Positions 1-64,000 of a stretch of 64,000 bases of DNA are shown in pieces. The notes below the pieces were generated by a model that saw only the letters and a program-made list of their open reading frames with translations, did no database searches and had not been told where the DNA came from. Each line of letters opens with the position of its first letter. The stretch's first letter is position 1. This stretch comes from Selenomonadaceae bacterium (GTDB lineage: Bacteria > Bacillota > Negativicutes > Selenomonadales > Selenomonadaceae), in the NCBI GenBank assembly GCA_017446845.1, contig JAFSOQ010000055.1, positions 983 to 64,982 on the forward strand, given 5' to 3'. Made by a program: the position numbers and the translations under genes.

Positions 1-728
1 ATTTCGGACAAACGACCTTGAACTTTGCCGGTGAATTGTTTTTCTTGCCCGTTTGCCAGCGGCATTGAACCGATAGTACCTGCGGCGGCTTGCAAGTTTT
101 GTTCGTTAATGGCGGCGGCAACTTCGGCAATCGTCAAGTCAAGCTCGGCAAGTTTGTCGGGATTGAGCCAAATGCGCATTGAATAATCGGAGCCGAAGAT
201 TTGAACATCACCGACGCCGTCGACGCGCTTAATCTCATCCATAAGATAAATATCGGCGTAGTTTTTCATAAAGGCGCGGTCGTATTCTCCGGTTGGCGAA
301 TACATTGACAGGAACAACGCCATTTCATTTGACGCCTTGCGAGTGGTAACGCCTTGCCGCTGAACGTCGGTGGGCAAGCTTGCGTTTGCAATGGCGACGT
401 TGTTCTGAACTTTAACGGAGTCCATGTCGCCGTCGGTGCCGACTTCAAAGATGACTTGCAAGCTGTAACGACCGGTGTCGTCGCTGTTTGAGCTCATGTA
501 GTCCATGCCGTCGGTGCCGTTTACTTGTTGTTCAATGACCTGCGCTATTGTCTCGTTGACGACACCGGCATTTGCGCCCGTGTAAGTCGTGCTGACAGAA
601 ATTGTCGGCGGAGCAATTTGCGGATATTGCGCGATTGGAAGTTGAAGTGCCGCGAGAATTCCGACGAGCGTAATTATCAAGGCAATAACTATCGCGAATA
701 TCGGTCGATGGATAAAAAATTTTGCCAT
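1..728 (-). CDS. RND (AcrB/HAE1-type) efflux permease, N-terminal ~242 aa; gene continues beyond the left window edge
   Basis: Own minus-strand translation from ATG 728-726 gives MAKFFIHRPIFAIVIALIITLVGILAALQLPIAQYPQIAPPTISVSTTYTGANAGVV..., the canonical AcrB-family N-terminus. GAGGAG lies ~8 nt upstream. It is absent from the ORF track only because it is open-ended. Confidence 0.85.
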   Translation of the reverse strand, partial: MAKFFIHRPIFAIVIALIITLVGILAALQLPIAQYPQIAPPTISVSTTYTGANAGVVNETIAQVIEQQVNGTDGMDYMSSNSDDTGRYSLQVIFEVGTDGDMDSVKVQNNVAIANASLPTDVQRQGVTTRKASNEMALFLSMYSPTGEYDRAFMKNYADIYLMDEIKRVDGVGDVQIFGSDYSMRIWLNPDKLAELDLTIAEVAAAINEQNLQAAAGTIGSMPLANGQEKQFTGKVQGRLSE

Positions 729-741
729 AAGCATTAACTCC

Positions 742-1770
742 TCAGTTTTCAAAATAAATTTTTTCGTCCAAAAGATTTTCTGTCCGCGCCAACACCGTCG
801 TCAAAGCCGTGTTTGAAACGAGATTCACGCAGGTAGCAATTCTGTCGCTCAAAGCGTCAAGACAAAACATCAACGCCGCAACTTCTTCCGGAACGCCGAA
901 GTAGCCGACAATGGTTACAACGCAAATAACGTAAGCCGCAGGAACCGCCGGTGCTCCAAAGGACAATGCCAATGACAAGAAGGAAACCAAAACGACAGTT
1001 TGCAAATCAAGTTCAACGCCGTACATTCGCAAGAACATAAAGCATAAAGTAATAAAATAAATCATACAACCTGCCTGAGGGAGGCTCGTGCCAATCGGAA
1101 TGGCAAATGAAGAAATTTTCGGCGCAATACCAAGTTTATCTGTACATAATTGCATCATGGCGGGCATAACGACGCTTGAACTGCTCGTTGCGAAAGTCGG
1201 CGGTAAAAGTGTGCTGACTTTTGCTGCGAAGAGCTTAAACAAAATTTTCCCGACACGCCAAATAAAAATCATGAAAAAAGTAACCATCACTAAGGCGGCA
1301 ATTAATTGCCCGACAAGCAGTTTTGAAATAATTCCGCAAATCAATCCGCCGACAATGCACGCTATCGTTATAATCGCTTGCGCATTGCTTTTACTGCGGA
1401 CGTTAATCGTGACGATGTTGCAATTTTGTTTGTAGAGCCAATTTAATTTTTGACGATTGGCTTTAAGAATCATCACGGTGAAATAATCGTCGTCGTCGGT
1501 GTCTTCGTTCCAATCGGCGACTTCGACAAGCGGATTGTAAGGCGAATTCTCCGACGTCATTTGTATTTGAACTTTACCGAAAAATTTTTTGAGGACTTGA
1601 ACTTTGACTTGCACGTCTTTGTCTTTGTTGACCATGCGCCAAAAAATTTCTTCAAGCAAAAGTTGAGCCGACAAAATATCTTTTTTCTCGATTTTTAATT
1701 GCTCAAGCTGCGTTTCAAGTTGGTCGGTCATATCCGAAAAATTTTCCGCGTTCATCAAAAAATATTTCAT
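742..1770 (-). CDS. DAACS (GltP / sodium:dicarboxylate symporter)-like transport-domain protein with an unrelated ~130-aa N-terminal region
   Basis: The C-terminal ~200 aa match HP1-TM7-HP2-TM8 of DAACS carriers (ATSSSSVVMPAMM, FAIPIGTSLPQAG, SFGAPAVPAA, LDALSDRIATCVNLVSN). The N-terminal scaffold TMs are missing and the NMDGT-type motif is degenerate. The gene lies between the MFP and RND pump genes. Confidence 0.6.
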   Translation of the reverse strand: MKYFLMNAENFSDMTDQLETQLEQLKIEKKDILSAQLLLEEIFWRMVNKDKDVQVKVQVLKKFFGKVQIQMTSENSPYNPLVEVADWNEDTDDDDYFTVMILKANRQKLNWLYKQNCNIVTINVRSKSNAQAIITIACIVGGLICGIISKLLVGQLIAALVMVTFFMIFIWRVGKILFKLFAAKVSTLLPPTFATSSSSVVMPAMMQLCTDKLGIAPKISSFAIPIGTSLPQAGCMIYFITLCFMFLRMYGVELDLQTVVLVSFLSLALSFGAPAVPAAYVICVVTIVGYFGVPEEVAALMFCLDALSDRIATCVNLVSNTALTTVLARTENLLDEKIYFEN

Positions 1771-1794
1771 TCCCCTAATCTCTAATCACTAAAA

Positions 1795-3075
1795 TCATTT
1801 GCTGCGCAGATTGTCGGGAGCGTTCGGATTTGTATTGGGCGCAGTAAGTCCGGCGTCCGCGTCATAAGTGCTCACGACATTTGCAAGAGTAAAGCCCATT
1901 TCGCCGGGCGTGACGGTTTTAACATCAAGTTCGACGCCTTCGCGCAAATTCGTCAAACCTTCGACGACAACGGTATCGTTCGTGCTGATTCCCTTCGTGA
2001 CGATGAAATAACTTCCGACTTGGTCGCCGAGTTCGACGGTGCGCGCCTCAGATTTATTTCCGTTTCCTACGACCATGACAAAGGATTTTCCCAAAAGTTG
2101 TTGAACGGAACGTTGAGGAACTAAAATTGCATTGGGGAAAACCTCACCGGTAAGTTTGACGCGGGCGAACATGCCGGGCATCAAAAGTCCGCTGGGATTC
2201 GGGAAAATTGCTTTCATAATAAGTGAGCCTGTGCTGTTGGCAAGTTCGCGGTCAACTTCGACGATACGACCCTCGAAAGGATATTCTTTACCGTCGGCAA
2301 GAGTTATCGTCACGGCAATCGGGTTGTGGTCGGATTGCATACCTTGCACTGTCATGAACCGCAGATAATCCGATTCGCTGATTGAAAACTGTACAAAAAT
2401 CGGGTCGGGCGCGCCGAGTGTAACCAAAGTTGTTTGACCTTGCGTCACGAAAGTTCCGACTGCCACATCGTCAACGCCGAGTTGACCTGTCATTGGCGAA
2501 TAAATTTTCGTGTCGTCAAGATTTTCCTGCGCAGTTCTCAAAGCGGCTTGGCAGGCGTAAATTGCCGCCTCGTTAGCCGCACACGTCGCCTCATCTGCGC
2601 GGACTTTTGCTGCTTGAGTTGTGACGACCTGTTCGGGAATTGCCGATTCTTTAAAAAGTTCTTCATCGCGGCGCAGGTCGGTTAAAGAATTGTTGTAAGT
2701 TGCTATCGATTGCTGGAGAACCGCTTCTGCTTGAGCTAAATCGGCTTGCGCTCGGAGCACGGCGGATCTGTACTGTCGTGAATCAATTTGATAAAGCAAC
2801 TGACCTTGTTCGACGAATTGTCCGCCGACAATGTATTTTTCTACGATGTTGCCCGAAACTTTTGATTGAACTTTAACTTCCTCTGTGCCGACAAGATGTC
2901 CCGCGTATTCGCTGGCAAGCGGCGTATCGCGTCGGATAACTTTCATTGCTTTGACTTGCGCCTTTTGAACTTGAGCCTGCTGCTGTTTGTCGTCGCCGCC
3001 GCAGCCGCTGAACATTATCGAAGACGCGGTCAAAACTGCCGCTATTGTCATCAATTTGGCTCTTGATAAAACCAC
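1795..3075 (-). CDS. Efflux RND periplasmic adaptor subunit (MFP/HlyD family) lipoprotein
   Basis: Lipoprotein signal (...SSIMFSGCGG), coiled-coil hairpin and beta-barrel regions typical of AcrA/MexA-like adaptors. It is first in the MFP, DAACS-like, RND gene order on the minus strand. Confidence 0.85.
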   Translation of the reverse strand: MVLSRAKLMTIAAVLTASSIMFSGCGGDDKQQQAQVQKAQVKAMKVIRRDTPLASEYAGHLVGTEEVKVQSKVSGNIVEKYIVGGQFVEQGQLLYQIDSRQYRSAVLRAQADLAQAEAVLQQSIATYNNSLTDLRRDEELFKESAIPEQVVTTQAAKVRADEATCAANEAAIYACQAALRTAQENLDDTKIYSPMTGQLGVDDVAVGTFVTQGQTTLVTLGAPDPIFVQFSISESDYLRFMTVQGMQSDHNPIAVTITLADGKEYPFEGRIVEVDRELANSTGSLIMKAIFPNPSGLLMPGMFARVKLTGEVFPNAILVPQRSVQQLLGKSFVMVVGNGNKSEARTVELGDQVGSYFIVTKGISTNDTVVVEGLTNLREGVELDVKTVTPGEMGFTLANVVSTYDADAGLTAPNTNPNAPDNLRSK

Positions 3076-3142
3076 TTCGACCCCTCCCGTTTCCTCAAAA
3101 AGTTACAAAGGAATTTTAAGGTTTTAGGTGCTAAATGTCAAT

Positions 3143-3171
3143 TTGAACTTGCGCGAATAATGCGCTATAAT
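3143..3171 (+). promoter_or_regulatory. Sigma-70-type promoter for the folate operon
   Basis: TTGAAC (3143-3148), 17-nt spacer, TATAAT (3166-3171), ~12-20 nt upstream of folP. Confidence 0.5.
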
Positions 3172-3182
3172 ACAAAAGGGGG

Positions 3183-4049
3183 ATGATTGTTATGAAAAAG
3201 ATTTTTAACCTGAATGCAGGACGACAAATTAAAATCGGCGGCAAAACTTTAGTGGTGGGAATTTTAAACTTTACGCCCGATTCATTTTCTGACGGCGGAA
3301 AATATTATTCCGTCGACGCGGCAACGGCTCACGTGGCGCAATTAATCGAATACGGCGCGGACATTATTGACTTGGGTGCAGAGTCTACCCGTCCCGGCGC
3401 GACGCCCGTAAGTGTGGATGAAGAAATTTCCCGACTGAGAAAAGTTTTGCCGGCTGTAAGGATTTTCGGTGTGCCGATTTCTATCGACACCTACAAGCCC
3501 GAAGTTGCCGAGTATACTCTGGAAGTCGGCGCGGATATGATTAACGACGTGCACGGCTTGGAGGATTCGCGCATGATTGACGTTGTTAAAAAATACAATG
3601 CGCCAATAATTGCAATGCACAGCGAAAAATGTTCCGAGGGCGATATTATCGAAGACATAAGAAAATTTTTCCGCCGAACCTTGGATCATTGCATCGCCAA
3701 AGATTTTGACACGTCGAAAATTATTTTTGACCCGGGCATCGGTTTCAGCAAGACACCTGCGGAAGATTTGGAGATTATGCGCCGCCTTGACGAGTTGAAA
3801 ACTTTGGACGGGAAAGAAATTCCTTTGACAATCGGTGTAAGTCGCAAAAGTTTCATCGGGCGAATTACGGGACTCAAACTCGACCAACGCGACGAAGCAA
3901 CGGGCGCGCTCTGCGTCTACGCAATTTCAAAAGGTGTCGACATTGTACGCGTCCACAATGTCAAATTGGTTTCGCGAATGTGTTCGATGACTGACATTTT
4001 GTATCAGAAACAATTTTGGGCGCGGCGTCGATTTCCAAAAAGCTTTTGA
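3183..4049 (+). CDS. folP: Dihydropteroate synthase
   Basis: GILNFTPDSFSDGG, DIIDLGAESTRPG, DPGIGF.K and VRVHNV motifs of DHPS. The real start may be the ATG at 3192 (MKKIF), which has better spacing from the GGGGG Shine-Dalgarno. Confidence 0.9.
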   Translation: MIVMKKIFNLNAGRQIKIGGKTLVVGILNFTPDSFSDGGKYYSVDAATAHVAQLIEYGADIIDLGAESTRPGATPVSVDEEISRLRKVLPAVRIFGVPISIDTYKPEVAEYTLEVGADMINDVHGLEDSRMIDVVKKYNAPIIAMHSEKCSEGDIIEDIRKFFRRTLDHCIAKDFDTSKIIFDPGIGFSKTPAEDLEIMRRLDELKTLDGKEIPLTIGVSRKSFIGRITGLKLDQRDEATGALCVYAISKGVDIVRVHNVKLVSRMCSMTDILYQKQFWARRRFPKSF

Positions 4050-4188
4050 CGGCATTTCTTGAACGTTCTTTATCGGCGTCAAAGAAAACGCTTTTGCTAT
4101 CCGTAACTGATGAATTTATTAACTTACGCAAAATCGATTTATTAAGTGTGCGCCTAATGACAGATTTCATAAGGAGGGGAATTTTTTC

Positions 4189-4551
4189 ATGGCTGATACA
4201 ATTTTTTTGACAGGAATTGAAGTTTTGGGGCGGCACGGCTGTTCGGAATCTGAACGGCAACACGAGCAACTTTTTATCGTCGACGTCGAACTTTATTTGG
4301 ATTTGTCGCGGGCGGGCAAAACTGACGACCTCGGTGACACTGTTAATTACGCGCAAGTTCTCACCGATATAAAAAAAATTGTAAGCGGCACTCCGCGTAA
4401 TTTGATTGAGACCGTCGCGGAAGATATTTGCGAAATTTTGTTGCGGAAATATTTTCTGTTGGACGGCTTGAAAATTACCCTTCATAAGCCCGCGCCGCCC
4501 GTCAAGGAAAAATTTTCGGGCGCGGCTGTTCAGATTGTCAGGAACAGATAA
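4189..4551 (+). CDS. folB: Dihydroneopterin aldolase
   Basis: 120 aa. DTIFLTGIEVLGRHGCSESERQHEQLFIVDVELYLDL...DDLGDTVNYAQV is the FolB signature. AGGAGG lies upstream. Confidence 0.85.
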   Translation: MADTIFLTGIEVLGRHGCSESERQHEQLFIVDVELYLDLSRAGKTDDLGDTVNYAQVLTDIKKIVSGTPRNLIETVAEDICEILLRKYFLLDGLKITLHKPAPPVKEKFSGAAVQIVRNR

Positions 4552-4608
4552 TGTTTGTTTGCCCGGTCTTAAATTTCACAGAAAAAATTTTTATCGGAGA
4601 ATCAGCAA

Positions 4609-5610
4609 ATGATTTATTACCTCGGACTTGGTGCGAACCTCGGCGAGTGCAAGAAAACTTTGCGTCGGGCTATCGAAAGCATAAAAAAAATTCCCGCCGT
4701 TAAACTGTTGCGGGTGTCGTCATTCTACGAAACTGAACCTTGGGGCGTCGAAAATCAACCGGATTACATCAACGCCGCCGTAAAAATTTCCACAACTCTT
4801 GAGCCGCTCACTTTACTCGACGAATTGCAGCGCATTGAATTTGAACTCGGAAGAATTCGCCGCAAACATTGGGAGGCGCGAATCATTGATATTGACATTC
4901 TTTACGGTGAAAAAATTTCTTGCGAGCGTTTGACTGTGCCGCATAAATTTCTTTTTGACCGTGACTTTGCATTGATTCCGCTTAAAGAAATTTTCCCGAC
5001 GTTTGAATTTAAACTTCACGGCGACAAAGTTTTTTTGACTGATGGTTCGCCCGTCGATTTTAAATTTAAACTCGTTGCCTGCGTCAATAAAAATTTCGGG
5101 CTTGGTCGAAACGGAAATCTCCTCTTCCGTATTCCCGAAGACTTGAAAAATTTTCGCCGCCTCACGCTCAATCACACGATTATTTTCGGGCACAATACTT
5201 TAAAAACTTTTCCGAATCAAAAACCGCTTGACGGACGCAGAAACATTATCTTGAGCCGCTCCTTGGAAAAAATTTCGGGCGCGGCAGTCGTCGGCAGTGT
5301 CGAAGAACTTTTTGGCGTGCTCAATTCGGCAGAAAATAATTTCGTCATAGGCGGCGGCAACGTGACGTTGCATCCAATGGACGCGTCCAATCTTTCAACG
5401 GCAATAACAATTCCCCGCGCTCGAACAGATAATTTCGTTATCGGTGGCGAGCAGATTTTTAATGAACTCATTCCATACGCCGAAGAAATATTTTTATCCG
5501 TCGTCGATGAAAATGCTCAAGCCGATAAATTTTTCCCAAGCGTCGACGAATTCACTTTGCGCGACGTGAAAACTTTTGCCGGCTTTGAACTTAGGAGATA
5601 CACTCGATGA
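4609..5610 (+). CDS. folK/folA: Bifunctional HPPK (FolK) / dihydrofolate reductase (FolA) fusion, with a 31-aa repeat-derived insertion in the DHFR domain
   Basis: The N-terminal half has HPPK motifs ([26 protein letters not shown]). The C-terminal half is DHFR ([54 protein letters not shown]). The VIGG motif occurs twice around an insert. Confidence 0.85.
5357..5427 (-). repeat. Copy (a) of a dispersed ~70-95-nt repeat family, inserted in frame in the DHFR-coding region
   Basis: It starts with GCAACGTGACGTTGCATCC. The 18 nt CAACGTGACGTTGCATCC are identical to the reverse complement of 9868-9885, and TCCCCGCGCTCGAAC matches 13 of 15 positions of rc(9815-9829). It is flanked by 22-nt direct repeats (5335-5356 and 5428-5449, 4 mismatches) offset by exactly 93 nt. 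Confidence 0.6.
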
Positions 5611-6305
5611 GAAAAATTTTTAAAAATGATTGGGCGGAACTTTTGAACGACGAATTGAACGAGCCGTATTACCGGGAGCTGCGCAAATTTCTGATTGACG
5701 AATACAGCACGAAAAAAATTTTCCCGAACATGTATGACATCTTCAACGCGCTGCACTTCACGAGCTACGCCGACACAAAAGTTGTAATTCTCGGTCAAGA
5801 CCCGTATCACGAGCCGGGACAAGCGCACGGCTTAAGCTTTTCTGTTTTACCGGACGTTCCGCCGCCGCCGTCGCTGATTAATATTTTTAAAGAATTGCGC
5901 GACGACCTCGGCTGTTTTATTCCAAATAACGGTTGCTTGAAACCTTGGGCGGATCAAGGCGTTTTGCTTTTGAATGCGGTCTTGACTGTCAGAGCGCACG
6001 TGGCGAATTCACATCGCGGACACGGCTGGGAAATTTTTACAGATAAAATTATTCGTCTGCTCAACGACCATGAACGCCCGCTTGCATTTATTCTTTGGGG
6101 ACGACCTGCGCGGAGTAAAAAGAGCATGATAACCAATCCGCGTCATTTTATCGTTGAATCGGCTCACCCCAGTCCGTTATCGGCGAGCGGAGGATTTTTC
6201 GGCAGCAAACCTTTTTCACGCGTCAATAAATTTCTCGAATCAATCGGCGAATCACCAATCGAATGGCAAATACCTGATATTAAGGGACAAGGAACAAGTT
6301 TTTAA
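5607..6305 (+). CDS. ung: Uracil-DNA glycosylase (family 1)
   Basis: [22 protein letters not shown] and HPSPLSA motifs. There is a 4-nt ATGA overlap with the folK/folA stop. Confidence 0.92.
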
Positions 6306-6328
6306 TTCCTCATTCCTCATTCCTCATT
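6305..6328. repeat. Tandem heptad repeat (ATTCCTC)x3.4; GAGGAAT on the minus strand
   Basis: Read directly: attcctc attcctc attcctc att, immediately after the ung stop. Confidence 0.8.
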
Positions 6329-6346
6329 GATAGAAAGGAGCTGCAC

Positions 6347-6712
6347 ATGACGAAGCAAAATATTTCGCGAATTCTTTTGGCAGTCTTGATTATCTCAAAT
6401 GTTTATCTGCTTTGGCGCGTTCATTCCAACACAATGTCGATTGCCTCTTACGACGCCGGAATTAATCAGCGCACGGGCGTCGGTCAGCTTGAAAGTTTTT
6501 GGACAAAATATATCGGCGGCTCCAAAGGTTTTGGAACTTACGAGGACAGGCAGCGAGCCGAATCCGACAGCCAAACTGCCACCACTGTTCTTATAGTTTT
6601 GGATATTGTTCTTATCGGGTCGATTTATTTTCTCAACAGAAAACCTAAGCCGAAGCCCGCGCCCGTTGATGATGATTGGAGAGTTCCGCGCAGAAGTCGC
6701 AGACGCCGTTAA
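6347..6712 (+). CDS. Small membrane protein (2 predicted TM segments, Arg-rich C-terminus), function unknown
   Basis: AAGGAG lies 7 nt upstream. Hydrophobic segments are ILLAVLIISNVYLLW and TTVLIVLDIVLIGSIYFL. It is followed by a terminator. Confidence 0.5.
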   Translation: MTKQNISRILLAVLIISNVYLLWRVHSNTMSIASYDAGINQRTGVGQLESFWTKYIGGSKGFGTYEDRQRAESDSQTATTVLIVLDIVLIGSIYFLNRKPKPKPAPVDDDWRVPRRSRRRR

Positions 6713-6720
6713 AAAATTTT

Positions 6721-6750
6721 CCCCGCCGAAATTTGACGGGGACTTTTTTA
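6721..6750 (+). terminator. Rho-independent terminator
   Basis: CCCCG (6721-6725) pairs with CGGGG (6737-6741), followed by a CTTTTTT run. Confidence 0.6.
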
Positions 6751-6783
6751 TAACTTGATTGGGACAACGTGATGTTGATTTTT

Positions 6784-6847
6784 AGGGATTAGCTTATAGC
6801 TTATAGCTTATAGGCTAATTCCTCCTATCAGATATAAGCTATCAGCT
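6784..6847. repeat. Heptad-repeat hairpin element: (AGCTTAT)x3 enclosed by the inverted repeat AGGGATTAGC / GCTAATTCCT
   Basis: Read directly. agcttat occurs x3 at 6791-6811. The flanking stem has one G:U pair. Partial inverted copies (ataagct, atcagct) lie at 6834-6847. Confidence 0.7.
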
Positions 6848-6893
6848 AAAACGCCGCGCATTGCCAACATAAAAATTTTAAGGAGTTACTTGA

Positions 6894-8483
6894 ATGGAAA
6901 AAGTTTCGCCACTCTTGAAGAATAAAAATTTTCTCTACGCCACGGAATTCTTTTCCGGCATGTCGATAATGGCGGTCGAACTCGGAGCCGCTCGGTTGCT
7001 CGCGCCTTATTTCAGCTCATCGCAAATCGTCTGGACAATTATAATCGGCACGATAATGATTGCGTTGGCTCTCGGAAATGTTTGGGGCGGTCGCCGCGCA
7101 GATTTAGACGCGAATCCCGCGAAACTTTATCGCCGATTGATTTTTGCCGCGCTGTGGATTGGTGCAATTCCCGTGCTCGGAAAATATTTAATCCTTGCGC
7201 TCGCCGGAGTTTTAATCGTCGCAATCGACACCAATCTTTTAATTTGGGCGGCGTTCCTGTCGTGCATGGCGATTTTTGTCTTGCCGCTGTTTTTACTCGG
7301 AACCGTCACGCCGTCGCTTGTAAAATATTCAACCGACAATCTCGAACATAACGGACGAATCGTCGGGAATTTAAACGCGTTCAACACAATCGGCAGCATT
7401 ATCGGAACATTCTTGCCGACTTTCGTGACGATACCCGCCGTCGGCACTGCGATAACTTTTTTGATATTTTCGGGCGTCCTCCTGCTTATCGGAATAATTT
7501 ATTTTGTGAGTATCGGAGCTAAGAAAATTTTCTGCGCGGGAGCCGTCGCGATTTTTATTTTGTGCGGCGTGCTGAGTACTTCGAACAGTTTTGCATTTTG
7601 GGAGAAAAATCTTTTGTACGAGGGCGAATCGATTTACAACTATCTTCAAGTCAAAGATACTCCCGACAAAATTATTTTTTCCACGAATGTTTTATTCGGC
7701 GTGCAGTCGCTCAAAGTCAAAGGCGGCGGCTTAACGGGCATGTATTACGATTATGCGCTGGCGGCTCCGTTGCTTGCCGAAAATAAAAAAATTTTGATTC
7801 TCGGCATGGGCACGGGCACTTTCGCCGAACAATGCAGAAAATATTTTCCGTCCGCAAAAATCACAGGCGTTGAGATTGACGATAAAATTACAATGCTCGC
7901 GAAAAAATATTTTTCCTTGCCCGAAGATGTCGAGGTCGTGACTTATGACGGGCGCGCCTTCCTGCAAGCCGATAAAAATTTTTACGACGTGATTTTGGTC
8001 GACGCCTTCCAAGATATTACAATTCCGTTTCAAATGAGTTCGACGGAATTTTTTACGCTGGTCAAGAATCATTTGACGGCGGACGGAATTTTAGTCGTGA
8101 ATATGAACATGCGGGCGAGCGGCGCAGGCAACATCAACGAATATTTGATTGACACGATTGGGAAAAATTTTTCGGCGGTAAAAATAATCGACGCGCGCGG
8201 CGTGACCAACAGAGTTTTATTCGCGGCGGCTGACGAAAAAATTTTGAATCAACTTAAACCCCGCGCAGAAGTTCTTGACGATGAAAATTTATCGCGGCTG
8301 ATGATTCACATTGCCGACACTTGGACGACGCCCGCGCTCGGAGAAAATATTTTGACTGACGACCGCGCTCCCGTCGAAATGTTGAGCATGAGAGCTTTGG
8401 ATAATCTGATTCAGCAAAATTTGCAACACTACAAAGAAATTTATCGGCGCGAAGGTTTAGACGGAATTTTGAACAGTTTTTGA
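6894..8483 (+). CDS. Fused polytopic membrane domain / spermidine-synthase-like aminopropyltransferase
   Basis: The N-terminal ~230 aa are multi-TM. The C-terminal part has a class I MTase-fold SpeE-like core (ILILGMGTGTFAEQ, VEIDDKI, YDVILVDAFQD). Confidence 0.8.
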   Translation: MEKVSPLLKNKNFLYATEFFSGMSIMAVELGAARLLAPYFSSSQIVWTIIIGTIMIALALGNVWGGRRADLDANPAKLYRRLIFAALWIGAIPVLGKYLILALAGVLIVAIDTNLLIWAAFLSCMAIFVLPLFLLGTVTPSLVKYSTDNLEHNGRIVGNLNAFNTIGSIIGTFLPTFVTIPAVGTAITFLIFSGVLLLIGIIYFVSIGAKKIFCAGAVAIFILCGVLSTSNSFAFWEKNLLYEGESIYNYLQVKDTPDKIIFSTNVLFGVQSLKVKGGGLTGMYYDYALAAPLLAENKKILILGMGTGTFAEQCRKYFPSAKITGVEIDDKITMLAKKYFSLPEDVEVVTYDGRAFLQADKNFYDVILVDAFQDITIPFQMSSTEFFTLVKNHLTADGILVVNMNMRASGAGNINEYLIDTIGKNFSAVKIIDARGVTNRVLFAAADEKILNQLKPRAEVLDDENLSRLMIHIADTWTTPALGENILTDDRAPVEMLSMRALDNLIQQNLQHYKEIYRREGLDGILNSF

Positions 8484-8565
8484 TACAAAACTTGACTAAC
8501 AGGAGTATGATTGATCGCATTGAAGTCACGGAATTTTTCATTGCGATTTGGTTTAGGAGGTTGTC

Positions 8566-9696
8566 GTGGAAAAAATTTTGCAATTCATAGCGAAGGAAAC
8601 GGGCGGCGAAAGTTATCGCACGTCCAGAATGGAACTCGATATTGAAAATTCTTCCGAGCTGATTGAATACGAAGTGCCCGCCGAAATTGTTTCCAAACAC
8701 GCGGGCGAAACTCGTCCGCCGAAAAATTATTTTTCCCTTGAGGAACACGCTAAAAATTTTTCTTCAAGCGGACAGATTTTAAATTACTTTTTGGACGGCT
8801 CGCGGCACGTCTACAAAATTGACGACATTGCTTACAATCACGGTGTGCGCAAAATGATTTATCCGATTGTCGCCGGTCAAGTCGTGGCGGGCTGTTGTCG
8901 ACGCGTCGATAAAAAATTGCACGCGGAAAATTTTTCTGCGGAGATTGTCCTTGCCGTTCCCGACGTGACCAATCCCGACAGCCACAAAGGATTTTTTCCC
9001 GCGCTTGTCAGCAAAATTAATGAGCGTTTCAAAATAAAAATTTCAAAAATTTTGCCATACAAAACGGACAGTAAGCCCGCCGAAAAATTTGAAGACCGCG
9101 CCGTCGCCAAGATTATGGAGCACATGCACAACACCGAAATAAATTTTGTCGCCGAACTCGTCAGGCGCGGCAAGCTCGACCAAAAAAATTATCTCGTCAA
9201 GGACGGTTCGCTTGAGTATAAAGTTTTGACCGAGAGAAAATTTAACCCCAAGAATTACAGCTTTGTTATCGGCGTCTCGAAAAAATTTAATCCGCTGCTC
9301 GTGAAAAATTCCAAAGACAAAAACGATCCCGGACTTGTCGCCGACCTGCCGCTTTTTTATCGCACGCCCGTCACGATTTTTGAACGCGGCAATTTCCACG
9401 AAGGAAATAAATTTGCGGTGTGGTATGTTCGTCTGCGCGATAAAAAATATTCCGATTCGCCCTTTGACGGCGTTGTTAAGGTTGAAAAAATTTTGGTCAC
9501 GGATGCCGAGCGGGATAACGACAAAATCGACAGCGACGATGTAGATCTTTTGAGCGCGTATCTTATCAACGAGCGCAATCCTGTTTGCTACGGCGCGGAC
9601 GGTCGTTGGGCGAATCACATTTATCCGATTTTTCTTACCGAAAGTTTTATCAAGTCGAGATTTATTTCCGCAGAAACATTTTTGAACTTATTTTAA
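8566..9696 (+). CDS. NurA-like (RNase H-fold) nuclease, 376 aa
   Basis: GTG start with AGGAGG 5 nt upstream. NurA-type motif order: FLDGS (D77), MEH (E185), VKDGSL (D213), VIGVSKKF, IYPIFLTE near the C-terminus. It is immediately upstream of a HerA-like ATPase, as in HerA-NurA operons. Confidence 0.6.
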   Translation: MEKILQFIAKETGGESYRTSRMELDIENSSELIEYEVPAEIVSKHAGETRPPKNYFSLEEHAKNFSSSGQILNYFLDGSRHVYKIDDIAYNHGVRKMIYPIVAGQVVAGCCRRVDKKLHAENFSAEIVLAVPDVTNPDSHKGFFPALVSKINERFKIKISKILPYKTDSKPAEKFEDRAVAKIMEHMHNTEINFVAELVRRGKLDQKNYLVKDGSLEYKVLTERKFNPKNYSFVIGVSKKFNPLLVKNSKDKNDPGLVADLPLFYRTPVTIFERGNFHEGNKFAVWYVRLRDKKYSDSPFDGVVKVEKILVTDAERDNDKIDSDDVDLLSAYLINERNPVCYGADGRWANHIYPIFLTESFIKSRFISAETFLNLF

Positions 9697-9885
9697 ATTG
9701 GGCTAGAAATGCGCATGCATTTCGTACGGACGCGGCTACTCGGATAAAAATTTTTAAGCGGTGCGGCGCGTCAGCTGTTTGTCAACTTTTTAAAAGTTGT
9801 GCGCATGCATTTTCGTACGAACGCGGGGACAACGTTAAAAATTTTTAAGCGGTGCGGCGCGTCAGCCGGATGCAACGTCACGTTG
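9697..9885 (+). repeat. Copies (b1, b2) of the dispersed repeat family: two tandem ~90-nt units inserted between the NurA-like and HerA-like genes
   Basis: GCGCATGCATTT(T)CGTACG(G/A)ACGCGG...AAAAATTTTTAAGCGGTGCGGCGCGTCAGC occurs at 9711-9776 and again at 9801-9867 (period 90). The near-palindrome CAACTTTTTAAAAGTTG lies between the units. The element ends in GCAACGTCACGTTGC and is bounded by a duplicated 29-mer (9668-9696 and 9886-9914). Confidence 0.8.
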
Positions 9886-9923
9886 CCGCAGAAACATTTT
9901 TGAATTTATTTTGAGGTGAACAC

Positions 9924-11537
9924 ATGAGCGAGATTATCGGACGCGTCGCGGCTACTGAAAAATTCCCGTCGACCATGGACAAATTTTATTTTTGGACGAA
10001 CGCCGAATTCAGATTGAATGCCTTCGACGTGGTTAAAGTAAAACATTTGGACGAATCATTTTCTTTCGGCACGGTGGAAAATATTTTTCACATAACCGAC
10101 GCGAAAAGTTTTTTGACGAATTACATTTCCTGCGATTTTGGCGACACGAACATAAGCGCGCCGACTTTGCGAATCGGCATGAATTATGTTGAGGTCGCCG
10201 TTTCTTTTAACACAAAAAATATTTATACGCCCGTCAAAAATGATTCGGCGGTTTACCTGGCAAGCGCGGAAGAAATCGAAATGGCGTTGGGGCTCGACAA
10301 GATAAAAAATAAATTGCCCTGCGGCTATCTGAAAATGTACGAAGGTCACGCCGACAAAGAAATTATTTTGCCCGTGAATCTCGACGCACAATTTATTTTA
10401 GGTCCGGAAGGTGCTCACTTAAATATTTCGGGCATATCGGGCTTGGCGGCGAAAACCAGTTACGCGATGTTCCTTATGAAGTCCGTGCAAGAAAATTTTT
10501 CCGATTGCGCGTTCATAATTTTTAACGTTAAGGGCAAAGACTTAATGGCGATTCATCAACCGAACGACGAAGACTCCGCGCCGATTTATAAAAATTTGAA
10601 TTTGAGCGGCGAGCCTTTTGAAAATGTTCATTACTACGCGCCGCGAGACAATAAAAGCGTCACGAGCTACTTGCCGCCCGAAGACGCCGAAAATTATCTT
10701 GCCGAAGGTCTGATGAAAAAATTCGCTTACATTTACGAGGACGACCGCGAGTCTTTGGAAATGCTCTTCGCCGACATTGACGACACGACGCAGACGATGG
10801 ACTCGATTATCAGCAAAATTATCGACCCGAACGATTACGACTTCGGCGGGATTTCTAATTGGGACAGTTTTTTAAATAAGGTCAACGAATTGTCGCAGAA
10901 AGGTAATGCCAAAGAAATTTCCGTTTTGAGTTGGCGCAAGTTCAAACGCATAATCAACAAGGCGATAAAAAATGATGCGATGTTCGTAAATCACACGGCT
11001 CCGAATTTTGAATGCCGCCTCGAAGACGAATTGAAAAATATTTCGGCGGGTTCGGTCAGCGTGATTGACATTGCAAAGCTCGGCAGCGATAAGCAGGCGT
11101 TTGCTTTCGGCGACGTACTCAAGACGATTTACAAACTCAAGCTCGGCGATTACGATATAACTCCGCCGTCGAAGATAATTATCTTCATGGACGAGTTAAA
11201 TAAATTTGCCGGAAAGGATACGACGAAAAATTCTCCGATATTGCGCCAGATTTTGGACGTGGCAGAGCGCGGACGGTCATTGGGAATAATTTTATTCGGC
11301 GCGGAACAATTTCGCTCGAACATTCACCCGCGAGTTACGGGGAATTGTTCAACGCTTGCTTTCGGTCGCACGAACGTTTTAGAGACGACGACCAAAGATT
11401 ATTCTGCATTGCCCTCGACATATAAAAATATTTTGACGCGACTGGAGCAGGGCGAATACGTCATACAAAATCCGATTTTCCGTTCGCTGCTCAAAGTCAA
11501 ATTCCCGAAGCCCGCTTACAAACAGTTCAAAGATTAG
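9924..11537 (+). CDS. HerA-like (FtsK-HerA superfamily, DUF87-type) ATPase with N-terminal HAS-barrel, 537 aa
   Basis: N-terminal GRVAATEKFPSTMDKFYFWTN...FDVVKV looks like a HAS barrel. The P-loop GISGLAAKTS (res 170-179) has Ala in place of the usual Gly before Lys. Walker B is IIIFMDELNKF (D423-E424). The arginine-finger region AERGRSLGIILFGAEQFRS is like HerA EGRK.G..l...SQRPS. Confidence 0.7.
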   Translation: MSEIIGRVAATEKFPSTMDKFYFWTNAEFRLNAFDVVKVKHLDESFSFGTVENIFHITDAKSFLTNYISCDFGDTNISAPTLRIGMNYVEVAVSFNTKNIYTPVKNDSAVYLASAEEIEMALGLDKIKNKLPCGYLKMYEGHADKEIILPVNLDAQFILGPEGAHLNISGISGLAAKTSYAMFLMKSVQENFSDCAFIIFNVKGKDLMAIHQPNDEDSAPIYKNLNLSGEPFENVHYYAPRDNKSVTSYLPPEDAENYLAEGLMKKFAYIYEDDRESLEMLFADIDDTTQTMDSIISKIIDPNDYDFGGISNWDSFLNKVNELSQKGNAKEISVLSWRKFKRIINKAIKNDAMFVNHTAPNFECRLEDELKNISAGSVSVIDIAKLGSDKQAFAFGDVLKTIYKLKLGDYDITPPSKIIIFMDELNKFAGKDTTKNSPILRQILDVAERGRSLGIILFGAEQFRSNIHPRVTGNCSTLAFGRTNVLETTTKDYSALPSTYKNILTRLEQGEYVIQNPIFRSLLKVKFPKPAYKQFKD

Positions 11538-11548
11538 GAGGAAAAATT

Positions 11549-12988
11549 ATGGCAAATTATGTTTTCGGCGCAAATCTAATTGAAAATCTCACAACGGGCA
11601 TGTATCAAAATCCTCTTGTGATTTTTCGCGAGTATATTCAAAATTCTTGCGACGCGATAGACAAAGCCCGCGCAGATGAAATTTTGGCGGCTGACGAAGG
11701 CTCGATAGAAATTACAATCGATAAGGACGCCCGCCGAATCACAATCGAAGACAATGGCACGGGAATTCCTGTTTTAGATTTCAAGCCGACTTTAACAAGT
11801 ATTGCCGCTTCCGATAAAAATTTGGAGAGTAACAGAGGTTTTCGCGGTATCGGACGACTTTGCGGCGTGGCTTATTGCAAAGAATTGCGTTTTACTTCGA
11901 CGGCCAAAGATGAAGTCGTTCAATCGACGATGATAATCAACGCCGAGAACATGTGCAAAAAATTTTACGGCAAAGAAAAAATCAAAGCGGAAGATTTGCT
12001 TGACGAATCCATAAATTTTCCGAAAGTTTCCGTCGCCGACCCTGACGAGCATTTTTTTCGCGTTGAGCTGATTGATATTGTCGACACCAACAACGATTTG
12101 CTCGACAAGGAAAAAGTTCGCGAGTATTTATCATTCGTCGCGCCCGTCGATTACAAAAACAGTTTAGGTTTTAAAGGTCTTCAAAATAAAATCTTAGAGC
12201 ACGCTGCTAAGCTTAATTTTAAGATTGCCGGTTATAAAATTCTTGTTGACGGCGAGCATCTTTACAAGCCTTACAAGTCGAATTTCAAGACTACTCACAA
12301 TGGAGCCGATGAAATTTTTGATATAGATTTTCGCGACTTCTACGATGACGAAAAAAATTTAATTGCGTGGAGTTGGATTGGCTTATCGAAATTTAAAGGC
12401 GTCATTGACCAAACGAGCGGCACGCCCGATAATTTGATGCGCGGCATTCGACTTCGCGCGGGCAATATTCAAATCGGCGACCAAGAGGCACTTAAGCATT
12501 TATTCAGCGAGGCACGCGGCACGAATTATTTTATCGGCGAAGTTCATGCTGTTGACAAAAATTTGATTCCGAACGGTCGACGAGATTATTTTGTCGAAAA
12601 TAAAGCTTGTAACACTTTTGAAGGCGAGCTGAGAAAATATTTCGATGAACTCTACAAAATTTATCACGCGGCGTCGGACATCAGAGGCTTTCAAAAAAGG
12701 ATTAGTGCTCCCGCTGAAGCTGTGCAAGACTTTCAACAAGGACGCTCCATATTTAAAAATCAAGCTGAACTCAATAGCGAACTTGCCAAGCTGAATAAAA
12801 TTGCAACGACTGCCGAAAATAAAATTGAGTCTGTTCGTAAAGAGGCAGAGCAAAATCCTGATTCAGCTTTGTCGCGTGTCGTACTGCGCATGACAGAAAA
12901 TAAAATACCCCCCCCGGTCAACATGATTCGGAACAAGAGGAAACAAAAACAAAACAATTTCCGCCCGTTCATTGGCGCAAAGATTTAA
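11549..12988 (+). CDS. GHKL/Bergerat-fold ATPase (HATPase_c_3 / MORC-Hsp90-like) with a coiled-coil C-terminal region; the annotated stop probably follows a frameshift
   Basis: The N box is REYIQNSCDAIDKA (E28, N32, D35). The G1 box is IEDNGTGI (D68). The G2 box is RGFRGIGRL. The start is 11 nt after the HerA-like stop, with GAGGAA as SD. A C8 run at 12908-12915 precedes an alternative frame that stays open to 13086. Confidence 0.7.
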   Translation: MANYVFGANLIENLTTGMYQNPLVIFREYIQNSCDAIDKARADEILAADEGSIEITIDKDARRITIEDNGTGIPVLDFKPTLTSIAASDKNLESNRGFRGIGRLCGVAYCKELRFTSTAKDEVVQSTMIINAENMCKKFYGKEKIKAEDLLDESINFPKVSVADPDEHFFRVELIDIVDTNNDLLDKEKVREYLSFVAPVDYKNSLGFKGLQNKILEHAAKLNFKIAGYKILVDGEHLYKPYKSNFKTTHNGADEIFDIDFRDFYDDEKNLIAWSWIGLSKFKGVIDQTSGTPDNLMRGIRLRAGNIQIGDQEALKHLFSEARGTNYFIGEVHAVDKNLIPNGRRDYFVENKACNTFEGELRKYFDELYKIYHAASDIRGFQKRISAPAEAVQDFQQGRSIFKNQAELNSELAKLNKIATTAENKIESVRKEAEQNPDSALSRVVLRMTENKIPPPVNMIRNKRKQKQNNFRPFIGAKI

Positions 12989-13082
12989 AAAGGCTTTACA
13001 CTGAAATTAAAAAGGTCATTCTCAAAAATCCTAAAATTTCGGGCGATAAGCTCCTTGACAAGATTGAAGAGGTGCTCGCCAA

Positions 13083-14921
13083 ATGAGCCGCCGCGTTTTG
13101 TTGTTGGAGCCGAATTGGAAGAACAAATATCCGCCCGCAAATTTAATGAAGTTGGCGACGTATTTTCGGAGCGTGTGCAAAGATGACGTGCGCTTTTACA
13201 AGGGCGACTTAAAAAATTTTGCCGCACAACTTTTGCTTGAAGAATTTTTTTCGGGCGAAGTCGACAAGGAAAATCTTTTTGCGCCCGAACAAAATGACGC
13301 CGCGCAGAAATTTTGGCGGCAAGAAAAATTTTTGTTGGAGTTTATAAAGACGGGGAAAAATTCTTTACTCGAATTCATGCGCGAGGAAGATTTTTTTTAC
13401 GAGTACAGCTTGAAAAAACTTCATCGCCGATTCAAAGCCGAAAACTTCCCGACGTTCGATATAATCTGTGTCAATTCGCTGTTCACGTTCTTTTTTGATG
13501 AGACAGTCAGCGCGATAAATTTTGCCAAGAAATTTCTGGCGGAAGACGGGAAAATTTTTGTCGGAGGAGTGGCGGCGACTCTCGTGCCGAAATTTTTTGA
13601 GGACGCGACCGGAATCAAACCGCATGAAGGACTTTTGGATAAGCCCGACGACCTCGGCAAAAACGACGACGTGATTATCGACACCCTGCCGCAAGATTAT
13701 TCAATCCTCGACGAAATCGACTACAAATATCCCGCCGCCGACGCTTACATAACTTACACGACGCGCGGTTGTATTCGCAAATGTTCTTTTTGCGCGGTCA
13801 GCAAGCTTGAACCCGAATATAAAGACCACGTGGAAATTTTTAATCAGCTCAAGCACACCGAAGAAAATTTCGGCGCGAAAAGAAATCTTCTGCTCATGGA
13901 TAACAACGTCCTTGCCTCGAAAAAATTTGATGAGATTATCGACGAGATTAAAGCTTGCGGTTTCGCGAAGGGCGCGAATTATCTGCCGCCCGACGAATAT
14001 TCTATCGCTCTGGAAAATCTCCGAGCCGGTTTCAACGACCGCGCTTATCTGAAAAAAATAATTTATCTCTATGACGAACTCGAAAAGAAGTTGCCCGAAA
14101 ATTTGGCGGGCGAATTTTATTCCGCGCGCGAGAAAAATTTTTTGCTCAGCTTGATAACCGCGTCTAAAGAAAAAATTTTCGCGCTTGATGATTTTGTCCG
14201 CCCGCTGTTTGAAAAATATTTCAAGCGCAAAAGTCTCGTCCGCTACGTCGATTTTAATCAGGGGCTTGACGCGCGGCTTGTCGACGATCACAAAATGGCG
14301 CGGCTTGCCGAATTGAATATCCGACCCATGCGCATTGCCTTCGACCACATTGAACAGCGCGACATTTATGAACGGGCAATTCGACTGGCGGCAAAGTACG
14401 GCATTCGTGACTTGTCGAATTATCTGCTGTATAATTTTTTGGACACGCCCGCCGATTTTTATAACCGCTTGAAAATAAATATCGACCTTTGCGAGGATTT
14501 GGACGTTGCGATTTATTCTTTCCCGATGAAATATTGTCCGATTGACGCCCCGCAATATTTCAGCAACCGCGATTATATCGGGCGGCATTGGAATAAAAAA
14601 TTTATTCGGGCGATTCAGGCGATAATAAATTCCACCAAGGGTAAAGTCGGGCGCGGACGTGAATTTTTTGAAAAGGCATTCGGGAAAAATCTCGACGAGT
14701 TCAGGGAATTGCTTTACATGCCCGAACCTTTTATAATTTACAGGTTAAGATACGAGGACAATTTGACGGAGTCTTGGCGCGAAAAATTTTCAGCCCTCAA
14801 TGACGACGAACGAACCTTGGCAGAAAAAATTATCGAACAGAATAAATTTTCCGATAAAGATATTGGCGACGCGCCGAAAAAAATTCGGGAGCTTTTGGAA
14901 TTCTACAGGATACGGCGTTAA
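13083..14921 (+). CDS. Radical SAM enzyme with an N-terminal B12-binding-like domain (class-B-like architecture), 612 aa
   Basis: The CxxxCxxC cluster is TTRGCIRKCSFCAV (C230, C234, C237; nt 13770-13793). The N-terminal RRVLLLEPNWKNKYPPANLMKLATYF resembles the B12-domain start of class B rSAMs. The C-terminal ~250 aa are uncharacterised. Confidence 0.75.
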   Translation: MSRRVLLLEPNWKNKYPPANLMKLATYFRSVCKDDVRFYKGDLKNFAAQLLLEEFFSGEVDKENLFAPEQNDAAQKFWRQEKFLLEFIKTGKNSLLEFMREEDFFYEYSLKKLHRRFKAENFPTFDIICVNSLFTFFFDETVSAINFAKKFLAEDGKIFVGGVAATLVPKFFEDATGIKPHEGLLDKPDDLGKNDDVIIDTLPQDYSILDEIDYKYPAADAYITYTTRGCIRKCSFCAVSKLEPEYKDHVEIFNQLKHTEENFGAKRNLLLMDNNVLASKKFDEIIDEIKACGFAKGANYLPPDEYSIALENLRAGFNDRAYLKKIIYLYDELEKKLPENLAGEFYSAREKNFLLSLITASKEKIFALDDFVRPLFEKYFKRKSLVRYVDFNQGLDARLVDDHKMARLAELNIRPMRIAFDHIEQRDIYERAIRLAAKYGIRDLSNYLLYNFLDTPADFYNRLKINIDLCEDLDVAIYSFPMKYCPIDAPQYFSNRDYIGRHWNKKFIRAIQAIINSTKGKVGRGREFFEKAFGKNLDEFRELLYMPEPFIIYRLRYEDNLTESWREKFSALNDDERTLAEKIIEQNKFSDKDIGDAPKKIRELLEFYRIRR

Positions 14922-14940
14922 AATTTTGGAGGATAAAAAA

Positions 14941-15342
14941 ATGGCAAAGCAACTCAGAATAGAAAAACTTCAGGAACTAATCAAACAGGAAATGAGCAAA
15001 ATGCTTTTGACGGATTTAAAAGACCCGCGAATCGGATTCGTGACGGTGACTGATGTTGAAATGACCGGCGACCTGCGCGAGGCGAAAATTTACGTCAGCA
15101 TAATGGGCGGCGAAGAACAAGTTAAAAGTTCGCTTGAAGGACTTAACAGCGCGTTGGGATTCGTCCGCCGAGAAATCGGGCAGAGAGTTCGTTTGAGATT
15201 TACGCCCGAAATTTCTTTCGCGCTCGACACGTCACTTGACTACGGCGACCACATTCAAAAGCTTTTGTTGCAGGTGGAAGGAGATTTAAAAAATGATGAT
15301 AACGCTCAAGGAGGCGGCGCAGAAAATCAAAGCCGCGAATAA
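14941..15342 (+). CDS. rbfA: Ribosome-binding factor A
   Basis: MAKQLRIEKLQELIKQEMSKMLL..DPRIGFVTVTDVEMTGDLREAKIYVS is the RbfA signature. GGAGGA lies 8 nt upstream of the ATG at 14941. The track ORF starting at 14800 is an upstream in-frame extension. Confidence 0.9.
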   Translation: MAKQLRIEKLQELIKQEMSKMLLTDLKDPRIGFVTVTDVEMTGDLREAKIYVSIMGGEEQVKSSLEGLNSALGFVRREIGQRVRLRFTPEISFALDTSLDYGDHIQKLLLQVEGDLKNDDNAQGGGAENQSRE

Positions 15343-16231
15343 AATTTTAATCACGGCGCACATTCAGCCCGACGGCGACGCAATCGGCTCGACGCTGGCT
15401 TTAATGCAAATGCTCCGTTCAATCGGGAAGTCCGCGCAGATTTTCATTGACGATACCGTCAGAAAAAATTTGCACGCCTTGCCGCACTTTGAAGAAATTC
15501 GCCGACCGGAGGACGGAGAAAAATTCGACGCGGATTTAATGATTGTTTTGGACACTTCGATTGACAGGATTGGCGGCGTGAGAAAATTGACCGACGCGCC
15601 GATTTTGAATATTGATCACCACGTCACGAACAAAGGCGGCGATTTTGAACTTTACGTTGAGACGTCGGCGGCAGCGACTTGCGAAATTATTTTCAAGCTT
15701 GCCGCCGAACTCGAAGTTGAAATCACGCCCGAAATTGCCACGTGTCTTTACACGGGTTTGGCGACGGACACGGGCTTTTTCCAATTCTCGAACACTCGCG
15801 CGGAAACTCTTGCTACTGCCTCCGAATTGATTCGACGCGGTGTGAGTCCGCATTTTATTTCCGAACAGCTTGAGCAAAAATCTTTGTCGGAAGTGCGCGG
15901 GCTTAGTGCGGCTTTGAATTCGCTGAAAATGTTTTACGACGAAAAAGTTGCGGGCATGATTCTCGACCATGACACTGCGAAAAAATTTGACTCGACGGAA
16001 GGCTTTATCGATGAAATTCGCGTAATTGAGACCGTCGACGTGGCGTTTCTTATCACGGAAAAAGCTCCGAATTTTTGTCGCGTGAGCATGAGGTCAAAGG
16101 GCGTCAACGTTGCGCAAATTGCTGACAAACTCGGCGGCGGCGGACATATCAGAGCGGCGGGTTGCACGTTGAAAATGCCGCTTGACGAAGCAGAAAAAAT
16201 TTTAGTCGCGGCAATCGGCGAAGCGTTATGA
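15293..16231 (+). CDS. nrnA: DHH-family phosphoesterase NrnA (oligoribonuclease / pAp phosphatase)
   Basis: Motifs HIQPDGDAIGS, DHH (IDHHV), DTGFF and GGGH; ~310 aa. Confidence 0.85.
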   Translation: MMITLKEAAQKIKAANKILITAHIQPDGDAIGSTLALMQMLRSIGKSAQIFIDDTVRKNLHALPHFEEIRRPEDGEKFDADLMIVLDTSIDRIGGVRKLTDAPILNIDHHVTNKGGDFELYVETSAAATCEIIFKLAAELEVEITPEIATCLYTGLATDTGFFQFSNTRAETLATASELIRRGVSPHFISEQLEQKSLSEVRGLSAALNSLKMFYDEKVAGMILDHDTAKKFDSTEGFIDEIRVIETVDVAFLITEKAPNFCRVSMRSKGVNVAQIADKLGGGGHIRAAGCTLKMPLDEAEKILVAAIGEAL

Positions 16232-17085
16232 TTGACGGCTTTATAAATCTGAACAAACCTTCGGGCATGACGAGCCACGACGCAGTTAATCATGTACGGA
16301 GGATTTTTTCTACGCGCAAAGTCGGACATGCGGGCACGCTTGACCCTTTGGCGAGCGGAGTTTTGCCGATTGCGATTAATCGCGCGACAAAGTTTATCGA
16401 ATACGTTATCGACTGCTGCAAAAGTTATCGCGCGGAAATTTTATTCGGCACAGCGACGGACAGCGGCGACTTGGAAGGAAAAATTATTTCCCGCGCAGAA
16501 AATTTTCATATGCCGACAGTTGACGAACTCAACGACGCCTTGAAAGATTTTGTCGGTGAAATTGAACAGACGCCGCCGAAATTTTCCGCGATAAAAATTC
16601 ACGGGCGCAAAGCTTACGACCTTGCAAAAAAAAATATTGATTTTGAGATGCCGCGCAGGCTTGTAAAAATTTTTCGGCTGGAAGTTATCGCCTCGGATAA
16701 AAATTCTGCGACGATTGAAATTGATTGCAGCAAGGGTACTTACGTCAGAAGTTTGGCGATTGATTTGGGCGAGCGATTGAATTTGCCCGCGACGCTGAAA
16801 AATTTAATTCGGCTTCGAGTCGGCGATTTTGATTTAAAAAATTCTTTGACGTTCGATGAAATAAAAAAATTCGGCGAGGATTGTCTCCTGCCGATTGAAA
16901 ATTGTTTGAACCGCTTGCCGATATTTGAACTCGACGAACGAAGAATCCGCGCTTTCATGAACGGTTTGCCGACGAATGTTCGCGCGGCGGACGAAAAATT
17001 TTTGCGAATAATTTCAGGCGGAAAATTTTTGGGTGTCGGAAGAATTGAGGGCGGCGAGTTGCGGTCGTCAAAAATAATGTCTTGA
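16228..17085 (+). CDS. truB: tRNA pseudouridine(55) synthase
   Basis: GFINLNKPSGMTSHDAV...KVGHAGTLDPLASGVLPI contains the catalytic Asp motif. ATGA overlap with nrnA. Confidence 0.92.
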   Translation: MIDGFINLNKPSGMTSHDAVNHVRRIFSTRKVGHAGTLDPLASGVLPIAINRATKFIEYVIDCCKSYRAEILFGTATDSGDLEGKIISRAENFHMPTVDELNDALKDFVGEIEQTPPKFSAIKIHGRKAYDLAKKNIDFEMPRRLVKIFRLEVIASDKNSATIEIDCSKGTYVRSLAIDLGERLNLPATLKNLIRLRVGDFDLKNSLTFDEIKKFGEDCLLPIENCLNRLPIFELDERRIRAFMNGLPTNVRAADEKFLRIISGGKFLGVGRIEGGELRSSKIMS

Positions 17086-17110
17086 AAAATTTTTCGGCGT
17101 GTGATATGAT
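17082..17110 (+). promoter_or_regulatory. Strong sigma-70 promoter with extended -10, driving a short non-coding transcript
   Basis: TTGAAA (17082-17087), 17-nt spacer, TGaTATGAT (-10 at 17105-17110). It overlaps the truB stop codon. Confidence 0.6.
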
Positions 17111-17116
17111 TTACAA

Positions 17117-17222
17117 CGTTAAAAAGACAATTTTAATGGCAGGAGTTCGATGTTGATCCCGTCGACTCCTTCCTCGTTAATAGTTATCTGATTTCAGAGC
17201 CGTGGCGCGGCTTATTTTTTTC
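17117..17222 (+). ncRNA. Putative antitoxin sRNA (~105 nt) of a type I toxin-antitoxin-like module
   Basis: It starts ~7 nt after the -10. It has the hairpin AGGAGT...ACTCCT and an anti-SD stretch CTCCTTCCTCG. It ends in the terminator AGCCG-tggcg-CGGCT plus TATTTTTTT. It converges on, and overlaps, the 3' end of the minus-strand peptide gene. No plausible ORF. Confidence 0.45.
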
Positions 17223-17298
17223 CGTTGAAGTGGTCGATGAGCGAGAGGACGAAACTTCCGACCAAGCAAATGGGCTCAATCCAGTCCTTAATGTCCAT
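17212..17298 (-). CDS. 28-aa hydrophobic peptide, type I toxin-like (MDIKDWIEPICLVGSFVLSLIDHFNGKK)
   Basis: Own translation. The strong SD GGAAGGAGGTG lies 7 nt upstream. The central hydrophobic helix and C-terminal Lys-Lys resemble Fst/Ldr-type toxins. The 5' UTR can fold CTTCC-tcga-GGAAG over the SD. Not in the ORF track because it is too short. Confidence 0.45.
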   Translation of the reverse strand: MDIKDWIEPICLVGSFVLSLIDHFNGKK

Positions 17299-17357
17299 AC
17301 GCGTCACCTCCTTCCTTCGAGGAAGAAAGCCGACACATCGAACTGTCTGCCGCGCAG

Positions 17358-17386
17358 ATAATATCATTTCTTTAGAAATTTTTCAA
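17358..17386 (-). promoter_or_regulatory. Sigma-70 promoter for the toxin-like peptide mRNA
   Basis: On the minus strand: TTGAAA (17386-17381), 17-nt spacer, TATTAT (17363-17358). Confidence 0.55.
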
Positions 17387-17431
17387 GATAAAATTCAGCT
17401 GGTCAAATAACTTGCCTTGAGTATCGCGGGC

Positions 17432-17530
17432 TTAAAAAATTTTTCGTCATGTGATATGATTTTCTACGTTAAGAAGACAATTTTATCCATGACATCACCC
17501 CCTCTCTTGCGAGAGGAAGCCGAGCCGCTT
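17432..17530 (+). repeat. Degenerate, rearranged second copy of the TA-like module (sRNA promoter and 5' end fused to the antisense of a toxin-type leader)
   Basis: 17436-17486 repeats 17085-17135 (AAAATTTTTCG.C.TGTGATATGATT...ACGTTAA.AAGACAATTTTA). The minus strand then reads CTTCCTCTCGCAAGAGAGGGGGTGATGTCATGGATAAAATTGTCTTCTTAACGTAG. That is a leader plus SD plus an 8-codon ORF only. Confidence 0.5.
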
Positions 17531-17544
17531 TAAAAGCGGCGGAA

Positions 17545-17610
17545 CAACGACCGCGTTGTAGCGTTATCATAATTTTAAATTAATCGCCGCGCCTTCGACA
17601 GCCTCGCGAC
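17545..17610 (+). repeat. Probable copy (d) of the dispersed repeat family (same orientation as the copy at 47215-47305)
   Basis: TCATAATTTTAAATTAATCGCCGCGCCTTCGAC compared with 47260-47292 CGATAATTTTAACGTAGACGCCGCGCCGGAACG gives about 21 of 27 identities in the core, by eye. Confidence 0.35.
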
Positions 17611-17632
17611 TAAAATTTTTAAGGGCGGAATT

Positions 17633-18286
17633 TTGGTTACCGTCGTCATCACGATAAGCATATTTATCGGCTGCGTCATAGAATTTTGGGCGAATGATAT
17701 TCCGAGTCTCGCCGCGCAAGTTTTCGTTCAAGCGTTCGTGTTGAGTTTTATGATTTCCCCGCGCTCATTGGGCGACGCCGCTCGCGAAATTCATTTTTTA
17801 TTGGAGCAAGAAAATTTGGTTCGTGCTCGCGAAAAAGTCGGTTGGATTGTCGGGCGCGATACTCAAAATTTAAACGAGGCTGAAGTTGTTCGCGCCACCG
17901 TCGAGACAGTCGCCGAAAATACTGTTGACGGAATCATTTCGCCGCTGTTTTATTTTGCGCTCGGCGGTTTGCCGCTTGCCATTGCCTATCGCGCAATCAA
18001 CACCATGGATTCCATGCTCGGCTACAAAAACGAAAAATATTTTTACTTCGGGCGCGTGGCAGCTCGTTTCGACGACATTGCCAATTACATTCCCGCCGGG
18101 TTGACGGCTTTGCTTTTCATATGCGCGGCGATGATTTTGAACTTGGATTATAAAAATGCTTTTGAAATGGCAAAACGCGATGCCAAAAAACATCCGAGTC
18201 CGAACGGCGGCTGGGCTGAGGCGACTGTCGCAGGTGCGTTGAAAATTCAACTCGGCGGCACGAATTATTATTTAGTTAGGAGTTAG
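17633..18286 (+). pseudogene. cbiB: Adenosylcobinamide-phosphate synthase (CbiB/CobD) remnant, truncated at both ends
   Basis: Core CbiB motifs are present (GWIVGRDTQNL, TVETVAENTVDGIISPLFYFALGG, AYRAINTMDSMLGYKN, RFDDIANYIPAGLTAL, HPSPNGGW). The N-terminal ~50-60 aa are absent. The frame runs into the heptad repeat (..GGTNYYLVRS*) instead of the normal C-terminal ~60 aa. Confidence 0.65.
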
Positions 18287-18299
18287 GAGTTAGGAGTTA
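18272..18299. repeat. Tandem heptad repeat (TTAGGAG)x3.5
   Basis: Read directly: ttag ttaggag ttaggag ttaggag ttaa. It supplies the stop codon of the cbiB remnant. Confidence 0.8.
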
Positions 18300-18316
18300 A
18301 AAATTTTGTCCCTAAT

Positions 18317-19423
18317 TCAATAAAGTTTTTTCAGCTTGGTGTCTTTGTAGTAGTGCGCCAAAATTTTTTCGTAAGACCAACCGTTTCCGGCGTAATCTCT
18401 CGCGCCGACTTGACTCATGCCGACGCCGTGTCCGCGTCCGTAGCCCGTAAAAATAATTTCGTCGCCGTCAAGTTTCATGTCGAAAAGAGTACTCGGCAAA
18501 GAAAATTTCCTGCGTAAATCGTTACCCGTGAGCGTGACGGTTTTTTTTGTGCCGACAATCTGCGCGGACTTCACGCGACCCGAAGAAGTTCTGTCACCGG
18601 AACTTTTGCCGATAGTCAACTTGCTCAGCTTAATTTCCTTCGTGTCGCCGAAATTGTCGCCGAACCTTGAAGAAAAATCTTTGACGGGAACTTTAACACT
18701 CCACGGCTCGCCGAGCTTGATAATTTCTCTGACTGCGACAAGATACGGCGTGGCAGTCCCCCAAACATCACCGACGTCCTCCGTCATGCCGCCGCTGTCC
18801 GCGTGAAAATTCGTGTCGATGAGTTTTTCCTTGTAAACCAAAACTCCGCCGCGCGTCTCGTCAATCGCCCTGTTAATCGAATCAAAATTCGTGACGCCGA
18901 TATAAACTTGACAGTGAGTCGAGTCACACAAGTCGTAGCCGTCTTTAACGTGCCGTCCGCGATTTTTCAACGCAAACGAACGCGCTGCCACCGCTTGAGC
19001 TTTCAGAGCCTCCAAAGGATACGACGGCGACATTTCCTTCGACACGACCCCGCGCAGATATTCTTCGACCGGCGCAATGTTTATTACCTTGAGCGAATCT
19101 TTTTCCTTGTTGACGCTGACGCCGCCGTAATATTCCTTGTCGTTAATCGTTATGCGCAAATCTTGCAGCGGAACTTTTTCGGGAAGAATTTCAATCGCAT
19201 TAATATCCATCTTCGCGAACTCGACGACAAAACTGCCGTCCGCCGGAATTTTTTTCAGGATATTGCCTTTGGCGGCGTTAATCATGACGCAGGGCGCGGA
19301 AACTTTCAAAGACACCTGCTTGAGTCCGTCGACGAGTCCGACTTTAACTACGGGTTGCCAAGTTCCTGCCTCCGCCCGACTCATCATCAATAAAATTATC
19401 AGTACAAAAATTTTTTTAATCAT
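18317..19423 (-). CDS. SpoIID/LytB-domain protein (lytic transglycosylase / amidase enhancer family)
   Basis: Signal peptide [19 protein letters not shown]. SpoIID motifs are EEYLRGVVSKEMSPSYPLEALKAQAVAARSFAL, CDSTHCQVY and FHADSGGMTE. The start is set at ATG 19423, giving an 8-nt ATGATTAA overlap with the upstream gene. Confidence 0.85.
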   Translation of the reverse strand: MIKKIFVLIILLMMSRAEAGTWQPVVKVGLVDGLKQVSLKVSAPCVMINAAKGNILKKIPADGSFVVEFAKMDINAIEILPEKVPLQDLRITINDKEYYGGVSVNKEKDSLKVINIAPVEEYLRGVVSKEMSPSYPLEALKAQAVAARSFALKNRGRHVKDGYDLCDSTHCQVYIGVTNFDSINRAIDETRGGVLVYKEKLIDTNFHADSGGMTEDVGDVWGTATPYLVAVREIIKLGEPWSVKVPVKDFSSRFGDNFGDTKEIKLSKLTIGKSSGDRTSSGRVKSAQIVGTKKTVTLTGNDLRRKFSLPSTLFDMKLDGDEIIFTGYGRGHGVGMSQVGARDYAGNGWSYEKILAHYYKDTKLKKLY

Positions 19424-21038
19424 GTTCAACCTTCTTAAAAATTTTACAACGAATAACTTCCGAACCGACCGCTTGCTCGCTCTCGTAGAGTACGCGGAAA
19501 TTTTTATCGCTCGACAGCTCATCAAAAAGATACGGTTTTTCGCTCGTAACGATTATGTGCGTGAAATCGTAACGATTGAAAAAATCTTTGTAATTGATTT
19601 TGCCGTTCATGAAGTCCAGATACTCTCCGAGAATATTTTTTTGAGTGCCGTTGTTGGCAGGAATGAAAACTTCCGAGCGCGAGTCGATATAATATTTTAT
19701 TCCGTAACTGCCCGCCAGCCCGCCGATACCTTGAGGAACGTAAAGCGAAATATTTTCGGGTCGTTCATCTCGGAGCAAAAATTCTATCGCGTTCGTATAA
19801 GTTCGCAGCGGCTTGCTTTGAGTGCCTTGGAGCGTCGTGAAGAAAATTACGCTGACAACTACAAAACCGATAAGCAGTGACAAAACTTTTCGCGGGAGTA
19901 GCGTCGGATAAAGTATTCGCCCTTCGATTTTTACAATCAGCAAATTATACGCTATAAACAGCAGCGTAGCGAAGAATAAAATTTTCGGCAACAACGCAAC
20001 GTTTTCAAAATCACTTTGGATAAAACTTATAATGACTGTGGTATTTGCGGCGACGAGCAGGAAAACCAATATCGTCATGGGCATACGCATGGTTTTGAAT
20101 TTTTCAACGCTGAGTTCTCGCCACGCATAAGCAATCGGAATCGTCGCCAAAAGATAAAATAAAATCACATTGCGCCCGTGCATTATCGCCATAAAAGTTA
20201 GTCCGCCGCTTAGGAAAATATATCTCAACGGAACTTTGAATCTTGCCAGAGAAATAATCAGTAAAGCTTCTGTGGCGTAAAAAAATTTTCCGCGGAAATC
20301 ATGCGCACTGGGCGTGAACATTTCGGGAATGTTTTCGCTAATCATGCTTATGCCGTAAGAGCGGAAAACGTAAGTCATTGCCTCGACGCCGTAAGGATTA
20401 ATCAGCCCGCCGATAAAAATCCCGCCCAGTGCCGCGAGTAAAAATTTTATGTGGCGAAAATTTTTTACGAACAGAAACGGCAGACATAAAACCAACGACA
20501 TCAGCCAAACCGCCGCGTGAAAATTTACCAGCGCAATACTCAAGAACGGCAACGGAATTAAAAATTTTGCGTTTTCGGTGCGCGTAAATTTTTCCAGGCA
20601 GAAAACTTCGATTAAAAATAACATCGCCGATAAAATGTGCGGACGCGTGACAATCGCCGGCGCGATTAAAAATCCGACGATTAAACTCATAACGAACGAT
20701 AAAACTTTATTGCCGTCGCTGACGAACAAACACAGCCGCCAATAAATTAAAACAATCGCCGTCCCGACAACAGCGTCAATGGCTACGAGTCCGTCGAAAC
20801 CGAAATTTTTATACGCCTCCCAAAACAAAACTCCGCTCAACCACTGTTGCGCGACGAGTTGTAAATTTTCATGGACAGTAAACGGGTCGACGTGCGGAAA
20901 GCCGTGCTCAAGAATATATTTTCCCAAATTAATCACAAAGCGCGTGTCTGCCTCTTCGATCCATTTGAAAAATATTTGCCAATAAACCACGCATGCCGAC
21001 AAAGAAATTGCTTGGATAAGCGGTAAAAATCTATTCAT
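19416..21038 (-). CDS. Large polytopic membrane protein, GT-C-like (putative glycosyltransferase / polymerase); function uncertain
   Basis: About 12 or more hydrophobic segments followed by a C-terminal soluble ~120 aa. The start is set at ATG 21038 (ATGAATAG overlap with the upstream stop). No diagnostic motif was recognised. Confidence 0.4.
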
Positions 21039-22593
21039 TTTTTTTGTCCTCATGGTAAACTTTTTCGGCGTTGATTTTCCAAACGTCTGCCTTCGGAAAT
21101 TTCCCGCCAATCGCACAAACCGCCGCAATTGCCGTCAACATGCTGTGATCCATGTTGTTATAACGGTGCTGACCGTTGCGCCCGATGCAGTAAAGATTTT
21201 TAATTTCGTCGAGCGCGGTGCGCAGTTCGGAAATATTTTCGTAGGTGTCGAAGTAGGCGGGATAAGCCTTCGGAACTTTGACTTGCACGCCGTGGCGAAC
21301 GGCAGCCGCGTCGATAACGCCGATTGAGGCGAGTTCGTCCGCCGCGAATTTTATAAAGTCGTCACTGCTCATTTGCCAGAGTTCGTCGCCTTCCGCGCAA
21401 AAATATTCTAAGCCGAGCCAAACAGTATTTTCAGGGTCGGCAACCATGTACGGCGACCAGTTGTTGAAAATTTGCAGGCGACCGAGTTTAACCGACGGCT
21501 CTTGAATATAAATCCAGCAATCGGGAACAATGTCGCCGAGCGTTTTTATTTTGGTCTGATTTTTTAAAAGAAGTTTATCGACGAGCAACCCGACGGTTAT
21601 AAAGTCGCGATAAGGCAAGCCGCGAGCAATTTGCAGCTGACGAAGATTTAATCCGTCGTCGAGAGCTTCGGCAAGTTCGGCAAGCGGCCTACTCGACAAA
21701 AAATAATCGGCGGGAAAAGTCAACATACCTGCAGGAGATTCGACGCGCACGGATTTTATAACGTTATTCACGACATGAAAACTTTTGACGTTGGAAGATG
21801 TAAGAACTTCGCCGCCGAGTTTTTTAATGTCGTCAGCCAATTTTCCCCAGAGTTGCCCCGGACCGAACTTCGGGTAGAAAAATCTTTCGATAAGGGAAGT
21901 TTCGCCCGCGCCGTCTTTTGAGCCGAAAGTTTTTTTGAAAAAGTCCAAAATTGTTTTGCCGAGCGACAAACCTTTGATTCGTTGGGAACCCCAATCCGCG
22001 CCGATTTGTTTAGGCGAACGTCCCCAAACTTTGGTTGTATAATCGCGGAAAAAAGTTTCGTAGAGTTTTTGCCCGAAGCGATTAATCATAAAATCTTCAA
22101 GCGTATTTTCCTCGCGCTGACTTAACTTAGCCTTGAGAAAACTCGTGCCGATAGAAAACATTTCAACAAGTCCGAGATTTTTAATCGTCTCCAAACTCAA
22201 CGAAATCGGATAGGAAAAAAATTTCCGCCGATAAAAAATTCTGGACACGCGATTGCGATTTAAAAAAACTTCGTCGACTTCTTCGGGATTGGCACCGCCC
22301 TCCGTCAAAACCGATTCGCGTCCCAAAATTTTATCGTCGAGAGCGGGCGCACCTTGAGGTTGCAAAAGTTCATTCCACAGCTTTAAAATTTCCTCGTCCT
22401 TGGAAAAAAATCTGTGCCCGCCGATGTCCATGCGGTTGCCGTTGAAATTCATTGTGCGCGAAATGCCGCCGACGAAATTTTCTTTTTCCAAAACAATCGG
22501 CTTGATTTCGGTATGTTTCAAAAGATAATAAGCGGCAGTCAAGCCGGCAGGTCCCGCGCCGATTATTATCGCGTGTTGTTTCCTTTTAAGCAA
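21031..22593 (-). CDS. NAD(P)/FAD-dependent oxidoreductase (amine-oxidase / UDP-galactopyranose-mutase-like fold)
   Basis: N-terminal dinucleotide-binding motif [17 protein letters not shown]...[13 protein letters not shown], followed by DIGGHRFF. Confidence 0.7.
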
Positions 22594-22632
22594 AAAATTA
22601 TTCCCTCCGTTATTTTGTTTTATTTTAAAGGC

Positions 22633-24222
22633 TTAAAAATTTCTGTCGACGTTGTATTTCGTGACGGCTTCGACGGGCGACTTGACGGAATTCATAGGGC
22701 AACAAACTTGGCAACCGCGAAAATCATCGTGCAAAATCCGATAGCGTGCGGACGCATACTCGAACGAATTCAAAATCTTTTCCCAGTCGACAAATTCTTT
22801 TCCGTCGGCGTCGTGCTCGATAAAATTTTTTATGTTCAAAGTCGGCTCGAACCAGCCGCAAAAATCCAATCTGCCGTCGGGATATAAATCAATCTCATTC
22901 CACGGCGCAAAACAAATTTCCCTGTCAGCCTCCTGCTTTAAATGCAAACTCGGCGAAATGTCATCGACCATTGAAAGTTCTTTTTTACCGCACGCGCGGC
23001 GAATCTCGTTGCGTTTTTTAAATTCGTTTAGTATCGAACGACCTTCCGCCAATTTTAAAATCTTCGCGTATTTTTTATTCAGCTCGTCAATCGGAATTGC
23101 CTCGACTTCCTGCTGAAGACTTGCCGCCTCGCCCGTCGGCATCCACAAGCGGAAATAAATTATAATCTTCTCGGCAAGCACCCGCTCCAATTCCATCATG
23201 GTTTTCATTGCCGGGCGCGATATTTCCGGATTGGAAAAAAATTCGCCGCTCATGTCGTTTTCCGTGTAGTCGAAGAAAAATACGATAAAGCCCGCGTGCA
23301 ATTCCAACGACAGCTCCACAAAGTCTAAAATATCGTCGGCGTTGTCTTTATTCACGACCATCGACAAATCGGGCGCGAAACAAAGTTTGTCAGCTGCCTC
23401 AAGTTTCTTGAGATAATTTTTGATGTTGCGAATCATAATCGGGAACATTTTTTTAGCGGTCGACGAGTCGTCCGAATCCCAACAACTTTTCGCGAAAACG
23501 TCGGCATTGGACGCGTTGATTGAGAAATGCGCCTTGAAAAGATTTTTCGCGGCAAGTTCCTGAAATTTTTCGTTGAAGGCAATTCCGTTCGATTCGGTCA
23601 TCAAAGTTATATGCGGGAAATTTTCGCTCATGAACTTCATGTAGTTATAACTTTCCTTGGCAAAGAACGCGTCGCCGCCCGTGATTAGCACCACGCCTAT
23701 TTTATCGTAAATCGGTCGGCAAAGTTCATAATACCAACTCGGAATCATGGCATGGGTCGCCTCGTCGCCGAAACCGCACCGCACTCCGCAATAGCGACAT
23801 TTGGCGTTGCAGGCGTTCGTTATTCTGATTCTCAAGAGTCCGTCTTTAAGTTCGGTCTTGCAATCGGGATGACGCTCCAAAATTTTCGGCAAGGCACTTT
23901 CAATTTCTGCGCGGTAACGATTTTCCTTGAAACCGAACTTTTCAAAGTGCACGAGCGGATTTATATTCACGTCGGGATTTTTTTTCAAGTAATCGGTCGT
24001 CGAGAAAAATGCCGACGGATTTTTTCCCTCGCGCCAACCGACATTCAAATAATGATTCGCCGCGTCGAGATATTTTCCAAAGCCGTAAGTTTTGCAATAC
24101 CATTCCGAATCAAACAGCAGAGAATTTTCAATCAGTTTTTTATCTTCCGAGTCGGGCACTTGCGGCGGCTCGGATTTTTTTTCACTGCCGAAAAGTTTAT
24201 CTAAGATTTTCAATTCAATCAC
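22633..24222 (-). CDS. Radical SAM / SPASM-domain protein with an N-terminal repeat region
   Basis: CxxxCxxC in ITNACNAKCRYCGV. Cys-rich C-terminus (CFAPW...FCGWF...FRGCQVCCPMN) of SPASM/twitch type. GTG start at 24222. Confidence 0.75.
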   Translation of the reverse strand: MIELKILDKLFGSEKKSEPPQVPDSEDKKLIENSLLFDSEWYCKTYGFGKYLDAANHYLNVGWREGKNPSAFFSTTDYLKKNPDVNINPLVHFEKFGFKENRYRAEIESALPKILERHPDCKTELKDGLLRIRITNACNAKCRYCGVRCGFGDEATHAMIPSWYYELCRPIYDKIGVVLITGGDAFFAKESYNYMKFMSENFPHITLMTESNGIAFNEKFQELAAKNLFKAHFSINASNADVFAKSCWDSDDSSTAKKMFPIMIRNIKNYLKKLEAADKLCFAPDLSMVVNKDNADDILDFVELSLELHAGFIVFFFDYTENDMSGEFFSNPEISRPAMKTMMELERVLAEKIIIYFRLWMPTGEAASLQQEVEAIPIDELNKKYAKILKLAEGRSILNEFKKRNEIRRACGKKELSMVDDISPSLHLKQEADREICFAPWNEIDLYPDGRLDFCGWFEPTLNIKNFIEHDADGKEFVDWEKILNSFEYASARYRILHDDFRGCQVCCPMNSVKSPVEAVTKYNVDRNF

Positions 24223-24247
24223 CCGCCGCGAATATACAAAAGTTTTA

Positions 24248-24276
24248 TTGCAATGTCAATTTCCAAAAACTATAAT
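24248..24276 (+). promoter_or_regulatory. Near-consensus sigma-70 promoter for lepA
   Basis: TTGCAA (24248-24253), 17-nt spacer, TATAAT (24271-24276). Confidence 0.6.
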
Positions 24277-24277
24277 G

Positions 24278-24346
24278 TAAGGAGTTAGGAGTTAGGAGTT
24301 AGAGAAAAAAACCTAAATCCTAAATCCTAAATCCTAAAACCTCTAA
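24278..24346 (+). repeat. Heptad-repeat hairpin in the lepA leader: (TTAGGAG)x3.5 facing (CCTAAAT)x4-5
   Basis: Read directly. UUAGGA hexamers (24285-90, 24292-97) are complementary to UCCUAA hexamers (24325-30, 24318-23), in register with one G-A mismatch per heptad. Confidence 0.8.
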
Positions 24347-24361
24347 ACAGGAGGAATTTTC

Positions 24362-26161
24362 TTGAACGACAAGATTAGAAATTTTTCAATCATAGCGCAC
24401 ATCGACCACGGCAAATCGACTTTGGCGGACAGATTGATTGAGATGACCGGCACCGTCGAAAAACGCGAGATGAGCGAACAATTTTTGGACAACATGGAAC
24501 TTGAACGCGAACGCGGCATCACGATTAAGGCGCAGACCGTCAGATTAAAATACACCGCCGCCGACGGCGAAACTTATCAGCTGAATTTAATCGACACGCC
24601 CGGTCACGTCGACTTTACTTACGAAGTTTCCAGAAGTCTTGCCGCCTGCGAAGGTGCTTTGCTCGTCGTGGACGCTACTCAAGGCGTTGAGGCTCAAACT
24701 TTGTCCAACGTCTACCTTGCGCTTGAGCACGACTTGGAAATTGTTCCCGTCATTAACAAAATCGATTTGCCCGGCGCAGATGTCGAACGTGTCCGCGCAG
24801 AAATTGAAGAGGCTATCGGGCTTGACGCAAGCGACGCCGTTAAATGTTCGGCAAAAACCGGCGCGGGTGTCGATGAAATTTTGGAGGCGATTGTCCAAAG
24901 AATTCCGCCGCCCGAAGGTTCCGGCTCCAAACCTCTTCAAGCTCTGATTTTCGATTCCTATTTTGACTCTTACAAAGGCGCGGTTGCTCACGTCAGAATT
25001 TTCGACGGCAAAGTTAAAAAAGGTGACAAGCTGAAACTTTTGGCGACGGGTAAAGAATTCGAGGCGACGGAGATTGGAATTTTCGCGCCGAATATGACCG
25101 AACTCGGCGAACTCAACGCGGGCGAAGTCGGCTACATTTGCGGCAGTTTAAAAGACGTTCGCGACGTTCGAGTCGGCGACACCGTTACAACTTCTCAAAA
25201 ACCTGCCGAAGCTCTCGCGGGTTATCGTGCGCCCGTGCCCATGGTTTTCTGCGGACTTTATCCCACCGACAGCGTTGACTACGACAATTTAAAAGACGCG
25301 CTCGAAAAACTTCAACTCAACGACGCCGCACTTGTCTACGAGCCGGAAACTTCTGCAGCACTCGGATTCGGTTTTCGTTGCGGATTTTTGGGACTGTTGC
25401 ACATGGACGTTATTCAAGAACGTTTGGAGCGCGAATACAAATTAAAAATCGTCACGACCGCTCCGAGTGTCGTTTACCAAGTTCACAAGACCAACGGAGA
25501 AATTTTTAAAATCGACAACCCCGCCGCACTTCCGCCGACGACCGAAATTAATTTTATCGAAGAACCGATGGTCAAGGCGACCGTCATTGTTCCGAGCGAT
25601 TATATCGGCGCGGTCATGGAACTTTGCCGGGATAAGCGCGGCACTTATAAGAGCATGGATTATATCGACAAAACCCGCGTCATGATTGTTTACGAAATGC
25701 CGCTCAACGAAATTATCTACGACTTCTTTGACAAGCTGAAATCTGTGACTCGCGGCTATGCAAGTTTGGACTACGAACTTTCCGAGTACAAACAATCCGA
25801 CCTTGCAAAGCTCGATATTCTTTTGAACGGCGATTTGATTGACGCGCTCAGCTCGATTGTCCACCGCACTCGCGCCGCAAAAATCGGAAGGATTCTCGCT
25901 TTGAAGTTGAAAAGAATTATTCCCGAACAGCTTTTTGATATTCCCGTTCAAGCGGCAATCGGCGGAAGGATTATCGCCCGCGAAACTGTCAAAGCTCGGC
26001 GCAAAGACGTTTTGGCTAAATGTTACGGCGGCGACGTCTCGCGCAAGAGAAAACTCCTTGAGAAACAAAAAGCCGGTAAAAAACGCATGAAAGCCGTCGG
26101 CAGCGTCGAACTCCCGCAAGAAGCTTTTATGGCAGTTTTGACTGTCGGCGACGAGGAATAA
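24362..26161 (+). CDS. lepA: Elongation factor 4
   Basis: [34 protein letters not shown], and the characteristic LepA C-terminal domain. TTG start with AGGAGG 7 nt upstream. Confidence 0.95.
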
Positions 26162-26187
26162 GCTTTAAAGACTGCAAGAACCAACGA

Positions 26188-26222
26188 AATTAGAGGTCGC
26201 CATGGACGACCTCTAATTTTAT
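26188..26222. terminator. Bidirectional rho-independent terminator between lepA and tcdA
   Basis: TTAGAGGTCG (26190-26199) pairs with CGACCTCTAA (26207-26216). It is flanked by an A-rich stretch and a T-run. Confidence 0.7.
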
Positions 26223-26225
26223 ACG

Positions 26226-26912
26226 TTATTCGCCTGTCAAATCTTTGACAACTTTGCCGGCAAGAATTAATCCCGCAACTGACGGGACAAAAGCTGTGCT
26301 GCCGATAAAATTTTTCACGGGACGCGGAGTTTCGTCCGACCAAACGACTTTTAAATTTTTTATCCCGCGCTCTTTTAATTTCTTGCGCATAATCTTTGCC
26401 ACGGGGTCAATCGACGTTTGAAAAATATCCGAGACTTTAAATCTGGTCGGGTCAAGCTTATTGCCCGCGCCCATGCTTGAAATAATTTTTATCCCGCGAC
26501 GAGTGCACTCCTCGACCAAAAAAATTTTCGCGGTCAAAGTGTCAATCGCGTCGATAACGTAATCATATCGGCAAATAAAAAAATTGTTGACCTCTTCCGT
26601 CGGCAAAAAAAATTTCTGAATCGTATCGACCTGCGCGGCAGGATTTATGTCAAGAATTCGTTCGCGCATGACTTCGACCTTGGACTTGCCGACGGAAGAG
26701 CCGAGCGCGTGAATTTGTCTGTTGATATTGGTTTCGTCAATGTTGTCCTTGTCAATCAAAATCAAATGCCCGACGCCCGAACGCGCCAAAGCTTCGACTG
26801 CAAACGAGCCGACACCGCCCACGCCGAAAATTGCAACCGTCGCCGAAGTCAGCTTGGAAAAATTTTCTTCGCCGATTAAAAGTTTAAGCCGCTGAAATCT
26901 GTCGTCAATCAT
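26226..26912 (-). CDS. tcdA: ThiF/MoeB-family tRNA threonylcarbamoyladenosine dehydratase
   Basis: RLKLLIGEENFSKL...VAIFGVGGVGSFAVEALARSGVGHLILIDKDNIDETNINRQ is typical of TcdA/CsdL. Confidence 0.8.
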   Translation of the reverse strand: MIDDRFQRLKLLIGEENFSKLTSATVAIFGVGGVGSFAVEALARSGVGHLILIDKDNIDETNINRQIHALGSSVGKSKVEVMRERILDINPAAQVDTIQKFFLPTEEVNNFFICRYDYVIDAIDTLTAKIFLVEECTRRGIKIISSMGAGNKLDPTRFKVSDIFQTSIDPVAKIMRKKLKERGIKNLKVVWSDETPRPVKNFIGSTAFVPSVAGLILAGKVVKDLTGE

Positions 26913-28093
26913 TTGTTATCACGCGGACGGAAATTGAACGTCGGCATTTGAAAATTACTTTCGGGCGGAGGAGGAGCGTTGAAATTAAATCCCTTCGACA
27001 CAGCGACCGTTGATTTCGGGACTTCAACCGTCGGCGATTTTAGCGCGAGACTGTCCGCAAAATCCGTCGCGATTATCGTCGCTTGAATCATGCCGTTCAT
27101 GCTCTTATCAATGACAGTGCCCAAAATTATATTTACGTCGTCTTCGGTCTGGCTGAAAATGTAACCGGCGGCGGCGTTCACGTCGTGGATAGGGAGCGTT
27201 TCATCGCCCGTGATGTTCAAAATAATTCCGCGCGCGCCTTTCAACGATTTATCAATCAGCGGACTGTGAATCGCTTCTTTTACGGCTTGCACCGCGCTGA
27301 TTTTACTTCTGCCGATACCGAGGAGCGCGTCGCTTGATTCACTCTGGCGGAAAATCGTCGTCATGTCCGCGAAGTCAACATTAATCACGCCGGTTGTGAG
27401 AATCAGTTCGGCTACGCAACGAATTGCCTGCCGCAAAACAGAATCCGCCGCGTGGAAGGCACTGACCATATTTAAATCTTTGTTTTCGGGGAGCTTCATC
27501 AAATTATCGTTCTTAACGACAATCAGCGCGTCCATGTATGATTGCATACGGACGACGCCTTCAGTGGCAATGCGTTGCTTGCGGCTACCTTCAAATCTGA
27601 AAGGTAAAGTCACAACTCCGACAGTCAATATTCCGAGTTCTTTGGCGAGCCGAGCCACAATCGGAGCCGCGCCCGTTCCTGTTCCGCCGCCCATGCCCGC
27701 CGTTATAAAAATCATATCCGCGCCGACCATCATATCTTTTAAGCGTTCGGAATCACTTTTGGCAGCTTGTTCGCCCAAATCAACTCTGCCGCCCGTGCCG
27801 CGACTTTTAGTCAAAGTTTCGCCGATTTGCACAGTTTTAACTTTGTCGAAATTTAAAACGCTCAATGCGTGCGAATCGGTATTGACCGCGACCAATTCAA
27901 TTTCCAGAAAATCGCTTTCGGCAATTCGTTTCAAGACGCTGTTGCCGCCGCCGCCCACGCCGAACACTTTTATCGTGACGAGGGCTTTTTTTATCGCCGC
28001 GTCGTCTTGAGCCTTCTGTTGATCATTGTTCAGGCGAAGTTTCTTTAACGCCTCCTTGATTTCATTAGCCCCCATATGTTTCGTTCCTCTCAA
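26909..28093 (-). CDS. ftsZ: Cell division protein FtsZ
   Basis: IKVFGVGGGGNS, the GMGGGTGTGAAPIVA tubulin signature and NVDFADM. No ftsA or dcw genes are adjacent. Confidence 0.92.
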   Translation of the reverse strand: MRGTKHMGANEIKEALKKLRLNNDQQKAQDDAAIKKALVTIKVFGVGGGGNSVLKRIAESDFLEIELVAVNTDSHALSVLNFDKVKTVQIGETLTKSRGTGGRVDLGEQAAKSDSERLKDMMVGADMIFITAGMGGGTGTGAAPIVARLAKELGILTVGVVTLPFRFEGSRKQRIATEGVVRMQSYMDALIVVKNDNLMKLPENKDLNMVSAFHAADSVLRQAIRCVAELILTTGVINVDFADMTTIFRQSESSDALLGIGRSKISAVQAVKEAIHSPLIDKSLKGARGIILNITGDETLPIHDVNAAAGYIFSQTEDDVNIILGTVIDKSMNGMIQATIIATDFADSLALKSPTVEVPKSTVAVSKGFNFNAPPPPESNFQMPTFNFRPRDNK

Positions 28094-28135
28094 AAAATAT
28101 TTTTGGCAAATTTCGACGCGCAGTTATAATTTCCT

Positions 28136-29014
28136 TCACAGCGATTTTTTTATAAGCGTCCACTGCGTCGCGAACATGCCGAGCAACATTAACACGCAAC
28201 CGAAAATTTCCCGCGAGGTCATGACTTCGTTAAGGAAGAACCAACCCGCCAATGCTCCGAAGATTGCCTCGAAACTCATCAAGATTGCGGCGGTCGAAGG
28301 CTCCGCGTATCGTTGTCCGTAATTTTGCAACGTGAACGCCACGCCCGAACTCATTATTCCGCCGTAAAGAATCGGAAAAGCCGCCTTCAGCATTGCCGAT
28401 AAGTTTGGAGTTTCAAGCGCGAACATTGCCGCGAAACTCAAAATCATCACGATAAAAATCTGCGCGGTCGACAATTCGATTAAGTCAACTTTTGACGCGA
28501 ATCGGTCGATTAATAAAATTTGCGCCGTCCAGACAAATGCGCTGACAAAAAGTATTGCGTCGCCGAGCTGAATCGAAAAATCTCCGCCGACTGCCAAAAG
28601 ATATAATCCGACGATTGCAAGTCCCGCGCCCAACCAATTTTCACGACGAATTATTTTTCCCAAGAGTTTTGCTCCGAGCGGCACGAAGACTATGTAAAGA
28701 CACGTGATGAACGCCGCCTTGCCCGCCGTCGAATATTGCAGGGCGATTTGTTGCATTGAAGTCGCAATGAACAACACGACGCCGATTATCAGCCCGATTA
28801 AAAATCCGCGTTGATAATTTTTTTTCCGACGTTCCTTAGCCCGATTTTTGCGCGTGAAAATCAAAATTATCAGCAACGATAAAAATCCCGTCAAATATCT
28901 CGGTGCCGCGTATGAAAATGGTCCGATTCCGTCCATGCCTTCAAGTTGTGCTACAAACGTCGTTCCCCAAAAAAACGCTGCGCCCAAAAGCATCAGCGTT
29001 CCTTTTATTTGCAT
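28136..29014 (-). CDS. EamA/DMT-family transporter
   Basis: Ten hydrophobic segments forming two EamA repeats. The start is set at ATG 29014 (GGAGGA upstream), which avoids overlap with the GGDEF gene. Confidence 0.75.
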   Translation of the reverse strand: MQIKGTLMLLGAAFFWGTTFVAQLEGMDGIGPFSYAAPRYLTGFLSLLIILIFTRKNRAKERRKKNYQRGFLIGLIIGVVLFIATSMQQIALQYSTAGKAAFITCLYIVFVPLGAKLLGKIIRRENWLGAGLAIVGLYLLAVGGDFSIQLGDAILFVSAFVWTAQILLIDRFASKVDLIELSTAQIFIVMILSFAAMFALETPNLSAMLKAAFPILYGGIMSSGVAFTLQNYGQRYAEPSTAAILMSFEAIFGALAGWFFLNEVMTSREIFGCVLMLLGMFATQWTLIKKSL

Positions 29015-29036
29015 AAAAAATTTTTCCTCCGTTCGA

Positions 29037-30050
29037 TTAATCCTCAAAGACAACGCGATTTCTTCCCGTGGTTTTGGCACGATAAAGACGCGCGTCCGCT
29101 ATTTTTATATTTTCTTCGGCAGAAAGTTTGAAATCAATTTCCGCGCAACCGAAACTCATTGTCACTCGAATTGCTTTATCCTCGAAATTGCAAACGGAAT
29201 TCAGGACGGCAAGTCTTATCTTCTCCGCCGTGGCAGCCGCGTCAGAAATATTTGCACCCTCAAGGACAAGGATAAATTCTTCGCCGCCCCATCTGTAAGC
29301 ATTGCCGCAAGCCGTCGACAAAATTTTTGCCACGTGAATCAAAACCGCGTCGCCGGCGTTGTGCCCGTAAGTGTCGTTGACCTTTTTAAAAAAATCTATG
29401 TCGCATATGACGATTGACAAGGGCGTTGCACTTTGACTCGTCCGGTAATCGCTGTAGAAGCCGAAACGATTTTTCAGCTCCGTGAGTTTATCGCGTTGAG
29501 AATCGTCCAAAAACATATCGGATTCGAGAGCCATGCCGCAAATAAATGCCGCGATTGAAAGTCGTTTGGTGTCTTCGATTTCGTCGAAGCCTTCGCCGCC
29601 GAGTTTGTTAATGACTTGGAAAGCCCCGATGATTTCGCCGCGACAATTCGATACCGGCATGACGAGAATTGATTTTGTCAAGTAACCTGTTTTCTTGTCG
29701 ACGGCGGAATTAAAGTTCGGGTGCTTGTAAGGGGCGTTCGTCAAAATCGCGCGGTTTTCGGCAAGTGCCTGACCGACCAATCCTGTAGTGTCGCTTATGA
29801 CAATTTGACTTGTACCTGTCGCGGCAGTCGTCATTAAAAGTTGCGCTCGTTTATCCCAACGCCAAAAACTTGCTCTGTCCGCTTCGACCAATGTCCGTCC
29901 CAATTCGGCGAAAATCTCAAATACCTTTAGGTGATTGCCGGGATTGTTTTCGTTCAAGCGCATTTCGTTGTAAAGGCGTTGCATAATGTCGAAGATTTTA
30001 TTCAGCATTTGTTCCGCAGAAAGTTTTTCCATTGCAATTTCCTCTGTCAC
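29037..30050 (-). CDS. GAF-domain diguanylate cyclase (GGDEF)
   Basis: N-terminal GAF-like region (...ADRASFWRWD...ILVMPV...GEIIGAFQV). C-terminal GGDEF domain (DIDFFKKVNDTYGHNAGD, RWGGEEF). Confidence 0.85.
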   Translation of the reverse strand: MTEEIAMEKLSAEQMLNKIFDIMQRLYNEMRLNENNPGNHLKVFEIFAELGRTLVEADRASFWRWDKRAQLLMTTAATGTSQIVISDTTGLVGQALAENRAILTNAPYKHPNFNSAVDKKTGYLTKSILVMPVSNCRGEIIGAFQVINKLGGEGFDEIEDTKRLSIAAFICGMALESDMFLDDSQRDKLTELKNRFGFYSDYRTSQSATPLSIVICDIDFFKKVNDTYGHNAGDAVLIHVAKILSTACGNAYRWGGEEFILVLEGANISDAAATAEKIRLAVLNSVCNFEDKAIRVTMSFGCAEIDFKLSAEENIKIADARLYRAKTTGRNRVVFED

Positions 30051-30841
30051 AAAAAAAATTCATCACCGGCTTTCGCGAACGATATTTTATCGCCAAGCCC
30101 GAAGGTGTTTTCCATTTCTGCAAGTTCTTTATCGGTTCGAAGCGGCGCGTGGTGCACGAAAATTAATTTTTTTGCGGCGGCTTTGTCGGCGATTTTAATT
30201 CCCTCTTCCGGCGTGGAATGCCCGTAACCTTTGTAGCGTTCATATTCAGCCGCCGTGTATTGCGCGTCGTAAAGCAACAGGTCACAATCTTTGGCAAAGT
30301 TCGCCAACGCCTCGCAAGCTTCGGGATTGTGTTCAAAGTCCGTGGCGTGAACGACAGATTTGCCTTTATACGACAGCCGATAAATCGTCGAGCCTTTCGG
30401 GTGTGAGCCTTCCAAAGTTTCGACTTCAACTTCCCCGATAAAAAATTTTTTCGGCAGAAGATGAAAACTTACTTTCGCGGGATAATCTTCAATCTTGCAA
30501 GGCCAGAAAGGATTGGAAATCAATCGGTCAATCGCTTCTTTGGGCATGAGTCCGACTCTTTCGGCGGCGTAAATATCAATCGGTCTGTCCTTTTGAGTCA
30601 ACGCGATAAAAAACGGAAGTCCGACCAAGTGATCCAAGTGCATATGCGTCAACAAAATTGTTATGCGGGAATTCGGTTTGGGCAATGCGCTTACTATGCC
30701 GGAGCCTGCGTCCAAATAAATTTCTTCGTTGCCGATTTGAACTTTGTAGCAGGAAGTCGCGCCGCCGTAAATTGAAAAATTTTTTCCTTCCACGGGCACC
30801 GAGCCGCGTGTCCCCAAAACAGTCAATTTAAAATTTTCCAT
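30047..30841 (-). CDS. MBL-fold metallo-hydrolase (class II cNMP-phosphodiesterase-like motif)
   Basis: LLTHMHLDHLVGLPFF matches the core H-x-H-L-D-H-[LIVM]-x-G of the class II cAMP-PDE signature but diverges afterwards. ATGA-type overlap with the GGDEF gene. Confidence 0.7.
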   Translation of the reverse strand: MENFKLTVLGTRGSVPVEGKNFSIYGGATSCYKVQIGNEEIYLDAGSGIVSALPKPNSRITILLTHMHLDHLVGLPFFIALTQKDRPIDIYAAERVGLMPKEAIDRLISNPFWPCKIEDYPAKVSFHLLPKKFFIGEVEVETLEGSHPKGSTIYRLSYKGKSVVHATDFEHNPEACEALANFAKDCDLLLYDAQYTAAEYERYKGYGHSTPEEGIKIADKAAAKKLIFVHHAPLRTDKELAEMENTFGLGDKISFAKAGDEFFL

Positions 30842-30848
30842 AAAAAAT

Positions 30849-32663
30849 TTAGTCCTCCTCCGTTTCCTCCAGGGAATTGAGAATCAAAACTTCAAAGCCG
30901 TCCGCCTTGCCTTTAAGCTTGACGGTATCGCCCAGCGACGTGACATCTGCCGAACTGCCGAGAACATCTGCCACAGCACGAGAGATAAAAATTTTCCCGC
31001 CGGGAGCATTTGCCTCAAGTCGCGCCGCCGTATTAACGGTATCGCCAATGGCGGTGTAATCCATGCGGAAAGGACTGCCGATATTTCCCACGACCGCGCT
31101 TCCCCAGTGAATACCTACGCCGAAAGCAATTTCACAACCGTAACGACTTTTGAGTTCCGCTTTTAATTTTTCGGAACCTTTAATCATGTCCAAGGCAGCG
31201 CGGCAGGCAAGATGAACAGGTTTATCTTGAGTAAGCGGCGCGTTCCAAAAAGCCATTGTGCAATCGCCGACAAATTTGTCTAAAGTTCCGTGGCGGCGTC
31301 TTATGCAATCGGTTGTAAGCGTCAAGTATTGATTGAGTATCTCGACGACGGCGGGCGCGGGCAGTTGCTCGCTCATGGATGTGAAGCCGCGAATATCCAC
31401 GAAGAGCACGGCGATATTTTTCAACGAGCCGCCGACATCCAAAGCCTCGGTGTTGAGCAGTTGACTCATAATAGTCGGGTCAACGTAGCGTCCGAAAGTT
31501 TCGGTTACCTTGTCCCTCTCTGCGCGGGCGTAAACGTAATTAATCGTGACGGAGCCGACAAATAAAATGCTGACGGCAAGCGGTATCCATAGGACGTGAA
31601 GTATAACAGAGTTTTGATAAAAAATTTTACACAGCCCGAACCAGCCGAAAAAAAACGTTGCCCATGCAATCAAAACAAAATGCATCTTGCTCGTTCCGAA
31701 AAAGACTGCCGCCGTAAAACTCACAAGGAAAAGTATAATCAGCTGAAAATTTTCTCCGACTTCGCGCGGGAAAAAACCTTTCTGAAAAGCTTGAATCGCA
31801 TTGGCATGAATGTTTACGCCGTACATGGAAGAAGAACGATCCAAGACGGTTGAAAATTCATCATTCATACCCGGCAAGTAAAGACCGATAAGTACAATTT
31901 TATTTTGGAAAAAATCTGCGCTCACATTTCCTTCAAGCAGGTCGACGAAACTGATATTGTCGTAACTTTTGGCGGTGAACGGCAGATAATAAATTCCGTT
32001 GCCTTCGGTGAAGGGCGGGGGATTGGGAGAAATTCCTTTGGCTTCACAAAATTTTTCGTAGATAACTCTCGCAAAAGAATAAAGCCGCCCGCGCTCCACA
32101 GTATTTATAAATAAAAGTTGTCGGCGTACAATTCCGTCCGCGTCGAAAGGTTCATATATATGCCCCGTTTCGGTAACTTTTGCCAAAGCGGGGAAGGGCG
32201 AATCCCAAGCCCAAGTCTCATTCCATACGGCGTAAGGGTCGTCGGCGTCAAAATCATCATCGATAACGGCTGCCGAAGCAATTACAATGTTGTCGAATAG
32301 GGCGGCAGTTTTGGCAAGATTTTTGTCGGATTCCGGGTCATTGGAATTATCGCCCGAAAAAAGAAAATCTATCCCTATGACGGCAGGACGCATTTCGGAA
32401 TCAGCGTTGAGATAATTAATTGCCTTCGACATGTCACGCCGAATCCAAGACGACAGGGGTCCGAGTTTATTTATCGTTTTGGAATCAATGCCGACGATGA
32501 CAATATCCGAACTTACTTTTTCGGGTTTTTGGTAAAGCCAATCCGAAACTTTATAATCGAGGTCGTCCAACCCCCCCGGCGATACAATCGCCGTAATTAT
32601 AAAGGCAATCCATATTGAGTGAAGCAAAAGCCACTTCCAAAAAATTTTTACATTTGCAGACAT
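30849..32663 (-). CDS. CHASE2-sensor class III adenylate/guanylate cyclase
   Basis: The order is N-terminal TM, periplasmic CHASE2-like region, 3 TM, then a cyclase domain (VLFVDIRGFTSMSE, GDCTMAFWNAP, DYTAIGDTVNTAARLE). Confidence 0.85.
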   Translation of the reverse strand: MSANVKIFWKWLLLHSIWIAFIITAIVSPGGLDDLDYKVSDWLYQKPEKVSSDIVIVGIDSKTINKLGPLSSWIRRDMSKAINYLNADSEMRPAVIGIDFLFSGDNSNDPESDKNLAKTAALFDNIVIASAAVIDDDFDADDPYAVWNETWAWDSPFPALAKVTETGHIYEPFDADGIVRRQLLFINTVERGRLYSFARVIYEKFCEAKGISPNPPPFTEGNGIYYLPFTAKSYDNISFVDLLEGNVSADFFQNKIVLIGLYLPGMNDEFSTVLDRSSSMYGVNIHANAIQAFQKGFFPREVGENFQLIILFLVSFTAAVFFGTSKMHFVLIAWATFFFGWFGLCKIFYQNSVILHVLWIPLAVSILFVGSVTINYVYARAERDKVTETFGRYVDPTIMSQLLNTEALDVGGSLKNIAVLFVDIRGFTSMSEQLPAPAVVEILNQYLTLTTDCIRRRHGTLDKFVGDCTMAFWNAPLTQDKPVHLACRAALDMIKGSEKLKAELKSRYGCEIAFGVGIHWGSAVVGNIGSPFRMDYTAIGDTVNTAARLEANAPGGKIFISRAVADVLGSSADVTSLGDTVKLKGKADGFEVLILNSLEETEED

Positions 32664-32667
32664 AAGC

Positions 32668-33582
32668 TTACACTCTGGTGCCGCCGATACGATAGCTCGT
32701 GAACACTACGGCACCGTTATCAAGAAAGTGAGTGATTTGATTTTCCGCAAGAATTTTATCGGCATCGCTCGTCGACACTACAGGGCAACTGTTATCGTCC
32801 GACAACTTTTGCGCCCTGATTATCAAAGGATTGCTTCCGGCTCCGGAAATATTTTTTTCAGAACTCGGAGCAGTCAAAAGCTCGGTGTAGGATAGAAAAT
32901 TTTTTCGCGAAAGCAACATGGAGCCGTTATCTTTTTTAACGTAGCTGACCATGCCGTTTGAAATAACTTTGTCGTAATCAAGATTATTGTAGCTGTAAAT
33001 TGAAACATTATCGGCATTGCGAATGACGGGCAATAACACCGGATTTAAATCCAAATCGCCGCAATCGATTATAAGTCCCGTGTAATTTCCCTTAGCGGAA
33101 AAATTTTCGGACGGGAAGGGAAAATTTTCTTTGTTGACAGGTTTAAAAACAGTCTTTGCCAAAGAATCCGTCACGCCAAAAACGGGAACCCGCAAGGTAA
33201 CGACACAGCTGCCGTCCTCGGAAAATTCTTCCGACAAAATTTCTGCGCCCTTAATCACAGCTTCCAATCTGCTCTCAACAATGTCGCCCGTAAGGATTTG
33301 AGATTCTATAGTAGTTTCTGCCGTGATGTGAATTTCTCTGACTTGTTCGGCTAAATTGCGATAACCGTCCATAATTGCGGCTCTGCGAGACAAAATGCGC
33401 GCGTAATTTTTCTTATCAGCTTTTTTTGGCGGAAAGCCGTAGCCCTTGGCAGTGAGCATGTTGTTATTCCACCAATTTGAAGTATTTTCTTCTTGAGCGT
33501 TTGACGAGCACAGCATGCACGTCAAGAAGGTTATCATAATCCAAAAAAGATTTTTTGTTCTCGTGACCCGCATTAGTATCAA
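32668..33582 (-). CDS. Secreted LPP20-like domain protein
   Basis: Signal peptide. GYGFPP...ARILSRRAAIMDGYRNLAEQV...LEAVIKGAEI resembles the LPP20 lipoprotein family. The C-terminal half is unassigned. Confidence 0.45.
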   Translation of the reverse strand: MILMRVTRTKNLFWIMITFLTCMLCSSNAQEENTSNWWNNNMLTAKGYGFPPKKADKKNYARILSRRAAIMDGYRNLAEQVREIHITAETTIESQILTGDIVESRLEAVIKGAEILSEEFSEDGSCVVTLRVPVFGVTDSLAKTVFKPVNKENFPFPSENFSAKGNYTGLIIDCGDLDLNPVLLPVIRNADNVSIYSYNNLDYDKVISNGMVSYVKKDNGSMLLSRKNFLSYTELLTAPSSEKNISGAGSNPLIIRAQKLSDDNSCPVVSTSDADKILAENQITHFLDNGAVVFTSYRIGGTRV

Positions 33583-33595
33583 CCCCCACTAATCG

Positions 33596-34042
33596 CTAAA
33601 GTCGCGTGTTCCACATAATCAGAGCATCTTCGCCGTTGTCAAGATAGTAACCTTTGCGCCGCCCGACGCTTTTTAGTCCGAAACTCGTATAAAGTTTAAT
33701 CGCCGCCGTGTTGCTCGGACGAACTTCCAAAGTTATCGCGGTCGCGCCGCGTGCTTTGACGGCTTTAATCAGTTCGCCGAAAAGAATTGTGCCGATACCT
33801 TGTCCGCGATATTCCGGCTCGACTGCAATGCTCATGACTTCCGCTTGATTGAACGAAACCCACGCGCCCGCATATGCCACGATTTTTCCGTCAAGTTCGC
33901 CGACAATATAAGTTGCAAGTTCGTTCTTTGCCTCGCGCCAAAAATCTTCGCGTTTCCAAGGCATGACGAAACTTTTTTCCTCAATTGCGGCAACGGCGTC
34001 GGCATCATCTTGCGTCATTGCTCGAAAAATAATTTGGCTCAT
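33596..34042 (-). CDS. rimI: Ribosomal-protein-alanine N-acetyltransferase (GNAT)
   Basis: 148 aa. IAVEPEYRGQGIGTILF is the acetyl-CoA motif. It is linked to tsaB and tsaE. Confidence 0.85.
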   Translation of the reverse strand: MSQIIFRAMTQDDADAVAAIEEKSFVMPWKREDFWREAKNELATYIVGELDGKIVAYAGAWVSFNQAEVMSIAVEPEYRGQGIGTILFGELIKAVKARGATAITLEVRPSNTAAIKLYTSFGLKSVGRRKGYYLDNGEDALIMWNTRL

Positions 34043-34171
34043 AAATTTTTACCAACAATCTTTTTCACTGCTTCATATCTTTCGCGGCGCGTCTTCGGTA
34101 AAAAGTTGCGTGCCGATGCTATGAAAAACATTAAACTTGATAAAAAGAATTAACGAATTTAATCTTTTTCT

Positions 34172-34495
34172 TTATACTCCGACAAGGCAGACTTGCCACA
34201 ATAACGGGACTACGCCCTCTATCCCGTCCGCTTTCGGGAATACTTTTCTTATAATTTGAAATGCTCCATTTACATCAGCATTGATTGTCTTTCCGTCAGC
34301 TGTTCTGAATAAACCCCGATGTATTCTTCGCTTTTTGTCATAATTCTCTTTTGTGGGTAACTCATTGTCTAAAAATGACGTACCGCTCGTATAACTTTCC
34401 TCTGTTAAGAGAACCGTTATGCCTTTATCTTCTGCCTTGTACTTAATCATTTCAATGAGCTTCGCAAACGGCAGCAGCCTCTTTCGCGTCCTCAA
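34172..34495 (-). pseudogene. tnpB: IS200/IS605-family TnpB (OrfB) C-terminal remnant
   Basis: The 107 aa end with the RuvC-III region ...LTEESYTSGTSFLD...RGLFRTADGKTINADVNGAFQIIRK. The N-terminal ~300 aa of a normal TnpB are absent. It is wedged between tsaB and rimI. Confidence 0.7.
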
Positions 34496-34498
34496 TTT

Positions 34499-35173
34499 CT
34501 ATTTCTCGGATGGTAAATTGTGCCGTTTCTCCCATAATTCTTCTGCCTCCGCTCGTCGGACATAAAGCGGCTCCAAATTCATCACGTTATCAAATTTTTT
34601 CAAGTCTTCCGCGCAGATTGCAACGCACGACGCTCGCGGCATTTTTAAATTCGGCGGGGCAAGTTTCACGTTCGGCGGCAACGGAATTTTTATTTTGTGG
34701 AGCACGTCGCCGCATAAAAAAATTTCTCCGTCAAGCTTTCCAAGTTCCGCGACCGCCTCATCTGTCGATTTAACTTCCAACTTTGACAGCGGCAAAAAAT
34801 TCTCGAACAGCTGACAGTAAGCCCGATTTTTTTGCGCGTCGATTAGCGGCAAAACTTTCGCCGACGGGAAATTATAAGCCATTGCCTGCAAAGTCGGCAC
34901 ACCGATTATTTTTATTCCCCACGCATATGCCAACGCCTTAGCCGTCGCCAAACCGATTCGCAAGCCTGTGAACGAGCCGGGACCGATACTCACTGCCACT
35001 GCGTCCAAATTTTCAAACGCACCCGAAATTTTTATGACTTCCTCGACTTGTGGCATTAATGTTTCCGAAAAACTTTGCGGCGATTCGCGAAGACTTTCCG
35101 CCAAAATTTTCCCGTCAAAAATTACCGCGACCGAAGCCGCCCGCGTTGAAGTTTCAATTCCCAAAATCCGCAT
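34499..35173 (-). CDS. tsaB: tRNA t6A37 biosynthesis protein TsaB
   Basis: MRILGIETSTRAASVAV... and GPGSFTGLRIGLATAKALA. Confidence 0.9.
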   Translation of the reverse strand: MRILGIETSTRAASVAVIFDGKILAESLRESPQSFSETLMPQVEEVIKISGAFENLDAVAVSIGPGSFTGLRIGLATAKALAYAWGIKIIGVPTLQAMAYNFPSAKVLPLIDAQKNRAYCQLFENFLPLSKLEVKSTDEAVAELGKLDGEIFLCGDVLHKIKIPLPPNVKLAPPNLKMPRASCVAICAEDLKKFDNVMNLEPLYVRRAEAEELWEKRHNLPSEK

Positions 35174-35668
35174 TTAATCATCCTTCGCAACGAAATCCTC
35201 AAGCTCTTTGATAAAATCTTCGTGCTCTTCGCCGACGCAATCAAAAGTTATCCGCCGCATGTTCTTTGAATCTTTGATACGCTCAATTTTTATAACGACG
35301 TAATCTTCGGGCAAAGCTTGCGGAAATTTCTCCGCCCACTCGATAAAGACAATCCCCTCCGGAAAATCGGTGTACTCGTAAAAGCCGATGTCCTCAAGTT
35401 CGTTCTCGCTGTGCAAGCGATAAAGGTCGAAATGAACAATCGGGCAGAAACCTTCGTAGACGCTCATCAAGTTGAAGGTCGGGCTGGTGACTTCGCCTTG
35501 GACGCCGAGTGTCCGCGCCATGCTCTGAACAAAAAGCGTTTTGCCTGCACCCAAACCGCCCTCCAAACAAATTACAGTTCCTTCGCGCACGCGTTGTGCA
35601 ACTTTCGATGCCAATTTTACCGTCCCGTAAGGGGACTGGGTTATGTGGGTAAACAAAACAAACTTCAC
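35174..35668 (-). CDS. tsaE: tRNA t6A37 biosynthesis ATPase TsaE
   Basis: LEGGLGAGKTLFVQ P-loop, SPTFNLMSVYE, HFDLYRL. Confidence 0.9.
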   Translation of the reverse strand: MKFVLFTHITQSPYGTVKLASKVAQRVREGTVICLEGGLGAGKTLFVQSMARTLGVQGEVTSPTFNLMSVYEGFCPIVHFDLYRLHSENELEDIGFYEYTDFPEGIVFIEWAEKFPQALPEDYVVIKIERIKDSKNMRRITFDCVGEEHEDFIKELEDFVAKDD

Positions 35669-35842
35669 TCCTCAAAAAATTTTTCCTGTCCGAATTTTTT
35701 ATCAAACCCCCTCCGCGCCGGAAGGGGAAAATTTTTTTTAGTGATAAGCGCAGTTTATCAAACAGCAAAAAATTTTTCAACATGGAAACGGTTTTTATTG
35801 CGGTTATGTGGTAAAATACGCAAGTTAAGAAAATTTTTGGAG

Positions 35843-36475
35843 ATGATAACTTTGAAGGTCGAAGAAATTTTTTTCCGCGACATGTATCGGCAAATTTGTC
35901 TGCTGACAGATAAAGGACTTACTGCTTTGGTTAATCTTAATGACGTGTTCGATTTCCCGCCCGAAGAAAAACTCGACGGCTTTTTGACTTACGCTTACAT
36001 TGACGGCGAAACTTTTGTTTTTGAAATTTTGGCGGGCGCACAACTTACAGGCGGGCGCATGAAAATTTTTCCTGCGGGCTATAAAAAATCTGTCACGTTC
36101 AAGCGCGGGCAAGTCGATAATGCCGAGCTGAGAATTTTAACGGCGGAATATTCGATTGCCTTCCGCGATAAAATTCAAATGATTAACGACAGAGTTATCA
36201 ACGAGGCTCGCGAACAAACTCGCCTTATAAAAAATCTCGACGCGTTCCGCCACCCGTATTATCCCGACGATGTTGTTGTTTATTTTATCAATGAGGAGCG
36301 CAAGCCCGAACTTTTATGGGTGCGTTGCATGTCAGTTGATGAAAATATTTTGACGGGCGAACTTTTGAACGAGCCGAGTAAAAATTTCGGCTGTCATGCG
36401 GGCGATTTGGTAAAGTTCGGCGACGCACAGATTGGCGAACAAAATATTTTGCTTTACTTGCCGCCGACGGAGTGA
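35843..36475 (+). CDS. Hypothetical protein, C-terminal DUF2314-like region (tentative)
   Basis: The start is set at the in-frame ATG 35843 (GGAG upstream). An extended -10 promoter TGgTAAAAT lies at ~35806-35814. The longer track ORF (35318) overlaps tsaE antisense. C-terminal E.LWVRC...GELLNEP...GDLVKF pattern. Confidence 0.45.
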   Translation: MITLKVEEIFFRDMYRQICLLTDKGLTALVNLNDVFDFPPEEKLDGFLTYAYIDGETFVFEILAGAQLTGGRMKIFPAGYKKSVTFKRGQVDNAELRILTAEYSIAFRDKIQMINDRVINEAREQTRLIKNLDAFRHPYYPDDVVVYFINEERKPELLWVRCMSVDENILTGELLNEPSKNFGCHAGDLVKFGDAQIGEQNILLYLPPTE

Positions 36476-36637
36476 GTCTTCTCTTTTCAAAGTGTGGACT
36501 GCGCAGAATCCGTTCCGGTTTGATAAGATTCATTATCCTAAAATAAATATATCCTATGTTGCAGGAAATACCTTTGACGCAACGAATATTTTTTTGCGAA
36601 ATAATTTGCAGGTTTTTTTTAGGAGAGGTGGATTTTT

Positions 36638-37978
36638 ATGGAGATGCTCTTGGGATTTCTGGTGCTGCTGGCGTGTTTACTCGTCGGCGTGCGCCACGGC
36701 GGTATCGGGCTGGCCGTCATAAGCGGTATTGGTCTCGTAGTTTTTACATTCGTATTCGGCTACAAGCCCGGCACTCCGCCTATCGATGTTATGTTGACGA
36801 TTTTGGCGGTCGTCACCTGCGCGGGCTTTCTGCAAACTTCGGGCGGCTTAACAGTCATGCTCAAGTACGCGGAAAAATTTCTGCGCAACAATCCAAAGCA
36901 CGTCACAATCCTCGCGCCGCTGACGACGTGGTTTTTAACGGTCTTGTGCGGCACGGGTCACGTTGTCTACACAATGTTCCCGATTATCTACGACATAGCG
37001 ATTAAACAAAATATCCGCCCCGAACGTCCCATGGCAGTTGCGTCGGTTGCCTCGCAGATGGGTATTTGCGCATCGCCCGTTTCGGTCGCTATCGTCTCAA
37101 TCGTCGGTTTCATGGCCTCGGCGGGTCACAATTATTCCGTCCTCCAACTTTTGGCGGTCGCAATGCCCGCAACAGGTCTCGGAGTCTTATTCGCGGCACT
37201 GTGGAGTTATCGTCGCGGTAAAGACCTCGACAAGGACGAACGTTTCCAAGAATTTATCAAAGACCCCGAAAACAAAGCTTATGTCTACGGCGAATCCGAA
37301 TCGCTTATGGACAAAGAACTTCCGCAAAGTTTTTATCATGCAATGTATATTTTCTTCCTCGGCATCATCGTTATTGCTATCCTCGGCAACTTCTCCGAGC
37401 TTCTCCCGCACTTCCCCAACGCTAAAGGTGACCTTAAACCGATTTCAATGACTGCCGTTATCCAGATGGTTATGTTGCTCGTCGCTGCGGCTATTCTTTT
37501 TGTCTGCAAAGTCAAGGCAAAAGACGTCGGCAACAGCCAAGTTTTTAAATCGGGTATTGTCGCATTGGTTTCGGTTTACGGCGTCGCGTGGATGGCAAAT
37601 ACTTTCTTCAGCGCGCACATGGCATTTTTGAAAGATTTCCTCGGCAATGCCGTCGCAACTTATCCTTGGGCTTTTGCAATTATCGCCTTCCTGACTTCAA
37701 AGCTTGTCAACTCGCAGGCGGCGGCTATCGCCATCGTCTTCCCAATGGCTTTGAGTGTCGGCATGGACCCCGTTATCATAATGTCGTTTATCAGCGCGTG
37801 CTACGGTTATTTCTTCCTTCCGACTTATCCTTCCGACCTTGCCTGTATCGGTTTTGACCGTTCGGGCACCACGCGTATCGGCAAATACATTTTGAACCAT
37901 TCGTTCATGATTCCGGGTCTTATCGGCGTCATTAGCGGTTGCTGTGTCGGTTTCGTCATGGCGCACATCGTTCTTTAA
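36638..37978 (+). CDS. Anaerobic C4-dicarboxylate transporter (DcuA/DcuB family)
   Basis: 446 aa, polytopic. The N-terminus LLVGVRHGGIGLAVISGIGLVVF..GYKPG.PPIDVML is typical of the Dcu family. Confidence 0.85.
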   Translation: MEMLLGFLVLLACLLVGVRHGGIGLAVISGIGLVVFTFVFGYKPGTPPIDVMLTILAVVTCAGFLQTSGGLTVMLKYAEKFLRNNPKHVTILAPLTTWFLTVLCGTGHVVYTMFPIIYDIAIKQNIRPERPMAVASVASQMGICASPVSVAIVSIVGFMASAGHNYSVLQLLAVAMPATGLGVLFAALWSYRRGKDLDKDERFQEFIKDPENKAYVYGESESLMDKELPQSFYHAMYIFFLGIIVIAILGNFSELLPHFPNAKGDLKPISMTAVIQMVMLLVAAAILFVCKVKAKDVGNSQVFKSGIVALVSVYGVAWMANTFFSAHMAFLKDFLGNAVATYPWAFAIIAFLTSKLVNSQAAAIAIVFPMALSVGMDPVIIMSFISACYGYFFLPTYPSDLACIGFDRSGTTRIGKYILNHSFMIPGLIGVISGCCVGFVMAHIVL

Positions 37979-38029
37979 GGGACAAAGGACAAGGAACATG
38001 GGAACCGGTTCAATTCATAATTCCTAACT
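37979..38029. repeat. Degenerate heptad tract (GGACAAA GGACAAG GAACATG GGAACCG ...TCCTAAC)
   Basis: Read directly after the dcu stop. 7-nt periodicity with related units. Confidence 0.45.
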
Positions 38030-38030
38030 A

Positions 38031-38066
38031 AAAAGACGGGCTTAAAATTTTAGGCTCGTCTTTTTT
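38031..38066 (+). terminator. Rho-independent terminator after the dcu gene
   Basis: AGACGGGCTTAAAA pairs with TTTTAGGCTCGTCT (two G:U pairs), followed by a T-run at 38061-38066. Confidence 0.7.
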
Positions 38067-38105
38067 AATTTAGTTGTGCAGTTTAGCAAAAAAATTTTCC
38101 GAAAT

Positions 38106-39170
38106 CTATACGTTGCTTAGACGATTTTGTTGCACGTCCGACAAAAATTTTTTTGCGGCGTCGAGAACTTGAGCGGGCGTGACATTTTGTAAGCAGGCGG
38201 GTTTCGGATAAGTCGGACACTGCTCGGCTTTGAAAGTGCACGGACAACACGACTCGCGGCTTGTAAGGACGACGGCATTTTTATTAATCGGGTGCCAGCG
38301 GTCGGGACTCGTGCAACCGTACATTGTAATCATTTTAACGCCGGTCGTCGCGGCAATGTGCGTTGCGCCCGTGTCCACCGTTATGAATAAATCTGCGCGG
38401 CGAAAAAGTTCAGCCAAGTCAGTCAGCGAAGTTTCGCCGCAAAAATTTTCAACGCCGCCGCCAATCTCTTTTATGACTTCATCGGCGTAATCTTTATCAT
38501 TTGGCGCACCGACGATAAAAAATGCCGCGTCGAAACTTTTTTTAAGCTCGCGAACGACTTCGGCAAAATATTCCTTGCTCCAAGTTTTCAGCGGAAAAGT
38601 TCCCTTGACACACAACGCGATTTTAAATTCGGCTTTCGGAAGGCGGGCAAGCAATTTATCGGCGACGGGAGAATTTTTTTTCGGAAAGACCGGTTCGGCG
38701 TGACCTTCAATCTTAAAAAATTTTCGGACGATTTCTTGATAAGTCTCGGCTTGCAATGTTTGATTGAGGTCGTGAGAAATTTCCACAACATCGGTATAAA
38801 ACAAAGTCACGCGGCTTTTGTTATCGTCAAAAACTTTAGACGGTCCGACGCGGCACGGTATCCTTGCCAAAAAAGTTATCAGCGCGGGACGTAATTTCCT
38901 GTCGAATGAAATTGCCAAGTCAAAATTTCTCCGCCGAATCTCCTTAACGAGTTCGCGCATCTTTTGAAAAGAATTTTCCTTAGCTTTGTAATCCAAAACA
39001 ATCACATCGTCGACAACGGGATTGTCAATGACGGCGTCCTTAACGACGGGTTTAACGAGCATTGTAATTTTTGTATCGGGGAAATTTTTTTTGATGAGTG
39101 CAAGCGCGGAAGTCGTCAACACCACGTCGCCGAGATTAACCAGAGCATTGACCAAAATATTTTTAAACAT
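38106..39170 (-). CDS. Glycosyltransferase family 9 (LPS heptosyltransferase-like)
   Basis: NILVNALVNLGDVVLTTSALALIK, VDTGATHIAAT and the overall GT9 layout. Confidence 0.8.
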   Translation of the reverse strand: MFKNILVNALVNLGDVVLTTSALALIKKNFPDTKITMLVKPVVKDAVIDNPVVDDVIVLDYKAKENSFQKMRELVKEIRRRNFDLAISFDRKLRPALITFLARIPCRVGPSKVFDDNKSRVTLFYTDVVEISHDLNQTLQAETYQEIVRKFFKIEGHAEPVFPKKNSPVADKLLARLPKAEFKIALCVKGTFPLKTWSKEYFAEVVRELKKSFDAAFFIVGAPNDKDYADEVIKEIGGGVENFCGETSLTDLAELFRRADLFITVDTGATHIAATTGVKMITMYGCTSPDRWHPINKNAVVLTSRESCCPCTFKAEQCPTYPKPACLQNVTPAQVLDAAKKFLSDVQQNRLSNV

Positions 39171-39948
39171 TGTCCGCCTCCGTCACATGAACATTTTCTT
39201 TGCCGTAGTAGTAAAGCTTGACGTATTTTGCCATCGTGTAGAAATAATGGAAGCCCGCCAACACAAAACCGATTTTTCCGTCGAGGAAACCGCCGCGTAA
39301 AAAATACATGCGGAAACTCGCCCAAAGCGGGTGCAAAATCATATCCAAAATATTCGCCGACTTGCCTTGCTCGTGAGCTTTTTTGGCGGCAAGCGTCGTG
39401 TACATGTTCAGCTTGTTGAAATAATGATTCCAATCGCGATAAGGATAGTGGACGAGGTACGCCGATTCGGGAAAATCTTTTTCTTGGCAAGTGTGATGAA
39501 TTTGCGGGTGAACAAAGCCGGTAACGTAACTGCCCGCCGTCGGAAAAAGCCGCGTGACATAATCGGGGAACCAGCCGCCGTGTCGGAGCGGTTGTCCCCA
39601 AAAATAACTCAGCCGCGCCGTCCGCCAAGCAAAATTTTTATCGTCGCCCGCAAGAATTTTTTTTATCTCGGCGGAAAGAGCGGGCGTGGAGCGTTCGTCA
39701 GCATCGATAAAAAAAATCCAGTCAAACTTTGCCTGCTTGATTGCAAAAGTTTGTTGTCCGCCCCAATCGCCGTTCAGCCCGTGTTGAATCACTCGCGCAC
39801 CTAACTCGGCAGAAATTTTCGCGGTCGCGTCGCTGCTGAAGTCGTCGATAACAACAATTTCGTCCGCGAAGTCCTTAACGCTTTTTATACATGCGGCGAT
39901 AAATTTTTCTTCGTTCTTCGCCAAAATCAGCACGGATACTTTAGCCAC
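39163..39948 (-). CDS. Glycosyltransferase family 2
   Basis: VSVLILAKNEEKFIAACIKSV...VVIDDFSSDAT...IDADE. The start is set at in-frame GTG 39948 (GGTGGTGA upstream). The track ORF extends upstream over the neighbouring small gene. Confidence 0.75.
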   Translation of the reverse strand: MAKVSVLILAKNEEKFIAACIKSVKDFADEIVVIDDFSSDATAKISAELGARVIQHGLNGDWGGQQTFAIKQAKFDWIFFIDADERSTPALSAEIKKILAGDDKNFAWRTARLSYFWGQPLRHGGWFPDYVTRLFPTAGSYVTGFVHPQIHHTCQEKDFPESAYLVHYPYRDWNHYFNKLNMYTTLAAKKAHEQGKSANILDMILHPLWASFRMYFLRGGFLDGKIGFVLAGFHYFYTMAKYVKLYYYGKENVHVTEADNV

Positions 39949-39952
39949 AGTT

Positions 39953-40153
39953 TCACCACCACGACTTCCACAGTTTATCCAAAACTTTATTACGCCTGTG
40001 CATTTTATGCTTGGGCTTGGGCAACGAGCAGATTCGATTAATATTTGCCAATGTCTCTTCGTAATCGCGTTTTCGTTCGTCGCTGTTGTACCACGCCGCA
40101 AACTCGGAATCATTTTTCAGCAGTTCGTTCTTGTATTCGTCGAAGGTTTTCAT
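39953..40153 (-). CDS. Small hypothetical protein (66 aa)
   Basis: ATG 40153 with GAGGA 7 nt upstream: MKTFDEYKNELLKNDSEFAAWYNSDERKRDYEETLANI... It is packed between the GT1 and GT2 genes. Confidence 0.4.
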   Translation of the reverse strand: MKTFDEYKNELLKNDSEFAAWYNSDERKRDYEETLANINRICSLPKPKHKMHRRNKVLDKLWKSWW

Positions 40154-40183
40154 TCTGCATTCCTCACATACCATTTGAGAATT

Positions 40184-41320
40184 TCAATCTTTGATGATTT
40201 TTTCGAGCCGCTTGGCAAAATTCACGGGCGAAAAATCTTCACCCGCCGCCTTGAGATTTTTTGAGTACGTCGAGAAATTTTTATCGAAGTCATTTATAAA
40301 AGTCTCCAGCACGCGGGCGAGGTCGTCAAGGTTGCCGCTTTGGAAAGTTTCGCCGACGCGGTACAGGTCAAAAACTTCGGGGTTCATGTCGTCACTTGCC
40401 ACGACGGGTTTGCCGAATCCTATCGCCGTGAAAAGCATTCCGCCCCAATGATATTTATAACGCGGCGCAGAATACGGCATCAACAGCGCGTCGACGTTCA
40501 AAATAGCTTGCTGCCACTCCGTACCGATTAAGCCCTTATGCAAAAAGCTCAAGCCGTCAACGTCTTTATATTGCCGAATAATTTTTTCAAAGTCCTCAGA
40601 GTCTTCCGCGTGCATCGTCGAGCCTTGAACTTGCAATTCAACCTTGCGCGTGTAATTTCCCTTAAGATAAACTTCCAACAGCCCGCGCAGATTTTTTTCA
40701 CGTCGATATTGCCCAAAAAATCCGACCTTCAAAACTTCGCCCGCCGCAGAAATTTTCGGCTCAACTTTCAAATCACGGGCGGTATAAGTCGGCGGATAAA
40801 TCGTAAAAATATTTTCGCGCCGCTCGCCAAAAATATTGTCGGTGAACGTCAACACAACGGGCTTGATATTTTTGTTTGCAGAGAGTTTATCAGCCGCCGC
40901 CAAAAATTTCGGAGCCTCGGCGGGATTTATTCCGTGCAAAATAAAAATCAGCGGCACGGAAATTTTTTTCAACGCGCTGTGATTCAATGCCCTCAAATAT
41001 CTGTAAGTTGACGTCGGGATTATCAACGCGTCGAAATTTTTTTGCGCGTCGAAAAGTTGGCTGTACCAACGCTGACGATTAATTTCACGCTTTGCCGCCG
41101 CCAAAAGTTTTTTCAGTCCGCGCGAGTTCGTATAAGTCACGGCGTCGCCTTTGAGACGCTTGACGGGCGTTTGATAATCGAATTGGAACGAAAAATTTTC
41201 GGGGACGTAAAATTCTACCTCGTGACCGAGTCCGCGAAATTCTTCAACCAAAATCCTGTCGAATTCGACTTCGTGACCTCCGGGCGTCATTATATTTTCA
41301 AATATCGCAAGTTTCAACAT
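40184..41320 (-). CDS. Glycosyltransferase family 1/4 (GT-B)
   Basis: The start is set at ATG 41320 (AGGAGA upstream). C-terminal ...LLMPYSAPRYKYHWGGMLFTAIGFGKPVVASD is the GT-B sugar-donor region. Confidence 0.7.
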   Translation of the reverse strand: MLKLAIFENIMTPGGHEVEFDRILVEEFRGLGHEVEFYVPENFSFQFDYQTPVKRLKGDAVTYTNSRGLKKLLAAAKREINRQRWYSQLFDAQKNFDALIIPTSTYRYLRALNHSALKKISVPLIFILHGINPAEAPKFLAAADKLSANKNIKPVVLTFTDNIFGERRENIFTIYPPTYTARDLKVEPKISAAGEVLKVGFFGQYRREKNLRGLLEVYLKGNYTRKVELQVQGSTMHAEDSEDFEKIIRQYKDVDGLSFLHKGLIGTEWQQAILNVDALLMPYSAPRYKYHWGGMLFTAIGFGKPVVASDDMNPEVFDLYRVGETFQSGNLDDLARVLETFINDFDKNFSTYSKNLKAAGEDFSPVNFAKRLEKIIKD

Positions 41321-41348
41321 CGTTGTCTCCTGTCGGAGAGCTTTAAGC

Positions 41349-42257
41349 TTAAAGTTTAAAGCCTCGTAAAGTTTTTTCAATCGCCGCGTCCAATTCGTCA
41401 AGCAATGCAAATCGCCGCCGATATTGTGCGCGTTTATGCGTCGGAATCTCTTCAAAAGTTTTGCGCGTCTCCGTCAAAGGAAGTTCGTAAAATCTCGCGT
41501 CGTCCGTCGGAGTGCCGCCCGCTTCTTTCCAAAAATCGCTGAACGAAGTTTTCAACTTCCTGTCGCTGCGCATGTGATTGTTTGCGTAGTAGCCTTCGTT
41601 CGTGACGGCAAAAATTTTTTTCACGCCGAAATTTCTCGCAACCGCCTGCGCGGCGTACAAAATTAAATTTTTCGTGCGGTAGGCGTGGCACTTTTTAGTT
41701 ATGCGCTTGACCAAATCTTTTGCGTCGTTGACGTTGGGACCTTGCATCGCGCCAATCCACATCGCCCAATCATCGTCACGAGTTCGCGCTATCCAAAACA
41801 AAATCTGATAAACGGGCACTTCGCCGGGCAAATCGAACATGACCGCCGCCAATCCTTCCTTACGTTGACCCGGCTCCGCACACAAAACCAAATTCATTTC
41901 GCCGAGAGTTTCATCAAGCGGCATTCGCCACAGCTCAATTTTTTTGTCGCCGTAAAGTTTCAACATGAAATCTTCGTTGAATCGCTCCGATAAAAATTTC
42001 ATGTTGTCTTCGATAATTCGCGCCCGCTCCTCGAACGTCGACCGATAATAAAAAAATGCCCGCGTCGCCTGTTCGTAGACAAAAGGATAACCTTCCGCAA
42101 CTTTAGATAAAAGTTCCGATTGCTTAAAAAATTTTTCCAGATGATTCATGCGTTGCGGGTGCAGACAACATCTCGCCACGAACACTGCAAATCGGTGCGC
42201 CTCGCGCGGATTGTTTAAGTCGTAAATTTTTTTTCCAAGTTCAATAAAGTTGCTCAT
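41349..42257 (-). CDS. VirK/YbjX (DUF535) family protein
   Basis: HPQRMNHLEKFF, EGLAAVMFDL, IGAMQGPN...ITKKCHAYRTKNLILYAAQAVARNFGVKKIFAVTNE are characteristic of DUF535. Confidence 0.75.
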   Translation of the reverse strand: MSNFIELGKKIYDLNNPREAHRFAVFVARCCLHPQRMNHLEKFFKQSELLSKVAEGYPFVYEQATRAFFYYRSTFEERARIIEDNMKFLSERFNEDFMLKLYGDKKIELWRMPLDETLGEMNLVLCAEPGQRKEGLAAVMFDLPGEVPVYQILFWIARTRDDDWAMWIGAMQGPNVNDAKDLVKRITKKCHAYRTKNLILYAAQAVARNFGVKKIFAVTNEGYYANNHMRSDRKLKTSFSDFWKEAGGTPTDDARFYELPLTETRKTFEEIPTHKRAQYRRRFALLDELDAAIEKTLRGFKL

Positions 42258-42311
42258 AATCTTTCTCCTGCGAGGTGATTATAAATTTTCTCGCGTCAAA
42301 TATCAATGCGC

Positions 42312-42500
42312 TCAAATATCTTGCGCCAGTGAAATTAAATTGTCGTATTGAGAAGAAGATAACAAGCCCGCTTCGTAATCCCGTTGAATATCTTCTTGCA
42401 AGTCGTCAAGATTTATTTCGTTGTCTTCGCCCTGATAAATTCGCGATAAAATATCTCGGTATTGAAAAAATTTTCCTGACGAAATGTGATTATCATACAT
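42312..42500 (-). CDS. Small acidic hypothetical protein (62 aa)
   Basis: GGAGGA lies 8 nt upstream of the ATG. No recognisable domain. Confidence 0.4.
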   Translation of the reverse strand: MYDNHISSGKFFQYRDILSRIYQGEDNEINLDDLQEDIQRDYEAGLLSSSQYDNLISLAQDI

Positions 42501-42564
42501 AAAAATTTTCCTCCAAAGTTGTTTAAATGTCGGGCGGCTAATTATAGCATAAACAAAATTAAAA

Positions 42565-42593
42565 TTGCATTGCCCCTGCCGATTTGATAAAAT
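42565..42593 (+). promoter_or_regulatory. Sigma-70 promoter with extended -10 for rnj
   Basis: TTGCAT (42565-42570), 17-nt spacer, TGaTAAAAT (-10 at 42588-42593). Confidence 0.6.
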
Positions 42594-42623
42594 TACTTTT
42601 AAGCGTTGAGAGTTCGGATAAAA

Positions 42624-42696
42624 GTGGTTAGTGATTAGTGGTTAGTGATTAGGGATTTTTCCCTAACTCCCAAATCCTAACTCCTAAATCCTAAAA
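42624..42696 (+). repeat. Heptad-repeat hairpin in the rnj leader: (TGRTTAG)x4 facing (CTCCYAA/ATCCTAA)x5 around the TTAGGGA-ttttt-CCCTAA tip
   Basis: Read directly. The arms are roughly complementary, with about one mismatch per heptad. The SD GGGAGGAG follows at ~42699-42706. Confidence 0.75.
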
Positions 42697-42713
42697 AAGG
42701 GAGGAGATTATAT

Positions 42714-44387
42714 TTGAGAATTGACCAAAGAGGCGATAACAAATTAAAAATTATTCCGCTGGGCGGGCTTGGTGAAATCGGAAAAAATATGACAATAATT
42801 CGCTACGGCGACGAAATGATTATGATTGACGCGGGATTGATGTTCCCCGAAAATGATATGCTCGGAATCGATTTGGTTATCCCCGACATTTCCTACGTTT
42901 TGGAAAATAAAAATTGCTTGAAGGCAATTATTCTAACCCACGGTCACGAAGATCATATCGGCGCATTGCCTTACATCTTGAAAAAACTTACCGTTCCCGT
43001 TTACGGCACGAAACTTACGCTCGGAATTTTATCGGGACGATTAAAAGAAGACGGCGTCGAGTGCAGAAATTTGCGTTCGGTATCGAGCGGAGAAATTGTC
43101 ATGATTGGTTGTTTCAGCGTCGGATTTATTCGCGTGAATCATTCAATCCCCGATTCGGTCGGCTTGTCGATTAAAACGCCCGTCGGCATGATTGTTCACA
43201 CGGGCGACTTTAAATTGGACTACACGCCGATTGATGGCAAAATGACTGACTTCCGTCGCTTTGCAGACTTGGGCGCGCGGGGCGTCCTGCTTTTAATGGC
43301 TGATTCGACAAATTCCGAAAAGGAAGGTCACACGCCCAGCGAACGGACTGTCGGAGCGGCATTCAATCGAGTTTTCCAAAATGCAAACGGAAGAATAATC
43401 GTCGCAACTTTTTCGTCGAACGTGCACAGGATTCAACAGGCGATTGATACGGCAATTCGCTATCGTCGACGCGTGGCGATTTTGGGTCGCAGCATGGTAA
43501 ACGTCGTCACCACTTCCTTGGAGCTTGGCTATCTTCACGCGCCCGAAGGCACAATAATTGACATTGAGGACATAAGAAGTTATCCCGCGAATAAAATTGT
43601 AATCATAACGACGGGCAGCCAGGGCGAACCGATGAGCGCGTTGACGCGCATGGCTATGAGCGACCACAGGCAAGTTGACGTTATCCCCGGCGACACCGTG
43701 ATTATTTCCGCCACGCCCATTCCCGGCAATGAAAAACTCGTTGCCAAGACCGTCGACAATCTTTTACGGCTCGGAGCAAATGTCGTTCACCGCCGCGAAG
43801 AAGGTATCCACGTTTCGGGACACGCCGCCCGCGACGAGTTGCGCTTGATTCTTAATTTGATTAAGCCGAAATTTTTTATGCCCGTCCACGGCGAATTACA
43901 TCATTTATTTTCGCACGCCAAACTTGCCGAGGAAATGGGCATGAATCGCGAAAATATTTTGGTCGGCGAAAACGGAGCGGTAATTGAACTTTCTCGCGAC
44001 AGCGGAAAAATCGCGGGTCATGTCAATGCGGGCGTGATTATGGTTGACGGACTGGGTGTCGGCGACGTTGGCAATATCGTTTTGCGCGACCGCCGTCAAC
44101 TTTCCCAGGACGGAATTTTAATCGTGGTTGTGACCATGAATCGCGCTTCGGGCAGAATCGTTTCCGGTCCCGATATTGTATCGCGCGGCTTTGTCTACGT
44201 CCGCGAGTCCGAACAACTCATGGACGACGCAAGAAACAGAGTTTTCCACGTTCTCCGACGCTGCAGAGATGAACAAGTTTCCGATTGGATGACGATTAAG
44301 CTGAATATCCGCGACGCACTTGCGCAATTTCTTTTTGAACAAACTCGACGACGCCCGATGATTTTGCCGATTATCGTTGAGGTATAA
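42714..44387 (+). CDS. rnj: Ribonuclease J
   Basis: KIIPLGGLGEIGKNM, ILTHGHEDHIGALPY, beta-CASP region, HVSGHA. 557 aa. TTG start. Confidence 0.93.
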   Translation: MRIDQRGDNKLKIIPLGGLGEIGKNMTIIRYGDEMIMIDAGLMFPENDMLGIDLVIPDISYVLENKNCLKAIILTHGHEDHIGALPYILKKLTVPVYGTKLTLGILSGRLKEDGVECRNLRSVSSGEIVMIGCFSVGFIRVNHSIPDSVGLSIKTPVGMIVHTGDFKLDYTPIDGKMTDFRRFADLGARGVLLLMADSTNSEKEGHTPSERTVGAAFNRVFQNANGRIIVATFSSNVHRIQQAIDTAIRYRRRVAILGRSMVNVVTTSLELGYLHAPEGTIIDIEDIRSYPANKIVIITTGSQGEPMSALTRMAMSDHRQVDVIPGDTVIISATPIPGNEKLVAKTVDNLLRLGANVVHRREEGIHVSGHAARDELRLILNLIKPKFFMPVHGELHHLFSHAKLAEEMGMNRENILVGENGAVIELSRDSGKIAGHVNAGVIMVDGLGVGDVGNIVLRDRRQLSQDGILIVVVTMNRASGRIVSGPDIVSRGFVYVRESEQLMDDARNRVFHVLRRCRDEQVSDWMTIKLNIRDALAQFLFEQTRRRPMILPIIVEV

Positions 44388-44604
44388 AAAAATCTTCGTT
44401 CGTTTTGAACGGAGAACAGCCTGCAGACAAAAAGCACCCTCGGCTATAATTAAGTTGGGAGGTGCTTTTATATACGGCTTCAAAAAATAAAAATCTGTTC
44501 GGATATACAGCGCGTTTTTGGTAAAAAATTTTTTCCATATAATTTTGTCGTCCAAAGAATTTTTATTCGGAAGGCGGCTTTTTAAAACGGAATGGGGAAT
44601 TAAT

Positions 44605-45162
44605 ATGCGATTGATTGTCGGAATGACGGGCGCGAGCGGCGTCGTAATTGCGGTGGAACTTTTGAAGCGGCTTAAAGAAATTGATTCGGTCGAAACGCAT
44701 TTAATCATAACAGAGGGTGCGCAACTTACAATTCGTGACGAAACGGACTTTGACATTTTCGAGATTCGCAGACTTGCCGATTGCGTTTACGACGTCAATC
44801 AAATGGACGCCTCCATTGCCAGCGGCAGTTTTCTCGTCGACGGCATGATTATCGTCCCGTGCACCATGAAAACTTTGGCGGGAATTAGCGCGGGCTATTG
44901 TGAAAATCTTTTGCTCCGAGCCGCTGACGTTTGCTTGAAGGAAAATCGAAAACTTTTACTCGTGCCGCGCGAAATGCCGTTCAGTCGAATTCACTTGCGC
45001 AACATGAAAGAACTTGCCGATTGCGGCGCGATAATCATGCCGCCCGTCATGACTTTTTACAACACGCCCTCGAACTTGCAAGCGCAAATAAATCACATTG
45101 TCAATAAAATTTTGCGCCTGTTCAATCTGCCCGACGATATGCGGGAATGGCGCACGCCTTAA
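44605..45162 (+). CDS. ubiX: Flavin prenyltransferase UbiX
   Basis: MRLIVGMTGASGVVIAVELLKRL, VPCTMKTLAGI, LLLVPREMP. The start is set at ATG 44605. Confidence 0.88.
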   Translation: MRLIVGMTGASGVVIAVELLKRLKEIDSVETHLIITEGAQLTIRDETDFDIFEIRRLADCVYDVNQMDASIASGSFLVDGMIIVPCTMKTLAGISAGYCENLLLRAADVCLKENRKLLLVPREMPFSRIHLRNMKELADCGAIIMPPVMTFYNTPSNLQAQINHIVNKILRLFNLPDDMREWRTP

Positions 45163-45171
45163 AAAAATTTT

Positions 45172-45207
45172 AGCCGTAAAGTCAAATCGACCTTACGGCT
45201 GTTTTTT
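45172..45207. terminator. Bidirectional terminator between ubiX and the gpx-type gene
   Basis: AGCCGTAAG pairs with CTTACGGCT. An A-run lies upstream and GTTTTTT downstream. Confidence 0.7.
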
Positions 45208-45224
45208 ACGTGCAGAAAAATATT

Positions 45225-45770
45225 TTACAAAAGATTTTCAATGTCTTTAGCAATAGATGCGGGAGTAGTCGTCGGCTCGAAACGCGCAACAACATTTCCG
45301 TCACGGTCAATCAAAAATTTCGTGAAGTTCCATTTAATGCCGTCGCCTTCCAAATATTCGGGGAAATTTTTCTTCAAGGCGTCAAGCAATTTTGCGGCAA
45401 CGGGATGGTTCATGTCAAAGCCCTCGAACTTTTTCTGCTCGGTGAGATATTTGAACAACGGTTGAGCAGTTTCGCCGCGAACGTCGCCTTTGGCAAAAAT
45501 CGTGAACGTCACGCCGTAATTGAACTTGCAGAACTGCTGAACTTCGTCGTTGGTACCGGGTTCCTGACCTGCGAACTGATTGCAGGGGAATCCGAGAATT
45601 TCAAAGCCTTTATCCTTGTAAGTCTTGTAAAGCGTCTGCAGCTCCTCGAATTGCGGAGTAAAGCCGCATTTGCTGGCGGTGTTGACGATGAGCAAAACTT
45701 TGCCCTTGTAATCCGCCAACGATTTGTCCGCGCCGTTTTTAGTCTTAACAGTAAAATCGTAAACGCTCAT
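45225..45770 (-). CDS. Glutathione peroxidase family protein
   Basis: [32 protein letters not shown] motifs. Confidence 0.88.
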
Positions 45771-45785
45771 GAAAAAACCTCCCGA

Positions 45786-46019
45786 TTAAGCACTTGTGAG
45801 CAATTCTTCAAGCTTGCGCTTGTCGAAACCGACGACGTAATTTTTTCCGTCTATCGTCGTGACGGGGACCGCCAAATCGCCGGAAATTCTTTCGCACTCT
45901 GCGCGAGCCTCTTCGCTCTCTTCAATGTCGCAAGTTTCGTATTCCATGCCGCGTGCCTGAAGAAATTTCTTAACTTTTTCGCACCACGGACAGCCCTCGA
46001 ATGAATAAACTTTAACCAT
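45786..46019 (-). CDS. Glutaredoxin-like protein (CPWC)
   Basis: 77 aa: MVKVYSFEGCPWCEKVKKFL..., thioredoxin fold. Confidence 0.8.
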   Translation of the reverse strand: MVKVYSFEGCPWCEKVKKFLQARGMEYETCDIEESEEARAECERISGDLAVPVTTIDGKNYVVGFDKRKLEELLTSA

Positions 46020-46031
46020 AAAATTTCCTCC

Positions 46032-46265
46032 TTACAAGCAAAGCAATTTATCGAGTTCTTCTTTGTCGTAATCAATAACAAAAGTCTCGTTGTCAATGGT
46101 CGTGACGGGAACCGCCCAATCCATGCCGGTGAGTTTTTTGCAAGCCTCGCGAGCGGCGGGGTCTTTTTCGATGTCGAGTTCTTCAAACTCAACGTCTTTG
46201 GATTTGAGATAGCGTTTAACTTTAGCACAATACGGGCAAGTTGCCGTTGTGTAAACTTTGACCAA
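46032..46265 (-). CDS. Glutaredoxin-like protein (CPYC), tandem paralogue
   Basis: 77 aa: MVKVYTTATCPYCAKVKRYL... Same length and layout as the neighbouring gene. Confidence 0.8.
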   Translation of the reverse strand: MVKVYTTATCPYCAKVKRYLKSKDVEFEELDIEKDPAAREACKKLTGMDWAVPVTTIDNETFVIDYDKEELDKLLCL

Positions 46266-47201
46266 TTAAATCGTCTCCTTGAGTTTTGCCAAATATTTTT
46301 CTGCGAGCAGAGCTGCAGTCGTTCCGTCAGCTGCTGCGGTTGTGAGTTGCCGAATTTGTTTTTCACGAACGTCGCCGGCTGCAAAGACTCCGGGAATTTC
46401 CGTCCGACAATCTTCGCCCGCAGGGATCCTTCCGCTTGCCGTCAACTGCAATTCGTCCTTAAAAAGTTTCGTATTCGGTTCGACGCCAATATTAACAAAA
46501 ATTCCGTCGATTAGCAAGGTTTTGGTCTCGCCCGACTTTTTATCGAGAACTTCAACTTCCTCAAGTTTTTTATTGCCGCGCAGAGCTTTTATCTCCGTCT
46601 GCAACATGATTGTAACTTTGTCATTGGCGCGAAGTTTTTTCTGCGAAACTTCATCCGCACGGAATTCCGAACGATGAATCAGATAAAGTTTTTTGGCGTA
46701 CTTGGTTAAAAAGTTCGCCGCGTCGACAGCAGCATTTCCGCCGCCCGCGACCGCAATAATTTTTCCGTCGTAAGCATGACCGTCGCAAAGTTCGCAGTAG
46801 TGGACGCCGCGACCTGCGAATTTTTTTTCTTCGGGCAAGGGAAGTTTACGGCGATTCATTCCCGACGCGATTATCACGACATCAGCCTCGTAAATATTTT
46901 CTTGCGTCTCAATAATTTTGGGCATTGACTTCAGCGAAACTTTTTCAATCTCGTCGAATTCGTCAATGACCGCGCCGAAGTTTTCTGCTTGCGTTTGAAC
47001 CGTCGAAATTAAATCGCCGCCGCGAACGCTGACGAAACCGGGATAATTTTCAATATCGGTCGCGTTGGCAATTTGTCCGCCGATTAAACCGTTTTCGAGG
47101 ACGAGCGTGTTGAGATTCATGCGCCCGCAGTAAAGAGCCGCCGTCAAACCCGCCATGCCCGCGCCGATTATCACGACGTCTTTTTTAATGTGTTCCTTCA
47201 T
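46266..47201 (-). CDS. trxB: Thioredoxin-disulfide reductase family protein
   Basis: VVIIGAGMAGLTAA, redox CELC in HYCELCDGHAY, GGGNAAVD, AAGDV. Confidence 0.85.
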   Translation of the reverse strand: MKEHIKKDVVIIGAGMAGLTAALYCGRMNLNTLVLENGLIGGQIANATDIENYPGFVSVRGGDLISTVQTQAENFGAVIDEFDEIEKVSLKSMPKIIETQENIYEADVVIIASGMNRRKLPLPEEKKFAGRGVHYCELCDGHAYDGKIIAVAGGGNAAVDAANFLTKYAKKLYLIHRSEFRADEVSQKKLRANDKVTIMLQTEIKALRGNKKLEEVEVLDKKSGETKTLLIDGIFVNIGVEPNTKLFKDELQLTASGRIPAGEDCRTEIPGVFAAGDVREKQIRQLTTAAADGTTAALLAEKYLAKLKETI

Positions 47202-47214
47202 AAATATGCCTCCT

Positions 47215-47305
47215 CAACTTTTAAAAAGTTGCCAAATAGTTGACGCGCCGAAACGTTTCGATAATTTTAACGTAGACGCCGCGCCGGAACGCAACCATTG
47301 CTAGC
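47215..47305 (-). repeat. Copy (c) of the dispersed repeat family, intergenic (trxB / yjiH-like)
   Basis: CAACTTTTAAAAAGTTGCCAAATAGTTGACGCGCCG...GCTAGC aligns end to end with the reverse complement of unit b1 (9701-9799: GGCTAG...GGCGCGTCAGCTGTTTGTCAACTTTTTAAAAGTTG). Confidence 0.65.
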
Positions 47306-47332
47306 TTTATATTTTTAAAAGCAAAATTTTTC

Positions 47333-48706
47333 TCAAGTTGTAAAGAACATATGCGATACGGGAGCCGCAATCAGTAAGCTGATGATTGTGCGTTCAAGGA
47401 AAAGGATAAAAAGTTCGGGCAAGTTGACGGGGATTTTCGAGCCGAGGATAAGTCCGCCGACTTCCGACAAATAAATCAGTTGCGTGACGGAAATGACTGC
47501 CACGATAAATTTTGCCATGGGGCTGGTGATTGTGCCCGCCGCGAGTACCGACGGCGTAAACATATCCGTAAAGCCGACTATCATTGTTTTGGAAACTGCT
47601 TCCGCTTGAGGAACGTCGAGCAACTGCAACAGCGGCATGAACGGCAATCCGAGCGTGTCGAAAATCGTCGTGTGATTCGCCAAGACCAATGCCAATGTTC
47701 CTATGCACATGACGACCGGCAAAACTCCGAACCACATGCCCGCCGCGTTTTTGAATGCACCTTCCATAAATTGTTCAAGTCCTTTGTGTTCACCTACGCG
47801 CTCCCTTGCAAGTGCCAGCCCGTATTGAAATGACGTCGTGTAACCTTCGGGCAGTGATTCGCCCATTGCTTTGCCCGGAACCAAGTATTCGTCCTTCTTC
47901 AAAGACAGCGGCGGGATTCGCGGCAAGATTAACGCGCAGACAATTCCTATCGCGCAGATTAAAAGATAATACAGCCCGAAATATTCCATTAAGTCAACTT
48001 GCGCCAAGACGACGATTGAAAAAGTTATCGACACGGCAGAAAAAGTCGTGGAGATAATCGCCGCCTCGCGCTTTGAATAGTAGCCGCCTTCGTATTGGTT
48101 AGCCGTGAGCATGACGCCCAAAGTGCCGTCGCCAATCCAACTCGTGATACAGTCGACGGCAGCGCGTCCGGGTATCGTGAACAGCGGGCGCATGATTTTC
48201 GTCAACAGCGCGCCGATAAATTCAAGCAGTCCGAAATCCAAGAGCAACGGCAATAAAAGTCCTGCCAACAAAAAAATTACCACGAGGACAGTCAGCAAGT
48301 CATGAAGGACAAAGCCGCCGTTGTCAGCTGAAGTTATCAAACTTATGACGCCTGCGCCGCCTTCGCCCGATTGAATACCGAGATAAGTCAGCCAAATAAA
48401 AATCGCGCCGAAAATTCTAATTACGACCCAAATCGCTGTCGTCGAAAAAGTGTTGGCGACAATCGGATAAGTCGCAATGAAATTCGGCTTGCCCAAAAAA
48501 ATTATTCCGAGAATTGCCGACAGCGTAACGATACCTACGCAAAGTGCCGGCAAAAATTCTCCTATCGCGTTGCTTATCATGTCCGCGATGATTTTGACAA
48601 CGATTGTCCAGCTCCCGTCGTATTGCACGGGAATCATGAACAAAATAATTCCGACGATTGACGGCACCAAAAAGCCCGCCAGTGACCCCTGCTGTTTGTT
48701 TTCCAT
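47333..48706 (-). CDS. YjiH-like polytopic membrane protein (nucleoside-recognition/Gate-domain family)
   Basis: 457 aa with about 12 hydrophobic segments. The family assignment comes from overall pattern only. Confidence 0.5.
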   Translation of the reverse strand: MENKQQGSLAGFLVPSIVGIILFMIPVQYDGSWTIVVKIIADMISNAIGEFLPALCVGIVTLSAILGIIFLGKPNFIATYPIVANTFSTTAIWVVIRIFGAIFIWLTYLGIQSGEGGAGVISLITSADNGGFVLHDLLTVLVVIFLLAGLLLPLLLDFGLLEFIGALLTKIMRPLFTIPGRAAVDCITSWIGDGTLGVMLTANQYEGGYYSKREAAIISTTFSAVSITFSIVVLAQVDLMEYFGLYYLLICAIGIVCALILPRIPPLSLKKDEYLVPGKAMGESLPEGYTTSFQYGLALARERVGEHKGLEQFMEGAFKNAAGMWFGVLPVVMCIGTLALVLANHTTIFDTLGLPFMPLLQLLDVPQAEAVSKTMIVGFTDMFTPSVLAAGTITSPMAKFIVAVISVTQLIYLSEVGGLILGSKIPVNLPELFILFLERTIISLLIAAPVSHMFFTT

Positions 48707-48873
48707 TTCAATCTCCTTCGCTAAAAAATTTAGAGAGAAACTCTCGAAACAAAATCCGAATTATTATAACACTAATCGATTGAGTTTCAATAGTTGGGCG
48801 GCTGAGTCATGCCGATTGTCTGCATTAATTTTCAGAAAGGCTTTAACGATATTTTTCACGGAGGGGATTTTTT

Positions 48874-51800
48874 ATGAACTTACAGGAATTGACGGCGGGG
48901 AAAAAAATAAAAGGTTTGCTTTCAGAGCAAGTTGCAGAAATTATCGCGGTGAATTTTTACGGCGACGCTGCGGAAGTTTTTTACAAGGACGAGCACGGAA
49001 ATTTTGGCAACAAACTGATTTACGCCGACCAAATATCGGAATTAACTTTGGCAGAAAATTTATCTCTATGGCAATTTGATTCGGACTCAAAAATTTTTCG
49101 ATTGGTCTCGGAGGCGTACAGGATAAGTGTTGCGCATCTCGTTGAACCTTATTTGGCAATTTACTCCTCGTTGATTGAACCGTTGCCGCATCAAATTTCC
49201 GCAGTCTATGAAAAAATGCTTGTAATGCAACCGTTGCGCTTTGTCCTGGCCGATGACCCCGGCGCAGGTAAAACTGTCATGACGGGTTTGTTGATTAAGG
49301 AATTAATTCTGCGCGGCGATGTTCGGCGATGTTTAATCGTTTGCCCCGGAACACTCGCCGAACAATGGCAGGAAGAACTTCAGCAAAAATTTCATCTCAA
49401 GTTTGAAATTCTCACGAGCGACAGGATAAATCAGGTCGGCAATGTTTTTTCCGAAGTAAATCGCGCAATCGTAAGCATTGACACCTTGGCACGCAACGGC
49501 GACTTTCAAGACAAATTGCACGCCAAAGATTGGGATTTAATCGTTTGCGACGAAGCTCACAAAATGTCCGCCACCGTTTGGAGCAACGAAGTCAAATACA
49601 CGAAACGTTTTCATCTCGGACAACTGCTCGGAAAAATTACGCGCCATTTTCTTTTGCTGACTGCCACACCTCATAACGGCAAGGAAAAAGATTTTCAGCT
49701 GTTCATGTCGCTTATCGACCCCGACCGCTTCGAAGGCGCGCAGAGAATTAAAAATTCCGTCGACGTGTCGGATATTATGCGGCGGCTCGTCAAAGAAGAT
49801 TTGCTGACTTTTGAGGGCAAACCGCTTTTCCCCGAACGCCGCGCTTACACCGTCAATTACAGCCTGTCGCCCGAAGAAATGCAACTTTATGAACTCGTCA
49901 CCGCTTACGTTTCCGACGGATTCAATCGTGCGGAAAAACTTTCGGGCGGCAAAAAAAATTCCGTCGGTTTTGCCATGACCATTTTGCAACGTCGACTTGC
50001 CTCCTCCCCGAAAGCAATTTATAAATCCTTGGAGCGCAGGACAGAACGACTTCAAAAAATTCTGCGCGAAAAAAATTTCGTGCCCGACGAAGAAAAATCT
50101 TTCGACGACGAGGAACTAAGCAATCATGAAGAATTCCCGGACGGCGAATTTGAAAATAAAGAAGACGAACTGTCAGAGCGCGTGACAGCTGCTCAAACGT
50201 TCGCCGAACTGAAAAAAGAAATTCAAACGTTGAAATTACTCACCGAAAAGGCAAAACAGGTTTTCCTTAACGGCGACGATAAAAAATGGCGCGAACTGTC
50301 CGAACTGCTTCAAGACGATAAAAAATTTTCAAAGGGTAACGGCGAACGCGAAAAGCTCATAATCTTCACCGAACACCGCGACACTTTGGATTACTTGCAA
50401 GAAAAAATTTCTTCGCTGTTCGGGCAAAATGAAATCGTCGTAACCATTCACGGCGGATTTAATCACAGGGAACGCCACAAGATTGAAGAGCAATTCCGTC
50501 AAGATAAAAAAGTTTCCATACTCATTGCAACCGACGCCGCCGGCGAAGGTATCAACTTGCAGAACGCGCACTTGATGATTAACTACGACCTGCCCTGGAA
50601 TCCCAATCGCTTGGAACAACGCTTCGGGCGTATTCATCGTATCGGGCAAAAGGAAGTTTGTCACCTGTGGAATTTGGTTGCCAATGAAACTCGCGAAGGT
50701 CAAGTTTTCCAACGTCTGCTTAAAAAATTGGAGCAGGAACGCGCCGCGCTCGGCGGAAAAGTTTTTGACATTCTCGGCAAAATTTCCTTCGACAACAAAC
50801 CCTTGCGCGAATTGCTCCTTGAGGCTGTTCGTTACGGCAATGACCCCGAAACTGTTCGCAAGCTTGATGAAGTCGTCGATAAAAGTTTCGACCCAAATAA
50901 AATTCGCGAACTTATCCGCCAACGCGCTTTGACCAATGACGTGCTCGACTTCGATAAAATTGCCGATATGAATCAAAATATGGAACGCGTCGACGCTCAC
51001 AAGCTTCAGCCGTATTTTATAGAAAAATTTTTCGACGAAGCCTTTAAAAAATTGGGCGGGCAAATATTCAGTCGCGGCAGCGGTCGCTATGAAATTATTC
51101 GCGTCCCGAAAGATATTCGTACTCATGCTTTGCAAAATAATTTCGGCGAACCCGTCGCGGAAAGTTACAAGCGAATTTGTTTCGAGAAAAAATTTTGCAA
51201 TATCGCGGGCGTCGTGCCCGCCGTGCTTATTGCTCCCGGCAATCCTCTTTTGGAATCGGTCAGTTCCCTGATTTTGAAACGCTTCGGCAATGTCTTAAGG
51301 CAGGGAACAGTTTTTATCGACGACAACGCCGAAAAAAATTTCAGACTGCTTTTCTACATTGAAACAAAAATTTTAAACGACAAGTCGGAAATTATTTCCC
51401 GCAGATTGCATTTCGTAGAAATTTCCGAGGACGGGCAAGCCGTTCTGCTGAATCGCGCTCCTTATTTCGATTATGACTCGCCAAAAGATCCCGACACTCT
51501 AAAAAAAATTTTGTCGGCTGCTCAAAATATGCAGTGGCTTAAAAGCAATGTCGAAAAGCTTGCAATCAACTACGCGATAAAAAATCTCGTGCCGCCCCAC
51601 CGTCAAGAAATCGCCGCCAAAAGAAAAGCTTATCTCGATAAACTCGAACGGGAAGTTAAGACCCGACTCAACGGCGAAATCCGTTATTTGGACAGATACG
51701 CCGCCGATTTGCGCGATAAAGATAAATTGAACTCCGATAAAGCCTATCGACGCGCGGGCGAATTGGCTGAACGTTTGAATCGGCGAATTGCCGAAATTAA

Positions 51801-52323
51801 GTTGGAGCGAGAAATTTCCACGCCCGCTCCCGTTATCGTCGGTGGCGCGTTAATCGTTCCGAAAAATTTCCTTCAAGACTCCGAACAAGATAATTTTTCT
51901 GCCGATGCCCTTGCTCGTTCTCGCGTCGAAAAAATCGCAATGAATGCCGTCATGAGTATCGAACGCGAATTCGGCTTTGAACCCGTCGACGTAAGCGCAA
52001 ACAAGTGCGGCTACGACATCGAAGCCCGCGATAAAAATTTCGTCCGCTTTATCGAAGTCAAAGGCAGAATTGCCGACGCCACGGAAGTCACCGTCACCAA
52101 AAACGAAATCATTACCGCACTCAACGCGCCCGATAATTTTATCCTCGCCATCGTCACCGTCGACGCCGACAACGCCCACGTCGTTTACCTTAAATCGCCT
52201 TTTTCGCGCTCGCCCGATTTTTATTCCGTCAACGTCACTTATCCAATCGCCGCTCTTAAACAGCAGGGAAAAATCCTTCTCGATAGAAAAACATCTGTCA
52301 AAATTGAAAGCACCACAACATAA
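48874..52323 (+). CDS. SNF2-family helicase fused to a C-terminal DUF3883-type PD-(D/E)xK nuclease-like domain, 1149 aa
   Basis: Helicase motifs LADDPGAGKTVMTG (I), VCDEAHKM (II), LLTATPHNGKE (III), ILIATDAAGEGINLQ, NYDLPWNPNRLEQRFGRIHRIGQ (VI). The C-terminus (~nt 51870-52200) has CGYDIEA...FIEVKGR..., the DUF3883 / restriction-endonuclease-like pattern. Confidence 0.8.
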   Translation: MNLQELTAGKKIKGLLSEQVAEIIAVNFYGDAAEVFYKDEHGNFGNKLIYADQISELTLAENLSLWQFDSDSKIFRLVSEAYRISVAHLVEPYLAIYSSLIEPLPHQISAVYEKMLVMQPLRFVLADDPGAGKTVMTGLLIKELILRGDVRRCLIVCPGTLAEQWQEELQQKFHLKFEILTSDRINQVGNVFSEVNRAIVSIDTLARNGDFQDKLHAKDWDLIVCDEAHKMSATVWSNEVKYTKRFHLGQLLGKITRHFLLLTATPHNGKEKDFQLFMSLIDPDRFEGAQRIKNSVDVSDIMRRLVKEDLLTFEGKPLFPERRAYTVNYSLSPEEMQLYELVTAYVSDGFNRAEKLSGGKKNSVGFAMTILQRRLASSPKAIYKSLERRTERLQKILREKNFVPDEEKSFDDEELSNHEEFPDGEFENKEDELSERVTAAQTFAELKKEIQTLKLLTEKAKQVFLNGDDKKWRELSELLQDDKKFSKGNGEREKLIIFTEHRDTLDYLQEKISSLFGQNEIVVTIHGGFNHRERHKIEEQFRQDKKVSILIATDAAGEGINLQNAHLMINYDLPWNPNRLEQRFGRIHRIGQKEVCHLWNLVANETREGQVFQRLLKKLEQERAALGGKVFDILGKISFDNKPLRELLLEAVRYGNDPETVRKLDEVVDKSFDPNKIRELIRQRALTNDVLDFDKIADMNQNMERVDAHKLQPYFIEKFFDEAFKKLGGQIFSRGSGRYEIIRVPKDIRTHALQNNFGEPVAESYKRICFEKKFCNIAGVVPAVLIAPGNPLLESVSSLILKRFGNVLRQGTVFIDDNAEKNFRLLFYIETKILNDKSEIISRRLHFVEISEDGQAVLLNRAPYFDYDSPKDPDTLKKILSAAQNMQWLKSNVEKLAINYAIKNLVPPHRQEIAAKRKAYLDKLEREVKTRLNGEIRYLDRYAADLRDKDKLNSDKAYRRAGELAERLNRRIAEIKLEREISTPAPVIVGGALIVPKNFLQDSEQDNFSADALARSRVEKIAMNAVMSIEREFGFEPVDVSANKCGYDIEARDKNFVRFIEVKGRIADATEVTVTKNEIITALNAPDNFILAIVTVDADNAHVVYLKSPFSRSPDFYSVNVTYPIAALKQQGKILLDRKTSVKIESTTT

Positions 52324-52357
52324 AAAAATCTCCCGCAACATTCAGGGAGATTTTTTG
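52324..52357. terminator. Bidirectional terminator between the SNF2 gene and ligA
   Basis: AAATCTCCC (52326-52334) pairs with GGGAGATTT (52345-52353), with an A-run before and a T-run after. Confidence 0.7.
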
Positions 52358-52373
52358 TCGCATTGTAAAAATT

Positions 52374-56647
<4,274 letters not shown>

Positions 56648-56700
56648 AAGAGTATCCTCCTTTCAGTCTTGAGCAATTATATTTCGTATGAAATTTTTTA

Positions 56701-58425
56701 TCAAGCGGCGGCGTTCGTGGAAAGATTGTAATAAACGCCGCGACGAGCCATTAAATGTTCGTGAGTGCCTTCCTCGGTTATGTTGCCGTGTTCCAAAACC
56801 AAAATTCTGTTGGAGTTGCGGATTGTCGCCAAACGATGAGCAACTGTTATGGTCGTGCGATTCTCGGAAAGTTTTTGCATGGCGCGTTGAATTTGACGTT
56901 CGGTTTCGTTGTCGAGTGCGCTGGTTGCTTCGTCGAGAATCAAAATTTTCGGATTGCGCAAAAACATTCTGGCTATTGCAAGACGTTGTTTTTGACCGCC
57001 GCTGAGTTTTACGCCGCGTTCGCCGATAAAAGTATCGTAGCCTTGAGGAAGTGCGCTTATAAATTCGTGAGCCTCTGCAAGTCGCGCCGCGTTGATAATT
57101 TCTTCGTCGGTAGCATCCTCGCGCCCGTAAGCAATGTTATCTTTGACGCTCGCGGAGAAAAGGAACGTGTCCTGCTGAATCATTCCGACTTCCTTGCGCA
57201 AGCTGTCAGTCTTGACGGTTTTAATGTCGCGCCCGTCGATAGAAATTTTCCCGCCGTTAAGTTCGTACATGCCGAGCAAAAGTTCGCACAAAGTCGTTTT
57301 GCCGCCGCCGGTCATGCCGACAATTCCGACGTGTTCGCCCGCCGCTATGTTCAAATTAAAATCGTTAAAAATCGGCGCGTTGTTTTCGTAGCCGAAATTC
57401 ACATGAGAAAATTCAATCGACTTGGCGTTTTCGAGTTTGGCGACGCGTTCGGCGGAAAGTTCGCTGCTTTCGGGCATGTTCATCAGTTCGCGATAACGTT
57501 CGACACCCGCCATGCCGCGCTGATAAACTTCCGTCAACATCATCAGCTGAAAAACGGGACGCATGCAAAGCATCATGTACAAAAGAAAAGCAACCAGGTC
57601 GCTGATTGACATTGCGCCGAAACTTATCAGCGCGCCGCCCAAAACAATTATCGTTAAGTTCATGACGTTGGAGAAAAAGTCAACGCCGCCGTGAAGTTTG
57701 CCGACTGTGCGGAAGGAATTTTCTTGCACCGACAAAAGATTTTCACCTGCGCGGAGCATTTTGTTAAGTTCTTTATCTTCGTTGCTGAAAACTTTTACGA
57801 GACGAATTCCCTGCAAACTTTCGGAGATTTGTCCGCTGAGGTCGCCGGTATTTTCTCTTGCACGCATGAACATTTTTTTCATGTCGCTGTTGAGTTTGAA
57901 TGTCGTAAAAGTTTTGATCAGCAGCAGAGCAGTCACGACCGTTGCGAGTTGCCAGTTAAGATAAAACAGCAACGCAACCGAGCCGAGCATTGTTATCGAG
58001 CAAGTAACGAACAGGTGAGGGATTGCGAACATCAGCCCGCCGACTTCCGAAATATCATTGACGAGCCTTGAGAGGAGTTGTCCGCTTTGTGCGTTGTCGT
58101 AGAAGGAATAGCCCATTCTCAACAGGTGGCGGAAAAGTTTTTTGCGCATTGTGAATTCGATTTTGGCACCCATGCCGCGTCCGACAACTTCGACTTTGTA
58201 ATTAAGAAAATAATTTGCCGCGTAAATCGTCAGCAATGCGCCCGCCGTCAAAATCATTTCCGCCGAAATGCCGTGCGGTAAAAGTTCGTCCATGACTTGG
58301 CGAATCAACATCGGCGACAGAAGTCCGAGACCCGCGCCGACAAGCGAGCCGATTACCACGAACGAAAATGCTTTTTTGTGTGCCGCGTAACTTTCCGCAA
58401 AAAAATTCAGCCTGTCCTTGACCAT
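56701..58425 (-). CDS. ABC exporter, fused permease / ATP-binding protein (MsbA/MdlB-like)
   Basis: Six TM segments followed by an NBD (GMTGGGKTT, LSGGQKQRLAIAR, ILILDEATSALD). The start is set at ATG 58425 (GGAGGGA upstream). Confidence 0.85.
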   Translation of the reverse strand: MVKDRLNFFAESYAAHKKAFSFVVIGSLVGAGLGLLSPMLIRQVMDELLPHGISAEMILTAGALLTIYAANYFLNYKVEVVGRGMGAKIEFTMRKKLFRHLLRMGYSFYDNAQSGQLLSRLVNDISEVGGLMFAIPHLFVTCSITMLGSVALLFYLNWQLATVVTALLLIKTFTTFKLNSDMKKMFMRARENTGDLSGQISESLQGIRLVKVFSNEDKELNKMLRAGENLLSVQENSFRTVGKLHGGVDFFSNVMNLTIIVLGGALISFGAMSISDLVAFLLYMMLCMRPVFQLMMLTEVYQRGMAGVERYRELMNMPESSELSAERVAKLENAKSIEFSHVNFGYENNAPIFNDFNLNIAAGEHVGIVGMTGGGKTTLCELLLGMYELNGGKISIDGRDIKTVKTDSLRKEVGMIQQDTFLFSASVKDNIAYGREDATDEEIINAARLAEAHEFISALPQGYDTFIGERGVKLSGGQKQRLAIARMFLRNPKILILDEATSALDNETERQIQRAMQKLSENRTTITVAHRLATIRNSNRILVLEHGNITEEGTHEHLMARRGVYYNLSTNAAA

Positions 58426-58447
58426 TATGAATCCCTCCCTGCCGGTT

Positions 58448-58502
58448 AAGGAACAAGGATTTAGGAACAAGGAACAAGTTTAAAACTCTTGTCCCTTGTC
58501 CC
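58448..58502 (-). repeat. Heptad-repeat hairpin between marR and the ABC exporter gene
   Basis: Plus strand: (AAGGAAC/AAGGATT)x4 then (CTTGTCC)x2. On the transcribed minus strand GGGACAAGGGACAAG pairs with CUUGUUCCUUGUUCC over 15 bp (2 G:U). The loop is 9 nt and no U-run follows. Confidence 0.75.
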
Positions 58503-58519
58503 GTTTGCCTTTTCCCTTA

Positions 58520-58972
58520 TCAAAAAAAGTTATCTTCATGTTCTTTTTCTATTTGCGTTTTAAGTTGCATGGAAATTTTTTCCAGCGATTCTTGTAAAAC
58601 TTTTTTTTCTCTAAAGCTGAGGTCGATAAAAAGTTCGTCGTAGTTCGGCTTTTGCAGTTGAAAATGTTCGCCTTCCTCGGTGAGTTCCACGACGAGTACC
58701 CGCTTGTCGTCCGTCGAACGTGTCCGCCGAATGTAGCCGCTGTTCTCCAATTTCTGCAGAAGTTCGCCCAACGATTGCGGACGCATATCCAAAATAAATC
58801 CGAGTTCCTTTTGAGTCGCTCTTTTCATGCGCCGCAGTGCCGTCAAGATTCTTCCTTGCCCTTGCCGAGGATCCAAGCCGCCGTAATTTTTTCCGTACCA
58901 CATCATGTTATATCGCCGCAAAAGAAGACTCATTTCAAGGAGCGCGCTCGTTAAATCATTTTGTTCAGCCAT
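58520..58972 (-). CDS. MarR-family transcriptional regulator
   Basis: 150 aa, winged-HTH region ...QGRILTALRRMKRATQKELGFILDMRPQSLGELLQKLENSGYIRR..DDKR. Confidence 0.8.
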   Translation of the reverse strand: MAEQNDLTSALLEMSLLLRRYNMMWYGKNYGGLDPRQGQGRILTALRRMKRATQKELGFILDMRPQSLGELLQKLENSGYIRRTRSTDDKRVLVVELTEEGEHFQLQKPNYDELFIDLSFREKKVLQESLEKISMQLKTQIEKEHEDNFF

Positions 58973-58997
58973 TTGTACATGCCTCCCGTAAATTCAC

Positions 58998-59043
58998 GGT
59001 ACTTTACGATTCGTATAATACATGGTACCTTACGATTAGTCAA
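58998..59043 (-). promoter_or_regulatory. marR promoter with two direct-repeat operator-like boxes
   Basis: Minus strand: TTGACT (59043-59038), 17-nt spacer, TATTAT (59020-59015). AATCGTAAGGTACC fills the spacer (59037-59024) and AATCGTAAAGTACC lies just downstream of the -10 (59011-58998). Confidence 0.5.
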
Positions 59044-59070
59044 TATGAACTCAAGACTTTTAACCGAGAT

Positions 59071-59637
59071 TTAACGATTCTTTTCCGCTGAAATAATCCA
59101 AACCGGATTCAACGCTTGACACATGTCATAGGCGCGGATTTTTTTCAGGCGAGTGATTTGAACTTGAAACGCGTCGTATTTCCAATCGTGTGCTCTGAAG
59201 TATTCCAACGCGCCCGCTGAAGTCTGAATCGTTATCGCATTGACGACAACACGCCCGCCCATTTTTAACTTTGTATTGAGCACGTCAAGAATTTTTTCCG
59301 TGTAACCACCGGAGCCGCCGATTATCACCACGTCAATTTCCGGCAAGTCTTCCAAGCCGTCGGGTGCCTCCGCGAAAATTATTTCAACGTTGTTCACGGA
59401 AAATTTTTCGACGTTGCGCCGAATTAATTCGACTGCCTCTGCCTTCCGCTCTATCGCAAAAATTTTTCCCTTCGGTGCAAGCAGTGCCGCTTCAACCGTT
59501 ATCGAACCCGTGCCCGCTCCCACGTCGACAACAACCGAATCACTTTTTATCTGCGCCTTCGCCAACGTCAATATTCTTATTTCCTGCTTTGTCATGGGAG
59601 TTTGTCCGCGTATAAATTCTTCATCGGCTATCATCAC
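59071..59637 (-). CDS. cbiT: Precorrin-6Y C5,15-methyltransferase (decarboxylating) CbiT-like SAM methyltransferase
   Basis: F.RG..PMTKQEIRILTLAKA......VVDVGAGTGSITVEAA is the CbiT pattern. No other cob/cbi biosynthesis genes are adjacent. Confidence 0.7.
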   Translation of the reverse strand: MMIADEEFIRGQTPMTKQEIRILTLAKAQIKSDSVVVDVGAGTGSITVEAALLAPKGKIFAIERKAEAVELIRRNVEKFSVNNVEIIFAEAPDGLEDLPEIDVVIIGGSGGYTEKILDVLNTKLKMGGRVVVNAITIQTSAGALEYFRAHDWKYDAFQVQITRLKKIRAYDMCQALNPVWIISAEKNR

Positions 59638-60680
59638 GTCATCCCCTTAACATGCGTTTCAATGAAGTTTATTTCTTCCGTCGACAAGTCGTATTTACGA
59701 TAAAGTTGCTCGTCAACGTCCAAGCTCCACTTTATATCCGAAGACACTGTAAAATCTTGCAACGGAACTTTTGCCCACGTTGCCTTTGGATTGACGGGAG
59801 TAACTTTTAACGCACCAAGCAGACAGCGTGCAAATTTGCTCTTGATATATTTCAAGCAAGCGTCCATTTCATCACGAGTATCGAACGCGCCGACAACTAA
59901 AAATGTATCCGTGGAAATATCCAACGGCTCGCCGATAACAGGTTTGCTGATAATTCGTGCCGCCTCTTTATCGCTGAGCTTGCCCGACGCGCCGTTTGCT
60001 TTTGGTAAAAAAATTTTCCATTTACCAATATATTCTTTGACACGACTGCAAACATATTCTTTTTTAATCCAGCAATAAGCGCGTTCGTTATTCAGCCGTC
60101 CCAAAACTCTCAAGCAATCGTCATTTGGTTTTTCTGAAGAAAAAATTTCAGGCAACGCAGCGAACGCATTTGATGAAATATCGTAAAGATGACCGTTGCT
60201 TAATTTTGTTTTGGCGTCGGGAAAATCTTCGTGCATTTTGTCTGTAAAAAGATATGGTGTTCTGCCCGAAATAATTTTTCCTAAGTCAACAAAATCGGTA
60301 CGAGTGATAATTTTTTCGCAGGCACTTCGCAATTCTTTAAAGGGCGTAAAAGTTCCGATTGCTCCAAAATTTTTAGTCTCGTCACGAAAAGTAATTGCAA
60401 CGCCGCCTTCAATGTCGACGCCCTTAAAATATTTTTTCGCGTCGGGCGCGTAGTCCAAAACCTTGAAGTGGGGGTCGTTGAGCATACGACGATTAAAATC
60501 TTTGGGAGTTGCGCCTGCGTCGAAGAGAAATCTTGCGGGCGTGATGAAAGCAGCCTTATCGGCGATTTTAAAAGCGGCCTCCATGATTTTGTTGTAGACG
60601 GGCGGCGCGAAACTTTTATTGTCGCCTGTGGTGTCGTCTTGATAGGGCGGGTTGCCGATAACAAAGTCAAATTTCTTCAT
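59634..60680 (-). CDS. Eco57I-type N6-adenine DNA-methylase catalytic-half / TRD protein lacking a recognisable SAM-binding motif I
   Basis: It begins MKKFDFVIGNPPYQDD, so motif IV (NPPY) is at residues 10-13. The C-terminus resembles TaqI_C-like specificity domains (...LYRKYDLSTEEINFIETHV). GAGGAGG lies 8 nt upstream. Only 12 nt separate it from the upstream gene. Confidence 0.6.
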   Translation of the reverse strand: MKKFDFVIGNPPYQDDTTGDNKSFAPPVYNKIMEAAFKIADKAAFITPARFLFDAGATPKDFNRRMLNDPHFKVLDYAPDAKKYFKGVDIEGGVAITFRDETKNFGAIGTFTPFKELRSACEKIITRTDFVDLGKIISGRTPYLFTDKMHEDFPDAKTKLSNGHLYDISSNAFAALPEIFSSEKPNDDCLRVLGRLNNERAYCWIKKEYVCSRVKEYIGKWKIFLPKANGASGKLSDKEAARIISKPVIGEPLDISTDTFLVVGAFDTRDEMDACLKYIKSKFARCLLGALKVTPVNPKATWAKVPLQDFTVSSDIKWSLDVDEQLYRKYDLSTEEINFIETHVKGMT

Positions 60681-60692
60681 GGCGGAGCCTCC

Positions 60693-61811
60693 TCAAAGTT
60701 TAATGATGATGTTGCGTTTATAAAAAAGTTCGGCAATGGGCAACCAGAGCAAAGCCCAAATCGCGCAGAAAAGAGTTGCACCAAATTCGGTCGAGATTAA
60801 ACCTTGGGTCGTGTGCTGATAAAGTTGCAGATAAACGCCGCCGAAACTTTTTCCGTCGGGCAAAACGTAGAGGAAAGTTAAAATGGCGTTATTCATTACG
60901 AAAAAGAACAGCGGATTGATACCGAGAGCAACGAGCGGTTGAGAAAATTTTTTGGCGTCGGGGAAGGCGTCGAAAATTTTCATGAACAGCGCGAGCAAAA
61001 TAAAATCGATTCCGGCATCAATCAGGGCGTAAGGCGTTGTCCAAAGTTTTTTGGTGATGATGTCGAAGTTGCTCCAAATGCCGCCCGCGACAAGAAGAAT
61101 GACGCCCGCCGCGCAGAAGGTAAAAATTTTATCGCGAGTCGTAGCAGAATTATCGACGAAAATTCTTCCCGCCAAAACTCCGAACAAAACAGAGGCAGTG
61201 CCCGCCAAACAGCCGTAAAGCCCTTCGGGGTCGTGCGTGGGACGGTAAATGTGATTGACGCCGGGGAAAATGTAATCGACGGCTTGGCTGATGTTGTGAG
61301 CCTCGTCGAAGGGATTATCGGGCGCGTAGATGTGATAGCCCGCCGAAGAGACAATCAGCAAGACAAGAGCCGCGATTAAAATTCCGAGATTATTTTTGAC
61401 AGCACGCGTGATGAAAATTCCGAGCGCGTAGGTTATGGCGAGCCGCTGAATAATTCCGAAAAGTCTTCCGTGGACAATCGCCTGCTCAAAAAAATTTGCC
61501 GTCGTAAAATCGGCGTCGAATATCATCAAGAGGATAAACGGCTCCATTTCCAAGAGCACGCCAATCAAGAACATGAACGCCGTCCGCTTGAGAATTTTTT
61601 TTACGGGCGGTTCGCGCTTCGACATGGAAATAGCCGCTGCCGCTCCCATTGCGAACGCGAACATCGGCAAGGCAATATCGGGGATTGTAAAGCCTGCCCA
61701 TTGCGGGTGTTCGAGTATTGAATAAATTTTATCGGGCGGTCCGTCGAGGAAAAGCATAATTGAAATTGCCACGCCGCGCAGCACGTCCAGTGAATAAATT
61801 CGTTTCGTCAT
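60693..61811 (-). CDS. Membrane acyltransferase-like protein (DUF1624/DUF5009, heparan-alpha-glucosaminide N-acetyltransferase-like)
   Basis: The start is set at ATG 61811. RIYSLDVLRGVAISIMLF at the N-terminus, then ~10 TM segments. Confidence 0.6.
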   Translation of the reverse strand: MTKRIYSLDVLRGVAISIMLFLDGPPDKIYSILEHPQWAGFTIPDIALPMFAFAMGAAAAISMSKREPPVKKILKRTAFMFLIGVLLEMEPFILLMIFDADFTTANFFEQAIVHGRLFGIIQRLAITYALGIFITRAVKNNLGILIAALVLLIVSSAGYHIYAPDNPFDEAHNISQAVDYIFPGVNHIYRPTHDPEGLYGCLAGTASVLFGVLAGRIFVDNSATTRDKIFTFCAAGVILLVAGGIWSNFDIITKKLWTTPYALIDAGIDFILLALFMKIFDAFPDAKKFSQPLVALGINPLFFFVMNNAILTFLYVLPDGKSFGGVYLQLYQHTTQGLISTEFGATLFCAIWALLWLPIAELFYKRNIIIKL

Positions 61812-61896
61812 GAGCTTTCTCCATGAAATTTTTTGTCGGATAAATTTTATCACAGTGCGCAAAAAAAATCTTCCCTCCGATTGTCGAAGAGGAAAA

Positions 61897-61930
61897 TAAA
61901 AAAAAAATCCCGCCGAAAAAACTCGACGGG
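61897..61930 (-). terminator. Rho-independent terminator after efp
   Basis: On the minus strand CCCGUCG pairs with CGGCGGG (one U:G), followed by AUUUUUUUUUU. Confidence 0.7.
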
Positions 61931-61955
61931 AAAAAATTTTTTTGTCCGAAATTTT

Positions 61956-62513
61956 TTAAGCGCGTTCGATGTAATTTCCGGTGCGCGTATCGATTCTGAG
62001 AACGTCGCCTTCGTTGATGAACAGCGGCACGCGAACGACATAGCCCGTCTCAAGCGTGGCATTTTTAGTCGCGCCGGTCGCAGTGTTGCCTTTAACGGCG
62101 GGTTCACATTCGGTGACTTTGAGTTCGACGCTGTTGGGCAAGTTAATTCCGATAATGCGCCCCTTGAAAGTTTGCAGATTGACTTCCATATTTTCCATTA
62201 AGAAGTTGAGCGCGTTACCGAGTTGATCTTTGTTCAGTTCAATCTGCTCGTAAGTCTCAACGTCCATGAAAGTATATTGCCCGTCGGATTCGTAGAGGAA
62301 TTGCATTTTGCTGGTGTCGAGGCGGGCGGGCGGCATTTTTTCATTGGGGTTGAAAGTGCGTTCGACGACGGCTCCGGTTTCGACGTTTTTAATTTTCGTG
62401 CGAACGAACGCCGCGCCCTTGCCGGGTTTGACGTGTTGGAACTCGACGACCTGCCAAGCCATGCCGTCAATCTCAATCGTTAAGCCTGTCCTAAAATCTG
62501 TACTTGAAATCAT
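61956..62513 (-). CDS. efp: Elongation factor P
   Basis: [40 protein letters not shown]. 185 aa. Confidence 0.95.
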
Positions 62514-62527
62514 TTTTTTTACCTCCT

Positions 62528-62606
62528 TAGGAACTAGTAAATAGGAACCGGGAACCGGTAGTGATTAGTGATTAGAAACCAGTTCCCGGTTCCCAATTCC
62601 CAGTTC
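62528..62606 (-). repeat. Heptad-repeat hairpin between pepP and efp
   Basis: GGAACCGGGAACCGG (62544-62558) pairs with CCAGTTCCCGGTTCC (62579-62593). The loop carries TAGTGAT x2. More GGAAC/GTTCC-type units flank it. Confidence 0.75.
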
Positions 62607-63671
62607 CTATAATTCTATCAAATTTTTTGGCGAGCGCGTCAAAGGTTGAGCCTTGCCGCTCGTGACCAAAACGGTATCTTCAATCCTCACGCCGCCGAAA
62701 TTTTCGATGTAAAGCCCCGGCTCGTCGGTAACAATCATATTCGGCAAAAGTTTTTCGCATTTGCTGAGTTTGCTTAAGCGCGGCTCTTCATGAATTTCCA
62801 AGCCGACACCGTGTCCCAAACCGTGGACGAAAAATTTTTCGTAGCCCGCCGCCGTAAATCTGTCGCGAACAGCCGAATCAATTTCCTTGCCGCCTTTGCC
62901 CGCCGTAATTATTTCCAAGCCGTAAAGTTGCGCGTCGAGGACAAGATTATAAATTTTCTTCTGCTCGTCCGAAATTTTTCCTACACAAATCGTCCGCGTG
63001 ATGTCAGAGCAATAACCTTTATAAATCGCGCCGAAATCCATTGTGACGAGTTCGCCCGCGCAGATTTTTTTTTCGGTAGCGGTGCCGTGCGGGAGACTGC
63101 CTCTCCAGCCCGAAGCGACAATCGTCGTGAACGCCGCCGCCTCCGAGCCGAATCGCCGCATAAAATATTCCAACTCCGCCGCAACTTCAATCTCACGAAT
63201 TCCGGGCTTTATAACTCCCAAAATTTTTTTAAAGGCATCGTCGGCAATTTCACACGCCACGCGAATTTTATCAATCTCCGCCGCGTCTTTGACCTGTCGC
63301 AACGTATCCAACTCGACCGATTTAAATTCGACGCCTTCAAGTTCTTTTTTCAAGTAGCTGTGTTCGGCGACCGTCATAACGAGTCCTTCAAAGCCGATTT
63401 TTTTACAGCCCGAAAGTTTTATCTCGTCGACGATTTTTTTATAAAGCCCTTCGGTCTGTTCGACGAGCGTAAAATTTTTTGCTTGCCGAATCGCTTGTTC
63501 GGTGTATCGCCCGTCGGTTATCAGCTTGCGAAAATTTTTCCCGACAAACAATGCCGAACTGTCTCCGCGAAATCCGCTTAAGTAAGTGACGTTCGGAATC
63601 TTCGTGATTAAAATTGAGTCGACCTCTTCGGCAGAAATTTTCTCGTAAAGATTAATCAATCGCTCGTTCAT
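62607..63671 (-). CDS. pepP: Xaa-Pro aminopeptidase / M24B peptidase
   Basis: Creatinase-like N-domain plus the M24 core (DFGAIYKGYCSDITRT, HGLGHGVGLEIHE, TDEPG, VRIEDTV). Confidence 0.9.
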   Translation of the reverse strand: MNERLINLYEKISAEEVDSILITKIPNVTYLSGFRGDSSALFVGKNFRKLITDGRYTEQAIRQAKNFTLVEQTEGLYKKIVDEIKLSGCKKIGFEGLVMTVAEHSYLKKELEGVEFKSVELDTLRQVKDAAEIDKIRVACEIADDAFKKILGVIKPGIREIEVAAELEYFMRRFGSEAAAFTTIVASGWRGSLPHGTATEKKICAGELVTMDFGAIYKGYCSDITRTICVGKISDEQKKIYNLVLDAQLYGLEIITAGKGGKEIDSAVRDRFTAAGYEKFFVHGLGHGVGLEIHEEPRLSKLSKCEKLLPNMIVTDEPGLYIENFGGVRIEDTVLVTSGKAQPLTRSPKNLIEL

Positions 63672-64000
63672 TTTGTATCCTTCTGAATTCTGCGGATTGC
63701 AATATCAAGCGCGGCAATGTAGCTGTCGACGCCGAAACCGCAAATTTGTCCCATGACGACCGGCGCAAGAACGGAAGTATGGCGAAATTCTTCGCGGCGA
63801 TGAATATTCGATAAATGCAACTCAATCACGGGCACGGGCACGGCGGCAATCGCGTCGCGAAGTGCAATGCTGTAATGAGTGAGCGCGCCCGCATTGAGCA
63901 AAATAAAATCGTAACGCCCGCGAGCATTTTGAATCGCCTCGACCAATGCGCCCTCGTAATTCGATTGAAAAAAATCTATCGTGTCAACGCCCGATTGTAC
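63668..64000 (-). CDS. aroQ: Type II 3-dehydroquinate dehydratase, C-terminal part; the 5' end lies beyond the right window edge
   Basis: ...FFQSNYEGALVEAIQNA..DFILLNAGALTHYSIALRDAI..V..PVIELHLSNIHRREEFRH. ATGA overlap with the pepP start. Confidence 0.88.
   Translation of the reverse strand, partial: VQSGVDTIDFFQSNYEGALVEAIQNARGRYDFILLNAGALTHYSIALRDAIAAVPVPVIELHLSNIHRREEFRHTSVLAPVVMGQICGFGVDSYIAALDIAIRRIQKDTK

Follow-up and report, generated by a model that had tools for sequence, protein, structure and literature searches.

A predicted TxpA-like type I toxin–antitoxin cassette downstream of truB in Selenomonadaceae

Introduction

The closest described relatives of the locus presented here are the TxpA-family peptides of type I toxin–antitoxin (TA) systems, with which the holin-like toxins have been equated (Fozo 2010, PMC2887945). 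Certain TxpA-like or candidate peptides proved non-toxic in some hosts (Fozo 2010, PMC2887945). Peptides of the Fst type carry the motif APxxxG, with an essential proline and glycine (PMC8309996). SprA1AS represents a particular mode of antitoxin action: although encoded in cis, with an overlap at the 3' end, this antisense RNA exerts its repression in trans, by pairing of a 5' domain outside the overlap with the ribosome-binding site (RBS) of the toxin mRNA (PMC8309996). The literature searched contained no report of a type I TA system in Selenomonadaceae or Negativicutes.

The window, a 64,000-nt stretch of a Selenomonadaceae genome whose numbering is used throughout, contains a small-peptide gene and a facing antisense RNA directly 3' of truB. 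These probably form a chromosomal type I TA cassette, the peptide being a predicted toxin. The many copies, the coding signature, the conserved promoters, the covarying RNA structures and the decayed toxins found beside intact small RNAs (sRNAs), all of them properties of sequence, strongly support this reading.

The predicted cassette downstream of truB

The module lies between truB and cobD. Related modules fall into two classes, A and B, and the remains of a second module follow the first. The elements are:

16228–17085, plus strand: truB, from the ORF list (Pfam TruB_N, 1.6e-53)
17082–17110, plus strand: predicted sRNA promoter, TTGAAA-17-TATGAT with upstream TG (extended -10); promoter scan 10/12
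17116–17221, plus strand: antitoxin-like sRNA of about 105 nt, its ends placed from promoter and terminator
17125–17143, plus strand: 5' block AAGACAATTTTAATGGCAG, the most conserved part of the sRNA
17139–17173, plus strand: stem-loop SL1, GGCAGG:CCUUCC around a GUUCGAUG/CGUCGAC stem, from per-copy folds
17160–17176, plus strand: CU-rich anti-SD segment CGTCGACTCCTTCCTCG, complementary to the toxin Shine–Dalgarno (SD) sequence and spacer
17197–17221, plus strand: predicted sRNA intrinsic terminator, hairpin 17197–17213 followed by ATTTTTTT; terminator scan
17212–17298, minus strand: toxin ORF of 28 aa, MDIKDWIEPICLVGSFVLSLIDHFNGKK; ATG at 17298, stop at 17214–17212
17293–17343, minus strand: leader hairpin of 23 pairs burying SD and AUG, with the cis anti-SD arm CUUUCUUCCU
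17311–17305, minus strand: SD sequence GGAGGTG, 6 nt 5' of the ATG, kept in all modules
17386–17358, minus strand: predicted toxin promoter, TTGAAA-17-TATTAT with TG; promoter scan 10/12; TTGAAA...TGATATATT kept across the family
17431–17570, no strand assigned: second module, dead: the promoter and 5' end of an sRNA joined straight to a class-B toxin start codon, SD and leader

The initial annotation had placed two promoters, an SD sequence, a 28-aa ORF, a leader hairpin, an anti-SD segment and an sRNA terminator in this interval, and the sequence bears out all of these positions. The minus-strand promoter and the strong SD are present as described, the former with an additional TG. The extended -10 promoter claimed for the plus strand overlaps the end of truB, whose stop codon falls within the -35 box; the same -35 and extended -10 elements, at equal distance, precede all sRNA copies. 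The 28-aa ORF agrees with the family HMM and with the selection signature given below. The two predicted transcripts overlap at the last toxin codons as proposed: the sRNA ends in a hairpin and U-run, and this U-run is the complement of the final codons (GKK and stop). Two claims needed amendment. The leader does fold over its own SD, but the fold extends beyond the CTTCC/GGAAG core that had been named, and it buries the AUG as well. The hairpin 17197–17213 is indeed common to both genes, but the notion of a shared terminator holds for the sRNA strand only, where the terminator is good; the terminator scan found no U-run after the hairpin on the toxin strand.

The coding signature of the ORF is clear. 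In a six-frame search of its own genome the window peptide scores 56.4 bits against the family HMM, the training alignment of which included it. The pN/pS ratio is 0.16 between the window ORF and that of L154c, a near-identical copy, and 0.15–0.5 among close pairs across the family, where pS reaches 0.4–0.7. Judged by these ratios, the ORF is under purifying selection. The dead module, by comparison with other copies, is a composite: it contains a 55-nt repeat (89% identical) and a 42-nt exact match to the class-B leader of C14, and it is matched by nhmmer only partially, at model positions 1–56.

Relationship of the peptide to known toxins

Within the TxpA/Hol_Tox ('holin-like') toxins, the window peptide appears to represent a divergent branch found in Selenomonadaceae, a membership that is distant and transitive. 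Searched directly, the peptide had no Pfam match at E <= 10, which places it below the Hol_Tox gathering score of 23.3 bits, and no NCBIfam family was assigned. The connection runs through its relatives. A scan of 19 Selenomonadaceae module peptides gave Hol_Tox (PF16935) matches for eight of them. L122b (29.0 bits, E 9.8e-7) lies above the cut-off, P0136 scores 24.5 bits, and the matches of C13, L065, C118, L154a, L154b and L127 are sub-threshold. Across 28 of 28 residues, L122b and the window peptide share 50% identity. In the opposite direction, the family profile retrieves the Hol_Tox proteins P0155 and P0157 (35.2 and 41.5 bits), the first of which is named 'putative holin-like toxin' at NCBI, and hhalign aligns the profile with the 41.5-bit protein at 95.7% probability. 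PHROGs returned weak matches only, to unnamed families. One paralogue matched KdpF at 14.7 bits, where the cut-off is 57; this was put down to shared hydrophobicity and set aside.

The locus had originally been described as Fst/par-like. For the peptide this label fails. About 29 peptides were compared with the Pfam Fst_toxin model at E <= 10 (E <= 1 in one scan), and none matched. The APxxxG motif is missing: the window peptide has P9-x4-G14 instead, and P9 is replaced by L in L154c. The links lead to Hol_Tox/TxpA. The likeness to the RNA I/RNA II design of par is a fair one, given the repeats outside the overlap and the common terminator hairpin; it concerns design only, not homology.

Predicted structure of the two RNAs

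The predicted sRNA matches the family at 1e-31 with nhmmer and folds with a z-score of -2.7. Its 5' block is near-invariant in alignments of 15 and 26 copies, with the variants AAAGCAA, GAAGGTAA and AAAACAA. A search of the toxin mRNA for a complement to this block gave only unconserved matches of 5–7 nt. Neither the sRNA nor the leader has an Rfam family at a permissive threshold, the best score being 16.2 bits against a gathering value of 50 (E = 4.6, chance level).

RNAalifold on plain MAFFT alignments failed through register shifts between the two classes, and covariance models were used instead. Model R1 matches the sRNA at 17120–17186 with 75.1 bits, and R2 the leader hairpin at 17281–17353 with 100.6 bits. 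In SL1, 92–94% of cells are paired (92.4% over 26 copies) versus 42–69% when the structure is slid, with four compensatory pairs. The leader hairpin has 91.8% of cells paired in 22 copies versus 44–59% when slid, with eight compensatory pairs. These covariation counts are drawn from related sequences and model-fitted alignments. In the window the leader hairpin has a minimum free energy of -27.8 kcal/mol and a z-score of -3.0; z-scores over the family copies range from -1.9 to -3.5.

Proposed control of the toxin mRNA

The initial annotation had claimed complementarity between an sRNA segment and the toxin SD region. This exists, and can be stated more precisely: CTCCTTCCTCG at 17166–17176 (plus) contributes to a match of nine contiguous pairs, a bulge and two further pairs. 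The match widens to a 15-nt direct repeat, D7, identical at 13 of 15 positions in the DNA (17160–17174 versus 17302–17316).

From these elements the following mechanism is proposed. (i) Transcription of the minus strand would give an mRNA, at least about 140 nt long, that encodes a 28-aa, single-helix membrane peptide. (ii) The 53-nt leader would form the long hairpin that locks SD and AUG, so that the primary transcript is probably untranslated. (iii) The strong extended -10 promoter on the plus strand would drive a convergent sRNA antitoxin, which could contact the toxin mRNA at two sites. (iv) Its 3' terminator region is a perfect complement of the toxin mRNA's 3' end and would make a contact of the RatA/SR4 type that likely guides RNase III. 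(v) CGUCGACUCCUUCCU in its 5' domain would pair, away from the overlap, with the region of the SD, spacer and AUG, in the mode of par RNA II and SprA1AS. (vi) Once the leader lock is opened or trimmed, the 5' domain would take the place of the leader's anti-SD arm in trans. This last step is suggested because the 5' domain resembles that arm in the sense direction (alignment score 12.8 versus 3.9 for shuffles), and more so in cognate than in non-cognate combinations (p < 5e-5).

A possible alternative, to which we give a minority share of belief, accepts the same cassette and assigns repression to the 3' antisense overlap alone: the two RNAs would form a duplex that RNase III cleaves, and the mRNA would decay, as in RatA or SR5. 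The anti-SD segment would then be idle, left over from an origin of the sRNA in the toxin leader or from conversion against it, and the sense likeness just described fits such a history. The known antitoxins of the TxpA/Hol_Tox family do act by 3' overlap (T1TAdb paper; PMC8309996). In the free sRNA, moreover, the anti-SD is mostly paired within SL1, and in a co-fold the two full-length RNAs fail to open each other, each keeping its own structure. Against this, the overlap is perhaps just 30 nt or so, and in class A it reaches merely the last codons. The isolated SD arm is computed to be unstructured and to bind the sRNA at -31.4 kcal/mol, versus -20.4 +/- 3.6 for dinucleotide shuffles, of which four in 500 did equally well. 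The CU-rich segment also tracks the SD class of the adjoining toxin, and it is conserved in all 26 copies, orphans included. In local windows, which were used because full-length RNAduplex matrices did not discriminate, cognate anti-SD/SD pairs average -22.0 against -20.3 for non-cognate ones (permutation p = 0.0075). This advantage is small, 1.7 kcal/mol, and mostly reflects the two classes, so that cross-talk between modules is likely.

The two-contact mechanism invites a bolder and more tentative proposal. The antitoxin may be an evolutionary and functional copy of the leader's anti-SD arm, made self-folding by a short insertion and expressed from the opposite strand. One SD/AUG would then have two interchangeable locks: the cis arm on the primary transcript, and the sRNA in trans once the 5' arm is gone or open, 5' processing being one conceivable route. 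The sRNAs of the genome could form a common antidote pool for its toxins, a possibility raised because all sRNA copies share the near-invariant 5' block and the CU-rich core; they could also serve as recombination handles for the exchange of cassettes at fixed intergenic hot spots.

Copies, distribution and decay

The genome itself holds four intact toxins, one decayed toxin and 9–10 sRNA copies. The whole module recurs about 25 times at other sites and in other genomes; some 20 further modules stand in other Selenomonadaceae MAGs (loci L032, L033, L058, L065, L078 and L106) and metagenome contigs (L122, L125, L127, L129, L136, L154 and L157), the latter probably from rumen. A first DNA pattern run over genome contigs was too degenerate: it gave 117 loci, mostly by chance, and nhmmer upheld only those of Selenomonadaceae/Selenomonadales. 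The modules constitute an unannotated, multi-copy family of predicted type I TA loci of rumen Selenomonadaceae. Viral contigs and phage and plasmid collections gave no real match to the module, and thus nothing points to carriage by a phage or plasmid. Presence at one and the same site varies: L169 is empty, and L170 has one module of class B and one of class A.

These data bear on whether the peptide is a toxin at all. It might be non-toxic and do ordinary work in the membrane, for instance as a small modulator of a membrane complex, under antisense RNA control. The YhzE-2 candidate, which had an antisense RNA without toxicity (Fozo 2010, PMC2887945), is a precedent, and the weak KdpF likeness of one paralogue points the same way. 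This explanation is nonetheless unlikely. Many paralogues occupy unrelated intergenic sites, and tandem arrays occur. Toxin ORFs decay repeatedly and sRNAs persist, and sRNAs outnumber toxins. The toxin is dead or deleted beside an intact sRNA in C33, L058, L032, C99 and window 17431–17570, a pattern typical of TA loci. Translation is predicted to be doubly locked, and the homologous family includes proven toxins.

The last reading, in which the small ORF is fortuitous and the locus is a cis-regulatory element of a neighbour (a structure in the truB 3' UTR, or a leader or riboswitch of cobD), starts from the position between the two genes and the overlap of the sRNA promoter with the truB stop, and was rejected as wholly improbable: no Rfam family matches, cobalamin riboswitches included, the module stands beside unrelated genes elsewhere, a species with an 88%-identical TruB has no module and carries rpsB after truB, the ORF is under apparent purifying selection, and cobD at this locus is a truncated fragment.

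Significance

Read as a type I TA cassette, the family would extend the TxpA/holin-like toxins to Selenomonadaceae, with very short peptides of 25–28 aa. It would also add a new antitoxin RNA, whose predicted recognition domain resembles that of par RNA II and SprA1AS rather than that of RatA. With a TxpA-like peptide joined to recognition of this kind, toxin family and mode of RNA control seem to combine freely. Two classes, orphans and dead copies supply many natural variants, which offer a ready set of compensatory pairs for studying how cis and trans anti-SD locks cooperate. Annotations of rumen MAGs could be corrected, since gene callers overlook these toxin ORFs or run them on through the leader.

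Comparison with known systems

Within the TxpA family, the comparators are TxpA/RatA, BsrE/SR5, BsrH/as-BsrH and BsrG/SR4 of B. subtilis, EF3263 of E. faecalis and SprG/SprF of S. aureus. As in these systems, the predicted toxin is a single-helix peptide (25–31 aa), the genes are chromosomal and present in multiple copies, the antitoxin gene runs towards the toxin gene from its 3' side and folding of the toxin mRNA hides the SD, the likeness being one of sequence. Several features differ. Most members here, the window peptide among them, fall under the Pfam cut-off, and the N-terminus reads MD-x-x-D-W instead of MS/T-x-Y/F-E. The sRNA shows no sequence relationship and has no Rfam family; it overlaps the last toxin codons at most and, beyond that overlap, has a putative domain dedicated to anti-SD pairing. 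Selenomonadaceae (Negativicutes) are also a distinct host lineage.

The par locus of pAD1 (Fst, RNA I/RNA II, Enterococcus faecalis) shares the arrangement. Its genes likewise converge around one terminator hairpin, and direct repeats in the DNA are transcribed in opposite senses, so that the antitoxin can pair at the toxin translation start outside the overlap. Structure at the 5' end of the toxin mRNA limits translation in par, and is predicted to do so here. In contrast to par, the peptide is not Fst-like, a single CU-rich repeat stands in place of DRa/DRb, the U-run is found on one strand only and the module is chromosomal, absent from plasmid and phage collections.

SprA1/SprA1AS (PepA1) of Staphylococcus aureus is a parallel for the proposed second contact. 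SprA1AS acts through a 5' domain that pairs with the toxin RBS outside the 3' overlap, and the sRNA of the present family may do likewise: it shows complementarity to the SD region and class-wise covariation, with the anti-SD partly buried in SL1. SprA1 is an Fst/Ldr homologue, whereas the toxin here is TxpA-like, and the antitoxin domain of the Selenomonadaceae module differs from that of SprA1AS in resembling, in the sense direction, the anti-SD arm of the toxin leader itself.

Anatomy of the module

The locus 3′ of truB is well supported as a genuine type I toxin–antitoxin (TA) cassette; its toxicity and antitoxin action are predicted from anatomy and homology. Every element named in the initial annotation (promoters, Shine–Dalgarno (SD) sequence, open reading frame, leader and sRNA hairpin) is present in the sequence.

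Table. Elements of the window module, as read from the sequence.
17085, plus strand: end of truB
17082–17110, plus strand: sRNA promoter TTGAAA-17-TATGAT, with TG before the -10 box; overlaps the truB stop
17197–17213, plus strand: sRNA terminator hairpin, then ATTTTTTT; ~105 nt downstream of the promoter
17386..17358, minus strand: toxin promoter TTGAAA-17-TATTAT
17311..17305, minus strand: SD GGAGGTG
17298..17212, minus strand: toxin ORF, product MDIKDWIEPICLVGSFVLSLIDHFNGKK

A leader of ~53 nt separates the minus-strand promoter from the SD and ORF. A 51-aa ORF at 17212–17367, taken from a mechanical ORF list, was discarded, as its start falls inside the toxin promoter. The repeat finder returns a 15-nt direct repeat (17160–17174 versus 17302–17316, 13/15 identical), which makes sRNA and toxin mRNA complementary at the SD, and a 10-nt inverted repeat, through which the two resemble each other in the sense direction. 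It also shows the sRNA promoter and 5′ end duplicated over 55 nt at 17431–17485. A string of 14–17 nt around GAAAAATTTTTCG, which makes up the sRNA promoter spacer, has dozens of exact genomic matches across contigs and resembles a promoter or UP-like element widespread in this organism.

A family of cassettes

The window cassette is one of a family and no singleton. BLAST and nhmmer searches covered the assembly that contains the window (2.19 Mb, 142 contigs, 45.8% GC).

Table. Further copies in the same assembly (C-numbers are its contigs).
C118: complete module, toxin MDFFDWIDHISTVGTFIIALLTFFGKNK
C13: complete module, GTG start, toxin VDIFDWLQLFFTAGNFVLALIDYFNKRK
C14:47038–47579 (= L165): three sRNAs in tandem for one toxin, MDKFNWLMLALSLIQTVLALLTFLK
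C33: decayed copy, with ATA start and frameshift
C99: orphan sRNA
Window 17431–17570: deletion remnant, a dead second cassette; sRNA 5′ end joined to class-B toxin start and leader

In the remnant, the sRNA promoter and first ~25 transcribed nt abut a class-B start codon, SD and leader. The toxin is reduced to eight codons (MDKIVFLT-stop), and 42 nt match the C14 copy exactly. The genome holds four intact toxins and one decayed, with nine full sRNAs and one partial; a six-frame HMM search of it finds no additional toxins.

Outside this genome, pattern scans followed by nhmmer confirmation locate modules in Selenomonadaceae/Selenomonadales MAGs (L032, L033, L058, L065, L078 (two), L106) and in metagenome contigs (L122 (two), L125, L127, L129, L136, L154 (three), L157). 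Tandem arrays occur here too: three complete modules at L154:2438–3370, and pairs that combine class A with class B at L122 and L170:3854–4488. No genuine module match turned up in viral contigs or in the phage and plasmid collections.

The predicted toxin

The 19 intact ORFs encode 25–31 aa and form two classes: class A, MD(I/F)xDW...VG(T)F(V/I)LALLTYFxGKK, which includes the window copy, and class B, MDKFxWLxLxLSLIQTVLALLTFLK. Between close pairs pS is high (0.4–0.7) and non-synonymous divergence low. The ratio pN/pS is mostly 0.15–0.5 (0.16 for the window copy and L154c), the exceptions being two more distant class-A pairs, C29a–L106 (0.84) and L106–L157 (1.03). This pattern argues that the ORF is protein-coding. 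The codons of the C-terminal Lys-Lys-stop (AAA AAA TAA) do double duty, being complementary to the antitoxin terminator U-run (17212–17221); the K-rich tails of nearly all class A toxins are due to this complementarity or coincide with it.

The peptide had been labelled Fst-like. That label does not hold: Fst_toxin is never matched, and the Fst motif APxxxG (PMC8309996) is missing. Scans of 19 module peptides from Selenomonadaceae instead rank Hol_Tox (PF16935) first for eight. L122b, a metagenome copy (MEIYDWLDLIFSGGTFVLALLTYFKGKK), scores 29.0 bits (E 9.8e-7), above the gathering cut-off of 23.3 bits, and C13 (19.7 bits) and L065 (16.2 bits) fall below it. The window peptide has no match in Pfam; it aligns ungapped to L122b over all 28 residues, with 50% identity and 75% similarity. 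A 16-member profile of the family retrieves 37 clusters from 1.84 billion proteins, including the clear Hol_Tox proteins P0157 (41.5 bits) and P0155 (35.2 bits), the latter annotated as ‘putative holin-like toxin [Lachnospiraceae bacterium]’. The hhalign probability for the module family against P0157 is 95.7%, and holin-like toxins have been equated with the TxpA family (Fozo et al. 2010, PMC2887945). Given the Hol_Tox matches and the missing Fst hallmarks, the toxin is a divergent TxpA/Hol_Tox relative and no relative of Fst.

Many retrieved proteins carry a spurious N-terminal extension that reads through the leader in frame (...RRKEVTRM-). Gene callers prolong the ORFs in this way both at window 17212–17367 and in proteins P0123–P0157; the window's extra ATG falls within the promoter, so that most public entries of the family are mis-started. 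No Selenomonadaceae-type entry is named among the profile matches.

RNA structure and predicted contacts

Every module has a leader predicted to form a long hairpin: its CU-rich 5′ arm sequesters the SD by base-pairing, and another stem encloses the start codon. The window leader has a minimum free energy of -27.8 kcal/mol (z = -3.0; -1.9 to -3.5 in six other copies). A covariance model built on seven class-A leaders finds 22 copies, the window among them (17281–17353, 100.6 bits). Standard pairs fill 91.8% of alignment cells, versus 44–59% with partners slid, and eight pairs are changed on both sides (e.g. CG 11/UA 9, UA 10/CG 8), in an alignment that is model-fitted and of related sequences.

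All sRNA copies share a -35 box and extended -10, the near-invariant block AAGACAAYTTTAAWGGCAG, a stem-loop (SL1; GGCAGG paired with CCUxCC around a GUCGRUG/CRYCGAC stem), a CU-rich segment, UUARU and the terminator. The sRNA covariance model finds 26 copies, with 92.4% of cells paired versus 42–69% when slid, and four compensatory pairs (e.g. AU 11/GU 8/GC 5). No Rfam family matches the sRNA. The 19-nt AAGACAAYTTTAAWGGCAG block (window 17125–17143) exceeds the toxin ORF in conservation, and the toxin mRNA holds no conserved complement of it. Its toxin-strand reading, CUGCCAUUAAAAUUGUCUUUUU, comes immediately after the SL1 complement; the block might be an atypical signal for the 3′ end of the toxin mRNA or a site bound by a protein.

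Two contacts between the transcripts are predicted. (i) In the window, sRNA 5′-CGUCGACUCCUUCCU would pair with mRNA 5′-AGGAAGGAGGUGACG, covering the spacer as well as the SD. The most stable local duplex takes in the AUG too and has an energy of -31.4 kcal/mol, compared with -20.4 ± 3.6 for dinucleotide shuffles (4/500 as good). Across 21 modules cognate duplexes average -22.0 versus -20.3 kcal/mol for non-cognate ones (permutation p = 0.0075). This advantage arises mostly because class A sRNAs adjoin class A leaders and class B sRNAs class B leaders, which makes cross-talk between members of one class likely. The sRNA 5′ domain also resembles the leader anti-SD arm in sense (alignment score 12.8 versus 3.9 for shuffles), more so in cognate than non-cognate pairs (p < 5e-5). 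When full-length sRNA and mRNA are co-folded, each retains its own structure, and the SD arm by itself is unstructured (-0.1 kcal/mol), which suggests that trans pairing to the SD would matter after the cis lock has been opened or removed by trimming. (ii) A 3′ contact would follow from gene geometry. The toxin's final codons (GKK-stop) are complementary to the sRNA U-run, and immediately past the stop comes the terminator hairpin; on the toxin strand no U-run follows this shared hairpin.

Genomic context and turnover

Homologues of TruB bear names including ‘Selenomonadaceae bacterium’ and Quinella, which assigns the host to Selenomonadaceae. Contigs L167 and L168, with identical TruB, have an identical module. 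A species with 88%-identical TruB (L169) is module-less, with rpsB 108 nt after truB, and one with 87%-identical TruB (L170) has two modules at this junction, one of class B and one of class A. Other copies lie in intergenic gaps common to several species (uvrC/rnhA, upstream of a uxaA-like gene, near dhaK), where the cassettes differ from species to species. Tandem arrays are seen at the interspecies hot spots uvrC/rnhA, the uxaA-like gene and the truB 3′ end. This site variability and the presence of intact sRNAs next to dead toxins are consistent with an accessory TA element, and exclude both a conserved truB 3′ UTR and a cobD leader. Downstream of the module, cobD (17633–18286) is a fragment (Pfam CobD_Cbib profile positions 51–254 of 282) whose N-terminal part is absent in every frame. 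The same-species contig L167 has a 256-aa cobD and a different downstream gene (rubrerythrin), so the region beside the cassettes is rearranged.

Comparison with known systems

No literature report of a type I TA system in Selenomonas or Negativicutes was found. Type I antitoxins of Gram-positive bacteria are located on the 3′ side of their toxin genes, with which they overlap, and functional pairing outside the overlap is described only for Fst/RNA II and SprA1/SprA1AS (T1TAdb paper, PMC8594479). The present module is predicted to combine their outside-overlap mode with a TxpA-family toxin. SR4 of B. subtilis alters SD accessibility too, yet from its 3′ overlap (PMC8309996).
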